64,000 nt of DNA from a virus. Taxonomy: Duplodnaviria; Caudoviricetes. The stretch lies in IMG/VR virus record IMGVR_UViG_3300031993_000015; one strand, given 5' to 3'. Every line of letters starts with the position of its first letter. Position 1 is the first letter of the stretch. Of the stretch, positions 1 to 64,000 are shown in pieces. The notes below the pieces were generated by a model, which did no database searches, had not been told where the DNA came from, and saw nothing but the letters and a program-made list of their open reading frames with translations. Both the position numbers and the translations under genes were made by a program.

Positions 1-179
1 ATCCTGTGAATCCGACAGGTCGCAGGAATGTCGCGGGCTCCACTACATATAAGCCAGCGCCGTCTTCATTCAAGCAGCCGACGCAGGCAGATGCGGAGCC
101 GAAAACGCCAATGAAGAAATTCCAGTCATACCAGGAGTTTCGCACCAAGAATGGCTTGTACGCGAAAATCACCGCATGA
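1..179 (+). CDS. 3' end of an upstream gene (partial, hypothetical)
   Basis: Frame starting at nt 3 is open to TGA at 177-179 (…PKTPMKKFQSYQEFRTKNGLYAKITA*); same orientation as downstream genes. Confidence 0.45.
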   Translation, partial: PVNPTGRRNVAGSTTYKPAPSSFKQPTQADAEPKTPMKKFQSYQEFRTKNGLYAKITA

Positions 180-277
180 CGCACCCACTAATGTAACGAA
201 GGACAACATCCTTTCCAAATAGAAACCAACAAAAGCTATCTCGATAGCAACCAAACATAACACAGAGGAGTCTTACA

Positions 278-844
278 ATGACTTACAACGAAGCAGTCGC
301 TCGTGCTCGCATGGCCTATGGCCAGATCAAAACCGCTGGCAGTTACGATGCAAACGGAAACTATCAGCTGTCCGAACTCGACAAGACCGACGTCCGTCGC
401 AAACAGTCCGAGATCGAACACGGTTCTCCGAAGACCGTTCCGCACTCCACGCCGGCTGAAAAAGCAGAACGCGCTATGGCGGTGAATGAGGCTTCCCTCA
501 ACAACCCGACTGGCGTCACCAATCAGAGCTTCCCCGGCGGCATCGAAGATGCCTACGAGGCTCTCGCTGCTGACAGACGCAGCAATGCGCTTGCCGGTAC
601 TGGTATCGGTGCTCTCGCCGGTCTCGGCGTTGGCGCTGGTGCCTACGGACTGATGGGTCTGTTCCCGTCCCTCCGCAAGCGTCGTCTTCTCCGCGCCCTC
701 ATCGCTCTCAGCGCCGGTGGTGCTGCCGGTACCGCCGCTGGTATCGCGACGGCCAGAGGTCTCAACAGTGGCAAGATTCAGGGTGCCTACGCTGACTATT
801 CCGGTCGCCTCGGCAACGCGCTCAACGCACTCAAGGGTGCCTGA
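278..844 (+). CDS. hypothetical protein with C-terminal glycine-zipper hydrophobic segments
   Basis: 188 aa ORF, SD GAGGAG upstream; GxxxG-rich segments GTGIGALAGLGVGAGAYG and AGGAAGTAAGIA. Confidence 0.8.
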   Translation: MTYNEAVARARMAYGQIKTAGSYDANGNYQLSELDKTDVRRKQSEIEHGSPKTVPHSTPAEKAERAMAVNEASLNNPTGVTNQSFPGGIEDAYEALAADRRSNALAGTGIGALAGLGVGAGAYGLMGLFPSLRKRRLLRALIALSAGGAAGTAAGIATARGLNSGKIQGAYADYSGRLGNALNALKGA

Positions 845-860
845 TTTCTGTCAAACATCG

Positions 861-899
861 CAGGGAGTGTCTCCACACGGGGACCCTCCCTGTATTCTT
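861..899 (+). terminator. probable intrinsic terminator/hairpin
   Basis: CAGGGAG…GTCTCC-ACAC-GGGGAC…CTCCCTG stem followed by TATTCTT, just after the stop of 278..844. Confidence 0.55.
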
Positions 900-912
900 A
901 AAGAGGTGACAA

Positions 913-1911
913 ATGAACTCTCTTGAACTTCTTGCAGTCGTTGCCGCCCAGGGCATGGTCAAGACTGCTGCCCCTCTTCCCGGACGCTTCCTCGCCGGCG
1001 GCAAGTCGGCGGATGAACAGCTGACCGAAGATCTCATGAACGACTACTGGGCTCGTATGCGTGCTGGCGATGCCAATGCGCAGGCTCCCGCCGACGAGGA
1101 CACCAGCGTTGGTCGCTTCGGCCGTTCCGCTGCCGATACAGGCGTTGACCTGGCCACGATGGCCGGTGCCTACGGCGGCTGGAGAGGCGGTTCTCGTCTC
1201 GGCGACGCTATCGCAAATCGCGTCGGCGGCCGTATCACTGGTCTGGCTGACCGCGCTGGCGCTGCTATCCAGGATCGTCTTGGACGCGCTGGTACGAATC
1301 TCGAAATCGGTGCCGGTCGTGTTACCAGAGGCCTGACCAATGGCGCTGAAAGACTGGCTGGCAATCTCGAAAATGCCGGTCGCAATGTCGGTCGTCGCGC
1401 CGGCCGTGCTGCTGGTACTGTGAAGGGCAACCTCCGCGCTCTGCCTTACAAGGCTCCGCGCCTTACATCGCGCATCGGCAATGGTCTCAGACTTCCTGCC
1501 GAAGGACTCGCTCAGTTCCCGACTTTGCGCAACCGCGTCTATCCCGGACAGCTCGGAAATCCGACTGCTGTTGATGCAGTCAAGGGCTACGGCAAGCGTC
1601 TGGCTCAGGGTACCAAGGGCAACATGGCTGCTCGTGGTGCTGCTCGCGGTGCTCGTGCTGGTGCTGCTGCCGGTCGTGGCGTCACTCGTGGTGCCGGTGC
1701 TCTCGCCAATGGTGCGAACACTGCTGCCAATGCGATCTCCAGAGGCAGTGCTGCCGCTGGTCGTGGTGTTGGTCGTGGTCTGTCTGCTGCCGGTCGCGGT
1801 GCGGTCAGGGCTATCAAACCCGCTATGGGTGGTGCCGGTGCTGTTGCACTTGGTACACTGTCCAATCTGGCTGCCAACTACGCAGCGGATCGTATCTTCG
1901 GTCAGGGCTGA
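913..1911 (+). CDS. Gly/Ala/Arg-rich low-complexity protein, probable internal virion protein
   Basis: 332 aa ORF with SD GAGG; N-terminal MVKTAA motif; GA/GR-rich. Confidence 0.75.
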   Translation: MNSLELLAVVAAQGMVKTAAPLPGRFLAGGKSADEQLTEDLMNDYWARMRAGDANAQAPADEDTSVGRFGRSAADTGVDLATMAGAYGGWRGGSRLGDAIANRVGGRITGLADRAGAAIQDRLGRAGTNLEIGAGRVTRGLTNGAERLAGNLENAGRNVGRRAGRAAGTVKGNLRALPYKAPRLTSRIGNGLRLPAEGLAQFPTLRNRVYPGQLGNPTAVDAVKGYGKRLAQGTKGNMAARGAARGARAGAAAGRGVTRGAGALANGANTAANAISRGSAAAGRGVGRGLSAAGRGAVRAIKPAMGGAGAVALGTLSNLAANYAADRIFGQG

Positions 1912-1916
1912 CGCAG

Positions 1917-1939
1917 ATTTTCAACTTCAAGTTGAAAAT
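1917..1939. repeat. 23-bp palindromic motif, copy 1 (ATTTTCAACTT-C-AAGTTGAAAAT)
   Basis: Perfect 11-bp inverted arms, intergenic; recurs elsewhere in the window. Confidence 0.85.
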
Positions 1940-1941
1940 TC

Positions 1942-1973
1942 AGAGGACTCCTCATTGGGGTCCTCTTTCTTTT
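1942..1973 (+). terminator. intrinsic terminator
   Basis: AGAGGACTCC-TCATT-GGGGTCCTCT stem followed by TTCTTTT. Confidence 0.75.
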
Positions 1974-1980
1974 ATAGTAG
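1973..1980 (+). promoter_or_regulatory. putative phage promoter element TATAGTAG upstream of the RNAP gene
   Basis: TATAGTAR recurs at five intergenic sites, each upstream of a + strand gene or RNA. Confidence 0.5.
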
Positions 1981-2016
1981 AATGATACGCGGAGACTACA
2001 TAAGAGGAGAATAACT

Positions 2017-5000
2017 ATGCCTGATGCACCTGTTTCACCGATACAAGCTGCCGGTACTGCCATGACCAATATCCGGCTCACACCGGAAAAACCGCTCAAG
2101 ACCGCAGCTGACTGGGTGCGCGATATGCGCATGTCACCCAGTGTGAACAAGACCACAACAGGTGTGGACACTGCTCAGGTGAACGGCGAGTTGATGCTCG
2201 CTACCTCAAAGCGTCTACTCGGTATTTCCAGGGGCAAGCAGGAACCAGACCCGAAGGACTCCCTGGAGTTTCAGCGGTTCTATGGCCCAGCCGAGTACTT
2301 TGCAGAACACGTGCTTCGTGACGGCAACAAACTGGGGCGCAACATCCTGTGGAAAGCAACAAACGTTGGCAACCTGGATTTCATGCCAGTCAATGCGCTG
2401 GACAAGCACATCAGTGACGTCTACTACGACAGCAAGCTCGCCCAGATGATCGACGGTTCCTCTCCACTGGAAACAGTTGATGCCTCCTACAAGACCACCC
2501 GTATCGGTGAAGGCGGCGTTGGAGACCTTGATTCAGCTCCTGACGAGATGCGCACAGTGCAGCCATCCTTCCTCGGTTTTGTAGATCCGGTCCGCAGTCC
2601 GGAGAGCTTCCGCGTCGGGTTGGATGTCTATATGACTAAGAATGTTATGAAGGGATCCGACGGAAAACTGTACCAGAAATTCATCAATGCACATACAGGC
2701 AAGGAAGAGCTGGTCGATTCCGAGACCATCGCGAAATCTGTTGTGACAACGCCTGAGATGATGCACTCCAAGACCAAATCGGTGTTCGCTATGGGCGGCC
2801 CGACTGGCGTCCGCATCGTTCCTCGCAAGGACGTTGACTACTACCTGCCCAGAGCAGATGAAGCCTACAGCATGTCTTCCAACATGGTGACGATGCCGTC
2901 TGCAGTCATCGGCATGCGACTCCTGATGGGTTGTCTGCATCCGGACACGAACGTACTGGTTGCGGATGATCACAACATGATCTCCATGAAGCCGGCCAAG
3001 TATCTGACCGCGCACAACCAACGCATCCCAGGCATGACCAGCGAGTTCAAGACCGCCTGCTACGATATGCAGAATACAATCGCCAAGCTGACACCGAAGC
3101 CGCGCTGGTTCAAGAAGATTGTCACAAAGTCCGGCCGAGTCCTCGTCACCAGTTATGACCATCGCTGGCCCGTTCTCATCAACGGCAAAATGACTCTGGT
3201 CCAGGCACGTGACTTGAAACCTGGCGATACTATCCTGCGCTCTGCTTTCCGCGATGTACCGAATCGGCGCACGTTCCTGAACAAACATCTCATCACGAAG
3301 GATGTTGCCTTCTTCCTGGGACTCCTCTGTAGATCCGCCAAGAGCAACAAGCGTGGGTCTGTCACGTTCCGCTACAAGTGTGGTGCTGACGTCAGGATTC
3401 GTGATGCCATTCATTATGTTTGGGGTGACTGCAAGCCGGTTATCCGGCAGTATAAGAAAGACGGGTTCTACTGCATGACTGTGCGCTGCGAAGCGCTTTG
3501 GCAGTTTGTCGAAGACCACATCGGTTTCACAGACAGCACCCGTGACATCCCATCCGAGATTCTCAGCACTTACGCAGAGATCGTTGCCGAGTTCCTGAAC
3601 GGGTACACTTGCGATGACACTATGATGGGTACAGACAGCAACGAGGACATCTGGATTTTGTTCATTCCGAACATGAAGGTGCGCGACGAGCTGTCCTTCC
3701 TGTTCGCCCGTATTGGTACTGACACGCTGTACCGCGATGCTCCTGGTGCAGATCCCAATCATGTCGAGATTGCACTGAAGATCAGCGACACTTCCAGGCT
3801 CTGGAACGACATGTACAAAGACACCATCAAGTACGTCTGGGAAGGCCCGCGCTGTCCTATCATGGTTGACATCGACATCAACGACAACATGTATGCAGTC
3901 GCCAACGGCATCGTGACGCACAATTCCAAGTACCCGCTGCAGGCCATTTCGCTGGAACACAGAGAGGCGCCGCTTGTGCGTACTCTTGACGAGGCCTCCG
4001 GCAAGGACATGTCAACACTGGTCGGCAAGTTCCTGGGAGCCAGGTTTGCACCACAGGGTGGCGTCGTCACGGCAGTCCGCAAGGATCGCATCGACGTCAT
4101 CTGGGACGACGGCAGCAAGGGTGCGGTTCCTCTGTATGTGAATTTCCCGATGAACGCCAAGGGCTTCATCAACAATACACCGGTCATCAAAGCCGGTATG
4201 CCATTCAAGAAAGGCGACATCCTGGCCAGTTCCAACTACACGGACAAGGACGGAACGGCTGCTCTTGGTATCAACCTGAAGTCCGGCTGGATCAGCTGGA
4301 AGGGCGGCACTTATGAAGACGCTGTTGTCATCAGCGAGGAAGCCGCCAAGAAGCTGACCAGCACGACCATGTATAACACATCGGTCGATCTGGATAAGAC
4401 CATAAGCCTGGGCAAGAAGAACTACATCACCTGGAAGCCTGCCGAGTACACAAAGGAGCAGATGGAACAGCTGGACGACAACGGTATAGTTCGACCTGGC
4501 ACTGTACTGCACAAGGGCGACCCGATGATTCTGGCTGTCCGTACATCGGAACCCAGTCCAGGTACGATGGGTAAGCGCATCCTGACAGATCTGTCCGAGA
4601 CGTGGGATCATGACCATGAAGGCATCGTGACAGATGTTGTCAAGACGCGCAAGGGTGTCAAGGTCTTTACGACTGTGACTGCTCCGGCGGAAGTCGGCGA
4701 CAAGATTGCCGGTCTGCACGGCAACAAGGGCACGATTGCTCAGATTCTGCCAAAGGAACAGATGCCGCAGACCAAGCAGGGTACCCCGCTTGATATCTGT
4801 TTCAGTCCTTTGGGAGTTACCAGCCGCAACAATACGGCGCAGCTCTATGAGGCGCTGCTCGGCAAGGTTGCGAAGAAGACCGGACAGATTCAGACTTTGC
4901 CGGCGTTCTTTGAAGGCGACTTGCATGACTATGTCGAAGGCAAGCTGAAAGAAGCGCATGTACATGCTGACGATGACCTGGTAGATCCGGAGACAGGTCG

Positions 5001-6741
5001 TGAGATCCCCGGTGTTCTTACAGGGTTCACCTATGTACACAAGCTGAAACACCTGGCGGAATCCAAGCTGTCCGCTCGTGGTACCGGCGAGTACTCTGCT
5101 GATGAAACACCCAGTGGCGGCGGTCGCACAGGCAGCAAGCGCTTTGGTTCCCTGGAAACATCGGCACTCGTTGGGCACCAGGCATTTGAGACGCTCAAGG
5201 ACGCAAAGATTCTCCGTGGTCAGTCCAACGCAGACTTCTGGCGGTCTATCAGAACAGGCTCCATTCCGACAATGCCCGGTGAGCCGCTGGTCCACAAGAA
5301 GTTCTTTGCGCACCTCATCGGCTCTGGTGTGAACGTCCGCAAGACCCAGAAGGGCATCAGCACATTTGCGCTTTCCAATGACGATGTGAATGAACTGACC
5401 GGACCCAGAGAGCTCCGTTCCAGAGATACGTATGAAGCCAAGAACTTCCGTCCAATCGACGGTGGTCTGTTCGGCCAGGACGTGTTCGGCATCAACGGTG
5501 ACAAGTGGGGCTACATCAAGCTCGACGAGCCGGTTCCGAATCCGGTCATGGAAGAGCCGCTTGCCAGACTGCTCCGTATGCCTGACAAGACTTTCACAGG
5601 AGTTGCAACCGGAAAGATTGAATACAACGGTATTCGTGGTCCTCTGCAGCTCCGCGATGCGCTTGCGAATATTGATCTGAACAAGGAAGCCAAGAACGCG
5701 CTGATCGAACTGAAGAACGCACCGACCAGCAAGAAGGATGCGATGCTGAAGCGGTATGTCGCCATCGAGCGCATGCGCCGTGCAGGTGTGAGTCCTGATA
5801 AGTACATGCTGGACAAAATTCCGGTGTTGCCTCCGCAGTTCCGTCCAATCACGTCGCACAACGGTCTGACGATGGTGGCTGACAGCAATTATCTGTATGC
5901 GCAGCTTCTGGATGCCAGAGATGACGTGCGAGAGGCCCGCGAGTTACCGGAAGAGTTCCAGCAGCAGGCTCGTGAACGTCTGTACAAGGACTGGAAGGAA
6001 CTGACCGGTCTGTATGAACCAGAAAACAAAGCCTTCAAGGCTAAACATATACAAGGGCTCCTGAAATGGGCGCTTGGCGACAGCCCGAAATTCAGCGCCG
6101 CGCAGCGAAAGGTTATCAGTTCTACTGTAGACACCGTAGGCCGTGGCGTCATTACACCGAACCCAAGACTGAAACTCAACGAAGTCGGTATTCCGGAAGA
6201 AATGGCATTCGGCATCTTCTCTCCGTTGATTGAGCGCGGTCTGGTCCAGCGTGGCTACACTCCTGTGGAAGCCATCAAGCAGGTGCATGACAAGTCTCGT
6301 CAGGCCAGGGAGCTGCTGACAGAAGTCATGAAGACACACCCTGTCATCATGAATCGTGCGCCTACGCTGCACAAGCTGAGTGTCATGGCGTTCAATCCTG
6401 TTCTTGTGACAGGTCATGCGCTTCAGATCAACCCATCCATTGTGGTGCCCTTCGGTGCAGACTTCGACGGCGACACTGTGAATATTCATGCGCCAATGTC
6501 TGACAATGCCCGTGAAGAGGCCAGACGCAGGATGTTCCCGGAGCGCAACCTGATCGCCATGAAGAACCGCCAGATAGCGTACAAGCCTGAGAAGGAATAC
6601 CTGCAGGGTATCTACACCGCGAGCCGTATTAACGACAAGTCCACGATACGCCCCCTCTTAGTTAAGGATCTGGCTGAGGCTCGTGAGGCGTATCGCAAAG
6701 GGCTCATCAACATAGACGATCCCATTGACATGCAGAGCTAA
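2017..6741 (+). CDS. rpoBC: DNA-directed RNA polymerase, fused beta (C-terminal part)-beta' (N-terminal half) subunit, intein-containing
   Basis: Beta motifs: EMRTVQPSFLGFVDPVRSPE, GDKIAGLHGNKG, PLGVTSRNN, KLKHLAESKLSAR, SKRFGSLETSAL. Beta' motifs: GGLFGQDVFG, IPVLPPQFRP, VIMNRAPTLHK, catalytic ADFDGD. Confidence 0.95.
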   Translation: MPDAPVSPIQAAGTAMTNIRLTPEKPLKTAADWVRDMRMSPSVNKTTTGVDTAQVNGELMLATSKRLLGISRGKQEPDPKDSLEFQRFYGPAEYFAEHVLRDGNKLGRNILWKATNVGNLDFMPVNALDKHISDVYYDSKLAQMIDGSSPLETVDASYKTTRIGEGGVGDLDSAPDEMRTVQPSFLGFVDPVRSPESFRVGLDVYMTKNVMKGSDGKLYQKFINAHTGKEELVDSETIAKSVVTTPEMMHSKTKSVFAMGGPTGVRIVPRKDVDYYLPRADEAYSMSSNMVTMPSAVIGMRLLMGCLHPDTNVLVADDHNMISMKPAKYLTAHNQRIPGMTSEFKTACYDMQNTIAKLTPKPRWFKKIVTKSGRVLVTSYDHRWPVLINGKMTLVQARDLKPGDTILRSAFRDVPNRRTFLNKHLITKDVAFFLGLLCRSAKSNKRGSVTFRYKCGADVRIRDAIHYVWGDCKPVIRQYKKDGFYCMTVRCEALWQFVEDHIGFTDSTRDIPSEILSTYAEIVAEFLNGYTCDDTMMGTDSNEDIWILFIPNMKVRDELSFLFARIGTDTLYRDAPGADPNHVEIALKISDTSRLWNDMYKDTIKYVWEGPRCPIMVDIDINDNMYAVANGIVTHNSKYPLQAISLEHREAPLVRTLDEASGKDMSTLVGKFLGARFAPQGGVVTAVRKDRIDVIWDDGSKGAVPLYVNFPMNAKGFINNTPVIKAGMPFKKGDILASSNYTDKDGTAALGINLKSGWISWKGGTYEDAVVISEEAAKKLTSTTMYNTSVDLDKTISLGKKNYITWKPAEYTKEQMEQLDDNGIVRPGTVLHKGDPMILAVRTSEPSPGTMGKRILTDLSETWDHDHEGIVTDVVKTRKGVKVFTTVTAPAEVGDKIAGLHGNKGTIAQILPKEQMPQTKQGTPLDICFSPLGVTSRNNTAQLYEALLGKVAKKTGQIQTLPAFFEGDLHDYVEGKLKEAHVHADDDLVDPETGREIPGVLTGFTYVHKLKHLAESKLSARGTGEYSADETPSGGGRTGSKRFGSLETSALVGHQAFETLKDAKILRGQSNADFWRSIRTGSIPTMPGEPLVHKKFFAHLIGSGVNVRKTQKGISTFALSNDDVNELTGPRELRSRDTYEAKNFRPIDGGLFGQDVFGINGDKWGYIKLDEPVPNPVMEEPLARLLRMPDKTFTGVATGKIEYNGIRGPLQLRDALANIDLNKEAKNALIELKNAPTSKKDAMLKRYVAIERMRRAGVSPDKYMLDKIPVLPPQFRPITSHNGLTMVADSNYLYAQLLDARDDVREARELPEEFQQQARERLYKDWKELTGLYEPENKAFKAKHIQGLLKWALGDSPKFSAAQRKVISSTVDTVGRGVITPNPRLKLNEVGIPEEMAFGIFSPLIERGLVQRGYTPVEAIKQVHDKSRQARELLTEVMKTHPVIMNRAPTLHKLSVMAFNPVLVTGHALQINPSIVVPFGADFDGDTVNIHAPMSDNAREEARRRMFPERNLIAMKNRQIAYKPEKEYLQGIYTASRINDKSTIRPLLVKDLAEAREAYRKGLINIDDPIDMQS
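2932..3924 (+). mobile_element. intein (331 aa) with degenerate LAGLIDADG-type homing endonuclease domain
   Basis: Starts CLHPDTNV (block A), has block B TSYDHRW, ends ANGIVTHN followed by Ser; removal restores RLLMG-SKYPLQA (equivalent to RpoB RALMGxNMQRQA); internal AFFLGLL and EFLNGY helices. Confidence 0.92.
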
Positions 6742-6777
6742 GGTAAGACAAATACCAGATTATACAAGGAGGCATAA

Positions 6778-7737
6778 ATGCCATACATTCCCTACAATCA
6801 GTTCATGCGCAAAAGCGCAGTCGCCGTTCTCACTCCGGAAGCCATGCAGGCAGCTATGCAGCCACCTCCGCAGGACCCTGGTATGATGGGCGGTCAGCCT
6901 CCGATGGATCCTTCCATGCAGGGCGGCATGATGCCTCCCGGCGGTGCGCCTCCGATGGACCCGTCCATGATGGGTGGTGCTCCCATGCCTCCGCAGGGTG
7001 CCCCGATGGATCCTTCTATGATGGGTGGGCAGCCTCCTATGGATCCCTCGATGATGGGCGGCGCTCCGGCCGGCGGTCTCCCGCCTGAAGCCATGCAGGA
7101 CCCAATGTTCATCCAGTTCCTGGCAGAGGCTATGGGCATCATGCTCGACCAGACGTCCGGCCAGTTCTTCGACCAGTCCGGCCAGCCGGTTCCTCCCGAT
7201 GTTCTGATGCAGGCATATCAATCCTACATGCAGGCCATGCAGCAGATGCAGTCCGGCGGCATGCCGATGGATCCCACCATGATGGGCGGACAGCCTCCGA
7301 TGGATCCGGCGGCAATGGGTGGTGCTCCTATGGATCCCGCCATGATGGGCGGGGCTCCTGAAGAACAACCGATGGATCCCATGATGCAGGAACTGGCCAG
7401 TCTGATGACGAACGTTGTCGGCGATGAAGTTGTCACACCGCTGAAGCAGGCCATCGAAAACATCGGCAAGCAGATGAACGACCTGAAAGAGCTCATCAAG
7501 ACCATGCGTGATGAAATGGACGTGGTCCGCGACCAAGTCGATTCTCAGGCGCATACCGATGACAAGCGCAAGCAGGAAGACAAAGACGAAGAACAGAACC
7601 TGCGCGACGAACTGGCCGCTGAACTCCAGCCGACAGTTCCGCAGGAACCTGAAGTAAAGACAGCGGCGGCTCAGCCGGCACAGCCCGCAGAGCAGTGGCG
7701 TCCTGTCAATATCATGGATGTCCTTGGGAGGAAATAA
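6778..7737 (+). CDS. Met/Pro/Gly-rich repeat protein with C-terminal coiled coil
   Basis: 319 aa, SD GGAGG; many (P)PMDPxMMGG(Q/A) units; N-terminal MRKSA motif. Confidence 0.85.
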   Translation: MPYIPYNQFMRKSAVAVLTPEAMQAAMQPPPQDPGMMGGQPPMDPSMQGGMMPPGGAPPMDPSMMGGAPMPPQGAPMDPSMMGGQPPMDPSMMGGAPAGGLPPEAMQDPMFIQFLAEAMGIMLDQTSGQFFDQSGQPVPPDVLMQAYQSYMQAMQQMQSGGMPMDPTMMGGQPPMDPAAMGGAPMDPAMMGGAPEEQPMDPMMQELASLMTNVVGDEVVTPLKQAIENIGKQMNDLKELIKTMRDEMDVVRDQVDSQAHTDDKRKQEDKDEEQNLRDELAAELQPTVPQEPEVKTAAAQPAQPAEQWRPVNIMDVLGRK

Positions 7738-7740
7738 CCC

Positions 7741-8553
7741 ATGCAAACCTACACTGAGTTCCTTATGGTGAAGAAGGCTGGCGACGAAGACGACAGCTAT
7801 CTGGCGAGTCTTGCGACACGCAAAGAAAACGGCGATGAGAAGGTGCAGGAAGCACTCAGCACAATGGCTCCTGGTGAGTTTGGCTGGGGTCTGCTCGGTG
7901 CCGGGCTTGGTGCAGGTGGCGGTTATCTTGTATCCCGCTGGCTGCGTCGTAACGGTACGAAGCGCCAGCGTGCTATGGACATGATCCTTGGTGCGCTTCT
8001 TGGCGGTGGTGGCACGATGCTTCTTATGAACACACTTCCAGGCAGTCATGGTCTTACTCAGGCGGAAATGCTCAGAGCTCGTAAACTGTACGAGAAAGAG
8101 AATCCTGGCAATAAAGACAGGGCTATGGACGATAACGGGAAGGTACCCACACCACCGGAAGAGGTCGCGGCACAACATGCACGTGAGGCAGCTGGCACAC
8201 TGATTGGTGGTTGGCTCGGTAACAAGCTGTTACCAGCTGATACGATGCTTGCCAATGTCAGACTGAAACGTGTTGCAAATAAACTTGGTGTGCCAAAGAG
8301 TGATTTTGCTGCATGGCGTAATTCCGGAACAGACGCAAAGGGACGCGGTACACAGGCACCATATATGGTGAACGGGAAAGCGGTTCCAGGCGGTCAGGAT
8401 ATTCTAAGAACCGACACTACAGCTCGTAATCTGAAGGGTGCTGGGACAGCAGCAAACTGGGTTCTCGGTGGTATCGGCGGTAACATCGTGGCTCGTAAAT
8501 ACGGTGATGACATCGGCAAGGTCTTGTCGAATTTCCTGTTCCCCGCGAAATAA
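7741..8553 (+). CDS. glycine-zipper membrane-associated hypothetical protein
   Basis: 270 aa; GLLGAGLGAGGGYL and ILGALLGGGG segments; N-terminal MVKKAG motif. Confidence 0.8.
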   Translation: MQTYTEFLMVKKAGDEDDSYLASLATRKENGDEKVQEALSTMAPGEFGWGLLGAGLGAGGGYLVSRWLRRNGTKRQRAMDMILGALLGGGGTMLLMNTLPGSHGLTQAEMLRARKLYEKENPGNKDRAMDDNGKVPTPPEEVAAQHAREAAGTLIGGWLGNKLLPADTMLANVRLKRVANKLGVPKSDFAAWRNSGTDAKGRGTQAPYMVNGKAVPGGQDILRTDTTARNLKGAGTAANWVLGGIGGNIVARKYGDDIGKVLSNFLFPAK

Positions 8554-8562
8554 GGATTGCTC

Positions 8563-10410
8563 ATGCGGACTACGCTTGGCAGAGAACTGATCCGGTCGAA
8601 ATTACCGGAGAAATTCAAAGGTTGGGCTGACAAGGTTCTTGACAAGAAGAACCTCACAGAGCTCATGACACAGATGGCCCTGGATGACCCTGACGGATAC
8701 GTCGATGTTCTCCAGGACCTGAACAATCTGGGTCAGACCGTCGTGTCCCTGTATGGCAGGAACACGGCTCTTCCTTTCGAGGACATCAAGATTTCGAAGG
8801 GTGTCAAGAGCCTGAACAGACAGCTGCATGAAGTCATTGACAAGGTTCTCAATGACGACCATCTGACCGAGAAGCAGAAGGAAGCCAAGATCACCGACCT
8901 CTGCTACAAGTACACCAAGAAGGTCGAGGACGCTGTCTTTGCAGACAATGACCGGCGCTCCACAGCGTTCGCTTCCCAGATCAATTCAGGTTCCCGTGGC
9001 AATAAGACTCAGCTGATGCAGATGCAGTTCGGCAACATGGGCATGAAAGATGCCCTGAACCGTGACATGCCCTATATGATGATCGACCCCTACGCAATCG
9101 GCGCATCACCGATGGGCTACTGGGTGTCTGCTTCATCTGGCCGCAAAGGTTACTACGACGTCCAGATGGCGACCGGCCAGTCCGGTTATCTGGGCAAGCG
9201 TGTGACTGCCGCAACACATGACACAGTCATCAGCGAAGATGACTGCGGTACCACTGACACTGGTATTCCGTTCCCTGCGAACAGCGAGAAGAACATCGGT
9301 GCAGTCCTGCTCCGTCCTTGGCATAAGTATCCGGCCGGCACAATCGTGACCGGCAAGATGGTTGGCGAGGCTGACGAAGGCGAGGAGATGGTTCTCCGCA
9401 GCCCGATCACATGTAAGAGCAGACATGGTATCTGTGCCAAGTGCAGCGGTCTTGGTGAGAATGGTAAGTTCCCCGGCATTGGTGAGTTCGTTCCTATGAA
9501 CGCAGCTCGTTCCTTTGTAGAAGTTATGACACAAAGTTCGGTCGGCAGCAAACATAAAGGGGGTGTCGGCGGCCGCAAAGTCGTTGATCCTGAAGGAGAA
9601 GACCAGCCCACCGGGTTCCGCGCTGCAGAGCGCATGTTCACTGTTCCGAAGAACTTCCCTGGGGGCGCTGTTCTGACACCTGTTGATGGCACCGTTACGA
9701 ACATCCAGGCAGCTCCGCAGGGTGGCAGCTACATCACTGTTGGTGGTTCCACGGTTTATTCTTCACCGGCCCGCACAATCAAGGTCAAGGTCGGTGACAA
9801 AGTGTATGCCGGCGACGTGCTGACCAATGGCGTACCGAATCCTGCTGACATTGTCGGCTACAAGGGTCTCGGTGAAGGCCGCCGGTATTTCACCAACAAA
9901 CTGAACACGGTTCTTAAGGATCTCGGCTGGGGTACGGACAGACGCAACATCGAGTCGTTCTCCAGAGCGTTCCTGAATAAGGTCGAAATTACAGACCCGG
10001 ATGGGTTCGGCAACTACCTACCAGGCGACATCGTTGACTACAGTGCGGTGGCTGCAGATTGGGAGCCTCGCGAGAACTCCATCACAACCAAGGCTGACAA
10101 GGCGCTGAACATGTACCTTGAAAAGCCTGTATTGTACTACAGCGTTGGAACTCGGATTACGCCCGAAGTGGCGAGCACGCTGAAGAAGTACAAATTCGAC
10201 GACGTGACGGTCTCCGATAAGGAGCCGCCATTCTCGGCGAAGTTCCTGCGTCCTACCGAGGCGCTGCAGCACAGCCAGTACTGGTTGCCCCGTATGGCGG
10301 GCGAACGGCTGCGCGACAGCCTTTTCGACGCAGCACGTCAGGGAATCACTGATCCCTATGACTCACCAAGTTATGTAGACAAAATAGTGGCACAGCCATT
10401 CAAACCATAA
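8563..10410 (+). CDS. rpoC: DNA-directed RNA polymerase beta' subunit, C-terminal half
   Basis: SGSRGN; bridge helix GRKGYYDVQMATGQSGYLGKRV; DDCGT; Zn site LRSPITC…GICAKCSG; trigger loop EVMTQSSVGSKHKGG. ATG 8563 preferred because SD TAAGGA is at 8551. Confidence 0.93.
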   Translation: MRTTLGRELIRSKLPEKFKGWADKVLDKKNLTELMTQMALDDPDGYVDVLQDLNNLGQTVVSLYGRNTALPFEDIKISKGVKSLNRQLHEVIDKVLNDDHLTEKQKEAKITDLCYKYTKKVEDAVFADNDRRSTAFASQINSGSRGNKTQLMQMQFGNMGMKDALNRDMPYMMIDPYAIGASPMGYWVSASSGRKGYYDVQMATGQSGYLGKRVTAATHDTVISEDDCGTTDTGIPFPANSEKNIGAVLLRPWHKYPAGTIVTGKMVGEADEGEEMVLRSPITCKSRHGICAKCSGLGENGKFPGIGEFVPMNAARSFVEVMTQSSVGSKHKGGVGGRKVVDPEGEDQPTGFRAAERMFTVPKNFPGGAVLTPVDGTVTNIQAAPQGGSYITVGGSTVYSSPARTIKVKVGDKVYAGDVLTNGVPNPADIVGYKGLGEGRRYFTNKLNTVLKDLGWGTDRRNIESFSRAFLNKVEITDPDGFGNYLPGDIVDYSAVAADWEPRENSITTKADKALNMYLEKPVLYYSVGTRITPEVASTLKKYKFDDVTVSDKEPPFSAKFLRPTEALQHSQYWLPRMAGERLRDSLFDAARQGITDPYDSPSYVDKIVAQPFKP

Positions 10411-10420
10411 GAGGTACAGC

Positions 10421-12613
10421 ATGAAGAGTTTGATCGTTCGCAACGGTCTGATGACCAAGAACGCCGGAGACGAGGGTCCTTCCTTCGAGCAGCAGTTCGG
10501 CATTCTCACCAATTCCATGATTGCCGAGAAGCTGCCGAGCATGGACAACATGAAGCTCGCTTTCCAGCTCATCGAGAAGTCCGACGACGATACCAAGGCG
10601 TGTGGCGCTGCTGTGTATATGATCGGCAACTCTGTCGTGTTCGTGCCGTCCTTCTTCAAGGCAAACAAGATCCAGACCGGTGACATGATGTTCGTCGCCC
10701 AGACGCAGCAGTTCCTGCCTCTGTCCGACGCATGGGTTGCGTGGCTGCGCGACAAAGACCTCTCGGATCCCGGACAGCTCGTACCTCGCGACTCCGTGGA
10801 TGATAACAGTTCTGCGAAGGCTACCACGATTCGTTCCATCGCTGACCCGATCACCAAGACGGCGGCTATGGAGCTGCCAGAAGTGAAGATGGCTCCTATC
10901 TTCCTGCGCGGTCTGCTGTACCTCGATCCTGACATGCAGAAGACGGCCTCCGACTGCGGCAGTGTTCTGAATGTTGCTCTGCACATGGGAAAGGGCGTGG
11001 CCGAGTCCATGCTGGACAATCTCATCAAGAACGCCAACTTCATGAACTCCACGCTGACGTTCTACAGCACGGACGCTGTGAACAACTTTGCCAAGGAAGC
11101 GGCTGCCATCGAAGAGCGTGAGAACACGCCGACTGTGGAACTCATCCTGCCTTTGACCAAGGAAGCCAAGACGCTCAACGCCCAGGAACTGAAGGCGCTC
11201 CATAAGGACGGCTTCTTCATCCGCAAGGTTGCCAACGTTTCTCTCGGCAAGGCTCCTGATGTGGTCCGTCAGAAGAACGTTGAAGGCATGTTCCGTACCC
11301 TGAACGCTCCCGGCAAGGCCGGACTCCTGACTATGAACGGCAACGTGACCAAGCACAAAGTCTTGGCGCTTGTCGATACCAGAGACGGCTACGATTGCTG
11401 CTGTGGCTGGGAACGTGGCGGGCATTGGGAAGCGCCGGCCGAGAACTACAAGCGGCCGCGCCAGATGATCGTCATCACCGATGGCGAGTACACGGAACTT
11501 CCGCATGATGTCATGCATAATGCCCAGGACTTCGAAGAATGGAAGCCTGAAATGGCGGAAGGAATCGGCAAGGTCATCACCAATGGCAATTTCAAGAATG
11601 TCGAGTGGCATGACATCGTTCTGGTTCCAAGTTCCGGCTGTGCATACAAGATTCCGGATCGCTGCTGCCACGAATCCAGCATCTACAGTGTTGCTGCTGA
11701 AGACTCCGGCCTGAAGGCCCCGATCATCAGCGAGGCATCTGTCGTCGTTCCGTTCGGCAGCCGCCTTATCAAGCAGAAAGGCTACAGCGAGTTCAACCAC
11801 CCGGTCTCTGTAGATGAGGTCGCCAAGAAGGAAGAAAAGAAGAGTCCGGATTCCACGACCCAGTCTCCGTATGTGACAATGGTCACGTTCGAGGTGTTCA
11901 TGGGCGAGTACCTCAAGAAGAACTACCGCAAGGCGCGTGTCTACAACAACGGTTCCGACTACGTGATCTCCGGCGACGGTGCTTCCAGTGAGCCTGTTTC
12001 CCTGAAAGAAGCCGCGCTGCACCTGGTGAAGGAATACGACATTGAGCCGGCGGTTGCCAAGATCATGCTCAAGGAAGCCAGCAACGGCGCGACTTACATG
12101 AGCCCAAAGAGCCAGACCTACTTCATCGAGAAGAAGGCCGAGGCGTTCGAGGGCGAATACAGCAACCCGGATGCCGACATCGCTTCCAACACATTCCTCA
12201 ATCAGCCTCCGCAGCTTCGACAGATGGAGATGCCGACGATCCTGGAGGATCCGGCCAATCTGGAGAAGGCTGTCGAAACGGCCGCCCAAAACGGCATCAA
12301 GGAAGTGTTCGACATCACGGCGCTCAAGATTCTTGCTCGCCAGAACCATTTCTTCGACGAGATCCACGACGATATCCCAGGCTTCATGAAGACCATCGAC
12401 AGCCTGTGCCGCAAGCTGTTCCAGTTCTACTGGCACACTGACAAGATGGAAGAGAAGTATGGTACAGTGAAAATGAAATCACTCGAAGACAGTCTCAAGT
12501 GCACACTTGACAGTCTGTCCGATCTGACCATCTTCTTCAAGCTCCGTACCGTGGACGGCACGCAGTCCACCGGTGACGTCACAGGCGAACTGATGACTGG
12601 TCAGATGCTCTAA
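10421..12613 (+). CDS. large hypothetical head-module protein with several K-x-A motifs
   Basis: 730 aa ORF, SD GAGG, strong codon bias; motifs TKNAG, TKTAA, QKTAS, AKEAA, EKKAE. Confidence 0.85.
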   Translation: MKSLIVRNGLMTKNAGDEGPSFEQQFGILTNSMIAEKLPSMDNMKLAFQLIEKSDDDTKACGAAVYMIGNSVVFVPSFFKANKIQTGDMMFVAQTQQFLPLSDAWVAWLRDKDLSDPGQLVPRDSVDDNSSAKATTIRSIADPITKTAAMELPEVKMAPIFLRGLLYLDPDMQKTASDCGSVLNVALHMGKGVAESMLDNLIKNANFMNSTLTFYSTDAVNNFAKEAAAIEERENTPTVELILPLTKEAKTLNAQELKALHKDGFFIRKVANVSLGKAPDVVRQKNVEGMFRTLNAPGKAGLLTMNGNVTKHKVLALVDTRDGYDCCCGWERGGHWEAPAENYKRPRQMIVITDGEYTELPHDVMHNAQDFEEWKPEMAEGIGKVITNGNFKNVEWHDIVLVPSSGCAYKIPDRCCHESSIYSVAAEDSGLKAPIISEASVVVPFGSRLIKQKGYSEFNHPVSVDEVAKKEEKKSPDSTTQSPYVTMVTFEVFMGEYLKKNYRKARVYNNGSDYVISGDGASSEPVSLKEAALHLVKEYDIEPAVAKIMLKEASNGATYMSPKSQTYFIEKKAEAFEGEYSNPDADIASNTFLNQPPQLRQMEMPTILEDPANLEKAVETAAQNGIKEVFDITALKILARQNHFFDEIHDDIPGFMKTIDSLCRKLFQFYWHTDKMEEKYGTVKMKSLEDSLKCTLDSLSDLTIFFKLRTVDGTQSTGDVTGELMTGQML

Positions 12614-12625
12614 CCAGGAGTTTGT

Positions 12626-13534
12626 ATGAGCCAGGAATCCGACGTCGAGATTCTGGAAGGGCCGGTCGTTCCGGCAGAAAAGACTCCCTCCAACACAAGG
12701 GAGTTTTTTCTTAGACCTCCGGATTGGCGGTACCAGGCAGCCGTGAAATATCTGAACGACGAGCTGCATGGTATCACGCCAACTATCCCGACGGACATTC
12801 ATGTCCAGTACGCCGTGCGGGTGTTGCGGGCTTTCAATCAGCCTGCTACACGTATCTATATGGATGTGCTCTGCCCGGATGCCGTTGAGACAATCACGCT
12901 GGGTGTCATCATGAAGCACTCGGCGATTACGGCAGACATCGAGAGCTGTATCATCAGCGGCAGTACAACGGAAGAGCTGGAACTGGACGGGTTCTACATC
13001 AGGCCGGTCGTGTTCGACCTGTACGCCAAACTGTTCTGCGACCTGTCGGGGATCACGGCTGTTCATGCCTGGATCCACGACTTTCTTTTAGAGCCCGAAC
13101 GCCATAGCGAGAACACGACGCTCCTGAAAGCACGGCTGATGGCGTACTACGGTGGCAAGAACATGGGCGGTACGGCTGCTGTAACAGGGTTCATAGACAG
13201 CGAGACCCAGCAGCTCATGAAACAGATCACGGCGACGGAACAGCAGAAGCGCATTTTTGAGTACGTCGTGAGGGCTACCGACATGAGAGCCGAGGACTAT
13301 GTCGCGGTCATGGAAGGAGCCGTTAAAAGTATGACGGAAAAAGACTTTCAGGAGAAGATGCGCGACCGCGAGGAGGCTGGATCCAGTTCACTTGAGGAAC
13401 TTGCCGGCCATCTTGAGGAGGGCATCAGAGCATATAGCCAGAAAGAACTGGAGGCGGTCAACGCTTCCGGTCTTGACTTTGTCAACCAATATACTCCCGT
13501 AATCATCCGAAAGGAACAGGACGATGGAAAATAA
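12626..13534 (+). CDS. hypothetical protein
   Basis: 302 aa ORF with SD AGGAG, tightly packed in the operon. Confidence 0.8.
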   Translation: MSQESDVEILEGPVVPAEKTPSNTREFFLRPPDWRYQAAVKYLNDELHGITPTIPTDIHVQYAVRVLRAFNQPATRIYMDVLCPDAVETITLGVIMKHSAITADIESCIISGSTTEELELDGFYIRPVVFDLYAKLFCDLSGITAVHAWIHDFLLEPERHSENTTLLKARLMAYYGGKNMGGTAAVTGFIDSETQQLMKQITATEQQKRIFEYVVRATDMRAEDYVAVMEGAVKSMTEKDFQEKMRDREEAGSSSLEELAGHLEEGIRAYSQKELEAVNASGLDFVNQYTPVIIRKEQDDGK

Positions 13535-15296
13535 GATATCTTCTTCCGATGAGCGCAAGCTGACGAACGCCATCGAAAGCGCTGCCATTCTGGCAAGCAA
13601 TGACGCATCCCGTGACAGGAACCAGCTCCTTGCGGATGAACTCAAGAAAGAGGGCGTGGATTCCCGTTTCGCAAAAGTGGCGTCCTGTGCTTTCAACAAG
13701 CGCGTCACTGTGCTGACCTTCAAGAAAACAGCCGACGAACATAAAGCAGATCCTTTCGAGCTGACGGATGGTGACAAAGTCCTGGAACTGATGACCGGTG
13801 AATCGCTGGAAAAGGCTGCGGCACTCACAGCGGCCGATTTCGAGATCACCGTTACCGGCGCTCCTATGCAGAAGGCGGCATCCGCCGAGGCTCCTGCCCG
13901 TGCCTGCTTTGAGGACACTGTGGACTACGACCGGCTGGTCAAGCACGTCGAGAATGTCATGACCAAGAACGCGGCCGCCATCTACGAGGTTCTTCAGAAG
14001 CAGCGCGATGTCGAATCCGTCGCCGAGTCTCTGAAGCAGGAACTGGCCGATCACTTTATCAAGGATGCCAGTGCTTCCTATGCGTTCTCCAGTCTGATCA
14101 ATCACTACGGCGACCGCTTCCAGAATGCCATCCAGGACAAGCTGCCTGAGCATACGGATTGGACAAAGACTGCGGCAGACGCAATTCTGTTCAATGATCC
14201 GGTCTTTGACAAGGCTGCCAAGATGATCGAGATGCACGAAGCCAATGAGAACCTGAAGGCGGTGCTCGACAAGTATGGCGAAGGTCTCACGGAGTTCTGC
14301 AAGTCGGCAGCCATGCTTGGAGATTTCATCCAGAAGGCAGAGTCCGGTTTCGTCAAGACAGCGGCACCCGGTATCGGTGACATCGTCATTGAAGGTGCAA
14401 AGGAACTTGCTCCGCTTCCACATGCTGCTGCCAGTTCCGCACTGGGTGCTGCAGATAATCTTATCAGCGGTGTTGGTAACACGGCTGGCAACGCTTTCTC
14501 CAATGCGTACGCTCTGTACCAGGCTGGTAACGCGGCACACATGGCTCCGAATGAAATTCTTGATGCGGACTTCCTTACGAAGGATCGCTACAGAGACCGT
14601 CTCCTGGGCTGGTCCGACATGACAGCAGATCCCCAGTTTGCCATGTATCCTGCAGAGCAGGTGTTCCTCGCCACACAGAAGGCGATGGACATGGACACCA
14701 CGCTGGAACGTCCGGACAAGCGCGAAGTGCTTCGCTCTTATGTGGCACAGCTCCTGGCGCAGAACAATCGTATGTCCACGGCTGATATTGCGGCTCTTGC
14801 CCAGACTCTCCGTGGTCTGTCCTCTGCCGATGAACACGGTGCCCAGCAGCTTGCAGTCAAGTCTGTCAAGGGCATGGATGAGACCCGCGCTCCTGAGATG
14901 CCGAATCTCAAGCCGGTCATCGAAGGCAAGCGCGATATCAAGGGTGAGGAACGTGCGAATGCTGCCTATGATGCAATCGGCGGCATGCGTGAAGAGTTCG
15001 AGAAGAACGTGGACAAGGCCAAAGAGTCTGAATCCAAGCAGCGTGACAACGTGCAGAAAGCACAGGAATCCGCTCAGCGTGCAGAGTCCGACAAGGCGAA
15101 GAACCGTATCGCGGCACAGAACGCCCGCAACAAATTCCTCACTGATGTCGCCGGCCTCCAGATCGGTGGTTACAACAGAGCCACAGGTCAGATCACATAC
15201 AGGACATCTGCTGGTGCTCGTATTGGACAGGACGTTGTTGACAACATCCTTTCCAATGCCGAAAAGGCCGGCCTCGTTCCTGCACTTCAGGCGTAA
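13524..15296 (+). CDS. hypothetical head-module protein with multiple K-x-A motifs
   Basis: 590 aa; AKVAS, KKTAD, EKAAA, QKAAS, TKTAA, CKSAA, VKTAA. Confidence 0.85.
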   Translation: MENKISSSDERKLTNAIESAAILASNDASRDRNQLLADELKKEGVDSRFAKVASCAFNKRVTVLTFKKTADEHKADPFELTDGDKVLELMTGESLEKAAALTAADFEITVTGAPMQKAASAEAPARACFEDTVDYDRLVKHVENVMTKNAAAIYEVLQKQRDVESVAESLKQELADHFIKDASASYAFSSLINHYGDRFQNAIQDKLPEHTDWTKTAADAILFNDPVFDKAAKMIEMHEANENLKAVLDKYGEGLTEFCKSAAMLGDFIQKAESGFVKTAAPGIGDIVIEGAKELAPLPHAAASSALGAADNLISGVGNTAGNAFSNAYALYQAGNAAHMAPNEILDADFLTKDRYRDRLLGWSDMTADPQFAMYPAEQVFLATQKAMDMDTTLERPDKREVLRSYVAQLLAQNNRMSTADIAALAQTLRGLSSADEHGAQQLAVKSVKGMDETRAPEMPNLKPVIEGKRDIKGEERANAAYDAIGGMREEFEKNVDKAKESESKQRDNVQKAQESAQRAESDKAKNRIAAQNARNKFLTDVAGLQIGGYNRATGQITYRTSAGARIGQDVVDNILSNAEKAGLVPALQA

Positions 15297-15308
15297 GGAG
15301 TCTGCCCT

Positions 15309-16766
15309 ATGATGAAGAAAAGTTTCCTCCCTGAGTCCTTCAACTTCGATGTCCAGCCGGTAGAGATCATCGGCCTGGGCTCCAAAGGGCTTGACAAGAC
15401 GGCGATGGTGAAACGCGCCAGCGCGTTCGATGATGTCATCGACAAACTGGAGAAGAAAGCCAACCGCACGTATCTGCATGTCATCACGACCGGTGCATAT
15501 GAGCAGTACGGCCCGAACATGAACGGTGATGGCTGGAACGGTGAGTCCTTTGAACTCAAGTTCCCGCACCCGGAGAACATGTCGAAGAAAGCGATGGTTC
15601 TCGACGGCGGCCTGTCCAAGTATCACGATGATACATACATGAAGGACGGCGCTGTGTACCAGGAGCACCAGACTAAGACTGCCGGCGTGGATCCGTCCGG
15701 CGAAGTGGTCGCTGCCAGGTACAATCCGATGATGAAACGCGGCGAACTCATTATTGCCGTGGATACTGAGAAATGGGCGCCCAGGCTCCAGAAGAAAGCC
15801 AAGGGCGAGAACATCTATCTCAGCATCGGCGCATCTGTTCCTCACGACATTTGTACCATTTGCGGACGCCAGGCCAAGACAGCCAGTGAGCACTGCAGTC
15901 ACTTCAAGATGCACCGTGGCGAAGTCTATGACTGCGGCGTTCGCTCCTGCGTGATGAACGACCGGCCGGATTTCTATGACATCTCTGGTGTGAATGTGCC
16001 GGCCGACAAGATCGCGTTCGTTCTACAGGAAGTCGGTCACGGCGATAAGCTGACCAAGACCAGCTCCTTGCACGACATCATGCAGCAAGCGACACAGACA
16101 GTCGGTGTCCGTCCTCCGATGGTGCTCACGAAGGCTGCCATGATCCTGGGCAAGCTGGCCCGCATGGAGAAGCAGATCGAGGGTATCGTCGAGGGCGACA
16201 AGAAGCCTGATAAGGACGCTTTTGAACACGAAGATGACGCAGAGAAAGATTTTGAACTTGAAGTTCAAAATTATCCTGCCGATGAGGTGATCGACGGTGC
16301 GAACCGCAAGGGCATCCTGCTGACTCCAGGCATGCTGTTCCGTTTGCTTGGCAAGGAATGCTCTGATCCGGATAACGCGCTGAAGGACTGTGACGACGAA
16401 TCCTGTGGCGATCTGTCATGCATGATGCGTGAGCTGGAGGATGATGAGGATGTCAATGATGAGCTGCTGGACGGTTCTTTCGACCAGCATCCGCCTGTGG
16501 ATCTGAACCTCGACAGCATTCTGGAGAAGTTCGTTCCGATGTTCGGGATGACGGACCCCGCTGTCAATACACGGGTTATCCACATCACAATCGTCGGCGC
16601 TCCGAAACACGGTACTGTAGACAAGAAGGCGTCTCTGAATAAGTTCGCACAGGAAGCCCTGCGCAGGACCTATGCCAGATACCTCATCAGTTTTGCTGCT
16701 CAGAACAACGACAGCACCTGCATGAACGCCCTCATGAAAATAGCTGGAATCGGGAAACGCGGCTGA
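15309..16766 (+). CDS. prohead (capsid maturation) protease, HK97/assemblin-like, with Zn-finger insertion
   Basis: GPNMNGD, VYQEH (putative catalytic His), GEVVAARY, ELIIAVD, YLSIGA (putative catalytic Ser) then CTICG…C..H; directly upstream of scaffold and capsid genes. Confidence 0.75.
   Translation: MMKKSFLPESFNFDVQPVEIIGLGSKGLDKTAMVKRASAFDDVIDKLEKKANRTYLHVITTGAYEQYGPNMNGDGWNGESFELKFPHPENMSKKAMVLDGGLSKYHDDTYMKDGAVYQEHQTKTAGVDPSGEVVAARYNPMMKRGELIIAVDTEKWAPRLQKKAKGENIYLSIGASVPHDICTICGRQAKTASEHCSHFKMHRGEVYDCGVRSCVMNDRPDFYDISGVNVPADKIAFVLQEVGHGDKLTKTSSLHDIMQQATQTVGVRPPMVLTKAAMILGKLARMEKQIEGIVEGDKKPDKDAFEHEDDAEKDFELEVQNYPADEVIDGANRKGILLTPGMLFRLLGKECSDPDNALKDCDDESCGDLSCMMRELEDDEDVNDELLDGSFDQHPPVDLNLDSILEKFVPMFGMTDPAVNTRVIHITIVGAPKHGTVDKKASLNKFAQEALRRTYARYLISFAAQNNDSTCMNALMKIAGIGKRG
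16249..16271. repeat. 23-bp palindromic motif, copy 2 (ATTTTGAACTT-G-AAGTTCAAAAT), inside the protease CDS
   Basis: Perfect 11-bp arms; AT-rich island within a GC-biased gene. Confidence 0.85.
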
Positions 16767-16831
16767 TTACTTGCCGTGTTTTCATTTGATAGAACACCAA
16801 ACCCTGGATTACAACATAAAGGAATCCACTT

Positions 16832-17977
16832 ATGAGCAATCAACTCCAGACCAAGGCGAACCGCGTTGCCGAACTGCTCGCGCAGTACGGTCTCAACAAG
16901 GAAGCCAAACAGACTATCACGCACACCAATCTCCTGGCTCAGAACAATCTCGGTCGCGAGATGACCAATGAGATCCACGAGAACGAAGAAGGCGTCCAGG
17001 CCGATACCGAAGCGGCGGAGAACAAACCCACCGCCAAGATCGACGCCATCCCGAACGCCCAGAACCTGAACACCTCTGCGGAGCAGGCCCTCGCCAACAC
17101 CGGCAGCACAGTCGAGACCCAGGAATCCGACGGCTCCAGCGCCGAAATGCCTGCTGAACAGGCCAAGAGCGCTGCGGCCTTTGCCCAGGTCCTCAAGCAG
17201 ATTCAGGACAAGAAGGCTGCTGCGAAGAAGGAAGAAGATTCCTTCATCACAGCTACTGAAGTGTTCGCCAAGTGGGCGTCTCTCGGACCGCGCTCCACGC
17301 AGGCTGACATCGACGCCGCGACTGCTTCTCTCCAGAAGCTCGCCTCTGTCAACCCGGCCTTCACCGCGACTCGTGACAACATCATCGCCATGAAGAAGTA
17401 CGCGGAAGCGGAAGAACTCGCCGAAGCTGCTGACATCGCTCCCGAAGACGCCGCTGCGGCTCTCGACGCCGCTGTCGAAGCGAATCCGGAAATGGATGCC
17501 GAGATCCTCGACGAAGCCAACGGCGAAGCGGTTGCCGATCTGGCGGATGCTGAACAGGAAGTCGGCGAACTTACCGACGGCGCCCAGATGCTCGCTGACG
17601 GCGCTTCCCAGATCCTCGACGCCGATGTCACTCCCGACGACATCGCCGACGCTCTCGATACCGTCACCGAAATGGCTGACGAAATGGGCGTCGATCCCAT
17701 CGAACTCATCCAGGCTGCTGCTGAAGAAATCCAGCAGGGCGAAGAGCCCACTGAAGAAGACATGGCGAACGCCGAAGAACTCGTTGCGTTTGCTGAAGAG
17801 CAGGGCATGACCCCGGATGAACTCATTCAGGAAATCGCAGCTTCCATCGAAGCTGATGAAATGGGCGGAGAAGAGCCCGAAGCCACGGAAGAACCGATTG
17901 AGAAGGCAGCTTCGCTGCAGAAACAGTCGCACAGTCCCCGTGTGGCCTACGTGCTCGAACAGCTCAAGAACGCTTGA
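16832..17977 (+). CDS. acidic Ala/Glu-rich protein, probable capsid scaffold or internal core protein
   Basis: 381 aa, very acidic and helical, high-expression codon bias, lies between protease and capsid. Confidence 0.65.
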   Translation: MSNQLQTKANRVAELLAQYGLNKEAKQTITHTNLLAQNNLGREMTNEIHENEEGVQADTEAAENKPTAKIDAIPNAQNLNTSAEQALANTGSTVETQESDGSSAEMPAEQAKSAAAFAQVLKQIQDKKAAAKKEEDSFITATEVFAKWASLGPRSTQADIDAATASLQKLASVNPAFTATRDNIIAMKKYAEAEELAEAADIAPEDAAAALDAAVEANPEMDAEILDEANGEAVADLADAEQEVGELTDGAQMLADGASQILDADVTPDDIADALDTVTEMADEMGVDPIELIQAAAEEIQQGEEPTEEDMANAEELVAFAEEQGMTPDELIQEIAASIEADEMGGEEPEATEEPIEKAASLQKQSHSPRVAYVLEQLKNA

Positions 17978-17989
17978 GGAGACCCGCAC

Positions 17990-18427
17990 ATGGCAGAACA
18001 GGCAATGGAAAAGCTCGCATCTGAGCTGATTGAGCGCCTGGCCGCCGTGGAGACTGAGAACAAATCTCTGCGCAAGGCCAACGAAGATCTTCGCGCCCTG
18101 ACGCAGCAGATGTCCACAGTCAAGCAGGCTTCCCAGGAAATCAAGCAGGTCGATGAGGACCTGCTTGACTCCACCTGCAAGAACCTCGTGAAGAGCGGCG
18201 CTCTCCGTGAGGACCAGGTGGAACAGGCGAAAGCGATCTTCAAGACAGACATGAATGCCGGCCTGACTGTCATTCAAAGTCTTCTTGACGAGCACGCTCA
18301 AGTAAAGACTGCTGCGGAACAGGCTTCCCTCGCGGGTGGCACTGTCGTCCACATCAGTCAGAACACACAGCGCAGCCCGGAAGATGAGTGCATCGACCGC
18401 ATGCGCAAAACACTCGGCCTTCATTAA
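17990..18427 (+). CDS. coiled-coil protein, probable scaffolding component
   Basis: 145 aa; heptad LAAVETENKSLRKANEDLRAL; EKLAS, VKQAS, VKTAA. Confidence 0.6.
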   Translation: MAEQAMEKLASELIERLAAVETENKSLRKANEDLRALTQQMSTVKQASQEIKQVDEDLLDSTCKNLVKSGALREDQVEQAKAIFKTDMNAGLTVIQSLLDEHAQVKTAAEQASLAGGTVVHISQNTQRSPEDECIDRMRKTLGLH

Positions 18428-18448
18428 ACCTACATAGGAGTTACAACA

Positions 18449-19090
18449 ATGGCTGGCTTCACACGCACCAACTTCGATCAGCAGATCAACCACGCTGCTG
18501 TTCTGGCGCACGGAGCACACCCGAAGTATCGCGTCGAACACGACGGCGAACTCGATGCCTCCACGCCTGAGAAGAAACTCGCGAACTCCGCTATCAAGCA
18601 GGGTTCGGTGGTTCACCTGGATTCGACCACTGGCAAGTACAACATCGGCCTCGCCGCTGCTTCCAGCATCAACTTCCCGGTGCCCTTCATCTCCCTCAAG
18701 AACGCTTTCGATCCCGATGTGACCACCGGCGTCGAAGGTGACACCCAGACCGTCCAGATCTACGGTTCCACCAACACCTTCACTTTCCCGAACCCCCGTC
18801 GCTCCACGTTCAGCGCCGTCGGCGGCAAGATCACGGCCATTCCGTGCACCGCCGGCTACGAAATCGAAACGACCGAGTTTGTCGAAGGCACCTATGCGAT
18901 CAACGACGCGCTCACCGCTGCCAGCTCCACTGACATCGGCAAGCTCAAAGTCGCGACCGCCGTGCCGTTCAAGGCGTCCGGTTCCGTGCCGATCCTCGGC
19001 TTCGTCTCCCGCGTTCCTTACACGAACGACGCTTATCTCCAGAAGCGCATCGGGTTCTGGACCAACTTCATCCCGGCTGTCGGGGCCTAA
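18449..19090 (+). CDS. probable head decoration/cement protein
   Basis: 213 aa beta-rich protein immediately before the major capsid gene, with the same extreme codon bias. Confidence 0.55.
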   Translation: MAGFTRTNFDQQINHAAVLAHGAHPKYRVEHDGELDASTPEKKLANSAIKQGSVVHLDSTTGKYNIGLAAASSINFPVPFISLKNAFDPDVTTGVEGDTQTVQIYGSTNTFTFPNPRRSTFSAVGGKITAIPCTAGYEIETTEFVEGTYAINDALTAASSTDIGKLKVATAVPFKASGSVPILGFVSRVPYTNDAYLQKRIGFWTNFIPAVGA

Positions 19091-19108
19091 TCCAAGGAGG
19101 ACTTCACT

Positions 19109-20068
19109 ATGGCTTGGGATCAAATCAAAGTTGCTTCCGTTTCTGAAGACATCCGCGCAAAGTTCGCCACCGGCGACAAGGACATGTGCAAGCAGGGCAC
19201 ACTCGCTGCCAACGACTACTTCCGCACAGAAATCCGCTCCAACGGCATCCGTCGTCAGATCACTCCGCCTGTCCAGGTCACGAAGGACATGTTCGACCCG
19301 TCCGAGACCTCCGACATTCCGATCATCTACGCCGAGGTCGCTCCTCGCTCGTCCGGCGCCTACATGGTCTCCTTCGAGACTGGCCCGAAGAACGAGAACA
19401 TCTACGGCAACAAGATCCGCATCGAACTCAACCGCATCATGACCAAGAAGTACAGCATCGACAAGATCCGTCTCGATGCCTACAAGATGCCGCTGCTTGA
19501 GATCCTCGAAGACCTGCTCCTCAAAGACATCATGGATGTCGAGGACAACGTCACCATCGGTCTCGACAAGGACATCTGCGGTCCTCTGAACACGGTCAAC
19601 CCCTGGATGGGCTGCCGTCGCTATGTCACCTGCGGTGGCATCAGCCGCGAAGCTCTCGTGCACCTCAAGAAGGGCATGCCTGTGGCTCCTGGTCATCTCA
19701 TGACCAAGAAGTTCCTTATGAACGACCTCACCTACTTCGATCTCGGCGCTCTCGACCGTACCGAAGTCGGCGGCGACATGGCGCAGGAAATGTTCGTCAA
19801 CGGCGTCACCACCTCCAAGATCCAGGGCATCGACACGGTCGTCACCATCAAGACCGACCTCATCCCGACCAAGGAAGTGTTCATCTACACCGATCCGATG
19901 TACTACGGCGGCTTCTACGTCTACAACGACGTCACGATGGTCGTCGATGAAGTCGATGACATCTGGATGACCTTCTTCGCCCATGAGTGCGTCGGCGCCT
20001 CCGTGGCCAACAGCCCCGGCGTTGCCCGTGCATCCCTCACCGGCACCCTCGTCGATTGGGAAGGCTAA
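19109..20068 (+). CDS. major capsid protein (HK97-fold inferred)
   Basis: 319 aa, strongest C-ending codon bias, SD AAGGAGG, last gene before a strong terminator, in protease-scaffold-decoration-MCP order; RTEIRSNGIRRQITPP N-terminal segment. Confidence 0.75.
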   Translation: MAWDQIKVASVSEDIRAKFATGDKDMCKQGTLAANDYFRTEIRSNGIRRQITPPVQVTKDMFDPSETSDIPIIYAEVAPRSSGAYMVSFETGPKNENIYGNKIRIELNRIMTKKYSIDKIRLDAYKMPLLEILEDLLLKDIMDVEDNVTIGLDKDICGPLNTVNPWMGCRRYVTCGGISREALVHLKKGMPVAPGHLMTKKFLMNDLTYFDLGALDRTEVGGDMAQEMFVNGVTTSKIQGIDTVVTIKTDLIPTKEVFIYTDPMYYGGFYVYNDVTMVVDEVDDIWMTFFAHECVGASVANSPGVARASLTGTLVDWEG

Positions 20069-20096
20069 TCCCTCTCACCAGTCCGCGACTGATTCT

Positions 20097-20125
20097 GGCT
20101 CCCTCTTCACGGAGGGGGCCTTTTT
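20097..20125 (+). terminator. intrinsic terminator after the capsid gene
   Basis: GGCTCCCTC-TTCACG-GAGGGGGCC followed by TTTTT. Confidence 0.85.
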
Positions 20126-20130
20126 CATTG

Positions 20131-20139
20131 TATAGTAAG
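20131..20139 (+). promoter_or_regulatory. putative phage promoter element TATAGTAAG
   Basis: Recurrent intergenic motif, right after the terminator and upstream of 20174. Confidence 0.5.
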
Positions 20140-20173
20140 GATGTACAACCATCCTAACTGAAAGGAATTTAAT

Positions 20174-20977
20174 ATGACACCAATCGCAACCATTATCCAC
20201 AACCTTCTGAACAACAGCCGCATGGTGAACTGGACTGCCGAAAAGCAGACCTGGCTCGAAGCCAACGGCACAGCCGAAGTCCCATACGAAATCTGGTCTG
20301 CAGCCAACAAGGTGCAGCGCGAATCCATCAAGGCGGAAGTCACGAGCGGCTATGTCACACTGGAACTCCGCGTCATGAAACCCAATGGCTGCCAGGAAAT
20401 CATCCCATTCAGCCCAGTCGGCGATCTCAGCGTCGCGCCTGTCCAGACCACCCAGATCGTGCAGGCGAAAGTCGAGGAAGCGCCCAAGAAGGACGAGGCG
20501 CAGGAGAAGAACTACAAGGTTCTCGGCAATCATGTGGTCGTCGCCAACAGCAAGGGCATGGACGAGCTCTCCGGCAAATTCGGCATGAAGTCCCAGATCG
20601 TTGACCAGCCCGGCGTCGTCGAAGTCGGTGAAGACATGAAGGACGTTGTCAAATGGAGCGACGGCATGATTGAGGAAAAAGGCGGTCGCGGCTTCAACAA
20701 GAAGGCTGAGGCTGAAGAGCAGGAAGAAGCTCCTGCAGAGGAACCAGCCGAAGAGACTGCCGAGGAATCTGCTGAAGAGCAGGAAGAGGAAAAGACCGAA
20801 GAGGCAGTCGAGAAGGAAGTCAACGAGTTGCTTTCCGCTAAGAAATATGAAGAGGCACTTGAAGTTTTGACTGATTGGTTCGGCAAGAATCAGGTCACGT
20901 TCAAGGCGGCCGCTCTGCGTTACACCAAAACCTTCGAGGCAGTCGTCAAGAAGTTCAAACTCAGCAAGAAGGACTGA
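20174..20977 (+). CDS. hypothetical protein with acidic low-complexity region
   Basis: 267 aa, SD AAGGA, Glu-rich tract. Confidence 0.8.
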   Translation: MTPIATIIHNLLNNSRMVNWTAEKQTWLEANGTAEVPYEIWSAANKVQRESIKAEVTSGYVTLELRVMKPNGCQEIIPFSPVGDLSVAPVQTTQIVQAKVEEAPKKDEAQEKNYKVLGNHVVVANSKGMDELSGKFGMKSQIVDQPGVVEVGEDMKDVVKWSDGMIEEKGGRGFNKKAEAEEQEEAPAEEPAEETAEESAEEQEEEKTEEAVEKEVNELLSAKKYEEALEVLTDWFGKNQVTFKAAALRYTKTFEAVVKKFKLSKKD

Positions 20978-20980
20978 CAA

Positions 20981-21313
20981 ATGGCATCTTCCCTTTTCTA
21001 TGATCTGTACGGGCGCCTGCGCGGGGGACAGACGAGCAATCCTGTCGATGCGCCGATGCCGTATCAGATCAAATGCGTCACCAGCACGGAAGCCAGTACC
21101 GGCTACAAGACCGTGACGCGTTATACTCGTTTCAACGGAGACAACCAGCACAAGATCGGTATGTGGCGTGAGATCACAGTCTTCGACAACCAGGGCAACA
21201 TCACGGACTTCAAGCATGAGTTCACTGTGGACCTCTGGGCAAATGTCGAGGAAGAGACTGTGCGCTGGGTCCCGATCAACGAGTGCTGGGATTTCCCGGT
21301 CCAGAAGGATTGA
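20981..21313 (+). CDS. hypothetical protein
   Basis: 110 aa ORF, SD AAGGA, operon spacing. Confidence 0.7.
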   Translation: MASSLFYDLYGRLRGGQTSNPVDAPMPYQIKCVTSTEASTGYKTVTRYTRFNGDNQHKIGMWREITVFDNQGNITDFKHEFTVDLWANVEEETVRWVPINECWDFPVQKD

Positions 21314-21331
21314 AGCACAGGAGCGTGACAC

Positions 21332-21922
21332 ATGGACACTGTGAAAACACCATACATCATACAGCAGGGCAGGGTTCTGGCTCGTAGACCTGAAAAGGAC
21401 TATGAGACAACAGGCGCCAGTGAAGCCATCACGATTGCTTCTGTCAACGCGAATCTCACCTGCACACTCAATACAACCGCTCCATTTGTCGGCGTTGTAG
21501 ACAGCAACGGTATTCTCTGGCAACTGCCCAATCGTTGTGTCCAGTATGGTGAGTCCAGTGTCACGCTCAATCTCTCTGAAATCTACGAAACCAAACGCAT
21601 GATCTCCGTACCTGCTACGACAACAATCGCTCTGCAGGGCGGTGGATCCATGACATTCTCCCGCTACAAGGAATCCGATTCAGCCAGGGGCTTTGCCTGG
21701 AGAAACGGAACAGCCGCGATCTTCACAGATACGCTGGTTCCTGTAGCGGGTACCACTTTCTATACAGACCCACAGATGTCTGTCAGTGGCGGGACAACGA
21801 CAGCCTATGCAGCGCCGACAGCATCTGCATATCCAGGCGGCTGGAAAGCATTGTTCAGTGTTGTGCCAAAGCAGATCGCCTATGAGGTCATCAAGACTGG
21901 AACCTATGGTGAGAACCGCTAA
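21332..21922 (+). CDS. hypothetical (possibly virion) protein
   Basis: 196 aa, SD AGGAG, Thr-rich beta-type composition. Confidence 0.7.
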   Translation: MDTVKTPYIIQQGRVLARRPEKDYETTGASEAITIASVNANLTCTLNTTAPFVGVVDSNGILWQLPNRCVQYGESSVTLNLSEIYETKRMISVPATTTIALQGGGSMTFSRYKESDSARGFAWRNGTAAIFTDTLVPVAGTTFYTDPQMSVSGGTTTAYAAPTASAYPGGWKALFSVVPKQIAYEVIKTGTYGENR

Positions 21923-21948
21923 ACATATAACAGAGGACACATCCTATA

Positions 21949-22335
21949 ATGAACAATCTGACACTTGAAGAGATTGAAGCGCTGAGAGTAGCGCTTGCTC
22001 AGCCGCAGACATCCAATGCTGCAATCCTGATCTTTACAGGCATCATAGCCCTTTCAGGCTTCTTGTTTGTGATGTGGTGGATTCTCAGCATGAAACTGAA
22101 ACCAGTTGAAAAGCTGGAAACACAGATGTCCGAATTGACCAGCACTGTGAACGAGATGAAGAGCAACATGTGGTCAGAGTCTTCGCTCAACAACCTCGTC
22201 CAGCTCAAGCTCTTCCAGTATATCCAGACGCATGAGCAGAACTGCCCCTGCCGTAAGGCTCTCACCAACAAGGCAACGGCTCCTGCTCCATCTATCAACC
22301 CCAGTGTCACAAGCAACAACATCCCGATTCCGTGA
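21949..22335 (+). CDS. single-TM membrane protein with coiled coil (holin-like possible)
   Basis: AAILIFTGIIALSGFLFVMWWIL transmembrane helix followed by a heptad segment. Confidence 0.6.
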   Translation: MNNLTLEEIEALRVALAQPQTSNAAILIFTGIIALSGFLFVMWWILSMKLKPVEKLETQMSELTSTVNEMKSNMWSESSLNNLVQLKLFQYIQTHEQNCPCRKALTNKATAPAPSINPSVTSNNIPIP

Positions 22336-22345
22336 GGTCTGAACT

Positions 22346-23251
22346 ATGGCCGACATCTGCTTGACTGAAAACATAGGCGGCCAGGGCGGTATTGCCGGCG
22401 GCGGTGGTAACGAGGGTCAGTCCTCCATCGTCAGCAACGGCATCGGCGCGAACTCCTACGGCTACCCGGTCCTGGAAACAGTGACCGGGGTTACGCATAC
22501 CTTCACAGTCCAGCTGACGAAGGACTATACCGGCGCGATTCCGCTGGACATGACAGGCATCACCAAGGTCGTGTTCGAAGCACGGCCTACGATGAACTCG
22601 TCTGCACGGAAGATACAGAAAGAGTGTACTTTCGATGCAGACGGAAAGGTCACGCTGGAGCTCGGACCGGATGAGGTGAACCACAATAATGGCGTCTGGT
22701 ACGGCGAGTTCAAGCTCTACGATGAGAACGATGTGTTGCGACACGACCACCGTGCCTACCTGTGTATCAGGAAGGGCATGGACGGCAGCAACGACAGCGA
22801 CCCGAACACGATCACCGCGATGGACGTTCGTCTGGCTATCATGGATGTGTCCCCGGAAGCCAACGTCCTGCTCGATGACCTGGAGTTCTCCGATGTCCAG
22901 ATCTACGCTGCCGTTCAGCGTTGCATTGACGAGTGGGAAGAGAAACCGCCAACGCTGCAGACGCACTTCAACTCCAAGAACTTCCCATTCCGCGAACATC
23001 TCATCAAGGGTGTCGTTGGCTATCTCATGCAGCAGATCGCCTATAAGTACACTCGCAACCGCATGCAGTATAATGCAGCTGGTCTTACTCTGGACACCAA
23101 TGACAAGGGACCGCAGTATGCAGCCCTTGCACAGGCTGCCAGAGGCGAGTGGATCCACTTTGTCGATATGAAGAAAGCTGAACTGAACATGGGCGAGTGC
23201 TATGGCGTGATCGACATTCCGCAGTTCGGCGGGCTCACCACCTGGTGGTAA
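22346..23251 (+). CDS. probable head-tail adaptor/neck protein with N-terminal Ig-like (BppU-like) domain
   Basis: 301 aa; N-terminal PLDMTG…DGKVTLEL…GVWYGEFKL; helical C-terminal domain; lies between capsid and sheath. Confidence 0.55.
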   Translation: MADICLTENIGGQGGIAGGGGNEGQSSIVSNGIGANSYGYPVLETVTGVTHTFTVQLTKDYTGAIPLDMTGITKVVFEARPTMNSSARKIQKECTFDADGKVTLELGPDEVNHNNGVWYGEFKLYDENDVLRHDHRAYLCIRKGMDGSNDSDPNTITAMDVRLAIMDVSPEANVLLDDLEFSDVQIYAAVQRCIDEWEEKPPTLQTHFNSKNFPFREHLIKGVVGYLMQQIAYKYTRNRMQYNAAGLTLDTNDKGPQYAALAQAARGEWIHFVDMKKAELNMGECYGVIDIPQFGGLTTWW

Positions 23252-23252
23252 C

Positions 23253-24170
23253 ATGGCCGACAGCATCTTCACATCCTTTGTCTGTTCCATCCTGCCGAAC
23301 AATCACAGGCAGCTGTCCTGGAACGTACTTGCGGGGCTGACTTTTCCTGAGAATTTTCAACTTGAAGTTCAAAATTCCAGAGCAGGAGGTCCCTGGGAAG
23401 TACTTGCCCCGGATGTGAAGGATGTCTGTATCTGGGAAGACCCCAGGCTGCGTAACTACAACAAGTACATGAACGAGCATTACAGGCTGCGTCTGTATGT
23501 ACCAGGTGAGCAGGAAGGCGACGAGCCCCTGCAGGAGTACTTCTCGCCGATTGTTGCGGCCGGAACCACTGAGGCATGGCCGTTCAGCGCGGAAGCCAAG
23601 AACGTCGTGACACAGGTCGAGAAGCAGATCGAGATTTCCGGATGCACAGGTGTGCTGCTTAAAAAGAAGCACTGGGGTGTCCGTTGCCCAGACTGTACCG
23701 ACTTCGACAACCAGAACACTGTGAATGAGCACTGCCCGCGTTGTCTGGGAACCGGCTACGATGGTGGGTATTACCAGGGCATCAGTCTGTCAGTTCTGAA
23801 GGATACTCCGCAGACTGGTGAAGAGCAGAGTTTCGATGCCATTGAAGGTCACGAGACAATCACCGGCAAGTGCGTAGCGTTCCCCTGGATTCGCTACGGA
23901 GATGTCTGGGTCGAGGATGGCACGAACAAGCGCTTCTTTGTCCACAAGGTTACACCGGCATCCGTATACAAGCAGACTGTGCTGGTATATGCTTTCCAGA
24001 TGCGCCGTATAGAGTACACCGACATCATGTATGAGGTTCCTGCAGACGAGAAGGTCGAGATAAAAGACCTGTATCAGTCTGCGCAGGTCGCATATACACC
24101 GGAACTCGAAAAGACGCTGGAAGATCAGGCGATGTCTGACTGGCAGAAAGCATTGGAGGAACAGCTGTGA
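23253..24170 (+). CDS. probable neck/head-closure protein with CxxC…CxxCxGTG zinc finger
   Basis: 305 aa; GVRCPDC…CPRCLGTGYDGGY; position in the neck module. Confidence 0.55.
   Translation: MADSIFTSFVCSILPNNHRQLSWNVLAGLTFPENFQLEVQNSRAGGPWEVLAPDVKDVCIWEDPRLRNYNKYMNEHYRLRLYVPGEQEGDEPLQEYFSPIVAAGTTEAWPFSAEAKNVVTQVEKQIEISGCTGVLLKKKHWGVRCPDCTDFDNQNTVNEHCPRCLGTGYDGGYYQGISLSVLKDTPQTGEEQSFDAIEGHETITGKCVAFPWIRYGDVWVEDGTNKRFFVHKVTPASVYKQTVLVYAFQMRRIEYTDIMYEVPADEKVEIKDLYQSAQVAYTPELEKTLEDQAMSDWQKALEEQL
23353..23375. repeat. 23-bp palindromic motif, copy 3 (ATTTTCAACTT-G-AAGTTCAAAAT), inside CDS
   Basis: Near-perfect palindrome, extends to GAATTTT…AAAATTC. Confidence 0.85.
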
Positions 24171-24841
24171 GCACCATCACGACAGACTACACAAAAGACG
24201 GCAACGAAGACACCATGCAGCGTGGCGGTCTGTCTGCGTATAGGCTCATGCACTGGCTCTGCAATATTCTGCAGAACTTCTTTGCAGACCCGATCAATAT
24301 CAAAGACGAACGTCTGAAGAACCTGCTCTGGCGTCAGGACAAAAAGGATGAGACCAAGCTGTTCGCCAAATTCGACATTGGTACAGCCTATGCACAGAAC
24401 ACGACTAAGGCGAACACAACGCCAATGATCGTGGTTTTTGTTGGAGATACGACACATGACAACAGTAGTGTGAACCGGGCCGGCGGCGGAGCGATTGCGC
24501 TGAATGGTGCCCGCCCGATGTATCAGGGCCGTTGTACCAAGCTCATCCCTCTGAACATCAGCATCACGACAGAAAGCTATGATGGTACGTTGTTGCTGGC
24601 TGGGCTTATTGAGGATTTTCTCACAGTCAATGAACTGCAGCTTTTGGAAGACTGTCGGATGATAAACAGCTTCAAAGTCATCAGCGTGACAGCTCCGAAG
24701 AAAACAGATGACCAGAACGCCGCCAAGGAAACCTACCAGTCGTTCATCCAGATACAGACAGCAGGTTGCATTTCCTGGACCACTGACACGCAGGGTCCGG
24801 TGTTCCGTGGTATTCGTTCCAGCGTAGGAATTTCACAATGA
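24167..24841 (+). CDS. probable tail completion/terminator protein
   Basis: 224 aa, GTG start overlapping the previous stop, directly upstream of the sheath. Confidence 0.5.
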   Translation: MSTITTDYTKDGNEDTMQRGGLSAYRLMHWLCNILQNFFADPINIKDERLKNLLWRQDKKDETKLFAKFDIGTAYAQNTTKANTTPMIVVFVGDTTHDNSSVNRAGGGAIALNGARPMYQGRCTKLIPLNISITTESYDGTLLLAGLIEDFLTVNELQLLEDCRMINSFKVISVTAPKKTDDQNAAKETYQSFIQIQTAGCISWTTDTQGPVFRGIRSSVGISQ

Positions 24842-24873
24842 TTAACGTTTTTCTTCTTATAAGAACCACAATC

Positions 24874-24918
24874 ACAGCCGAAGAAGAGCTGACACTTCGG
24901 TTGTTAAACAATGTCAGC
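24874..24918 (+). promoter_or_regulatory. H-type RNA pseudoknot in the tail-sheath leader
   Basis: S1 ACAGCCGAAG/CTTCGGTTGT; S2 GCTGACA (in the S1 loop)/TGTCAGC; loops of 4, 0 and 7 nt. Confidence 0.55.
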
Positions 24919-26743
24919 GGATCGGATATATCCTATGGCTATTAAAAACTTCAATTTCCCTGGCGTTACACTCACGCAGGAGTTCGTGGCTTCCAACGTC
25001 GGAAACCAGACCGTCCTGAGTGTGGCGTGCATCGGCCGGCCTTATTATCTGCACAGGGCAGATGTCGCATCCGAGGCCGCTGTCACCTCTGTCACCATCA
25101 GTACGGCTGGTTCTGCTTCGACCAACTACGCACTGCCTGGTGTTGTCACTGAAGTCCCTGTGGACGGCGGCACTCCGTTCGTTCCGGCTATCGACACTGA
25201 ATATCGCAAGATCTTCGTGCAGGACGGCCTGTTCGCACATGCGGCGATCTCCAGTCTGTCTCAGGCTGTCGCGGCCAGCGCCAGTACTGCGACGGTGGAC
25301 TGCAAAAAGAACGTGAAGAGCGGCCTTGGTCAGACTGCTGATACAGTGTTCGGTTCCCGTGAGGCGCAGCTGGGTGACAGCGTCACGATCACCGGCACGT
25401 CCATCAGCGGTATCGCAAAAGTGCGCAGCATTTCGAAGTCTGCCACGACCGGCGGCTACGGTACGGTCGAACTGGATCTCACCGGCGCGACAATCGGTGC
25501 TTCAGGCGGCACGATCACAGCCCTCAACTTCCTGGTGGAAGCTGACACCTACCTGGTCGATTCTTCGGGCGATACCTCGGTCAACATCTCTGGAACTACT
25601 ACTTTCAACGTGAAGGCCGGTGCTGGTGCTCGTGTTGTGGACAACCAGTTCGGTCTGCTCCAGGCTGGTACCTACACAATGGCTGTTGAGTACAGACAGC
25701 CGAACGGTCTGTTCAAGGGCAAGCTCGGTCAGGTTTACAACGCTGACGCCGTGGATGAAATCCTTGGCGGCGCCTGTCTCGCGAACCCGCTGGCTCTGGC
25801 TGTCAAGCTGGCTTGCCTTGCGGCTCCCGACACGCTGGTGTATTTCACCACGCCGACTACGACCAAGGACACTGTCGATGGTTTCCGTGAGGCTCTTGAC
25901 TTCCTCAGCAAGTACGAAGAGATCTACAGCATTGTTCCCATCATTACGGACCTTGACGCGGGTGTCACCTACAACGCCATCATCGCGGCGCTGCTCAATG
26001 ATGTCATCACAGTGTCCGAAGACGAGGAAAGCAAGATCAGACGTGCGCTCTGGTACGGCATCGGAAATGTCTGGGACAATACGATGGACACGAACCAGAA
26101 GAAGATCAACGCGGTCATCGCATCTCGTCAAGAGATTCCGAACTCCTACAAGGCGCAGGCAGTCTGGGCTGATAGCGCAGCTTACAACGGCGAAACGATT
26201 CCGAACAGCATCCTGGCTGCGGCTCCCGCCGGTATGCGCTCCTATCAGCCGTGCCACCGCCCGCTGTCCAACATGCCATACAGCTTCCTCACTGCGAAGG
26301 AGCCGAACGGCTTCACGAAGAGCCAGCTGAAACAGCTCGGTTCTGAAGGTATCTGGATCATCGCCAACAACTCCGACGAGATTCCGATCAACATGAAGCA
26401 GGTCACAACGGCCGTCGCCAACGACCTGAACCAGGACGAGGAATCCATCGTCGCCAACGTTGACGAGATCTGCCTGAGCCTCTGCCACATCGGTGAAGAC
26501 AGCGTCGGCTGCTCCAACATCAACGACACCATGATCCTGGCTCTGTCGGATGACATCTCCATCCTGATGGACAGCAAGACCATCAACCAGACCGGCAGTG
26601 CCTACATCGGTGCTCAGCTGCTCTCCTGGTCGCTGGACAACATCTATCAGGATCCGATTCACAAGGACCGCATCTATGCAGTCATCTCCTGTGAACCGCC
26701 GAAGCCCTTCAACGAGTTCAAGATTACCCTTCGGGTTATTTAA
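24911..26743 (+). CDS. contractile tail sheath protein (start may be ATG 24935)
   Basis: 610 aa; N-terminal FPGVTLTQEF; C-terminal KDRIYAVISCEPPKPFNEFKITL typical of sheath termini; followed by a tube-sized gene. Confidence 0.85.
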   Translation: MSADRIYPMAIKNFNFPGVTLTQEFVASNVGNQTVLSVACIGRPYYLHRADVASEAAVTSVTISTAGSASTNYALPGVVTEVPVDGGTPFVPAIDTEYRKIFVQDGLFAHAAISSLSQAVAASASTATVDCKKNVKSGLGQTADTVFGSREAQLGDSVTITGTSISGIAKVRSISKSATTGGYGTVELDLTGATIGASGGTITALNFLVEADTYLVDSSGDTSVNISGTTTFNVKAGAGARVVDNQFGLLQAGTYTMAVEYRQPNGLFKGKLGQVYNADAVDEILGGACLANPLALAVKLACLAAPDTLVYFTTPTTTKDTVDGFREALDFLSKYEEIYSIVPIITDLDAGVTYNAIIAALLNDVITVSEDEESKIRRALWYGIGNVWDNTMDTNQKKINAVIASRQEIPNSYKAQAVWADSAAYNGETIPNSILAAAPAGMRSYQPCHRPLSNMPYSFLTAKEPNGFTKSQLKQLGSEGIWIIANNSDEIPINMKQVTTAVANDLNQDEESIVANVDEICLSLCHIGEDSVGCSNINDTMILALSDDISILMDSKTINQTGSAYIGAQLLSWSLDNIYQDPIHKDRIYAVISCEPPKPFNEFKITLRVI

Positions 26744-26756
26744 GGAGGACTGAACC

Positions 26757-27275
26757 ATGTCTGACAAGATTTCTATTTTCAATTCGCCCAATACAACGAC
26801 CGAGACCTGGACACTCCAGGGCGCGGTTGTCCTGTGGGGCACACATAACAGCGCAACCTCTGCGATCCCGATGCTCATGAATCAGGTCCAGTTCAGCTAC
26901 GCTGTTCCCACCACGACTTTCACACCGCTGAACGCGAATGCAAAGGGCGGCGTTTCCCGTGTCATCATCAAGGGCACGCCGGAAGGCACGCTCACTGTGC
27001 AGTCCATCATCAGCCCGGATGTCACGGACCTCAAGAACTTCTTCAAGAACGTCACGAAGCCGTGCAAGCTGGCGAACGACCAGATCCTGCTCACCATTCG
27101 CCCGTTCGGCACACTGGAATGTACCAACACCAGTGTCAATGTCGCACGCAAGCTCACATTCTACCTGCATGATCTCGATATGCGGCAGATGGACTTCAAC
27201 ATCAGCCAGCAGAACAACATCGCTATCGTGCAGATGCCTCTCCAGTTCAACTTCACGAACCTTGAGATGGAATAA
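26757..27275 (+). CDS. tail tube protein
   Basis: 172 aa beta-rich, SD AAGGAGG, directly after the sheath and before a terminator. Confidence 0.65.
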   Translation: MSDKISIFNSPNTTTETWTLQGAVVLWGTHNSATSAIPMLMNQVQFSYAVPTTTFTPLNANAKGGVSRVIIKGTPEGTLTVQSIISPDVTDLKNFFKNVTKPCKLANDQILLTIRPFGTLECTNTSVNVARKLTFYLHDLDMRQMDFNISQQNNIAIVQMPLQFNFTNLEME

Positions 27276-27302
27276 GCGCGAGCAATCACGTTGGCATACG
27301 TA

Positions 27303-27338
27303 TCCCGCCTGTAGAGTAATCCGCAGGCGGGACTTTTT
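27303..27338 (+). terminator. intrinsic terminator after the tube gene
   Basis: TCCCGCCTGT…GCAGGCGGGA followed by CTTTTT. Confidence 0.8.
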
Positions 27339-27351
27339 GTAAGGAGGCATC

Positions 27352-29856
27352 ATGCGCTCAGACGGCGAACTCATTCTCGGTACAATCATTGTGTCAGCTC
27401 CGGAATACGGGCTGGCAATCGTCTGCACATCCGGCGGTACCCGTGTTGTGAAGGAGAAACTGCTGGCCTTCCTGCCATATAGCGATGCACGATGTGGTGC
27501 TCTGCTGCAGCAGCACATTCAGGACGGCAGCACAGTCATCTGCATGCGCAGCATCCAGTACCCGTACATGGCATACATCCTGACCGCTGTGAATGACGTC
27601 GGCTCTGATATGACAGACACACAGGCCGGCCGTGTGTTCTACAACACGAACGGGTTTACCACGGCGGACACCAATGTGTTCGATGCTGTGATCGACTCCA
27701 TGAAGAACTCCTTCGGTTCCCGCTTCAAGAACCATTCAAACAGCACGGACATGGATGTGCTGCCCGGTGATGTGGATATCGTGAATAACGGTGGGCCGGC
27801 CGGCATCCACGTCGGCAAATACCTGACCCAGATAAAGGGCTCTCCCCTGGCGTTCATCGACGTCGCCGCACTCTCCGACCAGATCAGACTGGTGGCCTCC
27901 AAGGTATCCACGCATACGCCAACCACGTTCCAGCAGACCAGCGATGAAGTCTCCGTGGACGACATGGCGGTCGATGCCGCAGAAGCGTTTGGTCTGGAGT
28001 CCGGATTTGGTGTTCTCAAGCAGGAGTATCAGGTCGAGAACAAAACAGTTCCGCTGTTCCGTATGCAGCACGTTCGCGGTCCTGCAGTGGACGGCGAGGA
28101 GCACACGATCAGCAACTTCCCTGAAGGCGAACAGATTCACACAGACCGCACAGAGCCGAACGTTCTGTCCAGGACACGGGAATCGCTGTCCGGCGAACTT
28201 TGCGATGCGTCCACGCTGTGCTACAGCAGTGTGAAGTCTCCGGCCATCGTGTCAATTCTGCAGTACGGCTATTTCCTGGTGAACAAGGATAAGGACGAGA
28301 AGGCTGCGAAAATCCTGGAGCTCCTGTCCCAATACCAGTACGAAGAACCGGAGGAAGAGGAGAAGGAAGTTCCGAAGCACACACTGAACCAGGAGATCAT
28401 GGATGCGGCTATCAATGGCATCGTTGACAAGCTCCTGTCCGGTGACTACATCGAGACACTGAAACAGCGTCTCGCTGCGGCCGGCCTGTATGTCGCAGAG
28501 AACCCGCTTTCCCTGCGCTTTGACAAGCACACGAAGACAGGCCCGACCACGAAGCCGTATTACGACCTGCCAAAGTCCTTGCAACTCACAGACCCAGTTA
28601 CTGGCAAGATTCATACATACTACGACTCCACGTCCTTCATTACCCAGCAGCCGGATGGTTCTATTTTGCTCTGCGATGGCTATGGCAGTGAGATTCGTAT
28701 GTCACAGGGCAACATCATTATCAGCCCTGCGCTGGATGTTATCTTGCGTCCAGGCCGCGATATGAGCGCGATGGTGTCCAGACACCTGTCTCTGAACGCA
28801 CAGGAATACGTCACAGTCAACAGCACCAGGAACATCTACATCAGAGCCACTGGAAACATGCAGCTGGCTGCAGCGACGTCTGTGGACAAAGACGGAAAGC
28901 CAAACGGCAAAGGAAAACTCACGCTTGAGTGCAACGACACGTCCAACTCGGAGAAGACCGGTATCATCATCAAGAGCCTCGGTAATGCTTCCTTCACAGG
29001 ACACAATCTGTACATAGGTATCAACAAGGGCAACAGTGAAGCAAAGGGTCGTGTTGAGAAGACAGATAACCCTGGTACAATCATACTGGATTCCGGTGAA
29101 GGCGGCGCGATTATCGAGCGCAGTTCACGACATCTGTCTGATACTCAGATGTTCACTGTCGTGACCTCCGGCGAAGTCAACACAGCGTTCACAGTTGGTG
29201 GCAACATCATCGGTCTCTACGCACAGCAGGTGGTTGCGCCTGTGGACCTCAATATGTCAGTCCTGGACGGGGCACAGAAGGTCACTGTGGTCCGTAACGG
29301 CGAGCTCCGTGTGCTGACAATCAGCACGTCCTCTACACCTGACCTTGTCATCAAGGGCAACATCGCAGCGTCTGGTCATGTCAAGATCGGTGGCAACATG
29401 CTGGTACTGCAGTCTGTGATTTCCAGAGGCAGCTACTATGTGAACAGCAGCCAGATCGTGGACAAGAAAGAGACGTTCGAGTCGATGGACATGCCGAGTA
29501 CGAAGACGAATCCCAATCTGGAGAACAGCACCGGCTCATCCGCTATGTACAGCCTGCGCACCACCCTGTATCAGGATGCGTATGTTGGCGGCAACAGCTT
29601 CCTGTTCCCGACCTATTACGGCTTCGGCAAAGACATCGTCATTCCCGGTATGGTCTGGCAGGAAGCCACAAGAGCCATCGTGAAGGACGTCTCCACAGTT
29701 GCCTGGAAAGAAGTACCGGTCATCAGTCTGGATGGCAAGAAAACGACAGCATGTTACCCAGGATGGAACGCCTGGGAATCTGGTCATATCACCAAGTCCG
29801 GTTACGAGCAGGACGATCTGCAGACCGGCTACATAACCAATACAGAAAAGGATTGA
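27352..29856 (+). CDS. probable baseplate central spike/hub (gp5/VgrG-like)
   Basis: 834 aa; N-terminal OB-like region; beta-helix-like strands FITQQPDGSILLCDGYGSEIRMSQGNIII. Confidence 0.55.
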   Translation: MRSDGELILGTIIVSAPEYGLAIVCTSGGTRVVKEKLLAFLPYSDARCGALLQQHIQDGSTVICMRSIQYPYMAYILTAVNDVGSDMTDTQAGRVFYNTNGFTTADTNVFDAVIDSMKNSFGSRFKNHSNSTDMDVLPGDVDIVNNGGPAGIHVGKYLTQIKGSPLAFIDVAALSDQIRLVASKVSTHTPTTFQQTSDEVSVDDMAVDAAEAFGLESGFGVLKQEYQVENKTVPLFRMQHVRGPAVDGEEHTISNFPEGEQIHTDRTEPNVLSRTRESLSGELCDASTLCYSSVKSPAIVSILQYGYFLVNKDKDEKAAKILELLSQYQYEEPEEEEKEVPKHTLNQEIMDAAINGIVDKLLSGDYIETLKQRLAAAGLYVAENPLSLRFDKHTKTGPTTKPYYDLPKSLQLTDPVTGKIHTYYDSTSFITQQPDGSILLCDGYGSEIRMSQGNIIISPALDVILRPGRDMSAMVSRHLSLNAQEYVTVNSTRNIYIRATGNMQLAAATSVDKDGKPNGKGKLTLECNDTSNSEKTGIIIKSLGNASFTGHNLYIGINKGNSEAKGRVEKTDNPGTIILDSGEGGAIIERSSRHLSDTQMFTVVTSGEVNTAFTVGGNIIGLYAQQVVAPVDLNMSVLDGAQKVTVVRNGELRVLTISTSSTPDLVIKGNIAASGHVKIGGNMLVLQSVISRGSYYVNSSQIVDKKETFESMDMPSTKTNPNLENSTGSSAMYSLRTTLYQDAYVGGNSFLFPTYYGFGKDIVIPGMVWQEATRAIVKDVSTVAWKEVPVISLDGKKTTACYPGWNAWESGHITKSGYEQDDLQTGYITNTEKD

Positions 29857-29860
29857 TACC

Positions 29861-30457
29861 ATGCCCGACGAAGAGAAGAAATACATTTGTCCATGCTGCG
29901 GCCAGGAAACGCCAAGTCAGCCTGTCAAGGTAGATGGCAAGGTCGTGGATGACTATCTGGCCAGCATCATGACCGGTGAACCGTTCAATCACACCTTCCC
30001 GCTCTACGACGGCAAGCTGAAGATCACAATTAAGGCGGCATCGCGTGAAGAAGGGCTGAAATTGTATGATTTCGTGCTACTGGTTGAGCCGTTCGCGGCC
30101 GACTCTTCACAGCTCCGTGACCTGATCGGAATCGTGAACTCCTACTGCATGGTCAGCAAGATCATCGTGAAGCACGACAAGGAAGAGAGCGTCTACATGC
30201 CGTCCAAGTATGTCATCGAGGAGTGCTACAAGCTCGTAGAGACCTATGGGAAGGCTGACATGCGTGATGACGAGAACAAGACCAAGTTCCTGCAGGACGT
30301 GCAGGCAGCCTACACCAGGCTGTCCAGCCATGATGTTCTGTCATCCACGCCGCCGGCGATCATGAACAGGGTCATCAACGAGTTCAAGAAGTTGGAGACG
30401 ACTCTTCTGGAGGCTGGGTTCGACGAAAATTTTTGGCAGGGTATCGCGCTTGCCTGA
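29861..30457 (+). CDS. probable tail assembly chaperone
   Basis: 198 aa, N-terminal CPCCG; two genes upstream of the tape measure; ends near slippery A-AAT-TTT. Confidence 0.5.
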   Translation: MPDEEKKYICPCCGQETPSQPVKVDGKVVDDYLASIMTGEPFNHTFPLYDGKLKITIKAASREEGLKLYDFVLLVEPFAADSSQLRDLIGIVNSYCMVSKIIVKHDKEESVYMPSKYVIEECYKLVETYGKADMRDDENKTKFLQDVQAAYTRLSSHDVLSSTPPAIMNRVINEFKKLETTLLEAGFDENFWQGIALA

Positions 30458-30813
30458 TGCTCTGCCTGCCGGAGTTCGATACCTACCACACGCTTGAACA
30501 GTACGCCAGAGACCCTGAGAACAGTCGCACCAACCTGGCGCTGCGTGTCCTGAAGCGCCGCGCCACGCTGCAGCTGCAGTGGCGCATCGTGTGCTGCCGT
30601 CTGGCGAGTCCGAGAAATATCGACAAGTTGGAGGATATCCAATATGGACGCTCCGAAGCACAGACTGAAGATAAGAAGCCTGCACCTAAACTATTCGATC
30701 CGAACAACATGACGAACGAGCAGATTATGGATGTCTATCAGCAGGCTGTAGCCTCAGTTGGGTGGACCATTGACCCGGAGGCTTTAGCAAAGGCTCAACA
30801 GCAAGGCGGATAA
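30433..30813 (+). CDS. tail chaperone downstream ORF (-1 frameshift extension, or ATG 30457 start)
   Basis: In the -1 frame relative to 29861..30457; immediately precedes the tape measure. Confidence 0.55.
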   Translation: MAGYRACLMLCLPEFDTYHTLEQYARDPENSRTNLALRVLKRRATLQLQWRIVCCRLASPRNIDKLEDIQYGRSEAQTEDKKPAPKLFDPNNMTNEQIMDVYQQAVASVGWTIDPEALAKAQQQGG

Positions 30814-30816
30814 CAC

Positions 30817-33690
30817 ATGGGACCCTCGAATACAACTCTTAATTCGCTGTTACAAATGCTTCCAGCCCAGGCACTTGGACTGGATGCAAACTCACCTGTG
30901 GGGCAGCAGGCCAGCCAGATGCTGGTCCAGATGCTGAAGAACTACATCATCGAGCCCATGACAGGTATCAGTTCCACGGATCCTCTGTGGAATGCTACGC
31001 TGTACAGCAACATGACGAACTTCGGCATTACGATGCAGAACATGAATACCGCTGCCAATGTGCAGGGTATGAGCAACATGCTGCAGATGCAGGCATCAGC
31101 GCGTTACCAGTTCTTTGAGGGTCTGAACAGAACAGCTTTCTCCAGGGATGCTTTTGATAAGATGTCTTTGGAGCAGCGCGGTGGCTGGACCAACTACGAT
31201 GCGTTCATAGAGCACAAGACTCAGGGCATGATGGACAACAAGCTGATGTCCATGCTCATGATGAACGGTATCTGGGACCCGACCGGCAAAATGATGGCTT
31301 CCTACAACTTGAAGGAGGCTTCTTCGAACATCGCACGTACCTCCATGTGGCGTGGCGAGAAGAACTGGGCGGATAAGGCTGATGCCGTCGGCCAGATGTT
31401 CCTGAACGATAAGTACGAGCTGGACTACAACAAGCTCGATTACGGCGGTATGTCTCTGAATGAGACCACGGCTCTGGTTGCGGCGCTGACTGAGAACCTG
31501 AACTTTGCACCAGGCGGTGGACCGGACGGTATCAAACAGGCCACAGAGAAGCTACGCGAACGTGTCAAGGATATGACAAACGCGATGGCGCCTCTGAAGG
31601 ACCTGTTCGGTGACGACGTCCCGAAGATGATCCGGTTCCTGGAGGATCTGTCCGGCCGTGATCTGCGGCAACTTGACAGCAGTACGGTGGCAAAGCTGTC
31701 CAGGAACACAATGAACGACATCATGACTGGTGCTTACACAGCGGCTCAGATACAGGACATGACAACAAAGCTGGAGGCAGGTATGTCACAGATGAATGTC
31801 CCGTATCAGATCGCCGGTGGTGCTGGTGCGTTGGCTGGTCAGATTCTGGCGGCTACCAACTACGGCTTTACACCGTCCATGATGACGAAGAGCCAGTATG
31901 AGCGTGCTGTCACAGATAGATCTGTGCGCCAGGCTGCATCTCCGTACGCCAACAATATGAACCTTGCCTATGCTGTCTGGCAGAGTAGACAGGGTACCAA
32001 TGATTCTTCTACGGAAGAGTTCACACGGCAGTACGAGGCTCTGATTGCCGGCGGCATGACTGCTGAACGCGCTATGCTGGAGATGTCCGGTTCAACCTCG
32101 ATACACCAGATGGCACAGCGCGGTTATGCTCTGTCCGGTTACAACACAGCAGTCACAGCAGGTCTTGGCGCACGTGCCGCCGGTGCTCGTAGCGTGGAAA
32201 GCAGACTGCGTGCCTTCAGACGCGGTCGCAATGGTGCAGAACGTGCTGGTGTCGATGAGATCCTGGACTGGATGCGGAACAACCAAGACGAGACTCTCGA
32301 AGACTTCGTTCGTCGTATCAATGAGCGGGATGCTGATGACGGCACTCGCATGGCGCTTACAAGAATCCAGCAGGAAGGCCGCTATGAGGCACTGCGTACA
32401 GATTTCTTCAAGTTTGGTGAGCAGCGTGATGTCGATGTCAAACGCAGAAACGCGGAGCGTGTTCGTCAGCGTTCAGAGTTCCGTGAGAAACTTTTCGGTG
32501 CGGCTATGGATCATCCGTCCGATGCCGGTGAACTTCTGGTTCGTATGCTCACAGGTGGTGCGAACCAGGGCTTTGATACAGAAGAGCTCAAGCAGCGCTT
32601 CCAGGGTATACCGGATATTGAAGACTGGATGGAAAAAGCCGGCCTCACTGAGCAGGATCTGTCCAATATAAAGGCTGTTTCTGAAGCCACTATGGCAGGC
32701 GAAACATCTAAAATGACCGACGTCGAGCGCAATAAAAAGAACATCGACGTGATGAAGAAATATATCGAGGACTTCGATACTGATCCACGTCGTAAAGAAT
32801 ACCTGCAGCGCTTTGTGGATGCCTACAAGGAAACAGGCTCAGCTGAAGATGCGCAGATTCTGAGAACAGCAAATAGCATGACTACGGATGCTCTTGCCGA
32901 GTTCTTCAGCAAGGACAATAAAAACGAGACACTGAGCGGTGTCATTCGTGGTGCTTTGGTGAATTTCAACAATAAAAATGAAAAAGCCACAAGCATGTAT
33001 AACACGATAAAGAACGCTGTTGGTGAAGACGGTCGCATTGATCGGTCAAAGCTGAAAGGTGTTACTGCGCCAGAAGCAATGGAAGCAATCTGGAGTGACT
33101 ACAAAGAGCACCAGAAAGATGCTGACTACAGTGAGCAGTTCCAGGCACATCTGAAGGACTTCCTTGATAAGGGACCGAAGACAGGGTCTGCTGATGAATT
33201 TATAAATGACGCCATACGAGAAGTCCGCATTTATCAGATGCTGGATGCTAAAGATGACTCGAAAGAGTCACAGACTATAAAGCATGCAAAGAGCTTGCTT
33301 AGTAATATCTTGGGCGATGAAAAGTCTGCCAATGATCTCGTACGCCAGTATAGCACAGATGTCGTTATAGGCGGCATGTCCGAAGAAAAGTGGAAAGAAA
33401 ACGCCATAAAGACTGGCGGTGCAAAGGTTGCTGAAAACTGGGAACGCATCCAGGAACAACTTGGTGTAGTCGCGAAAACAGTTGCCGGCGCACCGGATGT
33501 AGTGCAGCCTGAGAAGAAGTCACTGGAAGACATCATGGCCGAGCTCGCAAATCCAGACGGTGTTCTTGGAAAGCTGTCAACAGCCGTTGACAATCTTCTC
33601 GGATTCCTGAATGGTCAGGGTGCCGGCAAAGGTAACGAAAATGGACACCTTAAACAAGCTGGTGAAACAGAAAAGAAAGGCGGTGGCTGA
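30817..33690 (+). CDS. tape measure protein
   Basis: 957 aa, helical, Met/Ala-rich, follows the chaperone pair in the tail module. Confidence 0.7.
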   Translation: MGPSNTTLNSLLQMLPAQALGLDANSPVGQQASQMLVQMLKNYIIEPMTGISSTDPLWNATLYSNMTNFGITMQNMNTAANVQGMSNMLQMQASARYQFFEGLNRTAFSRDAFDKMSLEQRGGWTNYDAFIEHKTQGMMDNKLMSMLMMNGIWDPTGKMMASYNLKEASSNIARTSMWRGEKNWADKADAVGQMFLNDKYELDYNKLDYGGMSLNETTALVAALTENLNFAPGGGPDGIKQATEKLRERVKDMTNAMAPLKDLFGDDVPKMIRFLEDLSGRDLRQLDSSTVAKLSRNTMNDIMTGAYTAAQIQDMTTKLEAGMSQMNVPYQIAGGAGALAGQILAATNYGFTPSMMTKSQYERAVTDRSVRQAASPYANNMNLAYAVWQSRQGTNDSSTEEFTRQYEALIAGGMTAERAMLEMSGSTSIHQMAQRGYALSGYNTAVTAGLGARAAGARSVESRLRAFRRGRNGAERAGVDEILDWMRNNQDETLEDFVRRINERDADDGTRMALTRIQQEGRYEALRTDFFKFGEQRDVDVKRRNAERVRQRSEFREKLFGAAMDHPSDAGELLVRMLTGGANQGFDTEELKQRFQGIPDIEDWMEKAGLTEQDLSNIKAVSEATMAGETSKMTDVERNKKNIDVMKKYIEDFDTDPRRKEYLQRFVDAYKETGSAEDAQILRTANSMTTDALAEFFSKDNKNETLSGVIRGALVNFNNKNEKATSMYNTIKNAVGEDGRIDRSKLKGVTAPEAMEAIWSDYKEHQKDADYSEQFQAHLKDFLDKGPKTGSADEFINDAIREVRIYQMLDAKDDSKESQTIKHAKSLLSNILGDEKSANDLVRQYSTDVVIGGMSEEKWKENAIKTGGAKVAENWERIQEQLGVVAKTVAGAPDVVQPEKKSLEDIMAELANPDGVLGKLSTAVDNLLGFLNGQGAGKGNENGHLKQAGETEKKGGG

Positions 33691-34253
33691 TGAGTGATCG
33701 CATCCAGATATTCCCTGAAGCAGGTGGTATCTCCTTCGCAGACGTGAAGGACTCGAACACCGCCTATGTGACTGTTACACCGGTGCTTGTGAAGAGCTCC
33801 AGCAAGTCAATCAAGACACGGGCTACAGGTAGTAGCGGGAACAAAAAGAACGCGTCTGCACTATTCGCGCACATGCCGATCACAGGTATTGTCATAAACC
33901 AGGGCGTTGATATGTCCATATCAAAAACACTCAACTCGGACTTCCTGGTGTCGGAGTTTGGCGATCACCCTGTTCAGATTACTCTGGCCGGTATTGACTT
34001 CTACGGGACCTGCGAGGGAAGCAATCAGGAACAACACAAGCAGATCATGGACTTCTACGAGCAGAACAAGCTGAGTGCCAACATTAACAACCGCATTGAC
34101 ATCAGCATTACGCCTGCATCCTCTCCGAACAGCGGCGCGTTCCGCTGCATCCTGATGAAGATGAGAACGACGGCTCCGGCTATGGAAGGCCAGGGGCTTA
34201 CTCCTGCATACAGATACGAAATGAACCTGATAGGAGTCAGACGGACAAAATGA
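33690..34253 (+). CDS. probable tail tube initiator/baseplate protein
   Basis: 187 aa after the tape measure; FGDHPVQITLAG tube-fold-like segment. Confidence 0.5.
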   Translation: MSDRIQIFPEAGGISFADVKDSNTAYVTVTPVLVKSSSKSIKTRATGSSGNKKNASALFAHMPITGIVINQGVDMSISKTLNSDFLVSEFGDHPVQITLAGIDFYGTCEGSNQEQHKQIMDFYEQNKLSANINNRIDISITPASSPNSGAFRCILMKMRTTAPAMEGQGLTPAYRYEMNLIGVRRTK

Positions 34254-34690
34254 TTGAGATCAACAAGCTCTACGGTGTCCTTCTCGGTACCACTGCTGTG
34301 CCTGCGGCCTACGAGTGGTACAAGAAGAAATTCACAGTTTGCACGACGAACGACAAGATCAATAACATTCTGGCTATTCTGTGCCTCACTGTACCGGAAG
34401 CCAGACGTGCTGTGTTCGCCTGTATTATCTGCAACGCTGTGCTCCATACGGTCTTCGGCAAGGAGATTGAGAAACTCGATCCGGTGAACACCTATGTTCC
34501 TGTAAAGCGTCCGACCGAAGACAACGATGACCAGGACTTCTGTCTGTTCCAAATGATAGGCAATGCCCAGACATACCAGGCACTCAAACAGTACCTGGAT
34601 GACGACATCAAGGAGAAGCTGGTGGCTCCGACCTTTGTTGATTACATCGCAGCCGGCTGTCTTCAGATCTTGAGAGAGCTTGCGAAATGA
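34250..34690 (+). CDS. hypothetical protein
   Basis: 146 aa, ATGA-coupled at both ends. Confidence 0.7.
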   Translation: MIEINKLYGVLLGTTAVPAAYEWYKKKFTVCTTNDKINNILAILCLTVPEARRAVFACIICNAVLHTVFGKEIEKLDPVNTYVPVKRPTEDNDDQDFCLFQMIGNAQTYQALKQYLDDDIKEKLVAPTFVDYIAAGCLQILRELAK

Positions 34691-36669
34691 GTGGGAATCT
34701 TGCAGCACACTCCGTCGGCGTTCTGCTGATGGGTGTTCATAACCTGTACAATGAAGACGGCGACGACAAGGTGTCGCTGTACTGCTGCACACATCTCGAA
34801 TATAGCCTGGGCATCAACGAATTGCCGACGATTACGGCTACAATCGGTATAGGCTCACCTATCTCCGGAAAAGAGGCCACACTGAACAATACGAATGGCT
34901 CCATCAGCGACCTGCTCAGTGCTGGCATGCAACGTCGTGCTACGGCTTCCAAGTTCCTGCGCTGTTCCTTCTACGAGGCTGACAACGATGGTACCTGGAA
35001 GGCTGCGATCTTCCGTGGACATATCATCAGTATTTCCGAGGTCATCAAGACAGCCAGCGGTCATTTGAAGGCTCTACGTGTCATGTGCATGGGCATTGGC
35101 GCTATGCTGCATATATCGCCGCTTGCCGGTTACAGAAGGACGAACAGTTCTATCCTGGTGGAAGGCGCGAGCGGCAGCATGGAAGCACCCACAGCTGGTT
35201 CTATGAATACCAGTGTTGTTGAACCGTACACGGCACTACAGAACACGACGGAAGACGAGCTGTGTGATGTCTATGCAGACAGTCTGCTGTCTTGCGATAT
35301 TCTGACAAAGGCTGCTTTGCTGGCCAATGTGATCGCTGCTATGGGTGAAGTAACGAACGGCGAGGGTGCTGATTTTGTTGAAGTACCTGATGACGAATTA
35401 CTTGGAATCAAGAAATGTATCTTCTGCGACTATTATCTGGACAAGACCGAGATGCACGCTGATGCAGAGGTCGGTTTTGATACGTATCTTGGCCGACAGC
35501 TGATAACCACGCTGCAACAGTCGTCCGTGCTGGATTCTCTGGTTACTACACTTACAGGCATGGATGTCATGATGAACCTGGTTCCGCACTTTGTGTTTGG
35601 CGGACACGCTGACGACTTCCGCATGGAACTGCGGCCGATAGATGCCTGGAATGCGGTTGACATTATCACGATTCCGAACAAGAACGTTGTAGAGTGTAAC
35701 ACCAGCATGAATTACATGGCGCACCTGAACGATCCGGACGTGCTTGTCGTGGACTACTCATCTGGTGCCGGTTCTGCTGACGGAAGCAAGACCAGCGGTG
35801 AAGCCACAGGCTGTTTCGGTGTGTACTCAACCAACAAAGATATCCGCCGCTGGGCAAAGTACAGATATACAGGCAGTAAAGAACTGGAAGCAGCTGCGAA
35901 TAAGATCGAAGGTCTGTCTCCGAAAGTGCGCTATGCAAATGCGCCTGTCTGGCTGGACTTTGCCATGCTGAACCAGCTGCAGGGCAGTACAACGGTCAAG
36001 ATGCCGAAGTTCACTCCGCAGAACGACAATGAGGCAAAAGGCGGCGATAAGACTGCACAGGAAAACGACGAGATCCGTGCAGGTATTATCGCAGATCAGA
36101 TTGCGAAAGCTATGTATCTGTATCTGCATGGTGCATCTGATGTCGCGTCATTCCAGTTGACTACAGATGTTCGCTTTGGGCTGAACAACTCGATTGGCTG
36201 TTTGGAGAACCACATAGGAAAGACCATTGACATCTTCGGTTACAGAGGAATCCTGAAGCAGATTCGATATGTCTATGCCTCTGGGCAATCAACGAACAAC
36301 TCCTACATGATAACGCTCGACAGAGTTCGCAAGCGCAACACCAAAGAGCCGAAGATCACATGCCCGCTGTATCGAAAAGGCGAACACAATGACTATCTTA
36401 CGGGGAACAACGAGTTATGGGCAGATACGGCAAAGCAGCGCGAAGCATTCAAGAAGCAAACAGCTGCCCAGGATGATGAACTCGCAGCCTTTGAAGAACT
36501 CTACAACGAGATTGGTGTATCGGATAGTCAGACTGATGTCAAAGATGAGCTCATTTCCACAGCCAAAACAGTTGTAAAGACTGTGAAAGCACTTGCCGAA
36601 TCTTCTGGTATCGTGAAAGGTATTGTGAACATAGCGCAGGCCGTTGCTGATCATGTACGTTCGGAGTAA
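34687..36669 (+). CDS. probable baseplate hub protein
   Basis: 660 aa; LEYSLGINELPTITATI…IFRGHI pattern typical of gpD/gp27-like hubs; gene position. Confidence 0.45.
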   Translation: MSGNLAAHSVGVLLMGVHNLYNEDGDDKVSLYCCTHLEYSLGINELPTITATIGIGSPISGKEATLNNTNGSISDLLSAGMQRRATASKFLRCSFYEADNDGTWKAAIFRGHIISISEVIKTASGHLKALRVMCMGIGAMLHISPLAGYRRTNSSILVEGASGSMEAPTAGSMNTSVVEPYTALQNTTEDELCDVYADSLLSCDILTKAALLANVIAAMGEVTNGEGADFVEVPDDELLGIKKCIFCDYYLDKTEMHADAEVGFDTYLGRQLITTLQQSSVLDSLVTTLTGMDVMMNLVPHFVFGGHADDFRMELRPIDAWNAVDIITIPNKNVVECNTSMNYMAHLNDPDVLVVDYSSGAGSADGSKTSGEATGCFGVYSTNKDIRRWAKYRYTGSKELEAAANKIEGLSPKVRYANAPVWLDFAMLNQLQGSTTVKMPKFTPQNDNEAKGGDKTAQENDEIRAGIIADQIAKAMYLYLHGASDVASFQLTTDVRFGLNNSIGCLENHIGKTIDIFGYRGILKQIRYVYASGQSTNNSYMITLDRVRKRNTKEPKITCPLYRKGEHNDYLTGNNELWADTAKQREAFKKQTAAQDDELAAFEELYNEIGVSDSQTDVKDELISTAKTVVKTVKALAESSGIVKGIVNIAQAVADHVRSE

Positions 36670-36696
36670 GACGGTACAGGTAATAAGAGGTGACAC

Positions 36697-37503
36697 ATGG
36701 AAAACGTTTTCGATAAAATCAACAAGACGATGCCGAAGGCGACCGCCGAGGAACTGGAACAGCTGGATGAGGACATCACTGTAGCTCCCATTGAGCAGTT
36801 CAAGTCCAAGACGCTCAAGAACCTTGTACTGGACTGGCAAAAAGACCAGAACCCTGAAAAGACGTCGTTTATGCTGAAGAAGCTGAAACCGACCATCAAC
36901 TCCGCCCTGACCAGTTTTGCACCAGGCATGGAGAAATCCCTGTACATCAAGGCTACCAAGCTGGCACTCGATGCGGCTCGTACATACGATCCGTCCTACG
37001 GTACGGATCCCAGTACCCATGTGTTCCACACTCTGAAGCGCCTGTATCGGTTCGGCGCCAAGCGCAATAACATCATGCCAGTCTCGGAGCGCAGCTATGC
37101 CGAGTCACGTTATGTCAAGGAATTGGCAGCCGAATTTGAAGACGCCAAGGGTCGTGAGCCATCCGCGATGGAACTGGCAGACCGTTCCGGTTTCTCGCTG
37201 AAGAAGATCAACAAGATTCTCAGCCAGAACAAAATCAGGAACGACAGCTCGACCATCAACCCGGAGACGCATCAGTCCTATGTCGGCATGTCTGACCTGG
37301 ATGACGACGATTACTTCGAGTATGTCTACGCCAGTGTTGGCCCTATTGACCAGAAGATCATGGAGTGGTCCTCCGGCAAGCACGGCCGGCCGCTTCTGTC
37401 CAATACGGCAATCGCCCAGAAACTCCATGTCACGCCGGCTGCTGTATCTCAGCGCCGCGCAAAGATCATGGGCATGATGTCTGATGTCAGGAGCATGTTA
37501 TGA
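36697..37503 (+). CDS. sigma70-family RNA polymerase sigma factor (FliA/SigF-like architecture)
   Basis: Region 2 ALDAARTYDPSYGTDPSTH; region 3 GREPSAMELADRSG; region 4 HTH LSNTAIAQKLHVTPAAVSQRR. Confidence 0.85.
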   Translation: MENVFDKINKTMPKATAEELEQLDEDITVAPIEQFKSKTLKNLVLDWQKDQNPEKTSFMLKKLKPTINSALTSFAPGMEKSLYIKATKLALDAARTYDPSYGTDPSTHVFHTLKRLYRFGAKRNNIMPVSERSYAESRYVKELAAEFEDAKGREPSAMELADRSGFSLKKINKILSQNKIRNDSSTINPETHQSYVGMSDLDDDDYFEYVYASVGPIDQKIMEWSSGKHGRPLLSNTAIAQKLHVTPAAVSQRRAKIMGMMSDVRSML

Positions 37504-37862
37504 AGCATTCCCAGGACGTACTGCTCAAGTCTATGCAGGCCGAGAAAGCCTCTCTGGATTCTGCGCTGTCTGCCTTCTCGATGAACTACAAGAAGGAGGC
37601 TGCACCTGTAATACCGACCAGGAGCCAGTCCAACGACAAGTATGCCACGGAGCTTGAGAGTAAGGGCAAGAAGACGCTCTACACGATGGTGCAGACCACG
37701 ACGGCTGTCAGACAGGTTCACGAAGCATCCCGTGCCCAGCGCGATGCCGAGATTATCAATGCCGGCCATAAAAAGCTGATGTTTTCATGCATCAAGGCCG
37801 CCGCGAATCGCAGTGAGAAGCTGGAACGTGCGATGCAGGCCATCAAGGAGACACCTCAATGA
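37500..37862 (+). CDS. hypothetical protein
   Basis: 120 aa, coupled to its neighbours. Confidence 0.7.
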   Translation: MKHSQDVLLKSMQAEKASLDSALSAFSMNYKKEAAPVIPTRSQSNDKYATELESKGKKTLYTMVQTTTAVRQVHEASRAQRDAEIINAGHKKLMFSCIKAAANRSEKLERAMQAIKETPQ

Positions 37863-38233
37863 AAGATCTCCAGATCATACCGGCTGAAGAAGGTCGCGTT
37901 GAGTTCTATCCGAGAACGGCATCCGAAGACACAGGGCTGATGCTCCTGCAACGACTCTATGTCATGCTGTTCAGTGACCAGTCAGAAGGCTACAGGACAG
38001 GCGACGGCGGGTACACTTTGTGGAACTTCCTGGAGGGCGGCAACATCCCTCCGAAACAGATATTCGATGCGATCCTGGCTACCAGCTGTGCATCTGCTGT
38101 AAACATGCTGGATGACGAGGACAGGGAACTGATCGAATCGTTCTCAGGCGAGGGATTCAACGACGGCTCGGCGATACTTACGCTGGTGCTGGAAGATGGA
38201 ACAACAGTGAAAGGAAAGCTGAACAATGGCTGA
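37859..38233 (+). CDS. probable baseplate wedge subunit (gp25-like)
   Basis: 124 aa directly upstream of the baseplate J-like gene. Confidence 0.45.
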   Translation: MKDLQIIPAEEGRVEFYPRTASEDTGLMLLQRLYVMLFSDQSEGYRTGDGGYTLWNFLEGGNIPPKQIFDAILATSCASAVNMLDDEDRELIESFSGEGFNDGSAILTLVLEDGTTVKGKLNNG

Positions 38234-39767
38234 TTACATAGAACCCACACAGCGTTCATTCGACAACGCCGAGAGTATGGCGGCTGATGTTCTGTCGCAG
38301 TCGTCCCCGAACCTGATCACCAAGATAGGCTCCGTCATCAGAGAGCTGGTCATCCGGCCGTCGGCATATCTGATGGCCTGGTCCACCGACAATTTCCTGA
38401 ACATGCTGGCTACATCCAGTGTGATGTACCTGAAGACGTCCCAGGAAACGGACAACCCGATTGCAGACATGGTGGCATCCAACTACTTCGTGACCAGACT
38501 GCAGGGAACCAGCGCACGCGGTATCCTAACACTGACCCTGTCCCAGCCTGTGCTGCGCATCTCCCGTGGCTCGCAATTCACAGTCGGCGGTGCCACCATG
38601 ATTACGCCGGAGCAGTACCTGATAACAAACGGTGACACGTCCGGCACGCCATCTGACTTCGTCTACATCAAGTCCATTGAATACAAGACTGCAGCCGGCG
38701 ACTACTGGATTGCGAACCTGCCTGTCGTGAGCGCGGCTCCCGGCAAGCTGGAGATCCCGGTTGGCAGCGATGTCACAATCGACTTCAGCACCAGTATCAT
38801 CATCCAGGCGGAACTGACCAGTCCTGTCACCGGCGGCTCCGATGTGGAGACGGACGCGGAACTCATGGCGCGTGCTGAGTACAACACGGCGGCGTCCGGT
38901 ATTGGTTCCTACTACGGTCTGCAGAAGAAGTTCGCCAAGGCTCCTGTGGCTGTTCTCGGATTGTCAGCTGTTGCCGGCGAGGATGCTCCGCTGTTCCGGT
39001 CACGGTACAACAACGTGAACATCAATCCAGGCGGCATCGTGGACTGCTATGTGAAGACCGCCAAACAGTCTACCACAGACAGCTTCCAGGTCGAGTGCAG
39101 TATCGTGAACGGCAAGTACGTTGGCACGCTGCCCTATCTGAGCATCCTGGCTGTGAACTCCGTCATCGTGAATGGTTCGACGATACCGTTCACCGTCAGT
39201 TTCGAGTCCAGTGATCCGAATGTTCCTGCAGCCGGTGCCAGACTGTCCACGAAGCAGGTCACGAAGATCTCATTCGCGCCTGGTTCCATGACAGGAACGC
39301 AGACGGCAACCGTGTTCTGCACCTACATTCCGGGCATTGAGGCTCTGCAGAAGTACATCGACGATGATGCCGAGCACTTTATTGGACAGGACACGATGGT
39401 AAAGGCTGCAGTTCCAGTTGAAGTCACAGTGAGCTGCGGGTATTCTTCTGGTACCATGCTGGAAGATGACCAGGTTGCCATCCTGAAGCAGACTATCACA
39501 GACTACATCAACAGCATCCCAGTTGGGACCAGGAACATCAACTTCTCAGATCTGCGCACTGTTTGTGCCACGGCTGTTCCTGCCGCTGATCTGCGCCTGC
39601 CCTGTGTCATGACAGGTAAGGCTTACACGAAGAGCGGCTATGTGGACACCTTCTACAACAACACCGGCATCTTCGACATCAGCGACCCGGCCAATGACGA
39701 TTTCTGGGATTTCCAGTGCTGCTTCTTCAGCATCACGGTTGAGAACGTCAGAGTGGAGGCCGTATGA
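38226..39767 (+). CDS. baseplate wedge protein (J/gp6-like)
   Basis: 513 aa; GSVIRELVIRP, NYFVTRLQGTSARG, VTGGSDVETDAELMAR, PGGIVDCYV motifs of the baseplate J family. Confidence 0.8.
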   Translation: MADYIEPTQRSFDNAESMAADVLSQSSPNLITKIGSVIRELVIRPSAYLMAWSTDNFLNMLATSSVMYLKTSQETDNPIADMVASNYFVTRLQGTSARGILTLTLSQPVLRISRGSQFTVGGATMITPEQYLITNGDTSGTPSDFVYIKSIEYKTAAGDYWIANLPVVSAAPGKLEIPVGSDVTIDFSTSIIIQAELTSPVTGGSDVETDAELMARAEYNTAASGIGSYYGLQKKFAKAPVAVLGLSAVAGEDAPLFRSRYNNVNINPGGIVDCYVKTAKQSTTDSFQVECSIVNGKYVGTLPYLSILAVNSVIVNGSTIPFTVSFESSDPNVPAAGARLSTKQVTKISFAPGSMTGTQTATVFCTYIPGIEALQKYIDDDAEHFIGQDTMVKAAVPVEVTVSCGYSSGTMLEDDQVAILKQTITDYINSIPVGTRNINFSDLRTVCATAVPAADLRLPCVMTGKAYTKSGYVDTFYNNTGIFDISDPANDDFWDFQCCFFSITVENVRVEAV

Positions 39768-41173
39768 ACTGGGTGAGAAAAATCAGGTCGCTTCTTGGTG
39801 CTTTCTGGTACCGGATCTTCGACGATCAAGATTTTGTACTTGGAGTTGAATTTTTACTCAGCGAGTTCTACAAGTACACTGGATACCGGTTCGACAACTG
39901 GCTCTACGGCCTGTTTCCGATGAGTCAGACGGTGTATCCAAAGGATATGCCGTTTGTCGTCTATCTGGATGCAAGTTCTTTGCACAGAGAGTGGTACACA
40001 TGGGAGCAGTTTGTGAACAATGTCAAACTTAGTCCTGTGTATAACAGCAGCGGTGTGGTGGATCACTGGGAAATCGGTAAACCCACAGACGAGGAGTATG
40101 TCACACTGCACAGCAACAACCGTGGCTGGGTCATGGATGTCGTGAATCCGATCCAGGAACCGACATATCTGGTGGATCACCTGTACCAATGGAACCGTGT
40201 GCTGACGAACGGGCCGGATTTCAAGTTTGCACAGGGGCAGATTCTGTTCTATGAGGATCCGACCAAGCTCAATATCCCGTCTGTGAAAGTCACAACGGCG
40301 AGCGGAGAACTGAAGGTCTATTTGCAACTCATCGGAATTGTCGAGCCAGTTGCAAATGAGTACGATGCCATCAGCGGGTTTATGTCACCAGAACTGAACG
40401 ACTGCGCTGATATCGTCTGGGACATTCATCAGAACGGCGCTACCTATTACAACGCCAAGAAGCTCTTGGCGAGTGCCGCAAACAGCGTGGTCTGCGATGT
40501 GGATGGCGCTATCTCCGAGCTCTGGCAGGAACAGGACTGGTGGTTCGCACGCGTTTATGACAAGATCTACAAGTCACAGCTGCCGTGTAATCTGCATGCC
40601 GGTGACGATGTTAAGAAGGGCACCATCCTGTTCGGTGACATGAAGTTCTTCAAGGGCTCTGAAAGCCCATCTGCTTCAGACATCCCAGGCATCCGTGTAC
40701 GCACAGATGCAGGTGAACTGGTTGCAGAGAACGCAACGCACAGTCTGGTCTACTGGTATGACCAGACGGTTCTTCCGCTGTCCGGTGATGTGCCTACACT
40801 GCTGAAGTACATGGAGATATGCACGAACAACAGTCTGAACCAGGCCTGCCCGTTCATCGAGATCAAGACACCGGCTGGTATGGCCGCAGGCACCATCAAT
40901 CCATACCAGTTTGTGATGCAAGTTCTGCGCCGTGGAAAGACTTGCGCTGTGCGTCTTACAGCTGCATCACTGTCCAAATTGGAAGCCGCCATCCAGGTGC
41001 TTCGCAAGAGCACCGACCTGGGTGGTCTTCTCACTCTTTATGTAAAGGATTCGACCGACACTGCTAATGTAACCCTGTCGGGCTTTACAGCCGACGCCGG
41101 AATGGGCGTTGTTGCCGTAGATGCCACAGTCACAGTACAGGGACAAGCAGCAGAGGCAAGAATCCTTCCATGA
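39764..41173 (+). CDS. probable baseplate wedge protein
   Basis: 469 aa coupled to the J-like gene. Confidence 0.5.
   Translation: MNWVRKIRSLLGAFWYRIFDDQDFVLGVEFLLSEFYKYTGYRFDNWLYGLFPMSQTVYPKDMPFVVYLDASSLHREWYTWEQFVNNVKLSPVYNSSGVVDHWEIGKPTDEEYVTLHSNNRGWVMDVVNPIQEPTYLVDHLYQWNRVLTNGPDFKFAQGQILFYEDPTKLNIPSVKVTTASGELKVYLQLIGIVEPVANEYDAISGFMSPELNDCADIVWDIHQNGATYYNAKKLLASAANSVVCDVDGAISELWQEQDWWFARVYDKIYKSQLPCNLHAGDDVKKGTILFGDMKFFKGSESPSASDIPGIRVRTDAGELVAENATHSLVYWYDQTVLPLSGDVPTLLKYMEICTNNSLNQACPFIEIKTPAGMAAGTINPYQFVMQVLRRGKTCAVRLTAASLSKLEAAIQVLRKSTDLGGLLTLYVKDSTDTANVTLSGFTADAGMGVVAVDATVTVQGQAAEARILP
39831..39853. repeat. degenerate copy of the 23-bp palindromic motif (ATTTTGTACTT-G-GAGTTGAATTT)
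   Basis: 4 mismatches to the consensus; AT-rich island in a CDS. Confidence 0.4.
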
Positions 41174-41598
41174 GCCATTGGACATTTCAAAGAGGCGGCA
41201 ACAAAGTAATTGCCGACATTCTCAGCGGTTCCGGCGAGAAGCTGGACGGTATCTACGTCACATACAACGGAGCGGATGTTGAAGCAGCCCCGGAAGTTGA
41301 CCGCAAGTTCTTCGAGTATCTTGCAAAACGCCCTGCTTGCGGCTATGCCAGAATCCCTGTGAGAAGCTGTTCTGTCAACAAAGACGGTAGCATGATGTTC
41401 ACCGGTTTGTTATCCGCTTCGGATCTTATAGGGTCCAAACCGACCAAGCGGTCCCGGATCACAACTGCCACGCTGGTGTCCATGAACGAGGACCCGACGA
41501 AGGACAGATTCGTCTACACCGCTTTGCTGACGAGTCAGATACCGCTGGTCGCCGGGACCCATATTGTTATTGACTTACACATGAAGATCGGAGGCTAA
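41170..41598 (+). CDS. hypothetical baseplate/tail-fibre-associated protein
   Basis: 142 aa coupled ORF. Confidence 0.65.
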   Translation: MSHWTFQRGGNKVIADILSGSGEKLDGIYVTYNGADVEAAPEVDRKFFEYLAKRPACGYARIPVRSCSVNKDGSMMFTGLLSASDLIGSKPTKRSRITTATLVSMNEDPTKDRFVYTALLTSQIPLVAGTHIVIDLHMKIGG

Positions 41599-41599
41599 G

Positions 41600-43600
41600 A
41601 TGTCGGATACGACAATCAGCACCTACACGGTGCCCCTCATAGGCAACCAGACGGCGCCTACCAACGAAGCCGCTGTTGCACTGCTCGACAACTCCCTGTC
41701 CTATATCCAGGATGCCCTGAACAGCATCGCAGGACGGCTGGCTGAGAATGATACCAAGAACGCCATTATCCAGCACGATGTTCCGATCACGGCTGATGTA
41801 TTCGAGGGCGCTCTTGTTTATTTCAATTCAGAGACTTCCAAGTATGAGCCTGCTCTCGCAGCGTTGCTTCCGCTCCCTGGCGAGAACGGAGCCAGCATCG
41901 AAGCACCCAGTGCCCGCGTCGAAGGCATCATTATCAGCTGTGACGTATCCGGTGTGACCGGCACGCTGCTGCGCGGCGGGTTCTATACGAAGAACACTGT
42001 GGCTGACAACTGCCTTGGCACGAATGCGACCGCCGGGACCTATTATCTGTCAACCACGACGGCTGGTAAAGCGACCAAGGATACGGACGGTCTACTCAGG
42101 CAGCCTGTGCTGTCCTACTATGGCAACGGGATGTTCAGTCTCACGCTGTTCTATATGGCGCACGACAATCACTACCACACGACAGCTATCCTACTGGATG
42201 GGTGGTCAGAAATCGACTCTGAAGACGAAGATGCACCGGCCGGTGCTTATTGGGTGTATGATGGTACACTCCTGACATCGACCTACGTCGGTGTTCTATC
42301 CAAAGTTACGACAGCCGTGTTCTGGAACGGCGAACTGCAGCCTACGTTGGAAGATCCGTCCTCTCCATTCGACATTGTGAACGGCAAGCTCTACTGCAAG
42401 CTGATGGATGCACCAGAAGCAAAGTCCGTGGTCATCTTCAACCACTTCCCGTTTGCCTATAACAGCTCAGTGGTGCGCAGTATCCAGTCCACCAACGAGA
42501 GCATGCTCCGCGTAGATGATGCGAATGGTGTCGTGACACTGACTCCCTATGAGTTCACAACAGGCGCAACGGCTCCGAGCCAGCTCGCTATCTCAAGCAT
42601 TGTCGAAGGCAAGATTACCTACACGCCAGTTGTGACCGGCATCAATGCAGGTCCTGGAATCAAGGTGAGCCGCAGCGTGACCGGCGTTACGACTGTCTCG
42701 GCTGCCAACCTCGTTGGTTCCCAGATCGACGCCTACAGCATTCAGCACAACGGAACAACGCTCATCACGGACGGTCTGTTCCAATTCATCACATTCCCGG
42801 CCGGCCGTGAATCAGAGTTCGTTATGTTCCTGCCTGTCACGGATGTACCGGAAGGTGTCACGCTCCAGGCTTCCGCATGGGGCACGCTCTACGGTTCGTC
42901 CGCTACACTGAATGTCGATGGCTGGTTCATTGAGCAGCCGACATCTGGTAATATGACAGATCTCCCCGTTACGACCAATCCGCAGAACACAGTGGAACTC
43001 AGTTTCACTGGTCAAGAAGGCAAGCTGTCATACAGTGAAGTCTCACTGACCGGATGCACCGTCAGTGCCCCTGGCATGCTGGTCGCCAGAATTGCGATTC
43101 CGTCTGCACCGTCCGACAATGTGGAACTTCTGCGTGTCGGCTTCAAACTGGATGTCGCGGCATCCAACGAGTCCTCGGCGGTCACGCCGGATCCAGGAGG
43201 GTCAGGAATGGTCATAGGTGAACTTCAGGCCGGTGAGTCGATTGCGGCCGGCAATGCGGTCTACATCAATGCCAATGGCAAGCTGGGTGTCTGTCATGCA
43301 AATGCACAGAACACGGCCGGCACTTGCGTCGGCATCGCCATGAACGGCGGCAACGCCGGTGCGACGATCACATATGTCGCTTCCGGCATCACATCGGTCG
43401 GTACTGATTCGATCATTCTTATTCCGGGAACACCCGTTTATATAGGAACAGACGGCTATGTCAAGAACATCACATCCGACGCCGGTGTCGATGACTTCTT
43501 TGCAGGCACAGCGCTCTATCTGCAGCGCGTCGGAACGGCCGTCACATCTAACCTGGTGCAGGTCTCGATTGAGCCTGCCATACTCAAGGGTGCGATATGA
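41600..43600 (+). CDS. virion structural protein (tail fibre/baseplate appendage)
   Basis: 666 aa beta-rich; C-terminal AGESIAAGNAVYI…CVGIA…PGTPVYIG domain echoing an N-terminal VYF…AGTYYLS domain. Confidence 0.6.
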   Translation: MSDTTISTYTVPLIGNQTAPTNEAAVALLDNSLSYIQDALNSIAGRLAENDTKNAIIQHDVPITADVFEGALVYFNSETSKYEPALAALLPLPGENGASIEAPSARVEGIIISCDVSGVTGTLLRGGFYTKNTVADNCLGTNATAGTYYLSTTTAGKATKDTDGLLRQPVLSYYGNGMFSLTLFYMAHDNHYHTTAILLDGWSEIDSEDEDAPAGAYWVYDGTLLTSTYVGVLSKVTTAVFWNGELQPTLEDPSSPFDIVNGKLYCKLMDAPEAKSVVIFNHFPFAYNSSVVRSIQSTNESMLRVDDANGVVTLTPYEFTTGATAPSQLAISSIVEGKITYTPVVTGINAGPGIKVSRSVTGVTTVSAANLVGSQIDAYSIQHNGTTLITDGLFQFITFPAGRESEFVMFLPVTDVPEGVTLQASAWGTLYGSSATLNVDGWFIEQPTSGNMTDLPVTTNPQNTVELSFTGQEGKLSYSEVSLTGCTVSAPGMLVARIAIPSAPSDNVELLRVGFKLDVAASNESSAVTPDPGGSGMVIGELQAGESIAAGNAVYINANGKLGVCHANAQNTAGTCVGIAMNGGNAGATITYVASGITSVGTDSIILIPGTPVYIGTDGYVKNITSDAGVDDFFAGTALYLQRVGTAVTSNLVQVSIEPAILKGAI

Positions 43601-44571
43601 TCAGTATTGACAGGCAGGCTCTGGAGTTCCTGAACCAGAACATGCACAGAAACTATCCTCTTCAGGATACGCAGGTCGTAGTGAGCGAAGATGGCGTTTA
43701 CTTGCCGTCTTCGTTTCTGGTCGATCTGAAGATGAGCATCCCCTGTAAACTGGGGGATTCGAATATCAATGCGGCGAACTTCTTTGTGTCCTCCGTGAAC
43801 CATTACTCGGCCTCCGTACAGGTAGTCATCAGTTACCAGTACGATGCGGAGCACTCGTTTGAGTGTGCCTGCTCTCCGGCAATCGTGACGGCCGATGGCA
43901 GTTACCCAGAAGTCGTTACGCTGACTCCTGCGGCTGGCATCCCGGCTGACACAAAGTGGGATCCGCTTCGGAATCTGACCGGTGAACTCTGGATCGGTTC
44001 TACCCAGGAAGTGGCGAACATCAGCTCTCTGAAGTTCACCTACGAGCATGCTGCGATCAATCCGACGCTCATCACGAAAATCGTCCGTGTGGACGAGATC
44101 ATGTCGAGCGTCACTGTCATGGTCGGTGAAGATGTACTTGGCACTGTCAGCGGAGAAGTCAAGCTGAAAGCCGGTGCAGGCATCGCGTTTGAACTGGATA
44201 CGAACACCAACGAGCTGACTATCAAACTGGATGAGACGTGGCTCTCAGAGCAGATCCAGGAAATCATGGCGACAGAGGTTGGCACACCGCTCAAGAGCAT
44301 CAACGGGATCACGCCGGATAGTGAGGGCAACCTCAATATTGGCGGCATGGACTGCACAGAGGTCAACAACGTGGCTTACGGCATCACGATCAGCAACCCG
44401 TGCTCCAGACCCTGTTGCGGTGATGAGAGCGGTGACGTTGCCGACATCCAGGCATCCCAGGGTCTGCTCAAGGATCAGGTCGAGCGACTCACGCAGAGTC
44501 TCAATGCCTTCATTATCAGTCTCAACAACGTGGAAACAAGACTTCCTTCGCTGGTTGCCAGCAGAAAGTAA
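43597..44571 (+). CDS. baseplate/fibre-associated protein, paralog family member
   Basis: 324 aa; N-terminal NQNMHRNYPL; LKSINGITPD; CSRPCCG followed by a coiled coil. Confidence 0.65.
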   Translation: MISIDRQALEFLNQNMHRNYPLQDTQVVVSEDGVYLPSSFLVDLKMSIPCKLGDSNINAANFFVSSVNHYSASVQVVISYQYDAEHSFECACSPAIVTADGSYPEVVTLTPAAGIPADTKWDPLRNLTGELWIGSTQEVANISSLKFTYEHAAINPTLITKIVRVDEIMSSVTVMVGEDVLGTVSGEVKLKAGAGIAFELDTNTNELTIKLDETWLSEQIQEIMATEVGTPLKSINGITPDSEGNLNIGGMDCTEVNNVAYGITISNPCSRPCCGDESGDVADIQASQGLLKDQVERLTQSLNAFIISLNNVETRLPSLVASRK

Positions 44572-44579
44572 CAACCGAG

Positions 44580-46235
44580 ATGATCGAGCCAGACGGAATC
44601 AAGTTAGGAAACGGGCTCATTTGCGAAAAACAGGGCGATACCAATATACTGGGTATCGACCGGGATTACCTGCGCTCTATCGTGCTGCAGAACGCGGTCT
44701 ACAGCATCAACGGCCAGCACGCCGCGCCGGACGGCTCTTTCTTTATTCACGGGTCCGAGTGCGACAGCTGGAGCGATGTGCGTGGCGGTACAGTCACAGA
44801 GACAGGCGATGTGAACAAGGCTGTTTATATCGCTGACATCAGTGGACAGGTTGTTCAGGAAGGCAGCGCGGAGACCAGTGAAGATACGACACCTGATTCC
44901 AGTATCAACAGGCTCAAAGGTGTTGTCACAGTGCAGGAAGGGCTTGTTCTGACAGATCTATGCCCAACATGTTCTTCCTGTGAAACGCTGTATCACATCA
45001 AGAAGGAGCTTGAGTACTTCGAGATGTTTGTCAACATGATGAAGGACGTCATGCTCCATAATTCTGCGGACCTTACTGCAGACAAAGCAGCTCTGAATCT
45101 ACTCCGTGTGGTCGGCAGCACGGTGCACTGTACAGATGAAGCAGAGCAGGATGTGCTGATGAAGGGTATGCAGCTGCTTCAGCAGTACATCACAGTGGCG
45201 CACATGTGGAACTACGCTGTGATGCAGAACAACGCCAGTTTCCGCATGGAAATCGCGCCGGAAGACACCGCTGGATTCGTTGTTCAGACCAAGCGTGCGT
45301 TGCCAAGCTGCGACGGCACCTGGCGCATCCGCTGTACCATCAAGATCGAGTACGACCACAGACAGAACGACGACAACAGCATCAGCACAGCAAAGCAGGA
45401 CCTCAGCGTGTTCATTCCAGAGCCTGTACTATGGTTCAAGCCTTTCAACATGGAGGATACTGACGAGCCTATCGTCGGTACAAACCCTGTGGAATATGTG
45501 AGTGCCGAGGATGCGGCTCTACAGACCCTTGTTGACCAGGGTGCCGGCGGAGCCACCAGTGTGCAGGTGCTGACGGACGCCAAGGTGCATGTCATCCACG
45601 ACAATAACTGCACAACCAAGACGATCCAGACCGACTTCATCCAAGCTCGTGTTTCCGGCACCTATGGACTGCAGATGAAGTTCCTGCCTTTTGTGAACTT
45701 CGTCATGTATGACGCGCAGAATCATGTCATTACGGTGCGTGGCGCGACTGTGAATGTCTCCGGCAAGACTATCGGGGACAACGTCTACTACGATTTCGCT
45801 CCGGCCTATACCAGCAGGCAGCCTATCGTGGCTCCTACGAAGGATGACTACCTGAACGCCAAAACGGCGCCGACATCGTCTGTGCCTTTTAACAACGTTT
45901 GGCGCGTGGAAATCCTGTGGGAAGTCGGTAAACCGGAACGTTATACGGAAGAGGACTCGATACATTTCCAGGAGATAAGAAGAACGACGTCGGCGGAGCC
46001 CGGAAACGAGGTACCGGAGATCACTACACTGGTGCCTGGAACGACGACCTTCGAAGAAGCACTTGCTGGCTATGATGTGCCGTTCGAGTCCGAGACTTTC
46101 TTCGAGTACAAGGAAACCAGACTGTACACGACGACCGGAGCCCGTGAACCGAACAACCAGGCTATAATCACTGGGTCTACGATTCCTGTTGATGTGCCGA
46201 TCAGCACGGCAAGTAGCAGTAGTACCAATCAGTAA
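44580..46235 (+). CDS. baseplate/fibre-associated protein
   Basis: 551 aa; VYSINGQHAAPDG; DLCPTCSSCE followed by a helix. Confidence 0.65.
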   Translation: MIEPDGIKLGNGLICEKQGDTNILGIDRDYLRSIVLQNAVYSINGQHAAPDGSFFIHGSECDSWSDVRGGTVTETGDVNKAVYIADISGQVVQEGSAETSEDTTPDSSINRLKGVVTVQEGLVLTDLCPTCSSCETLYHIKKELEYFEMFVNMMKDVMLHNSADLTADKAALNLLRVVGSTVHCTDEAEQDVLMKGMQLLQQYITVAHMWNYAVMQNNASFRMEIAPEDTAGFVVQTKRALPSCDGTWRIRCTIKIEYDHRQNDDNSISTAKQDLSVFIPEPVLWFKPFNMEDTDEPIVGTNPVEYVSAEDAALQTLVDQGAGGATSVQVLTDAKVHVIHDNNCTTKTIQTDFIQARVSGTYGLQMKFLPFVNFVMYDAQNHVITVRGATVNVSGKTIGDNVYYDFAPAYTSRQPIVAPTKDDYLNAKTAPTSSVPFNNVWRVEILWEVGKPERYTEEDSIHFQEIRRTTSAEPGNEVPEITTLVPGTTTFEEALAGYDVPFESETFFEYKETRLYTTTGAREPNNQAIITGSTIPVDVPISTASSSSTNQ

Positions 46236-46244
46236 AGGAGCCGT

Positions 46245-47015
46245 ATGCTTACCACCTATATCAACGACAGAAAACTGGCTGACTATCCGTTCTACGGACT
46301 TGAGAAGCCTCGTCCGTTCCCTCCTGGGTGCATCACACATCTTGGCATCTGTGTCCAGGACCAGCCGGACGGTTGCTTCTTTGCATCTGCCATCAGCATC
46401 TCGATGGACGGTGTCCTGGTATCGCTCTGCAGAGAGGAGAACGGTGTGGACAAGGACATCGGGTCTGTCTATGTTGCATCCGGCCAGGACAGTGCAGGCG
46501 CCGAGTTCGAGAAGGATGACGTCAAGTATGCTGTCAGCATGATGGTTGACAGATCACTGCTCCAGAACTCCTACGGCAGCTACACAGGGCGCTTTTATCT
46601 GGACCCGCGCTGTGTTTCGTATGTGTCAGACGTCGTGGCCGGCAATCTGAAACAGGTGGTCATCAATGGTCAGACGCACCAGGTGGACAACCATCTGGAC
46701 TTCTCATGTTCCGGCGATCTGATCGGCTTTACAGTGCCGGAAGAATCCCTGGCTGATTCCTGCTATAAGACCTATCTGAAGGCCGGCACAGAAGTCAACG
46801 AGACACCACTGGTCTACAAACTGGTGTCCACGGCTGTTCCGGTACGGGGCATCAACACGGCAACACCTGATGGAGTTTCTCCGCAGTTCGCTCTGGCGGC
46901 CGGTGATGCGTCGATTACGTTCTCTGTAGAAGAGAAACAGAGCGCCCTGATTGTCACGATCCAAGGCAACACGGACTTTCCGAACTGCTACGAGGGGAAA
47001 GGAGATGAAGCCTGA
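46245..47015 (+). CDS. baseplate/fibre-associated protein, paralog family member
   Basis: 256 aa; N-terminal LADYPF; VRGINTATPDG. Confidence 0.65.
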   Translation: MLTTYINDRKLADYPFYGLEKPRPFPPGCITHLGICVQDQPDGCFFASAISISMDGVLVSLCREENGVDKDIGSVYVASGQDSAGAEFEKDDVKYAVSMMVDRSLLQNSYGSYTGRFYLDPRCVSYVSDVVAGNLKQVVINGQTHQVDNHLDFSCSGDLIGFTVPEESLADSCYKTYLKAGTEVNETPLVYKLVSTAVPVRGINTATPDGVSPQFALAAGDASITFSVEEKQSALIVTIQGNTDFPNCYEGKGDEA

Positions 47016-47788
47016 TGCTGATGATGACCAACAATCTGGACCGCACGGACGAAGCTGCGATCTCCAACTGGCCTTTCACCTACGGCAGCTCTCTGGACAC
47101 TGGGGACGGCGTTCTGACGGCCGACAGCTTCCTGTCCGTGTCTGTGAACGTGGACCACAATGTCGTGCTTCCATGCCGCTTCAAAGGCATCACGTCAGAT
47201 GGTCGGCTTGTCATCTGCGACAGCACCGGCGCGGATGTCTGCAGCGGGCAGCTCTATGCGGCCAGTGAACAGACCGACGTCTGCTCCTTCTTCCTGTACG
47301 ACCAGTACGCCATACTGCGCGGTTTCATCTGTTGCAAATCGGATGTCTGCACCAGGCTGTTTGCGCTGTCGGTTTACACGAACGACATGCACTATTTCGG
47401 CAGCAACGCTTTTGTTCTCCTTCCTGACTGTCATATCCAGACAGTGAGTGGCACAGCCAAGAGCTTTGGTGTTCATGGCAAGTACATGACAGCCGACCTC
47501 TGTATCAGATGCACGTCGGAGGTAGAAACACCGGTTGTTTCCGATGGAACGACCGTCTTGGGGCACAAGAACTGGAACGTAATCCCGGAAAGTGGCACGG
47601 TTGCCAGTTTTGGGGTTTACAACGTCGATGTGCCGGAGAACAATACCTGGTGCGAGATCGTTGTCAACGGCTCCACTTACAGCGTGGAGGAGAAGAACCT
47701 GATTATCAAGGCAGGATTCACGTCGAACCTGCGCGTCGTTACCACAGACGCTGCGATTATACTGAGAGGTGTTCTCGATGTCCAATGA
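47015..47788 (+). CDS. baseplate/fibre-associated protein, paralog family member
   Basis: 257 aa; N-terminal ISNWPF. Confidence 0.65.
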   Translation: MLMMTNNLDRTDEAAISNWPFTYGSSLDTGDGVLTADSFLSVSVNVDHNVVLPCRFKGITSDGRLVICDSTGADVCSGQLYAASEQTDVCSFFLYDQYAILRGFICCKSDVCTRLFALSVYTNDMHYFGSNAFVLLPDCHIQTVSGTAKSFGVHGKYMTADLCIRCTSEVETPVVSDGTTVLGHKNWNVIPESGTVASFGVYNVDVPENNTWCEIVVNGSTYSVEEKNLIIKAGFTSNLRVVTTDAAIILRGVLDVQ

Positions 47789-48527
47789 GCTGAAAGACCT
47801 GTCCATCAGTTATCCGTTCATGCCGGTCGCGGTGCAGCCGGCATTTTTCCGTAACGTGAAATACATGCGCATTGTCGTAGTACTGCCGGCCGGTCAGCCT
47901 GCGAACCTGGCGAAGAACGGCGACTACATTGTGGCGATGCTGACCGGGTTCGATGCAACGAACGCGCACGTCAGAGTAACCTGCAGTGCCTACGGCTACA
48001 GCGAGAATTACAATGTGCCCATCATTTGGAGCGGAATCCCGACAGGCAACAACTGGATGTACGTCGAGGGCGACATCGAGTGGCCGCAGGATGCGCCGGA
48101 GATCGGCTACAGAATCCACCCGTCCTGCCTGGTCTTCCAGCAGATGGCTCCTATCCTGAAGATCGAGGGCTCTGAAAGCGGGCTTCCTCCTGTCATACTC
48201 CAGCAGGACGATGACGACACAATCAGCCCGTATATGTTCGACACTGAAATGTATCAGTGGGATGACATCCTGGAACTTGAGAACGGACATAACGTCGAGG
48301 TCTCCGGGAGCTCTGATTCAGTCGTGTTCACGGCGGCCGCAGACATTGGAAAAGGAGTGTTCCCGGCAAAATTCTACACGCAGGCTGACAATCTGGCCGG
48401 CAAGCGCGGCGTCGGCATGCACAGCATCAATGGCAGGACGGGTGACGTTCTTATACACGGCGACAGATCTGTGGAAGTCGATACTGTCGGAAACACCGTG
48501 ACAATCACAGCAGTAAACCAGAACTGA
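47778..48527 (+). CDS. baseplate/fibre-associated protein, paralog family member
   Basis: ATG 47778 with SD GAGG; N-terminal SISYPF; MHSINGRTGDV. Confidence 0.65.
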   Translation: MSNELKDLSISYPFMPVAVQPAFFRNVKYMRIVVVLPAGQPANLAKNGDYIVAMLTGFDATNAHVRVTCSAYGYSENYNVPIIWSGIPTGNNWMYVEGDIEWPQDAPEIGYRIHPSCLVFQQMAPILKIEGSESGLPPVILQQDDDDTISPYMFDTEMYQWDDILELENGHNVEVSGSSDSVVFTAAADIGKGVFPAKFYTQADNLAGKRGVGMHSINGRTGDVLIHGDRSVEVDTVGNTVTITAVNQN

Positions 48528-48537
48528 GGTTCCAGAT

Positions 48538-51500
48538 ATGATTCGTATCAAGGCAGACAGATGCGGGTACGACAAGTACAAGTGTGTCGGTATCCCCCAG
48601 ATAAGTGAAGACAGCAACGGCATGTTCGACGAAAACGTAGCCATTGTTGCCAGCATGAAGGCTGAGTTCAACAAGCTGCCGATGCGAATCAAGGGAATGG
48701 TGTTCTCCGAGGACACCACCAATATGAGCTGGCCTGACGGTGGTCCGCATCCTGAAGTTCCTGAGCTGACCTGCCGCACGAATACAGATCCTCTGTCTGA
48801 TGAGACCGACGTGTCCGTGCATCCTGAATGTCTGGATATCGTGATCGCCGGCCATACCTACCAGTACCCGGTCTATGGCGGAACCAGTGGCTGGGCTGAC
48901 CTGTTCAATGCGGAGTACCAGCATGGTGAAGATCCCCGGTATTTCTACAGGAACACCATCGTGGGTTCTACGAATGCGGTCGCATCCGATGTGTTCATCA
49001 TCACAGGCGATACGCACTGGCACAATATCTACAGTCTGGGCGGTACCCGCAGCGGCTACAACGGGGTGCCGAACTTCACGGTCAATATCACAGACACGAT
49101 GGAGAACAGCGTCGAGATGGGCCCCGGCCTGCTGGAGCCTATGCTGGACACAGACTTCGACCCCGTGGATATCAGCACGATCCCCGCATGGGAAGCCGGT
49201 GATGACAGTTTCACACTGAGCAATATCTTGATCAATGGCTGGAAAGGTGTTGTAGATGACCGCTTCCGGAACATCTACGCAAGACTGAACAGCATTCCGA
49301 TAAGCGATGCAGACCGCAAGCTCCGGAGTCTCACAGGCGCCCAGAATACAGAGTCCGAGTGCAAAAATTTCCAGATCACACTGACAAGTGGCGCAGCTTT
49401 GCGGGATCCTGACGATGTTGACCAGCGCACTTATCATGCTGACACACTCCCGAACGCAGATAATACGCATACCCCGATCACAGTCGGCAGCAGATGGCAT
49501 GGAAAGACGGTTACATCTCTGTGGCAGGCTTTCAATGGTGTCTGGTGGTGGACTGTAGAGGACGCGCCGAATCTTTATGCGGTCAGTGGTGGTAGCATCA
49601 TATACGGAACCAGTACAATATCTGTTGCTGGCCTCTCCGATCTGTATGCGCCGTTCTATGCCTATTTGATGGCATCCTTTGATGTTCCTACATCGCACAC
49701 CGATGTGAAAGCCGCAGATGTTCCCAGAGTACCTGGAGAAGGTGGAACGCCGCGCATGATCGAAGACGGCGACGTTGTCGCCAGCGGCGGAACTGTGACG
49801 AACTTCACAAGCACAGGCTCAGGCGCAGCGACCAGGTATTCTTGGGATACAATCGGCGACAACACTGCTGAAATTGCCGTGAAGACCGGACCGCAACTGT
49901 CGGAGGATGGGACCGCAGATCCAGAGCCTGGTGGTGTAGGCATTGGCGGCGTTCGTATTATCCAAGGCGCTGACTCATCCGACCCGCTGATTCTATATAA
50001 AATCTACCATGAGGACTGCATCTCCGAGATTGAGAAGCCGGAAGCAGATGCGGAGGCTGCTCTGCATGGAGTCATCGACTTTGACATATACGGAAACGAG
50101 ATCATCACACCGCTTCCAGGTTCGACGATAACACCAGCACCGGGTATTGTGCAGCCTGTTGTAAACATTGCGCTGGTTATTGATGGCTCTACGGAAACGA
50201 ATTACCACTCGACCACAGATGTTCCGACTGTCGAGTCTGTCTACAACTTCATACATGGTATTACGGCTTACAACGGGCCTGTCGCAGATGCGAAGGCGAC
50301 TGAAATAGCATTGTCTGGGATTTCCGGTAGCACGGTGCTCGGTGAACCGGTTGATTATGTGATCCCGATCAATAAAGACAGATGGGCGCAGAACACAGAA
50401 GACGAGATATCCGGCTATACGGCGGCTGAGAGTATGTATGAGGCTGCTAAGGCTGCTTGGGAACTCGCCGGAGAGCCGGAAGAAGGCGAAATTTACGAGG
50501 CCTACATTGAGGCCAGTACAGCATACAGCGATGCTTACTACACTGTCTATGGCGACGTCTCTGATGGTGAGCCCGGTACCACGTATGTAATAAACAGCAT
50601 CGTGCTCATGAATGGCGCCATGATGGGTGTTGCAGCTACAACGGCGCCATCAGTCAAGGCAGTATATGACTTCGTTCATGACATTTATGCGCTCTCTACA
50701 ACTGGAACAATTCTGGTAAACGAGCAGAATGTGCCGTATGTCAGCCACGGTACTCCAGGCACTGTGTTTACTATTGACAGCCTGGACAAAGCCAGATATG
50801 AGGCTGAGGAGTACTACCAGGACGAAGTTCCAACAGTTAAGGCTGTCATGGACTATGTGAAGATGGAAGGTTCGACCTCTTCCATAATAGGTATCATCGG
50901 ATACACCACAAATCAGCCTGAAGTGCTGTGGCCGATTCCGGGATCTACTGTGGATCCGGCTGCTGGCTATGTACAGAACGTCAGGAATGTGTATGTGTCG
51001 GGCACTCACGGGGTGTCAGGCTATGCGGTGCCCACAGTGGATGCTGTGTACAACTTCATCCATAACGTCGCGGTTGAAGGCATGACGTTCTCGTCCGCAC
51101 TTGTTACTGGAGGAACCCTTGCCGAGATATCCACGACCGAGGGCGATGTTACGACAATTACAGGCTACACAGCGACAGGCGAGCCAGGCACTTGCTACAT
51201 GGCAACCTTGATTCCTGTTGGCAGCACAGTGTCTATCGACATTGATAACTGCGCCCCAACAGTGCAGGCTGTTATTGACTATGTTGATGACATGCTTCCT
51301 GTCGATGCTGTTGCAGGTACACTGGTAAACGGCAGCACAACAGAAGTCTGGGCGGAAGGCGACCAGTATGTAGATCCTGTAAGAGGCACCGTCGAAGTGT
51401 CCAGCCAGATTGTGGTTGGTTCTACACCTGGGTTGTCTTTGCAGACAGTTCCTTCGGTGAAAGCGACATATGCCTTTGTGCATAATGAATCTTTGGATAT

Positions 51501-54500
51501 TGCATATCGGTCTCTGGCAACTGGTGGTACTGTTTCAAACGCTTTTGGTCCGACGTATATGGCTACAAAAACACCGGCCAATACGCCCAGTTACAGGAAA
51601 TGGAACAAGAGTAGTAAAGAACAGAATCTGCTTGGTACGAATGCATCTGTTACTGGCTGGACTCCTGGCACTATAAATGTCATCGACACGATTGTGTTTG
51701 TGCAGGCAAATGTATTTCTGGTTGAAGGGGATGTCAGCATAACAGTTCCTTCTATTAAAGCTGTTTACGATTTTGTGCATAATGCATATGCACTGGCTGA
51801 GCCTGGCACAGTCAAGGTAATGAGCGGTACCACAACGCGCTATGTTGCGCATGGTACGCCTGGCACCGTCTACTCCGTAGATACCATTGACATAGATGTT
51901 TATAATGCAGGTGCTTACAATCCAGGTTCAGCAGCTGGTTACAGCAATAACGGTAGCTACTGGTATGAAGAGGTGCCAACTGTTCGAGCAGTGATCCAGT
52001 ATGTTGAAGGTAGATCATGTCCAAGCGCTATAAAAGGCATTATCTCTGTCTCCGCCGGCACAGAATCCCTGGTTTCGGTACAAGGAACCACAGCGGCTGC
52101 TGGTATTGTTCAACCGGTCAAGAACATCGACATCGGAACACAGGACCCGAACAATGTGTCGCCGGATGCTGTTCCTACAGTTCAGGCCGTATACGACTTC
52201 ATACACGGGTATACCGTCGCGAACTACAAGGTGGCGGATGCCAAAGCGACAGCAGACGAAACCATCGCGGTAGCCGGCTCTACTGTCCAGGTCAAGTGCG
52301 GAACATCGGCCGTTCCTGGCACGTTCTATGTCACGAATGACATGGCCAACATAACGGACACAGTGACCACATATGTAGCTCCTGAAGCTGTGCCTACGGC
52401 CATGTCCGTGGTGAACTACATCAGGGCCTATGTTGCAGGACACACGGCGACAGCTTCCAGAATTTCTGTGAGCGATGACAGTCCATACGAGTCACTGGAT
52501 GCTATCCACACGACTGGTACTGTCGATGTTTCTCGTTGTATCAATCTGAATCTAACGGTTAACAAAAGACCGGAGTCTTCCAGGGTTGTGCCGACTGTTG
52601 AAGCTGTTTATAACTTTGTACATGACCTCACTGATTTCTACTCTGGTTCCACAATGTCAGCGCAGTCGTCTTTGGCTACACGGGGTATCATAACAGGGAC
52701 CACGACGGGTACCAGCCCAGTCATCACAGGCGCAACTGCCTCTGGATGCACTGTCGGTACATACAAAGTGGTCAGTAATATCGTGGGTGCTACAAATGCA
52801 CAGGGCGGCCTGTTCAGCGTAGATGATGTGGTTCCAACAGCTGACGCCATTGTCAAGTACATCAAGTCACTGAATCTTGATCCAGCCGGCATGGCTGTAT
52901 CTGGAAATCTGAACCAAAACGGTGACTGGGTTACAGCCGCGACGGTCAGTGCTGGTATCTATTATGTGGCTACGAACGTTGTTGCTGGTACAGCCGGATC
53001 TGCGGCATATTCATCGGTTCCTACCGTTCGTGCTGTGAATGATTTTATTGCAGGTTATACAGCGTCCGTCGGCGGCTTCTCCGTGACTGCTGCAGACAAG
53101 GAAGACTGGGAAACAGTCGGCACGGGCACGTCCGCAACCAAACGCAAAGCAGACCTAGGCATCGTTGGTGTGGTTGATACACTTGTTGCGGCCACGACCG
53201 TGAGCAATCGTTCGTTATCTACGAATACAGTCCCAACAGTAGCTGCAGTGAAGGACTATGTTGATATACATACACCAGATATGGCAGTATCCGGTAGTCT
53301 GAATCAGAATGGTGATTGGGTAACTGCGAGCATAGTAAGTGCCGGTATTTACTACGTAGCGACAAACGTAGTTGGTGGCACAGCAAATTCACCTGCTTAT
53401 TCTTCTGTGCCAACAGTGCACTCTGTACATGACTTCGTTACTGGTTACACGGCATCTGTTGGTGGTTTCTCTGTAACAAACACAGGTGCAGAAGACTGGG
53501 TTACGACTGGGACAGGCGCATCCGCAACAAAACGTGAAGCAAAACCTGGTCTTGTTGGTGTTGTTGACACTTTAGTAGCAGCAACAACAATAAGTTATCG
53601 GTCCTTGTCTATCAAGACAGTTCCGACAGTGGCAGCTGTTAAGGATTATGTAGATACACAATCCAGAATAGATGCAATACCTGGCAAACTTTATATAAAC
53701 ACAGGAACATCAGCAGGCGAAGCGATTGCTGATGTACGTGGTACAACGCATACAGAGGGCATAATCCAATCTGTAACAAATGTGTTTGAAGATACAAATG
53801 CCACGAATCCACCTTTGTCTGTAAAAGTGGTTCCAACAGTGGAAGCTGTTATAAACTTCATGCACAACTATGATTTGGCAGAAGACCCAACACCGACACT
53901 TGGACCAGTAACACGAGCTATTGCAACCGAAGGAACAATCGCTGTGTCTGGTCAGACTGCAGCCAAGCTATCGGGTATAGATGCAAGTACAAATGCTATT
54001 CCTGGTACATGCTACACTGTTATAAGTATGTTGAACATGCGCAATCGCACACTTGTTAAGACAAGTGGTTACACGGTTGGTAGCACGAGTTATACAGTCG
54101 CCAGTATAGTTCCTACTGTCGAAGCCGTCGCAGAATACGTTGCAAATTCCACGGCCAGTATTGGTGGTTTTACAACATCTGGTTCAACAGAAGAGTGGAT
54201 AAGCGGATATACAGCCGTAGCTGGTATGTTCAAGGTTGTCAGTACTCTGAATGCTGCCGCTGTAACTGATAGTCGTCCATACTCAACAGATACAGTACCT
54301 ACTGTGGCAGCTGTGAAAGACTACGTGGATTCTAATAAGGGTGCACAGTATGAGGGTCAGTTCAAAGTATATAAGGCAACGAGCGCAGCAACTAAGTGGA
54401 CAATAGATCCCGGAACAGTTTATTATCCGGGTGGTTCAAAGGATATCCTATCCAATTCAACTGCTGTATCTGTTACCACAGCTGCTCAGACAATCTGGTT

Positions 54501-54663
54501 AAAGATATACAGAACAGCAGAAAGTGCAACAATTCAGTATGAGTATTCAACAGCATATGCGCGTGACATATATTCACAATCAATTCCTATTGCTTATGTC
54601 ATAGGAAGCACAGTGTCTCAATACCAGCACGGACCTGCAATTATTGAAGGCCGTTGGGAATAG
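48538..54663 (+). CDS. giant tail fibre protein with about 19 VPTVxAVxx(F/Y) repeats
   Basis: 2041 aa, Thr/Val/Gly-rich; periodic PG…VPTVxAVxDY/FV motif resembling tail-fibre repeat necks; at the end of the tail module. Confidence 0.75.
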   Translation: MIRIKADRCGYDKYKCVGIPQISEDSNGMFDENVAIVASMKAEFNKLPMRIKGMVFSEDTTNMSWPDGGPHPEVPELTCRTNTDPLSDETDVSVHPECLDIVIAGHTYQYPVYGGTSGWADLFNAEYQHGEDPRYFYRNTIVGSTNAVASDVFIITGDTHWHNIYSLGGTRSGYNGVPNFTVNITDTMENSVEMGPGLLEPMLDTDFDPVDISTIPAWEAGDDSFTLSNILINGWKGVVDDRFRNIYARLNSIPISDADRKLRSLTGAQNTESECKNFQITLTSGAALRDPDDVDQRTYHADTLPNADNTHTPITVGSRWHGKTVTSLWQAFNGVWWWTVEDAPNLYAVSGGSIIYGTSTISVAGLSDLYAPFYAYLMASFDVPTSHTDVKAADVPRVPGEGGTPRMIEDGDVVASGGTVTNFTSTGSGAATRYSWDTIGDNTAEIAVKTGPQLSEDGTADPEPGGVGIGGVRIIQGADSSDPLILYKIYHEDCISEIEKPEADAEAALHGVIDFDIYGNEIITPLPGSTITPAPGIVQPVVNIALVIDGSTETNYHSTTDVPTVESVYNFIHGITAYNGPVADAKATEIALSGISGSTVLGEPVDYVIPINKDRWAQNTEDEISGYTAAESMYEAAKAAWELAGEPEEGEIYEAYIEASTAYSDAYYTVYGDVSDGEPGTTYVINSIVLMNGAMMGVAATTAPSVKAVYDFVHDIYALSTTGTILVNEQNVPYVSHGTPGTVFTIDSLDKARYEAEEYYQDEVPTVKAVMDYVKMEGSTSSIIGIIGYTTNQPEVLWPIPGSTVDPAAGYVQNVRNVYVSGTHGVSGYAVPTVDAVYNFIHNVAVEGMTFSSALVTGGTLAEISTTEGDVTTITGYTATGEPGTCYMATLIPVGSTVSIDIDNCAPTVQAVIDYVDDMLPVDAVAGTLVNGSTTEVWAEGDQYVDPVRGTVEVSSQIVVGSTPGLSLQTVPSVKATYAFVHNESLDIAYRSLATGGTVSNAFGPTYMATKTPANTPSYRKWNKSSKEQNLLGTNASVTGWTPGTINVIDTIVFVQANVFLVEGDVSITVPSIKAVYDFVHNAYALAEPGTVKVMSGTTTRYVAHGTPGTVYSVDTIDIDVYNAGAYNPGSAAGYSNNGSYWYEEVPTVRAVIQYVEGRSCPSAIKGIISVSAGTESLVSVQGTTAAAGIVQPVKNIDIGTQDPNNVSPDAVPTVQAVYDFIHGYTVANYKVADAKATADETIAVAGSTVQVKCGTSAVPGTFYVTNDMANITDTVTTYVAPEAVPTAMSVVNYIRAYVAGHTATASRISVSDDSPYESLDAIHTTGTVDVSRCINLNLTVNKRPESSRVVPTVEAVYNFVHDLTDFYSGSTMSAQSSLATRGIITGTTTGTSPVITGATASGCTVGTYKVVSNIVGATNAQGGLFSVDDVVPTADAIVKYIKSLNLDPAGMAVSGNLNQNGDWVTAATVSAGIYYVATNVVAGTAGSAAYSSVPTVRAVNDFIAGYTASVGGFSVTAADKEDWETVGTGTSATKRKADLGIVGVVDTLVAATTVSNRSLSTNTVPTVAAVKDYVDIHTPDMAVSGSLNQNGDWVTASIVSAGIYYVATNVVGGTANSPAYSSVPTVHSVHDFVTGYTASVGGFSVTNTGAEDWVTTGTGASATKREAKPGLVGVVDTLVAATTISYRSLSIKTVPTVAAVKDYVDTQSRIDAIPGKLYINTGTSAGEAIADVRGTTHTEGIIQSVTNVFEDTNATNPPLSVKVVPTVEAVINFMHNYDLAEDPTPTLGPVTRAIATEGTIAVSGQTAAKLSGIDASTNAIPGTCYTVISMLNMRNRTLVKTSGYTVGSTSYTVASIVPTVEAVAEYVANSTASIGGFTTSGSTEEWISGYTAVAGMFKVVSTLNAAAVTDSRPYSTDTVPTVAAVKDYVDSNKGAQYEGQFKVYKATSAATKWTIDPGTVYYPGGSKDILSNSTAVSVTTAAQTIWLKIYRTAESATIQYEYSTAYARDIYSQSIPIAYVIGSTVSQYQHGPAIIEGRWE
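52891..53655 (+). repeat. tandem 390-bp (130 aa) internal duplication in the tail fibre
   Basis: MAVSGxLNQNGDWVTA…VPTVAAVKDYVD starts at both 52891 and 53281. Confidence 0.9.
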
Positions 54664-54713
54664 CTATATTGTAACTCCGTAGATGCCTAACCTTTTCTGC
54701 GGAGTTACTGCCT

Positions 54714-55466
54714 ATGCCCACCTTCGGATGCCACTCATGCGGCGTCGATCCGTCTAAATACAAAGACTGGATGTCGTCCCCATGCGCCACTTGTAAACTG
54801 AAAGACGAACAATACAACACACATCGACCTGCCTTGTTCGATAGCGGCAACTGGGACGATGATGACGAGGCCGAGTTCCTTGGAGTCGAGGACAAAGACC
54901 TACAAAACATCGACGAAAACGACATCGACGTCGAAGTCCTGAAGAAAGTCAAGGAAGCCACGGAGATCACCAAGGTGCTCCGTGAAGTGATAGAGAAGCA
55001 GGTCTTCCTTGTAGCATCCGGTCTCGTGCTCTCGCTTGTGAAAATGGCGAAGGAGAGCCCGGTGCTCTTCGAGATTCTCATCAAGAAGATGCAGTATCCC
55101 TACCTGAGCTACTCCGAGATCGGCGCCAGTATGAACCCCAAGTGCTCCAAGCAGAACGTCCTGTACCACCTGAAACACGCCGTCGAAATGTTCCCGGACC
55201 TGAACTCCGCAATTCTCACAGACACCAGGTTCTCTGGCGGGCACTACGCACTCAAGACCATCGCAGAGGCGAACAAGCAGAACAAGGCAAAGCAGCGCAT
55301 CCAGGGTATTCTCTATGGAGAAGCCAATCCGGCCTTCATCGCCAGGGGCCTGAAAGAAATCACACGTATCTGCAGCCTTCCTTTCATGGCTGACAAAGAC
55401 ATCATCAATTTCAACCCCTTTATCAAGGATGAGGCCGCCAATGTCGCTGACGATCAAGATTCATGA
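54714..55466 (+). CDS. putative transcription regulator: N-terminal Cys4 cluster plus HTH
   Basis: CHSC…CATC; LSYSEIGASMNPKCSKQNVLYHLK HTH-like segment. Confidence 0.55.
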   Translation: MPTFGCHSCGVDPSKYKDWMSSPCATCKLKDEQYNTHRPALFDSGNWDDDDEAEFLGVEDKDLQNIDENDIDVEVLKKVKEATEITKVLREVIEKQVFLVASGLVLSLVKMAKESPVLFEILIKKMQYPYLSYSEIGASMNPKCSKQNVLYHLKHAVEMFPDLNSAILTDTRFSGGHYALKTIAEANKQNKAKQRIQGILYGEANPAFIARGLKEITRICSLPFMADKDIINFNPFIKDEAANVADDQDS

Positions 55467-56610
55467 AGACGTCTACAAAGTCCAGGATCCGCGCATAAGG
55501 AAGATCACAACTGGCGCCATGTCGCTGGAACACTTTGTCGCTACAATCAGCCCTGATGATCCGTTCGTACTGGTACATGACACGGTCTACGTCATGACCG
55601 AGCAGGAGTACTACTCCACCAGAGCCGTCTATCCGACGCACAGGCTGATGGACCACATGTTCACTCACATCATGCAGATGCAGGATCTGTCGGTGTTCTC
55701 GGAAGACGACCGCAAGTACATCGAAAAGGCTCGCAAAGACTATCCTGAGTGCCCGCGCTGTCAGCAGAAGAAGTACCGCAAAAAGTTCTACGAGCTGGGC
55801 CTCAAGTACAACCTGGAATCAGAGCTGAACGACTGCCTGAACATACTGCAGCGCGTTCCGCGATATCCGAAGGTGAACGGGGAGATCAAGCCGACGCTTT
55901 CTTTTGTGAGTGCTTGGGTACACAATGTGCCGGAGACCACACGCAAAGGCTGTATCGCCTGCGTGGAGAAGCATCTGTCCCAGGCGTACATCCTTGCCGG
56001 CGAGGTAGAGCAGGGCTACCCGGAGCACATCGTGCTGGTCTGTGGTCATCTTGGGCAGGCAATCGACGAGCTGCCGGATGAAGCCTTCTTTATGAAGCAG
56101 ACGCTGGAGTTCTGCATGGCAAAGACCATTGAGTCCGGCGTGCCTGTCGTGCCACTGTGGGCGATTCTGTCGCAGCTTCTGCTGGTGCAGCGCGGGATGA
56201 AACCCGTGGAAGACTTGAGCAATCCTGTGTACGACATTGGTCTGGATGTGACCGATGATATCGTCGCGGAGTGGAAGAACCTGACACCTTACATGCAGGG
56301 CAAATTCAAGGCACTCATGGTAGAGTGCGGCGCAGCCATCGGGAACTACAAGGAGAACCACGATGAAAAGAGCCGGTTCCAGTTCTCCGGCTACATGGCG
56401 AGTGCCGCCGAGATGCTGGCATCTGTTGCACCGAAGATGGCGAACATGTTGCGCGACCGCAGACTCGCCTTCGTGGCAGCACCTGATTTGATGGAAGAAG
56501 CTGGATATGATCTGTACGGGCTGGTGGAACAGCTCGATGGCTCAGACAGCGGGACCAGTGTGAGTGTCGATCTCGGTGTAGAGCAGGGAGTCGCTGACGA
56601 CCCCGCCTGA
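55441..56610 (+). CDS. hypothetical protein with CxxC motifs
   Basis: ATG 55441 after GAGG; CPRC, CIACVEKH. Confidence 0.75.
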   Translation: MSLTIKIHEDVYKVQDPRIRKITTGAMSLEHFVATISPDDPFVLVHDTVYVMTEQEYYSTRAVYPTHRLMDHMFTHIMQMQDLSVFSEDDRKYIEKARKDYPECPRCQQKKYRKKFYELGLKYNLESELNDCLNILQRVPRYPKVNGEIKPTLSFVSAWVHNVPETTRKGCIACVEKHLSQAYILAGEVEQGYPEHIVLVCGHLGQAIDELPDEAFFMKQTLEFCMAKTIESGVPVVPLWAILSQLLLVQRGMKPVEDLSNPVYDIGLDVTDDIVAEWKNLTPYMQGKFKALMVECGAAIGNYKENHDEKSRFQFSGYMASAAEMLASVAPKMANMLRDRRLAFVAAPDLMEEAGYDLYGLVEQLDGSDSGTSVSVDLGVEQGVADDPA

Positions 56611-56967
56611 GTCGTCCATAAGGGCGTTGATCTGGTTCCATTCGACAACCAGGGCGTTCACGTCTTTCTCAATGGAGTGATACGTGAGGTCGGCCATCTT
56701 GGCTGTGTCGAAGATCATTTCGATCTCGTCGGTGCGGAAGTAGCACTCGTCTTCTGGTTCATAGTCCGGGAACTCGACAAGTTCCGACGGGGAACACACA
56801 TGGCTGAACCGGTACAGGGGAGCCAGGTCATCTGCACTGCGGGGCAGCACTTCAATGGCGAACACCGCACTGGTGATGTTACTGCCGACTGCCTTGATTT
56901 TGATCTTGACAGAACCTTTGCGGCCGGTTGTGGTTTCCTGGCTGATATTGATGGTTGCGACTGCCAT
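56542..56967 (-). CDS. hypothetical protein
   Basis: MAVATINISQ… preceded by SD TAAGGAG on the minus strand; overlaps the 3' end of the convergent gene. Confidence 0.7.
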   Translation of the reverse strand: MAVATINISQETTTGRKGSVKIKIKAVGSNITSAVFAIEVLPRSADDLAPLYRFSHVCSPSELVEFPDYEPEDECYFRTDEIEMIFDTAKMADLTYHSIEKDVNALVVEWNQINALMDDSGGVVSDSLLYTEIDTHTGPAV

Positions 56968-56977
56968 GACGGTCTCC

Positions 56978-57220
56978 TTATCTGATGACGACGCCGGCAA
57001 TCGTGACCGGCAGTTTGAACAGTGATGCGCAGAGCTTGATGAACTCTGGTCTGAGGCGGTAGCGCAGTACCGCAACGCGAAGCAGGGCGTTCACTTTCAG
57101 CGTCTTGGCCCCGCAGGTGCCACAACGCTTCCAGGCTGCTGACGCGGCCTGTAACATAGGAAACCCGTCGGCAGGGTTGCTGAGGAGTTTTTCTTCGTCT
57201 TTTGTCAACATGACGTGCAT
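56978..57220 (-). CDS. small hypothetical protein with CxxC
   Basis: RCGTCG; its stop codon forms the SD of the next minus-strand gene; start uncertain (57211, 57220 or 57235). Confidence 0.55.
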   Translation of the reverse strand: MHVMLTKDEEKLLSNPADGFPMLQAASAAWKRCGTCGAKTLKVNALLRVAVLRYRLRPEFIKLCASLFKLPVTIAGVVIR

Positions 57221-57222
57221 CC

Positions 57223-57231
57223 TATAGTAAG
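57223..57231 (+). promoter_or_regulatory. putative phage promoter element TATAGTAAG
   Basis: Recurrent motif in the divergent intergenic gap upstream of 57260. Confidence 0.5.
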
Positions 57232-57259
57232 ACAATCAACCAAATGAAAGGCTTATACG

Positions 57260-58192
57260 ATGGATAACCTTGACAAATCCTGCTTCGCTTATCAGGACGG
57301 TAAGCGCTACCCGATTCACACAAAAGAAGACACGTTAAACTCCTTCCGCCAGTACTGCGGGGAGAAAAGCCGCTTCGGTGAGGCGCTCAACAGGACCATC
57401 CAGAAACAGTTCGACAAGGCTGCCAAGTATCACGAGATTACTCTAAAGGAGCCTGAGCAAACCAAGACGGCTTCCGCCAAGCAAATCGAGACTTTCAAGG
57501 CCGGCCAGGGCACCATCAGCATGCCTGTGATCGAGACTGGCGAGGAACTGGACAAGGCTGTGGCGTTCGTTCTCGAAAAACGTGCCTCCATGAGCCGCGA
57601 TGAGCTCAAGGATACGGCCAGATACGTCCTTTTCCAGGCTGCGAACAGCGATCTGGACATCGACAGCCCGGAAATGCGCAAGATTTCCATGATCGCCGGC
57701 GCCGGAATCAACGACCGCGAGGAAATCGAGCAGCAGCTTGGTGTTAGAGCCAAGATGGCGAGCCTGTCTCCGGCCAACGCACAGACTTTCTGGCAGTTCT
57801 ACAACGGTCTGAAGGACGTTTCCGACGATGAACTGACCAAGGAAGCCAGTCTGGACAAGATCTGTGGCTTCATGGATGCGGTCGATACCGAGTTCAACCT
57901 CAAAAACCGCTATGGAGAGACCTACGACGGCATCACTCTGAAGGCGCCGGAAGAGGCTTGCTTCGGCCAGACTATCGACGACCTGCTCAAAGAGGCTTCC
58001 GACATGATGGAAATCACCTCAATCGACACTGTTTTGAGCAAATCCGCCCTTCTGGAGCGCAAAAACGAGGTCAACAGCTTCTTCAAGAGCCATTTCGGGG
58101 TCGAAAATGACCTTTCTGACCAGGAAATGATCGAAAAAGTGGCTTCTCTCGACGCTTCCGTCGCAAAAGCCTTCCTGGAGTACGTGAAGTGA
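57260..58192 (+). CDS. hypothetical protein with multiple K-x-A-S motifs (probable head-associated)
   Basis: 310 aa; TKTAS, EKRAS, TKEAS, LKEAS, EKVAS. Confidence 0.8.
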   Translation: MDNLDKSCFAYQDGKRYPIHTKEDTLNSFRQYCGEKSRFGEALNRTIQKQFDKAAKYHEITLKEPEQTKTASAKQIETFKAGQGTISMPVIETGEELDKAVAFVLEKRASMSRDELKDTARYVLFQAANSDLDIDSPEMRKISMIAGAGINDREEIEQQLGVRAKMASLSPANAQTFWQFYNGLKDVSDDELTKEASLDKICGFMDAVDTEFNLKNRYGETYDGITLKAPEEACFGQTIDDLLKEASDMMEITSIDTVLSKSALLERKNEVNSFFKSHFGVENDLSDQEMIEKVASLDASVAKAFLEYVK

Positions 58193-58806
58193 GCTTCCCG
58201 CTGTCCAATCACTGCTTCGTTTCCTCTGTCACGCTGGCAACTTTGCGCCAGTTGGGCATGGAATCGCTTGAATGGGACCCGGAAGTGCTCATGATGGGCT
58301 TCGAAGCGACTTTTGGGGTGAAAAAGATGCCCCAAAAGCTGTTCGACAAGCTGAATTGCGGCTATATGTTGCTCGGAACCGACCTTTTCTACAGTTCTAT
58401 CGAGGGTTTCCTGTCTGCGACGGCTGTTATGAACGATAGACCATTCGAAGAGGACCAGATTCCATTCTGCAGCCTGGAAGAATGCGCCTGGAGCGTCTGG
58501 GAAGCATCCCAACTGACTGGAGAGACGTCTGATGGCAAGCCTACGACGGAATTTCACCCGGATATCGTGAAATACATCCAGGAAGCCGGTCGTTTGAACG
58601 GCGTGAGCAAGTTTCCGCTGTGGCTGAGCTTCGCAAACACCGAAGATGCCCCATATCCGGACATGTCAGGCGACGAATCAGTCTTCGAAATGTATATGCA
58701 GCGCCAGCAGGAGTATATCGCAGACCTGAACCGATACGTGCAGGGGCGCCAGGACAAGCTGACCGAAGAACTGCAGAAACTCGAAAAACTGCGTCTTGTG
58801 GGTTAA
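58189..58806 (+). CDS. hypothetical protein
   Basis: 205 aa, GTGA-coupled to the previous gene. Confidence 0.75.
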   Translation: MSFPLSNHCFVSSVTLATLRQLGMESLEWDPEVLMMGFEATFGVKKMPQKLFDKLNCGYMLLGTDLFYSSIEGFLSATAVMNDRPFEEDQIPFCSLEECAWSVWEASQLTGETSDGKPTTEFHPDIVKYIQEAGRLNGVSKFPLWLSFANTEDAPYPDMSGDESVFEMYMQRQQEYIADLNRYVQGRQDKLTEELQKLEKLRLVG

Positions 58807-58928
58807 AATCGGGTACTTTTGGCGGTATAATACAATGGTGCTGAATAAGCACTGTTGCGGTGACTATCACCGCAGCCTTTCTCCCTTGGCTTAAACAGGG
58901 AGATAGCTTTGCTTTTACACCATAGGTG

Positions 58929-58937
58929 TATAGTAAA
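58929..58937 (+). promoter_or_regulatory. putative promoter element TATAGTAAA upstream of the tRNA cluster
   Basis: Recurrent motif, 15 nt before the first tRNA. Confidence 0.5.
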
Positions 58938-58943
58938 CCAGAC

Positions 58944-59033
58944 GCAGGGATGGCTGAGTGGTTTAAGGTGGTCGGCCTGAACCCGACAGCGGCCTGCAGG
59001 TCGCCGCAGGTTCGAATCCTGCTCCCTGCGCCA
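58944..59033 (+). tRNA. tRNA-Ser(TGA), with C33
   Basis: Acceptor GCAGGGA/TCCCTGC, anticodon arm GTCGG-CCTGAAC-CCGAC, long variable arm, T arm GCAGG-TTCGAAT-CCTGC, G73 and CCA. Confidence 0.9.
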
Positions 59034-59052
59034 GCTCTTTGACAATGACAAC

Positions 59053-59226
59053 GCCGTGGTAGTTCAAAGAGGAGGCAACGATAAGCCTCCCGGACAACTC
59101 GCTCGCTGACAACACTGCAGTGGCCTTGGATACCTTGCGCAGGGTGGTCCTATGGTTCGATCAGCACTGAGGAAGAACGGTCCGAAGATCCGGACATCGT
59201 TGCAGGTTCGAATCCTGCCCACGGCG
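59053..59226 (+). ncRNA. tRNA-like RNA with a 109-nt structured D-loop
   Basis: Acceptor GCCGTGG/CCACGGC, D stem GTTC/GAAC, arm GTCCG-AAGATC-CGGAC, canonical T arm. Confidence 0.7.
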
Positions 59227-59235
59227 ACCTTTTTC

Positions 59236-59320
59236 GCTCCTGTAGTCTAAACAGGATAAGGCACTCAGCTGTAAACGAGGCGGCTGAGGGATTCTGGATC
59301 GTGCCCAGACAGGAGCTCCA
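59236..59320 (+). ncRNA. aberrant tRNA-like RNA with extended anticodon arm
   Basis: Acceptor GCTCCTG/CAGGAGC plus TCCA; D arm; CTCAG-CTGTAAACGAGGCGG-CTGAG; non-canonical T loop ATCGTGC. Confidence 0.65.
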
Positions 59321-59391
59321 ATTTCAATCAGACCAGCACGGTTTGGGTAAGAGTGCATGGCTCCAATGAAGGCTGGTCTGGTTGGATACTT

Positions 59392-59484
59392 GTTACCTGG
59401 AGATCCGGGTTCGACGCCCGGCGCCGCGTTGGCTGCGTGCCAGCAAGGAGTAGTGGAAGCAAGAGGCTGAGAATACCAGGTAAC
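59392..59484 (+). ncRNA. candidate permuted tRNA-like RNA (YrlA/Y-RNA-like topology)
   Basis: Closing stem GTTACCTGG/CCAGGTAAC encloses a T arm CCGGG-TTCGACG-CCCGG near its 5' end. Confidence 0.4.
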
Positions 59485-59497
59485 TTTTCGATCTCGT

Positions 59498-59571
59498 CGC
59501 GGGATACGGTAATGGCCACCGGGTGGTCCCATACACCACTTATGGGAGTTCGATTCTCCCTCCCGCCACCA
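59498..59571 (+). tRNA. tRNA-Met(CAT), initiator-like, with C33
   Basis: C1:C72 mismatch, GCGGGA/TCCCGC, G11:C24, anticodon arm GTGGT-CCCATAC-ACCAC, T arm, ACCA end. Confidence 0.85.
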
Positions 59572-59575
59572 ATTT

Positions 59576-59840
59576 GGCGCGGTTCCGGAACAACGCGCTG
59601 ATAGGGACTGGCATGCACCCGAATTGATGAATGCAAAGGGTACGCCTGTAAAGCTCTATGGGAGATCAGGTGGAAGACTCAGGTACCCGATTGAGCGAAC
59701 CTGGCCTAATCGCTCTAACTTTCCGCGTGACTGCAGAAGTCGCGCTGGCTGACCGTAGCTCGACACCGTTATACAGGCACGGGCTTATCAAAGGTCTTCC
59801 AGCCATATCCTGGTTCGTTACCAGGGCGCGGAGCCACTCA
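59576..59840 (+). ncRNA. candidate structured RNA ending in a T-arm-like hairpin
   Basis: GGTTCCG/CGGAGCC end pairing, GCCTGTA/TACAGGC, GGAAGAC/GTCTTCC, CCTGG-TTCGTTA-CCAGG. Confidence 0.4.
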
Positions 59841-59902
59841 CTTTGAGGCCGGTTGTGTCTTTCCTTGACTTTCGCACTTCCGGTCTCTTTTCATATCAAC
59901 CA

Positions 59903-59925
59903 ATTTTCAACTTGGAGTTCAAAAT
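59903..59925. repeat. 23-bp palindromic motif copy (ATTTTCAACTT-G-GAGTTCAAAAT), 2 nt before a start codon
   Basis: One mismatch to the consensus. Confidence 0.8.
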
Positions 59926-59927
59926 TC

Positions 59928-60395
59928 ATGCAAGAAATCCTGAATAACACAATTTATGTCTTCTGGCTGTGCATGCTGATGCACCTACTGGCCGACTTCC
60001 ACTTCCAGGGCGTCCTGGCGAACATGAAACAGAAGAGCTGGTGGCAGTATCAGGTCAAGAAGCGTTTCGGTCCTACAGAGGAAGCCAAGAGGGCCACACG
60101 GGTGTTTGGCGGCAAGCTGGAGGATCACTACGAACTGCCGACATGGTACGACTACGACTGGTTCGCTGGCATCGTGTGTCACTCTACGATGTGGGCGCTC
60201 ATCACGTATCTGCCCATGATGTTCACACTTACGGCGCCTGTGTGGAGCCTGTTCGTGTGCGCCAATATTGTGCTGCACGGTATCATCGACCATCTGAAGG
60301 CGAACCGCATGGGAACCCTGAATCTGAACCAGGATCAGTTCCTGCATCTGGTACAGGTCGCCTGTAGTGTAGTCGTGTGGCACTTTGTTCATTGA
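59928..60395 (+). CDS. DUF3307-family membrane protein
   Basis: HLLADFHFQ, HGIIDHLK and DQFLHL motifs with hydrophobic helices; start MQEILNN. Confidence 0.8.
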   Translation: MQEILNNTIYVFWLCMLMHLLADFHFQGVLANMKQKSWWQYQVKKRFGPTEEAKRATRVFGGKLEDHYELPTWYDYDWFAGIVCHSTMWALITYLPMMFTLTAPVWSLFVCANIVLHGIIDHLKANRMGTLNLNQDQFLHLVQVACSVVVWHFVH

Positions 60396-60408
60396 ATCAA
60401 CTTTTTGT

Positions 60409-60481
60409 GGGCCTCTGGTGTAAAGGTCAGCACCCTTCTCTCATAAAGAAGCCGGTCTCAGTTCGAATCTGAGGGGGCCCA
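60409..60481 (+). tRNA. tRNA with CAT anticodon (elongator Met or Ile2); CCA not encoded
   Basis: GGGCCTC/GGGGCCC, CTTCT-CTCATAA-AGAAG, CTCAG-TTCGAAT-CTGAG. Confidence 0.88.
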
Positions 60482-60494
60482 TAAACCTGTTTTT

Positions 60495-60566
60495 GACTGG
60501 CCAGTGAGCTGGAACGGTAGCCAGCGGCTTCAGTGCGATGCGGGTTCGAGTCCCGTCTGGCCGGTC
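60495..60566 (+). ncRNA. tRNA-like RNA lacking a proper anticodon arm
   Basis: 10-bp stem GACTGGCCAG/CTGGCCGGTC, 5-bp D-like arm GCTGG/CCAGC, T arm GCGGG-TTCGAGT-CCCGT, only 14 nt between D and T arms. Confidence 0.65.
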
Positions 60567-60568
60567 TT

Positions 60569-60577
60569 TATAGTAAG
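60569..60577 (+). promoter_or_regulatory. putative promoter element TATAGTAAG
   Basis: Recurrent motif preceding a structured non-coding stretch and two tRNAs. Confidence 0.5.
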
Positions 60578-60579
60578 AC

Positions 60580-60850
60580 ATAACCAGTCATGCTTAGGAT
60601 CAATTCCGTGGCGTCACGAAATTGATAACCGCACAATCCTGGCTGGTGCTCGCCGGTGGTGAAATTCCACGCGATATAAATCACCGGCAGAGGGCGGCAG
60701 TCCGATCAGCTGCTGTCATAGGAAGAGGCGACCCGGTGCTGCCTGGTTGCTCGACTGATCTTCCGGTACGCCTGATTGTCTACGGCGGTGCTCCCCCGTT
60801 GCCTCTGGCTTCGGGTACGCTCCAGACGCCTGGGGCGGTTTTGTTCGTTG
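60580..60850 (+). ncRNA. candidate structured ncRNA (about 270 nt)
   Basis: ATCAATT/AATTGAT, GCCGGTGGT/ATCACCGGC, GGAAGA/TCTTCC and ACAATC/GATTGT helices; no credible ORF. Confidence 0.5.
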
Positions 60851-60855
60851 ACATT

Positions 60856-60932
60856 GCCAGTGTAGCTCAGTAGGTAGCAGCAGCAGTTTTGTAAACTGCA
60901 GGTCGCGGGTTCAAATCCTGCCACTGGCTCCA
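60856..60932 (+). tRNA. tRNA-Thr(TGT)
   Basis: GCCAGTG/CACTGGC, GCAGT-TTTGTAA-ACTGC, T arm, TCCA end. Confidence 0.92.
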
Positions 60933-60937
60933 TTTTC

Positions 60938-61004
60938 GACAGGGAGCAACACAACGCAGACCTGGGTGGGTTCTGTGTGGTTTCTCCGGCTGTTGCTTCC
61001 TGTC
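60938..61004 (+). ncRNA. long hairpin between tRNAs
   Basis: 14-bp stem GACAGGGAGCAACA/TGTTGCTTCCTGTC with an inner helix, followed by a pyrimidine tract. Confidence 0.45.
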
Positions 61005-61013
61005 TTTCCTTTT

Positions 61014-61091
61014 CTGCGTGTAGCTCAGCCTGGCGAGAGCGTATCCTTTGGGAGGATAGGGTCGGGGGTTCGAATCCCTTCACGCAGACCA
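61014..61091 (+). tRNA. tRNA-Pro(TGG)
   Basis: CTGCGTG/CACGCAG, TATCC-TTTGGGA-GGATA, T arm, ACCA end. Confidence 0.92.
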
Positions 61092-61094
61092 GCT

Positions 61095-63900
61095 TTGTCC
61101 TGTTGCGCATTTCAGGACAGAGATGCGGGACCTCCTGTTCCAATCCAGGCAGCCAACGCAGCCGGTGCACACCTTACGCCGGTGCCTGGATGCAGACCCC
61201 GCAACAGCCTGTATTAGTCATAGAGCAGGCTGTCGCTCCCGTGTGCCTCACTATCTCAGCACACGGGAGTGTTTTGCATTTACCCGTGAAGTCTTGTAGG
61301 TACAAGGTCTGACGATGCCTTGTGCCTGCGGGACATAACGGCATGAGGGCTTTCCTGTTCCAATCACAGCCGCCTCTGCCCGCAAGGGCACCGTGCTATG
61401 CGCTCCTATTCCGGCGTGAAGTTGTGATGCAGACTGTCCACCCCCTGACCTCCTGTGCTGCCCGGCATGGGAGGTCTCTTTGCTTCTATTGACTGTGCGG
61501 GTGCTTCGCCCGCGTCTGTACATGTTCCCACCATGTATAGAAGGTCTAAATGGGTTCGCTTCGGCATCTGACCTTAGGGGAAGTTCTGCTCGGCTGCTGC
61601 AGCAGCCAGCATTCACTCCCCACTTGCGGTCATCCCTCGTCCAAGGCAGAGCCGCGCCTTTCGCTGATGGCGCACGGTGCTTAGCAGACTCTGATCTTTG
61701 ATCTGAGTCTGCTTTCACCTGGCGCCATCTCGCTGCGCGAACGCTCAACCGGATGGTACGGCTCGCTTGAGACCAGGATCATCTCATAAGATGATCAGCC
61801 TTCGGATATCGTTCACTACGTTCCGATCCCGAAGGCTTACTTCGCAGGACGACCGGGTCCTCTTCGACCTCGGTAGTCCTGCTCGTACTGGTCCAAGCTC
61901 GCCTACCGCACGCCGGTCCTCTCAGGAGAAGTCCCGGCGTGCGCTCGATCCAGCGGATCGCCATCCGGCACGGCTTTGGACTTCGGGCAAGATGCCTGCT
62001 CGAACCACATTAGATTTATACAAAGAACAGAAGCAACTACCAGCCGTTTGACTTTGCAGGTGCTGCGCCTGCACTGTCCAGTGCTACCTGGATAGTAGAA
62101 ACCTTGAACGTAATCCTAAAGCTCGCTGCTTTCAGCGTCGGAAGCCTTCCCCAGAAAGAGTAAACTCTTCCTGGAGGATGGCTTCCGACGACTTCCAACT
62201 GCGAGCTTCGCGGACGCGGCTTCCCAGGCTGCCCGTCGGGTGCGACGGGTAGCCGGAAGCCTCTCGACTAAGGTATCATCAAAGAAACGGCAAATTACCG
62301 GTTGAACCTGCGGGCGCTACGCTCGCACTGTTATCTGTGACATCCAGCACAGAGAGCAGTCTGCGTCCTGTGACTTGAGCTCAACCCGGTCTTCCGGAAA
62401 CACAGTCTCCGGAAGACCTCTGTTGCGCCAAGTACAGGATCTGACATCAAGAACCGGACTTTCATCAGCTGACAGGGCGGGCGATGCGCCTGCCATGCGT
62501 GCCATTCCCAGGATCGCATAAGAGTAGTCAAGCGTTTGCTACCAGATCCTTTGGACCGTGTGTCGTCCCGCTTCGCGCAGACGACAAAGGTCCGGCGGCT
62601 CTGGTAACGCTCGCGCAGACCTACAGAGCTGAAAAACAATTACCAGCTGACACGGGCAGGCGGTTCGTCTGCCATCTGCAGTTCTGCAAAGAGATGCAGA
62701 AACCTTGTTTCGGATTCGTTCACCAAGGTACCCTGCGCGACATCACCCCGCCGTCACGGCCCAGATCTTCTTCGAGATCTGACCCGTGCGAGCGGAGAGA
62801 TGTCACTTGCGACCGTGGTTAACGACATTCGTACACACTTGTAGAGCTGGTCTTATCGCAGTTGAACAGCAGGACGCTGCGTCCTGGCCTCACAGTCTTA
62901 CCGGAACTGGTTAAGATGATTGAGGAGTTGACTCGGACTGGATTCGCAAATGGAAACAAGATTAAGTACTATCTGGCTTCTGAGAACCCTTGTTCCGGGG
63001 AACCTGGATAAATCCCGGTTCCACCTGCACAAAGTTCTCAACAGCCAACCGTACTGAATCTTTCCATGTGCTCATCCAGGTCACAATCAAAGAACTGCAT
63101 TCGCGCTTGAGTATAGGAGCCGGTTCGGCTCCCCGACTATGAAGTTTGAACTTCAAGTTGAAAATCACGGCGGACCTGAAACTGATCACGGGGATTTTGA
63201 TCAGTTTCTCCCAGCCTATTGAAGCGCACAACCGCTTGCTGACTATGCCGGTGTTCCGCCGGCGCCTGTGTCTGTTCCACAATAGTTCAGAAACAGGATT
63301 CCTTGTGAGAACATGCTACCTGAACCCTCACATGGATTGACTTTGGATCCTCCCTCCATTGCACAGATGCAATCAGAGAGGAGGATCCTGCAGCAATCCT
63401 GTGATCGTTCAGGATGCACACTGCACAATCCGAATTGAGCAAGCACAATCTATCCGTTGACCAGGAGGCGTTTCGCCTCCATATGCATCATCCCGCTTTC
63501 CATAGAGAAATTGGCTGGAACTTAGATTTCAGTTCCGACGCCAGCAATGGAATCAGGGACGGTCGCAGTGCGAACAGAATGACCTCAACCTACACTACGC
63601 CACGCCCGACGGCAGGTCGGACTCAGATCGACTACGCGATCTGAAGTCCTCTAAGCCGTCGGGCAGGCGCACTGTAGTTTGCACTTCTGTCATTCACAAT
63701 CCAGAACGGAAACAAAGGCATAACTTCCGCAGTGCTTCGCTGCGGTCTGCGTGTGTTCAGCACAATCAGCAGAAATCTAACCCTTAACCGTCCCGCAGCA
63801 CACCAACGGAAAGCTGTCCAGCACCGCCTACGCCAGGCTATCACCTGGCTGCATCGGGCTGGACAGCCCTTCCTCTGTTGCGCTGCAGTTGGTCGGTTTC
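61095..63900 (+). ncRNA. candidate giant structured non-coding RNA (or array of RNAs), about 2.8 kb
   Basis: No codon-biased ORF; continuous nested helices and multibranch domains; wobbles read as G-U on the + strand. Confidence 0.65.
63143..63165. repeat. 23-bp palindromic motif copy (AGTTTGAACTT-C-AAGTTGAAAAT)
   Basis: One mismatch to the consensus. Confidence 0.8.
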
Positions 63901-63910
63901 TCTTAAATGC

Positions 63911-64000
63911 CTACTTCTGCAGGCTTGCGTTGAAGGCCTTCAAACGGTCTTGCTCGGCTTTCCAGGCGAGATCAGCCGCAACCTGCGACGCGGCGGTCGG
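63911..64000 (-). CDS. 3' end of a minus-strand gene (partial)
   Basis: Open frame …PTAASQVAADLAWKAEQDRLKAFNASLQK* ending TAG at 63911-63913. Confidence 0.5.
   Translation of the reverse strand, partial: PTAASQVAADLAWKAEQDRLKAFNASLQK

Follow-up and report, generated by a model that had tools for sequence, protein, structure and literature searches.

The only RNA polymerase (RNAP) of a 178-kb uncultured phage is a bacterial-type enzyme encoded as three oddly cut proteins. We analysed a 64,000-nt stretch of this genome (the window, to which positions refer unless the whole record is named). An open reading frame of 1574 aa at 2017–6741 passes from the β subunit into β′ as one open frame without a stop, and the remaining part of β′ is encoded by a gene of its own. 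The RNAP genes of the window and their neighbours are the following:

278–844, plus strand: P0008, 188 aa, IKTAG at aa 17–21; lies between the β-N and fusion genes
913–1911, plus strand: P0009, 332 aa, Gly/Ala/Arg-rich, leader VKTAA at aa 16–20
1942–1966, plus strand: terminator-like hairpin, 10-bp stem and T tract, in the 105-nt gap preceding the fusion gene
2017–6741, plus strand: precursor of the β-C::β′-N fusion subunit, 1574 aa, 175 kDa; predicted 137 kDa (1243 aa) once spliced
2017–2109, plus strand: N-terminal leader of the fusion chain, ending in LKTAA (aa 27–31; nt 2095–2109)
2248–2931, plus strand: N-extein, β part from the fork domain (Rpb2_3) to the R-L-L-M-G motif; aligns with E. 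coli β 430–682
2932–3924, plus strand: intein, 331 aa (aa 306–636), with a LAGLIDADG endonuclease domain inside; Cys1, S74-x-x-H77 (block B), H330-N331 and Ser637 (+1)
3925–5343, plus strand: C-extein, β part with the β double-psi β-barrel, GDKIAGLHGNKG and SPLGVTSRNN, to the β C-terminal motif
5344–6741, plus strand: β′ N part, fused head to tail with β; extends to about E. coli β′ 550
6778–7737, plus strand: P0003, 319 aa, Pro/Met/Gly/Gln repeats (PMDPxMMGG), a coiled-coil tail and VKTAA close to the C-terminus; no RNAP part
7741–8553, plus strand: P0004, 270 aa, leader MQTYTEF; no RNAP part
8563–10410, plus strand: β′-C subunit, 615 aa, 67.5 kDa, Rpb1_5; bridge helix at nt 9139–9201, trigger loop at nt 9523–9564

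The fusion frame covers E. coli β from about residue 430 to the C-terminus and then β′ from about residue 15 to about 550. Pfam domains of both subunits lie on the same chain: Rpb2_3 (aa ~144–207) and Rpb2_6 (aa 716–1028, E = 9e-56) for β, Rpb1_1 (aa 1246–1309) and Rpb1_2 (aa 1425–1504, E = 6e-27) for β′. Both signatures of the β double-psi β-barrel are present, as GDKIAGLHGNKG (aa 894–905) and SPLGVTSRNN (aa 930–939) align to the E. coli lysine motif GDKMAGRHGNKG and to NPLGVPSRMN, respectively. The β part of the C-extein was aligned to E. coli β 683–1337, where the lineage-specific insert 940–1048 is missing. In the β′ part FRPIDGGLF corresponds to E. coli β′ 49–57, NRAPTLHKL is kept, and the Mg-binding motif GADFDGD (aa 1480–1486, nt 6454–6474) retains all three aspartates; the bridge helix and trigger loop are on β′-C. 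The segment of the zinc ribbon (C70, C72, C85 and C88 of E. coli β′) is deleted here, in Salmonella phage Arash and in P0022; this deletion of C70–C88 is common to the whole family, and only one cysteine is left in the spliced fusion chain. The closest solved structures are all bacterial β or β′ (E = 1e-44 to 3e-54), at an identity with any bacterial β or β′ of only about 26–30%.

β′-C was aligned to E. coli β′ 651–947 and 1176–1285 and lacks the SI3 insert. Its trigger-loop histidine is kept, and so are the catalytic motifs of the enzyme (β lysine motif, NRAPTLH, ADFDGD and bridge helix). We consider ATG 8563 a likelier start than TTG 8557 because AAGGA is found 8 nt upstream of the ATG. The N-terminal domains of β are not on the fusion chain. 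They are encoded by a separate gene of ~240 aa (positions 73687–74409, minus strand, of the full record G000), which lies upstream of the window, 461 nt from its first base; ~2.3 kb and three leader-bearing genes separate it from the fusion gene. This β-N gene matches the N-terminus of Arash gp206 (tblastn, E = 6e-20). Its AF2 model (pLDDT 83.5) returned RNAP β in all of the top 50 Foldseek matches, the best being 4kbj, the B1-B2 domains of M. tuberculosis β. Searches for α and ω gave no match to PF01000, PF01193 or PF01192 in the entire 178-kb record at E values up to 10, with positive controls in 14 of 14 genomes; nor was a second β or β′ found in the genome, which thus carries a single RNAP set. 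According to CheckV the record is 100% complete. A single sigma-70 gene with regions 2 and 3 (G000 134685–135614) is present at a distance from the RNAP genes; its product is a generic sigma-70 relative and could redirect the host RNAP instead of serving the phage enzyme.

These domains and motifs bear out the original prediction of a bacterial-type phage multisubunit RNAP with both catalytic double-psi β-barrels on one chain. The landmarks named there were all recovered: DPKDSLEFQR near the start of the frame (aa 78–87), LKTAA at the N-terminus (aa 27–31), the β C-terminus HLIGSGVNVRK (nt 5311–5343), the uninterrupted reading into β′ past ADFDGD, and a separate β′-C two genes downstream at 8563, with exactly two frames (6778–7737 and 7741–8553) in between. 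β-N and α are indeed absent from the window, and the proposed search of the rest of the genome recovered β-N but not α. The fusion and split layout therefore stands, but the description was incomplete, as the intein (aa 306–636) and the nearby β-N gene had been missed.

The RNAP genes are flanked by a portal homologue upstream and a capsid-like gene downstream, and several of their neighbours carry similar leaders. Four adjacent genes carry the pattern [LIVMF]KTA[AG] in their first 40 aa, compared with 0.075 expected (P about 1e-6), and the leader of the fusion chain is a candidate head-protease cut or capsid-targeting signal. The motif TAADWVR is conserved among relatives that share the β-N split; Arash and Vibrio phage D69 do not share the LKTAA leader. 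P0008, which gave no Pfam or PHROG match, is probably a head-internal or ejected protein. The leader MQTYTEF of P0004 resembles the capsid-targeting sequence of phage T4. An open reading frame at 1481–2014 overlapping P0009 is a shadow frame.

Further evidence on packaging comes from Arash. In mass spectrometry of its virions gp206, the fusion orthologue, gave the most spectra, above the major capsid protein, and gp216 and the sigma factor gp10 were likewise detected (PMC10585845). However, the preparation lists 116 proteins including ribonucleotide reductase, and the authors note possible carry-over (PMC10585845); since metabolic enzymes are on this list, the abundance of the Arash RNAP could also reflect carry-over. 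Packaging of the enzyme in the head is plausible, given that its genes lie among leader-bearing genes between portal and capsid and that the Arash orthologues rank with the most abundant proteins of purified virions. Alternatively, a functional phage RNAP could be restricted to the infected cell, as are the non-virion RNAPs of phiKZ and AR9, and its place in the head block could reflect late co-expression or the history of gene order. The clear metabolic enzymes in the Arash preparation fit this explanation, as do the terminator-like hairpin and the ribosome-binding site following it (AAGAGGAG), which separate the fusion gene from the leader-bearing genes upstream. We nevertheless regard an unpackaged enzyme as unlikely: the genome holds no other RNAP, the spectra of gp206 exceed those of the major capsid protein, the N-terminal KTAA motif is common to the neighbouring genes, and in three distant relatives the RNAP genes adjoin or directly follow the portal gene.

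The β part of the fusion chain is interrupted at the motif equivalent to R-A-L-M-G of E. coli β by an in-frame insert, and orthologues in Arash and D69 exist without it. Pfam Intein_splicing matched the insert at E = 4e-4, which is under the model's own threshold, and it scored 0.95 against LAGLIDADG/intein clusters in the Atlas. The AF2 model (pLDDT 93.1, pTM 0.91) displays a HINT fold enclosing a LAGLIDADG domain; Foldseek found the T. litoralis VMA intein 7qsu (TM 0.82, E = 4e-18) as well as PI-PfuI, PI-SceI and I-DmoI. With these HINT/LAGLIDADG inteins the insert shares the two-domain fold and the canonical splice residues; like them and known RNAP inteins, it interrupts a highly conserved active-site motif. 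It differs in its host protein, a phage β::β′ fusion, and its identity to solved inteins is only 10–16%. RNAP inteins are known in archaea and eukaryotic viruses (PMC1635734). Read by eye, the first LAGLIDADG-like motif (intein aa 127–136) has Ser at the position of the usual catalytic Asp, so homing activity may be lost; the second (aa 220–229) keeps its acidic residue.

It could be argued that the insert is decayed and does not splice, which would inactivate the β chain and leave a pseudogene or a polymerase needing another partner. The Pfam score below threshold and the seemingly degenerate first LAGLIDADG motif point in this direction, but we find the idea very improbable. Every splice-junction residue is present (Cys1, SxxH, HN and Ser+1), with C1, H77, H330 and N331 unchanged in all 15 aligned inserts of this site; the HINT fold is complete in a model of very high confidence, and the extein frame is intact with conserved catalytic motifs. 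In addition, 127 of 264 sampled relatives have an insert at the same site and a relative with 98% identity carries one extra insert elsewhere, a pattern of active inteins. Large insertions at catalytic motifs, from one to five, were found in 90% of the 264 sampled homologues.

The layout itself, a continuous fusion plus a separate β′-C gene, defines an Arash-like family and is the norm of this very large family rather than a singular event. At 50% identity, the clusters that share the fusion number more than 150; the best 150 representatives all have E < 1e-195 with both halves covered, and E < 1e-50 was reached by 875 of the clusters formed at 90% identity. Cultured members are Arash (gp206/gp216) and the Vibrio phages D69, D148 and D181. 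β-N is a separate gene in 128 of 264 sampled relatives and fused to the chain in 115; most distant relatives have the fused form. A mis-assembly, a frameshift or a host rpoB-rpoC pair chimerically joined to a phage contig can be dismissed: the record is a metagenome assembly and many entries of the phage collection contain host rpoB/rpoC, but separate assemblies yielded the same continuous frame in more than 250 sampled homologues, as did the genomes of four cultured phages. Identity to bacterial subunits is low (see above), and the RNAP genes are flanked by portal and capsid genes in a record rated complete. A host rpoBC operon was rejected on the same low identity and head-gene context.

In a tree of the β′-N region the family groups apart from all sampled bacteria as a clade of its own, next to another phage RNAP clade (support 83/87). 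The suggestion that the enzyme was separately acquired is not supported. The β′ boundary had also been described as re-cut. However, the cut just past the catalytic barrel falls within ~35 residues of the β′-N ends of IME392, RP13 and phiKZ-like phages (proteins of IME392, RP13, Eowyn, ChrisDB and AgentSmith were compared), and we conclude that the boundary is the usual phage one. The assumption that phiKZ-like RNAPs are far more divergent held: they sit on a very long branch (support 100/100) and gave tblastn scores of 50–115 bits, compared with about 330 for bacteria.

The nearest known systems are Arash (gp206, 1525 aa; gp216, 606 aa; OQ632216; PMC10585845) and the three Vibrio phages. They share the homologous fusion (31–32% identity over 93–96% of the post-intein part), the separate β′-C (27% identity), the lack of a zinc ribbon, RNAP genes after the portal gene and a sigma gene in the genome. 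In contrast to the present phage their β-N is on the same chain; Arash and D69 have neither intein nor LKTAA leader, and D181 and D148 have an insertion with a homing-endonuclease gene within 7 codons of the present intein site. The Arash records name gp206 just ‘subunit beta’ and the paper does not describe the fusion (PMC10585845); we found no published description of this layout or family in the literature.

RNAPs of the phiKZ/AR9-type jumbo phages (PMC7598289, PMC7824862), from which phage multisubunit RNAPs are mainly known, are likewise two-barrel enzymes without α and ω whose β and β′ come in pieces, and one of their two sets is packaged in virions. They differ in having two paralogous sets and in lacking both a sigma-70 homologue and a β/β′ fusion, whereas a single set and a sigma-70 gene are found here; a 2020 review describes RNAP-encoding jumbo phages as lacking sigma homologues (PMC7598289). 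The crAss-like phage phi14:2 (gp66) and Thermus phage P23-45 (a tape-measure fusion; PMC10770324) also have both barrels on one chain and deliver their RNAPs with the virion, but the homology of those proteins to β/β′ is hard to see by sequence (PMC7481178), while the present enzyme matches bacterial subunits at E = 1e-45 to 1e-54. The present family stands apart by a recognisably bacterial enzyme, an accompanying sigma-70 gene, the placing of both barrels on one chain and its very common occurrence in metagenomes.

In the RpoB-RpoC fusions of Helicobacter and Wolbachia and in engineered tethered E. coli β/β′ the β C-terminus is joined to the β′ N-terminus. Because such natural and engineered fusions exist, the link is compatible with activity. 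Those proteins consist of two full-length subunits and still use α2 and ω; here β′ ends at ~550 after the first barrel, β-N is separate, α and ω are missing and the genes lie in a phage head module.

Taken together, we consider it likely that the phage's own and sole DNA-dependent RNAP is a stripped-down bacterial-type two-barrel enzyme of three chains, β-N (~240 aa), β(430-end)::β′(~15–550) and β′-C, which is probably spliced and packaged. The fusion chain would be translated as a 175-kDa precursor whose β active-site fold is broken by the HINT/LAGLIDADG intein; folding of the enzyme would depend on prior self-splicing to a 137-kDa chain. The covalent β/β′ link may stand in for the α dimer as assembly scaffold, and promoters would be recognised via the sigma-70 protein, the gene of which lies elsewhere in the genome. 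The head would probably carry the enzyme, cleaved behind its LKTAA leader, so that early genes can be transcribed by polymerase arriving together with the DNA; later transcription would fall to newly synthesised enzyme.

A bolder possibility, which we offer tentatively, is a third kind of virion-delivered phage RNAP: minimal, α-free and bacterial-type, with the β/β′ link replacing the α scaffold, a phage sigma-70, and capsid loading by cleavable leaders before ejection with the DNA. If so, these phages of ~180–200 kb would not depend on the host for transcription from the very first minute, and the catalytic motifs of their enzyme would be among the densest intein/homing-endonuclease targets known. 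A packaged and active enzyme would provide a natural compact α-free bacterial-type polymerase in which assembly and the use of sigma could be studied structurally and mechanistically. It would also represent a new way of transcribing early genes independently of the host, and a natural experiment on intein load in an essential enzyme, where as many as five occur in one gene at active-site motifs.

Members of the family were also found binned into bacterial and archaeal MAGs that serve as species representatives; marker-gene phylogenies could be misled by their rpoB/rpoC-like genes.

The fused and split layout of the phage RNA polymerase is real. ORF 2017-6741 comprises 1574 open codons, and its product, P0001, carries beta and beta-prime domains on the same chain.

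Pfam domains of the fusion chain P0001
aa ~144-207: Rpb2_3
aa 716-1028: Rpb2_6 (E 9e-56)
aa 1246-1309: Rpb1_1
aa 1425-1504: Rpb1_2 (E 6e-27)

Searches of solved structures with phmmer (E 1e-44 to 3e-54) returned bacterial chains alone: beta at aa 640-1148 and beta-prime at aa 1200-1570. Rpb1_5 was found in ORF 8557/8563-10410 (Pfam), the gene for the C-terminal part of beta-prime (beta-prime-C), which is separated from the fusion gene by two unrelated ORFs. Free of its insert, the fusion chain aligns to residues 430-940 and 1048-1337 of E. coli beta (1342 residues), skipping the lineage-specific insert of the E. coli protein. The sequence FRPIDGGLF (E. coli beta-prime 49-57) follows the last beta motif after about 34 residues, so that beta and beta-prime are joined head to tail essentially without a linker; beyond this region the chain aligns to E. 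coli beta-prime 175-544. Both this chain and the aligned relatives show a clean deletion of the beta-prime zinc ribbon (C70-C88). The beta-prime-C product aligns to E. coli beta-prime 651-947 and 1176-1285, with SI3 skipped. All motifs and coordinates quoted in the prediction were found in the sequence, and the beta lysine motif, the NPLGV-type motif, NRAPTLH, ADFDGD, the bridge helix and the trigger-loop His are kept. Together with the E. coli mapping, these motifs therefore place both double-psi beta-barrels on one polypeptide, as had been proposed. The enzyme is very probably functional.

The window corresponds to positions 9226-73225, minus strand, of a virus record made up of one 178,489-bp contig, with a completeness of 100% (CheckV), and nearly all genes in its first 60 kb lie on the window plus strand. 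An assembly chimera as the source of the fusion and split, and a host rpoBC operon as the source of the genes, were considered and rejected. No phage record matched the region by megablast. Several GenBank 'phage' records, among them Staphylococcus phage SA 1298 Kay and Listeria phage LM 4-14-1, consist of host rpoB-rpoC DNA with ∼29-30% identity to P0001.

The fusion had been recognized correctly in the original prediction, but a 331-aa intein within the same ORF was overlooked. This block (aa 306-636, nt 2932-3924) is missing from the aligned orthologues of Salmonella phage Arash and Vibrio phage D69. It begins with Cys, ends with His-Asn, is followed by Ser and interrupts the beta motif R-L-L-M-G / S-K-Y-P-L-Q-A (E. 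coli R-A-L-M-G-A-N-M-Q-R-Q-A-V-P); C1, H77, H330 and N331 are invariant across fifteen inserts at the same site. The protein Atlas placed it at 0.95 beside LAGLIDADG_3 / intein clusters. The Pfam match to Intein_splicing (E 4e-4) remained under the model threshold, and the intein sequence alone, searched against solved structures, yielded a chance match only. Where these searches fell short, the fold search with the predicted structure settled the identity: the AF2 model (pLDDT 93.1, pTM 0.91) superposes on the homing-endonuclease inteins TliVMA (7qsu; TM 0.82, E 4e-18), PhoVMA, PI-PfuI and PI-SceI, and I-DmoI matches its inner domain. An intein inside the chain thus requires a 175-kDa precursor to be spliced to a 137-kDa product, and we infer that this splicing takes place.

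The fusion chains of Arash and D69 bear ∼230 additional N-terminal residues in the alignment. Used as a tblastn query, this piece matched genome positions 73741-74262 (E 6e-20), which lie immediately upstream of the window. The corresponding ORF (beta-N; whole-record positions 73687-74409, minus strand) has its likeliest start at the eighth codon and encodes ∼240 aa. Its alignment to E. coli beta (residues 118-228) is weak; the top 50 structure matches of its model (pLDDT 83.5) are all RNAP beta chains, the best being the M. tuberculosis beta B1-B2 domains. Three genes, two of them inside the window (278-844 and 913-1911), separate beta-N from the fusion gene. A relative with 86% identity shows the same beta-N split, yet its gap holds four different genes. 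A search for related loci with the beta-N protein alone returned one close IMG/VR relative. ORF 1481-2014 (177 aa), which abuts the RNAP start, has a hydrophobic low-complexity translation; its overlap with the genuine gene 913-1911, which is read in another frame, marks it as a shadow ORF.

The fused layout is the norm of a family, of which this phage is a three-piece, intein-bearing variant. HMMER searches of 1.8 billion representatives yielded at least 150 homologues of P0001, all with E < 1e-195 and nearly all covering both halves of the query. In a word-indexed search, 875 clusters (90% identity) scored E < 1e-50, on contigs of up to 205 kb. Among cultured phages the fusion occurs only in Arash and the Vibrio phages D69, D148 and D181. 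We found no description of a beta/beta-prime-N fusion of this type in the literature, and no mention of it in reviews of phage multisubunit RNAPs or in the paper on RNAP-encoding Caudovirales. Contigs that carry family members (L013-L030; up to 199 kb) also occur in species-representative MAGs labeled Lentisphaera, Nanopelagicales, Thermoguttaceae, Alphaproteobacteria and even Thermoplasmata, probably because phage contigs were mis-binned with cellular genomes.

Insertions are common in the family: 238 of the 264 homologues sampled contain one to five inserts of 125-570 aa, clustered at P0001 positions ∼190-200, 305, 900, 940, 1040-1050, 1360 and 1480-1510. These positions correspond to the ETPEG-like, RxLMG, HGNKG, NPLGV, GEME-like and ADFDGD motifs. 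Position 305, the intein site of this phage, is occupied in 127 proteins. The homologue P0161, 98% identical in the exteins, carries an extra insert of ∼367 aa at the RSPES motif (compare window 2590-2625) that is missing here, an intein presence/absence polymorphism between near-identical phages. In D181 and D148 the fusion gene is broken by a segment bearing a homing-endonuclease gene, at most 7 codons from the intein site of this phage. The D181 break (∼950 bp, L008:3856-4804), located between ...NMVPFFNS and MAGKALPQ... and missing in D69, is probably a group I intron.

The original prediction had proposed a separately acquired polymerase with re-cut subunit boundaries; the separate acquisition is unproven. 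In a tree calculated from the N-terminal barrel region of beta-prime (27 sequences, 376 columns, LG+C20 PMSF), the fusion family is monophyletic (98/99) and joins a clade of further phage enzymes (Rhizobium TM30, Vibrio 1.031.O and Va2, IME392 and RP13) at 83/87, beside and not within the nine sampled bacteria. The phiKZ-like sequences lie beyond a very long branch (100/100), and the fusion family reads as much less diverged than these. As the tree is unrooted, with no archaeal or eukaryotic outgroup, positions inside Bacteria and sister to Bacteria are indistinguishable; given also the thin sampling and long branches, we therefore read it only as showing that the family was not captured recently from one of the phyla sampled. 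In IME392, RP13, Eowyn, ChrisDB and AgentSmith, the beta-prime-N protein stops no more than about 35 positions from the fusion-chain end, which makes the beta-prime cut the common phage one.

Of the two parts that had been left to a search of the remaining genome, beta-N was thus found, but alpha was not; omega was likewise not found in the whole genome, nor was a second beta or beta-prime (tblastn and Pfam). A T7-type single-subunit RNAP (PF00940) gave no match in the genome, with uninformative search controls. A single sigma-70 family gene (whole-record positions 134685-135614, plus strand; L010:1273-2202), a generic sigma relative with regions 2 and 3 and a weak region 4, is located ∼60 kb from the RNAP genes. 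Upstream of ATG 2017 we observed a terminator-like hairpin and a strong ribosome-binding site. The intergenic stretch preceding the fusion gene, taken as a candidate repeated promoter motif, occurs once only, and sites matching the sigma-70 consensus were fewer than in shuffled sequence.

The enzyme is plausibly virion-borne. In Arash virions the fusion protein gp206, which the Arash paper names just 'subunit beta', is the protein with the most spectra, and beta-prime-C (gp216) and sigma gp10 were also detected (PMC10585845). In Arash and D69, the portal gene is followed by one small gene and then the fusion gene; here, the homologue of the Arash portal gp204 is a 627-aa ORF ∼9 kb upstream of the window, and a capsid-like gene is located at 19109-20068. 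In Arash, beta-prime-C is followed by a gene (gp217, L001:19479-20897) for a SNF2-family helicase found in virions. Tblastn detected no homologue of this helicase here, and the 730-aa gene in the corresponding position (10421-12613) has no match in Pfam, PHROGs or Atlas. Four adjacent head-block genes, including the fusion gene, contain [LIVMF]KTA[AG] within their first 40 residues (at residues 11-31), compared to 0.075 expected (P about 1e-6).

[LIVMF]KTA[AG] sites
window 2095-2109
window 958-972
window 326-340
L009:4303-4317, minus strand

This motif resembles a code for a head protease or for capsid targeting. Furthermore, P0004 (start at 7741-7761) and the gene after beta-N (start at L009:2667-2687, minus strand) both begin with MQTY(T/A)EF, which we take to resemble the capsid-targeting sequence of T4 internal proteins. 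P0003 (6778-7737), located between the RNAP genes, consists mostly of PMDP(S/A)MMGG-type repeats, ends in a charged coiled-coil tail and has VKTAA near its C-terminus.
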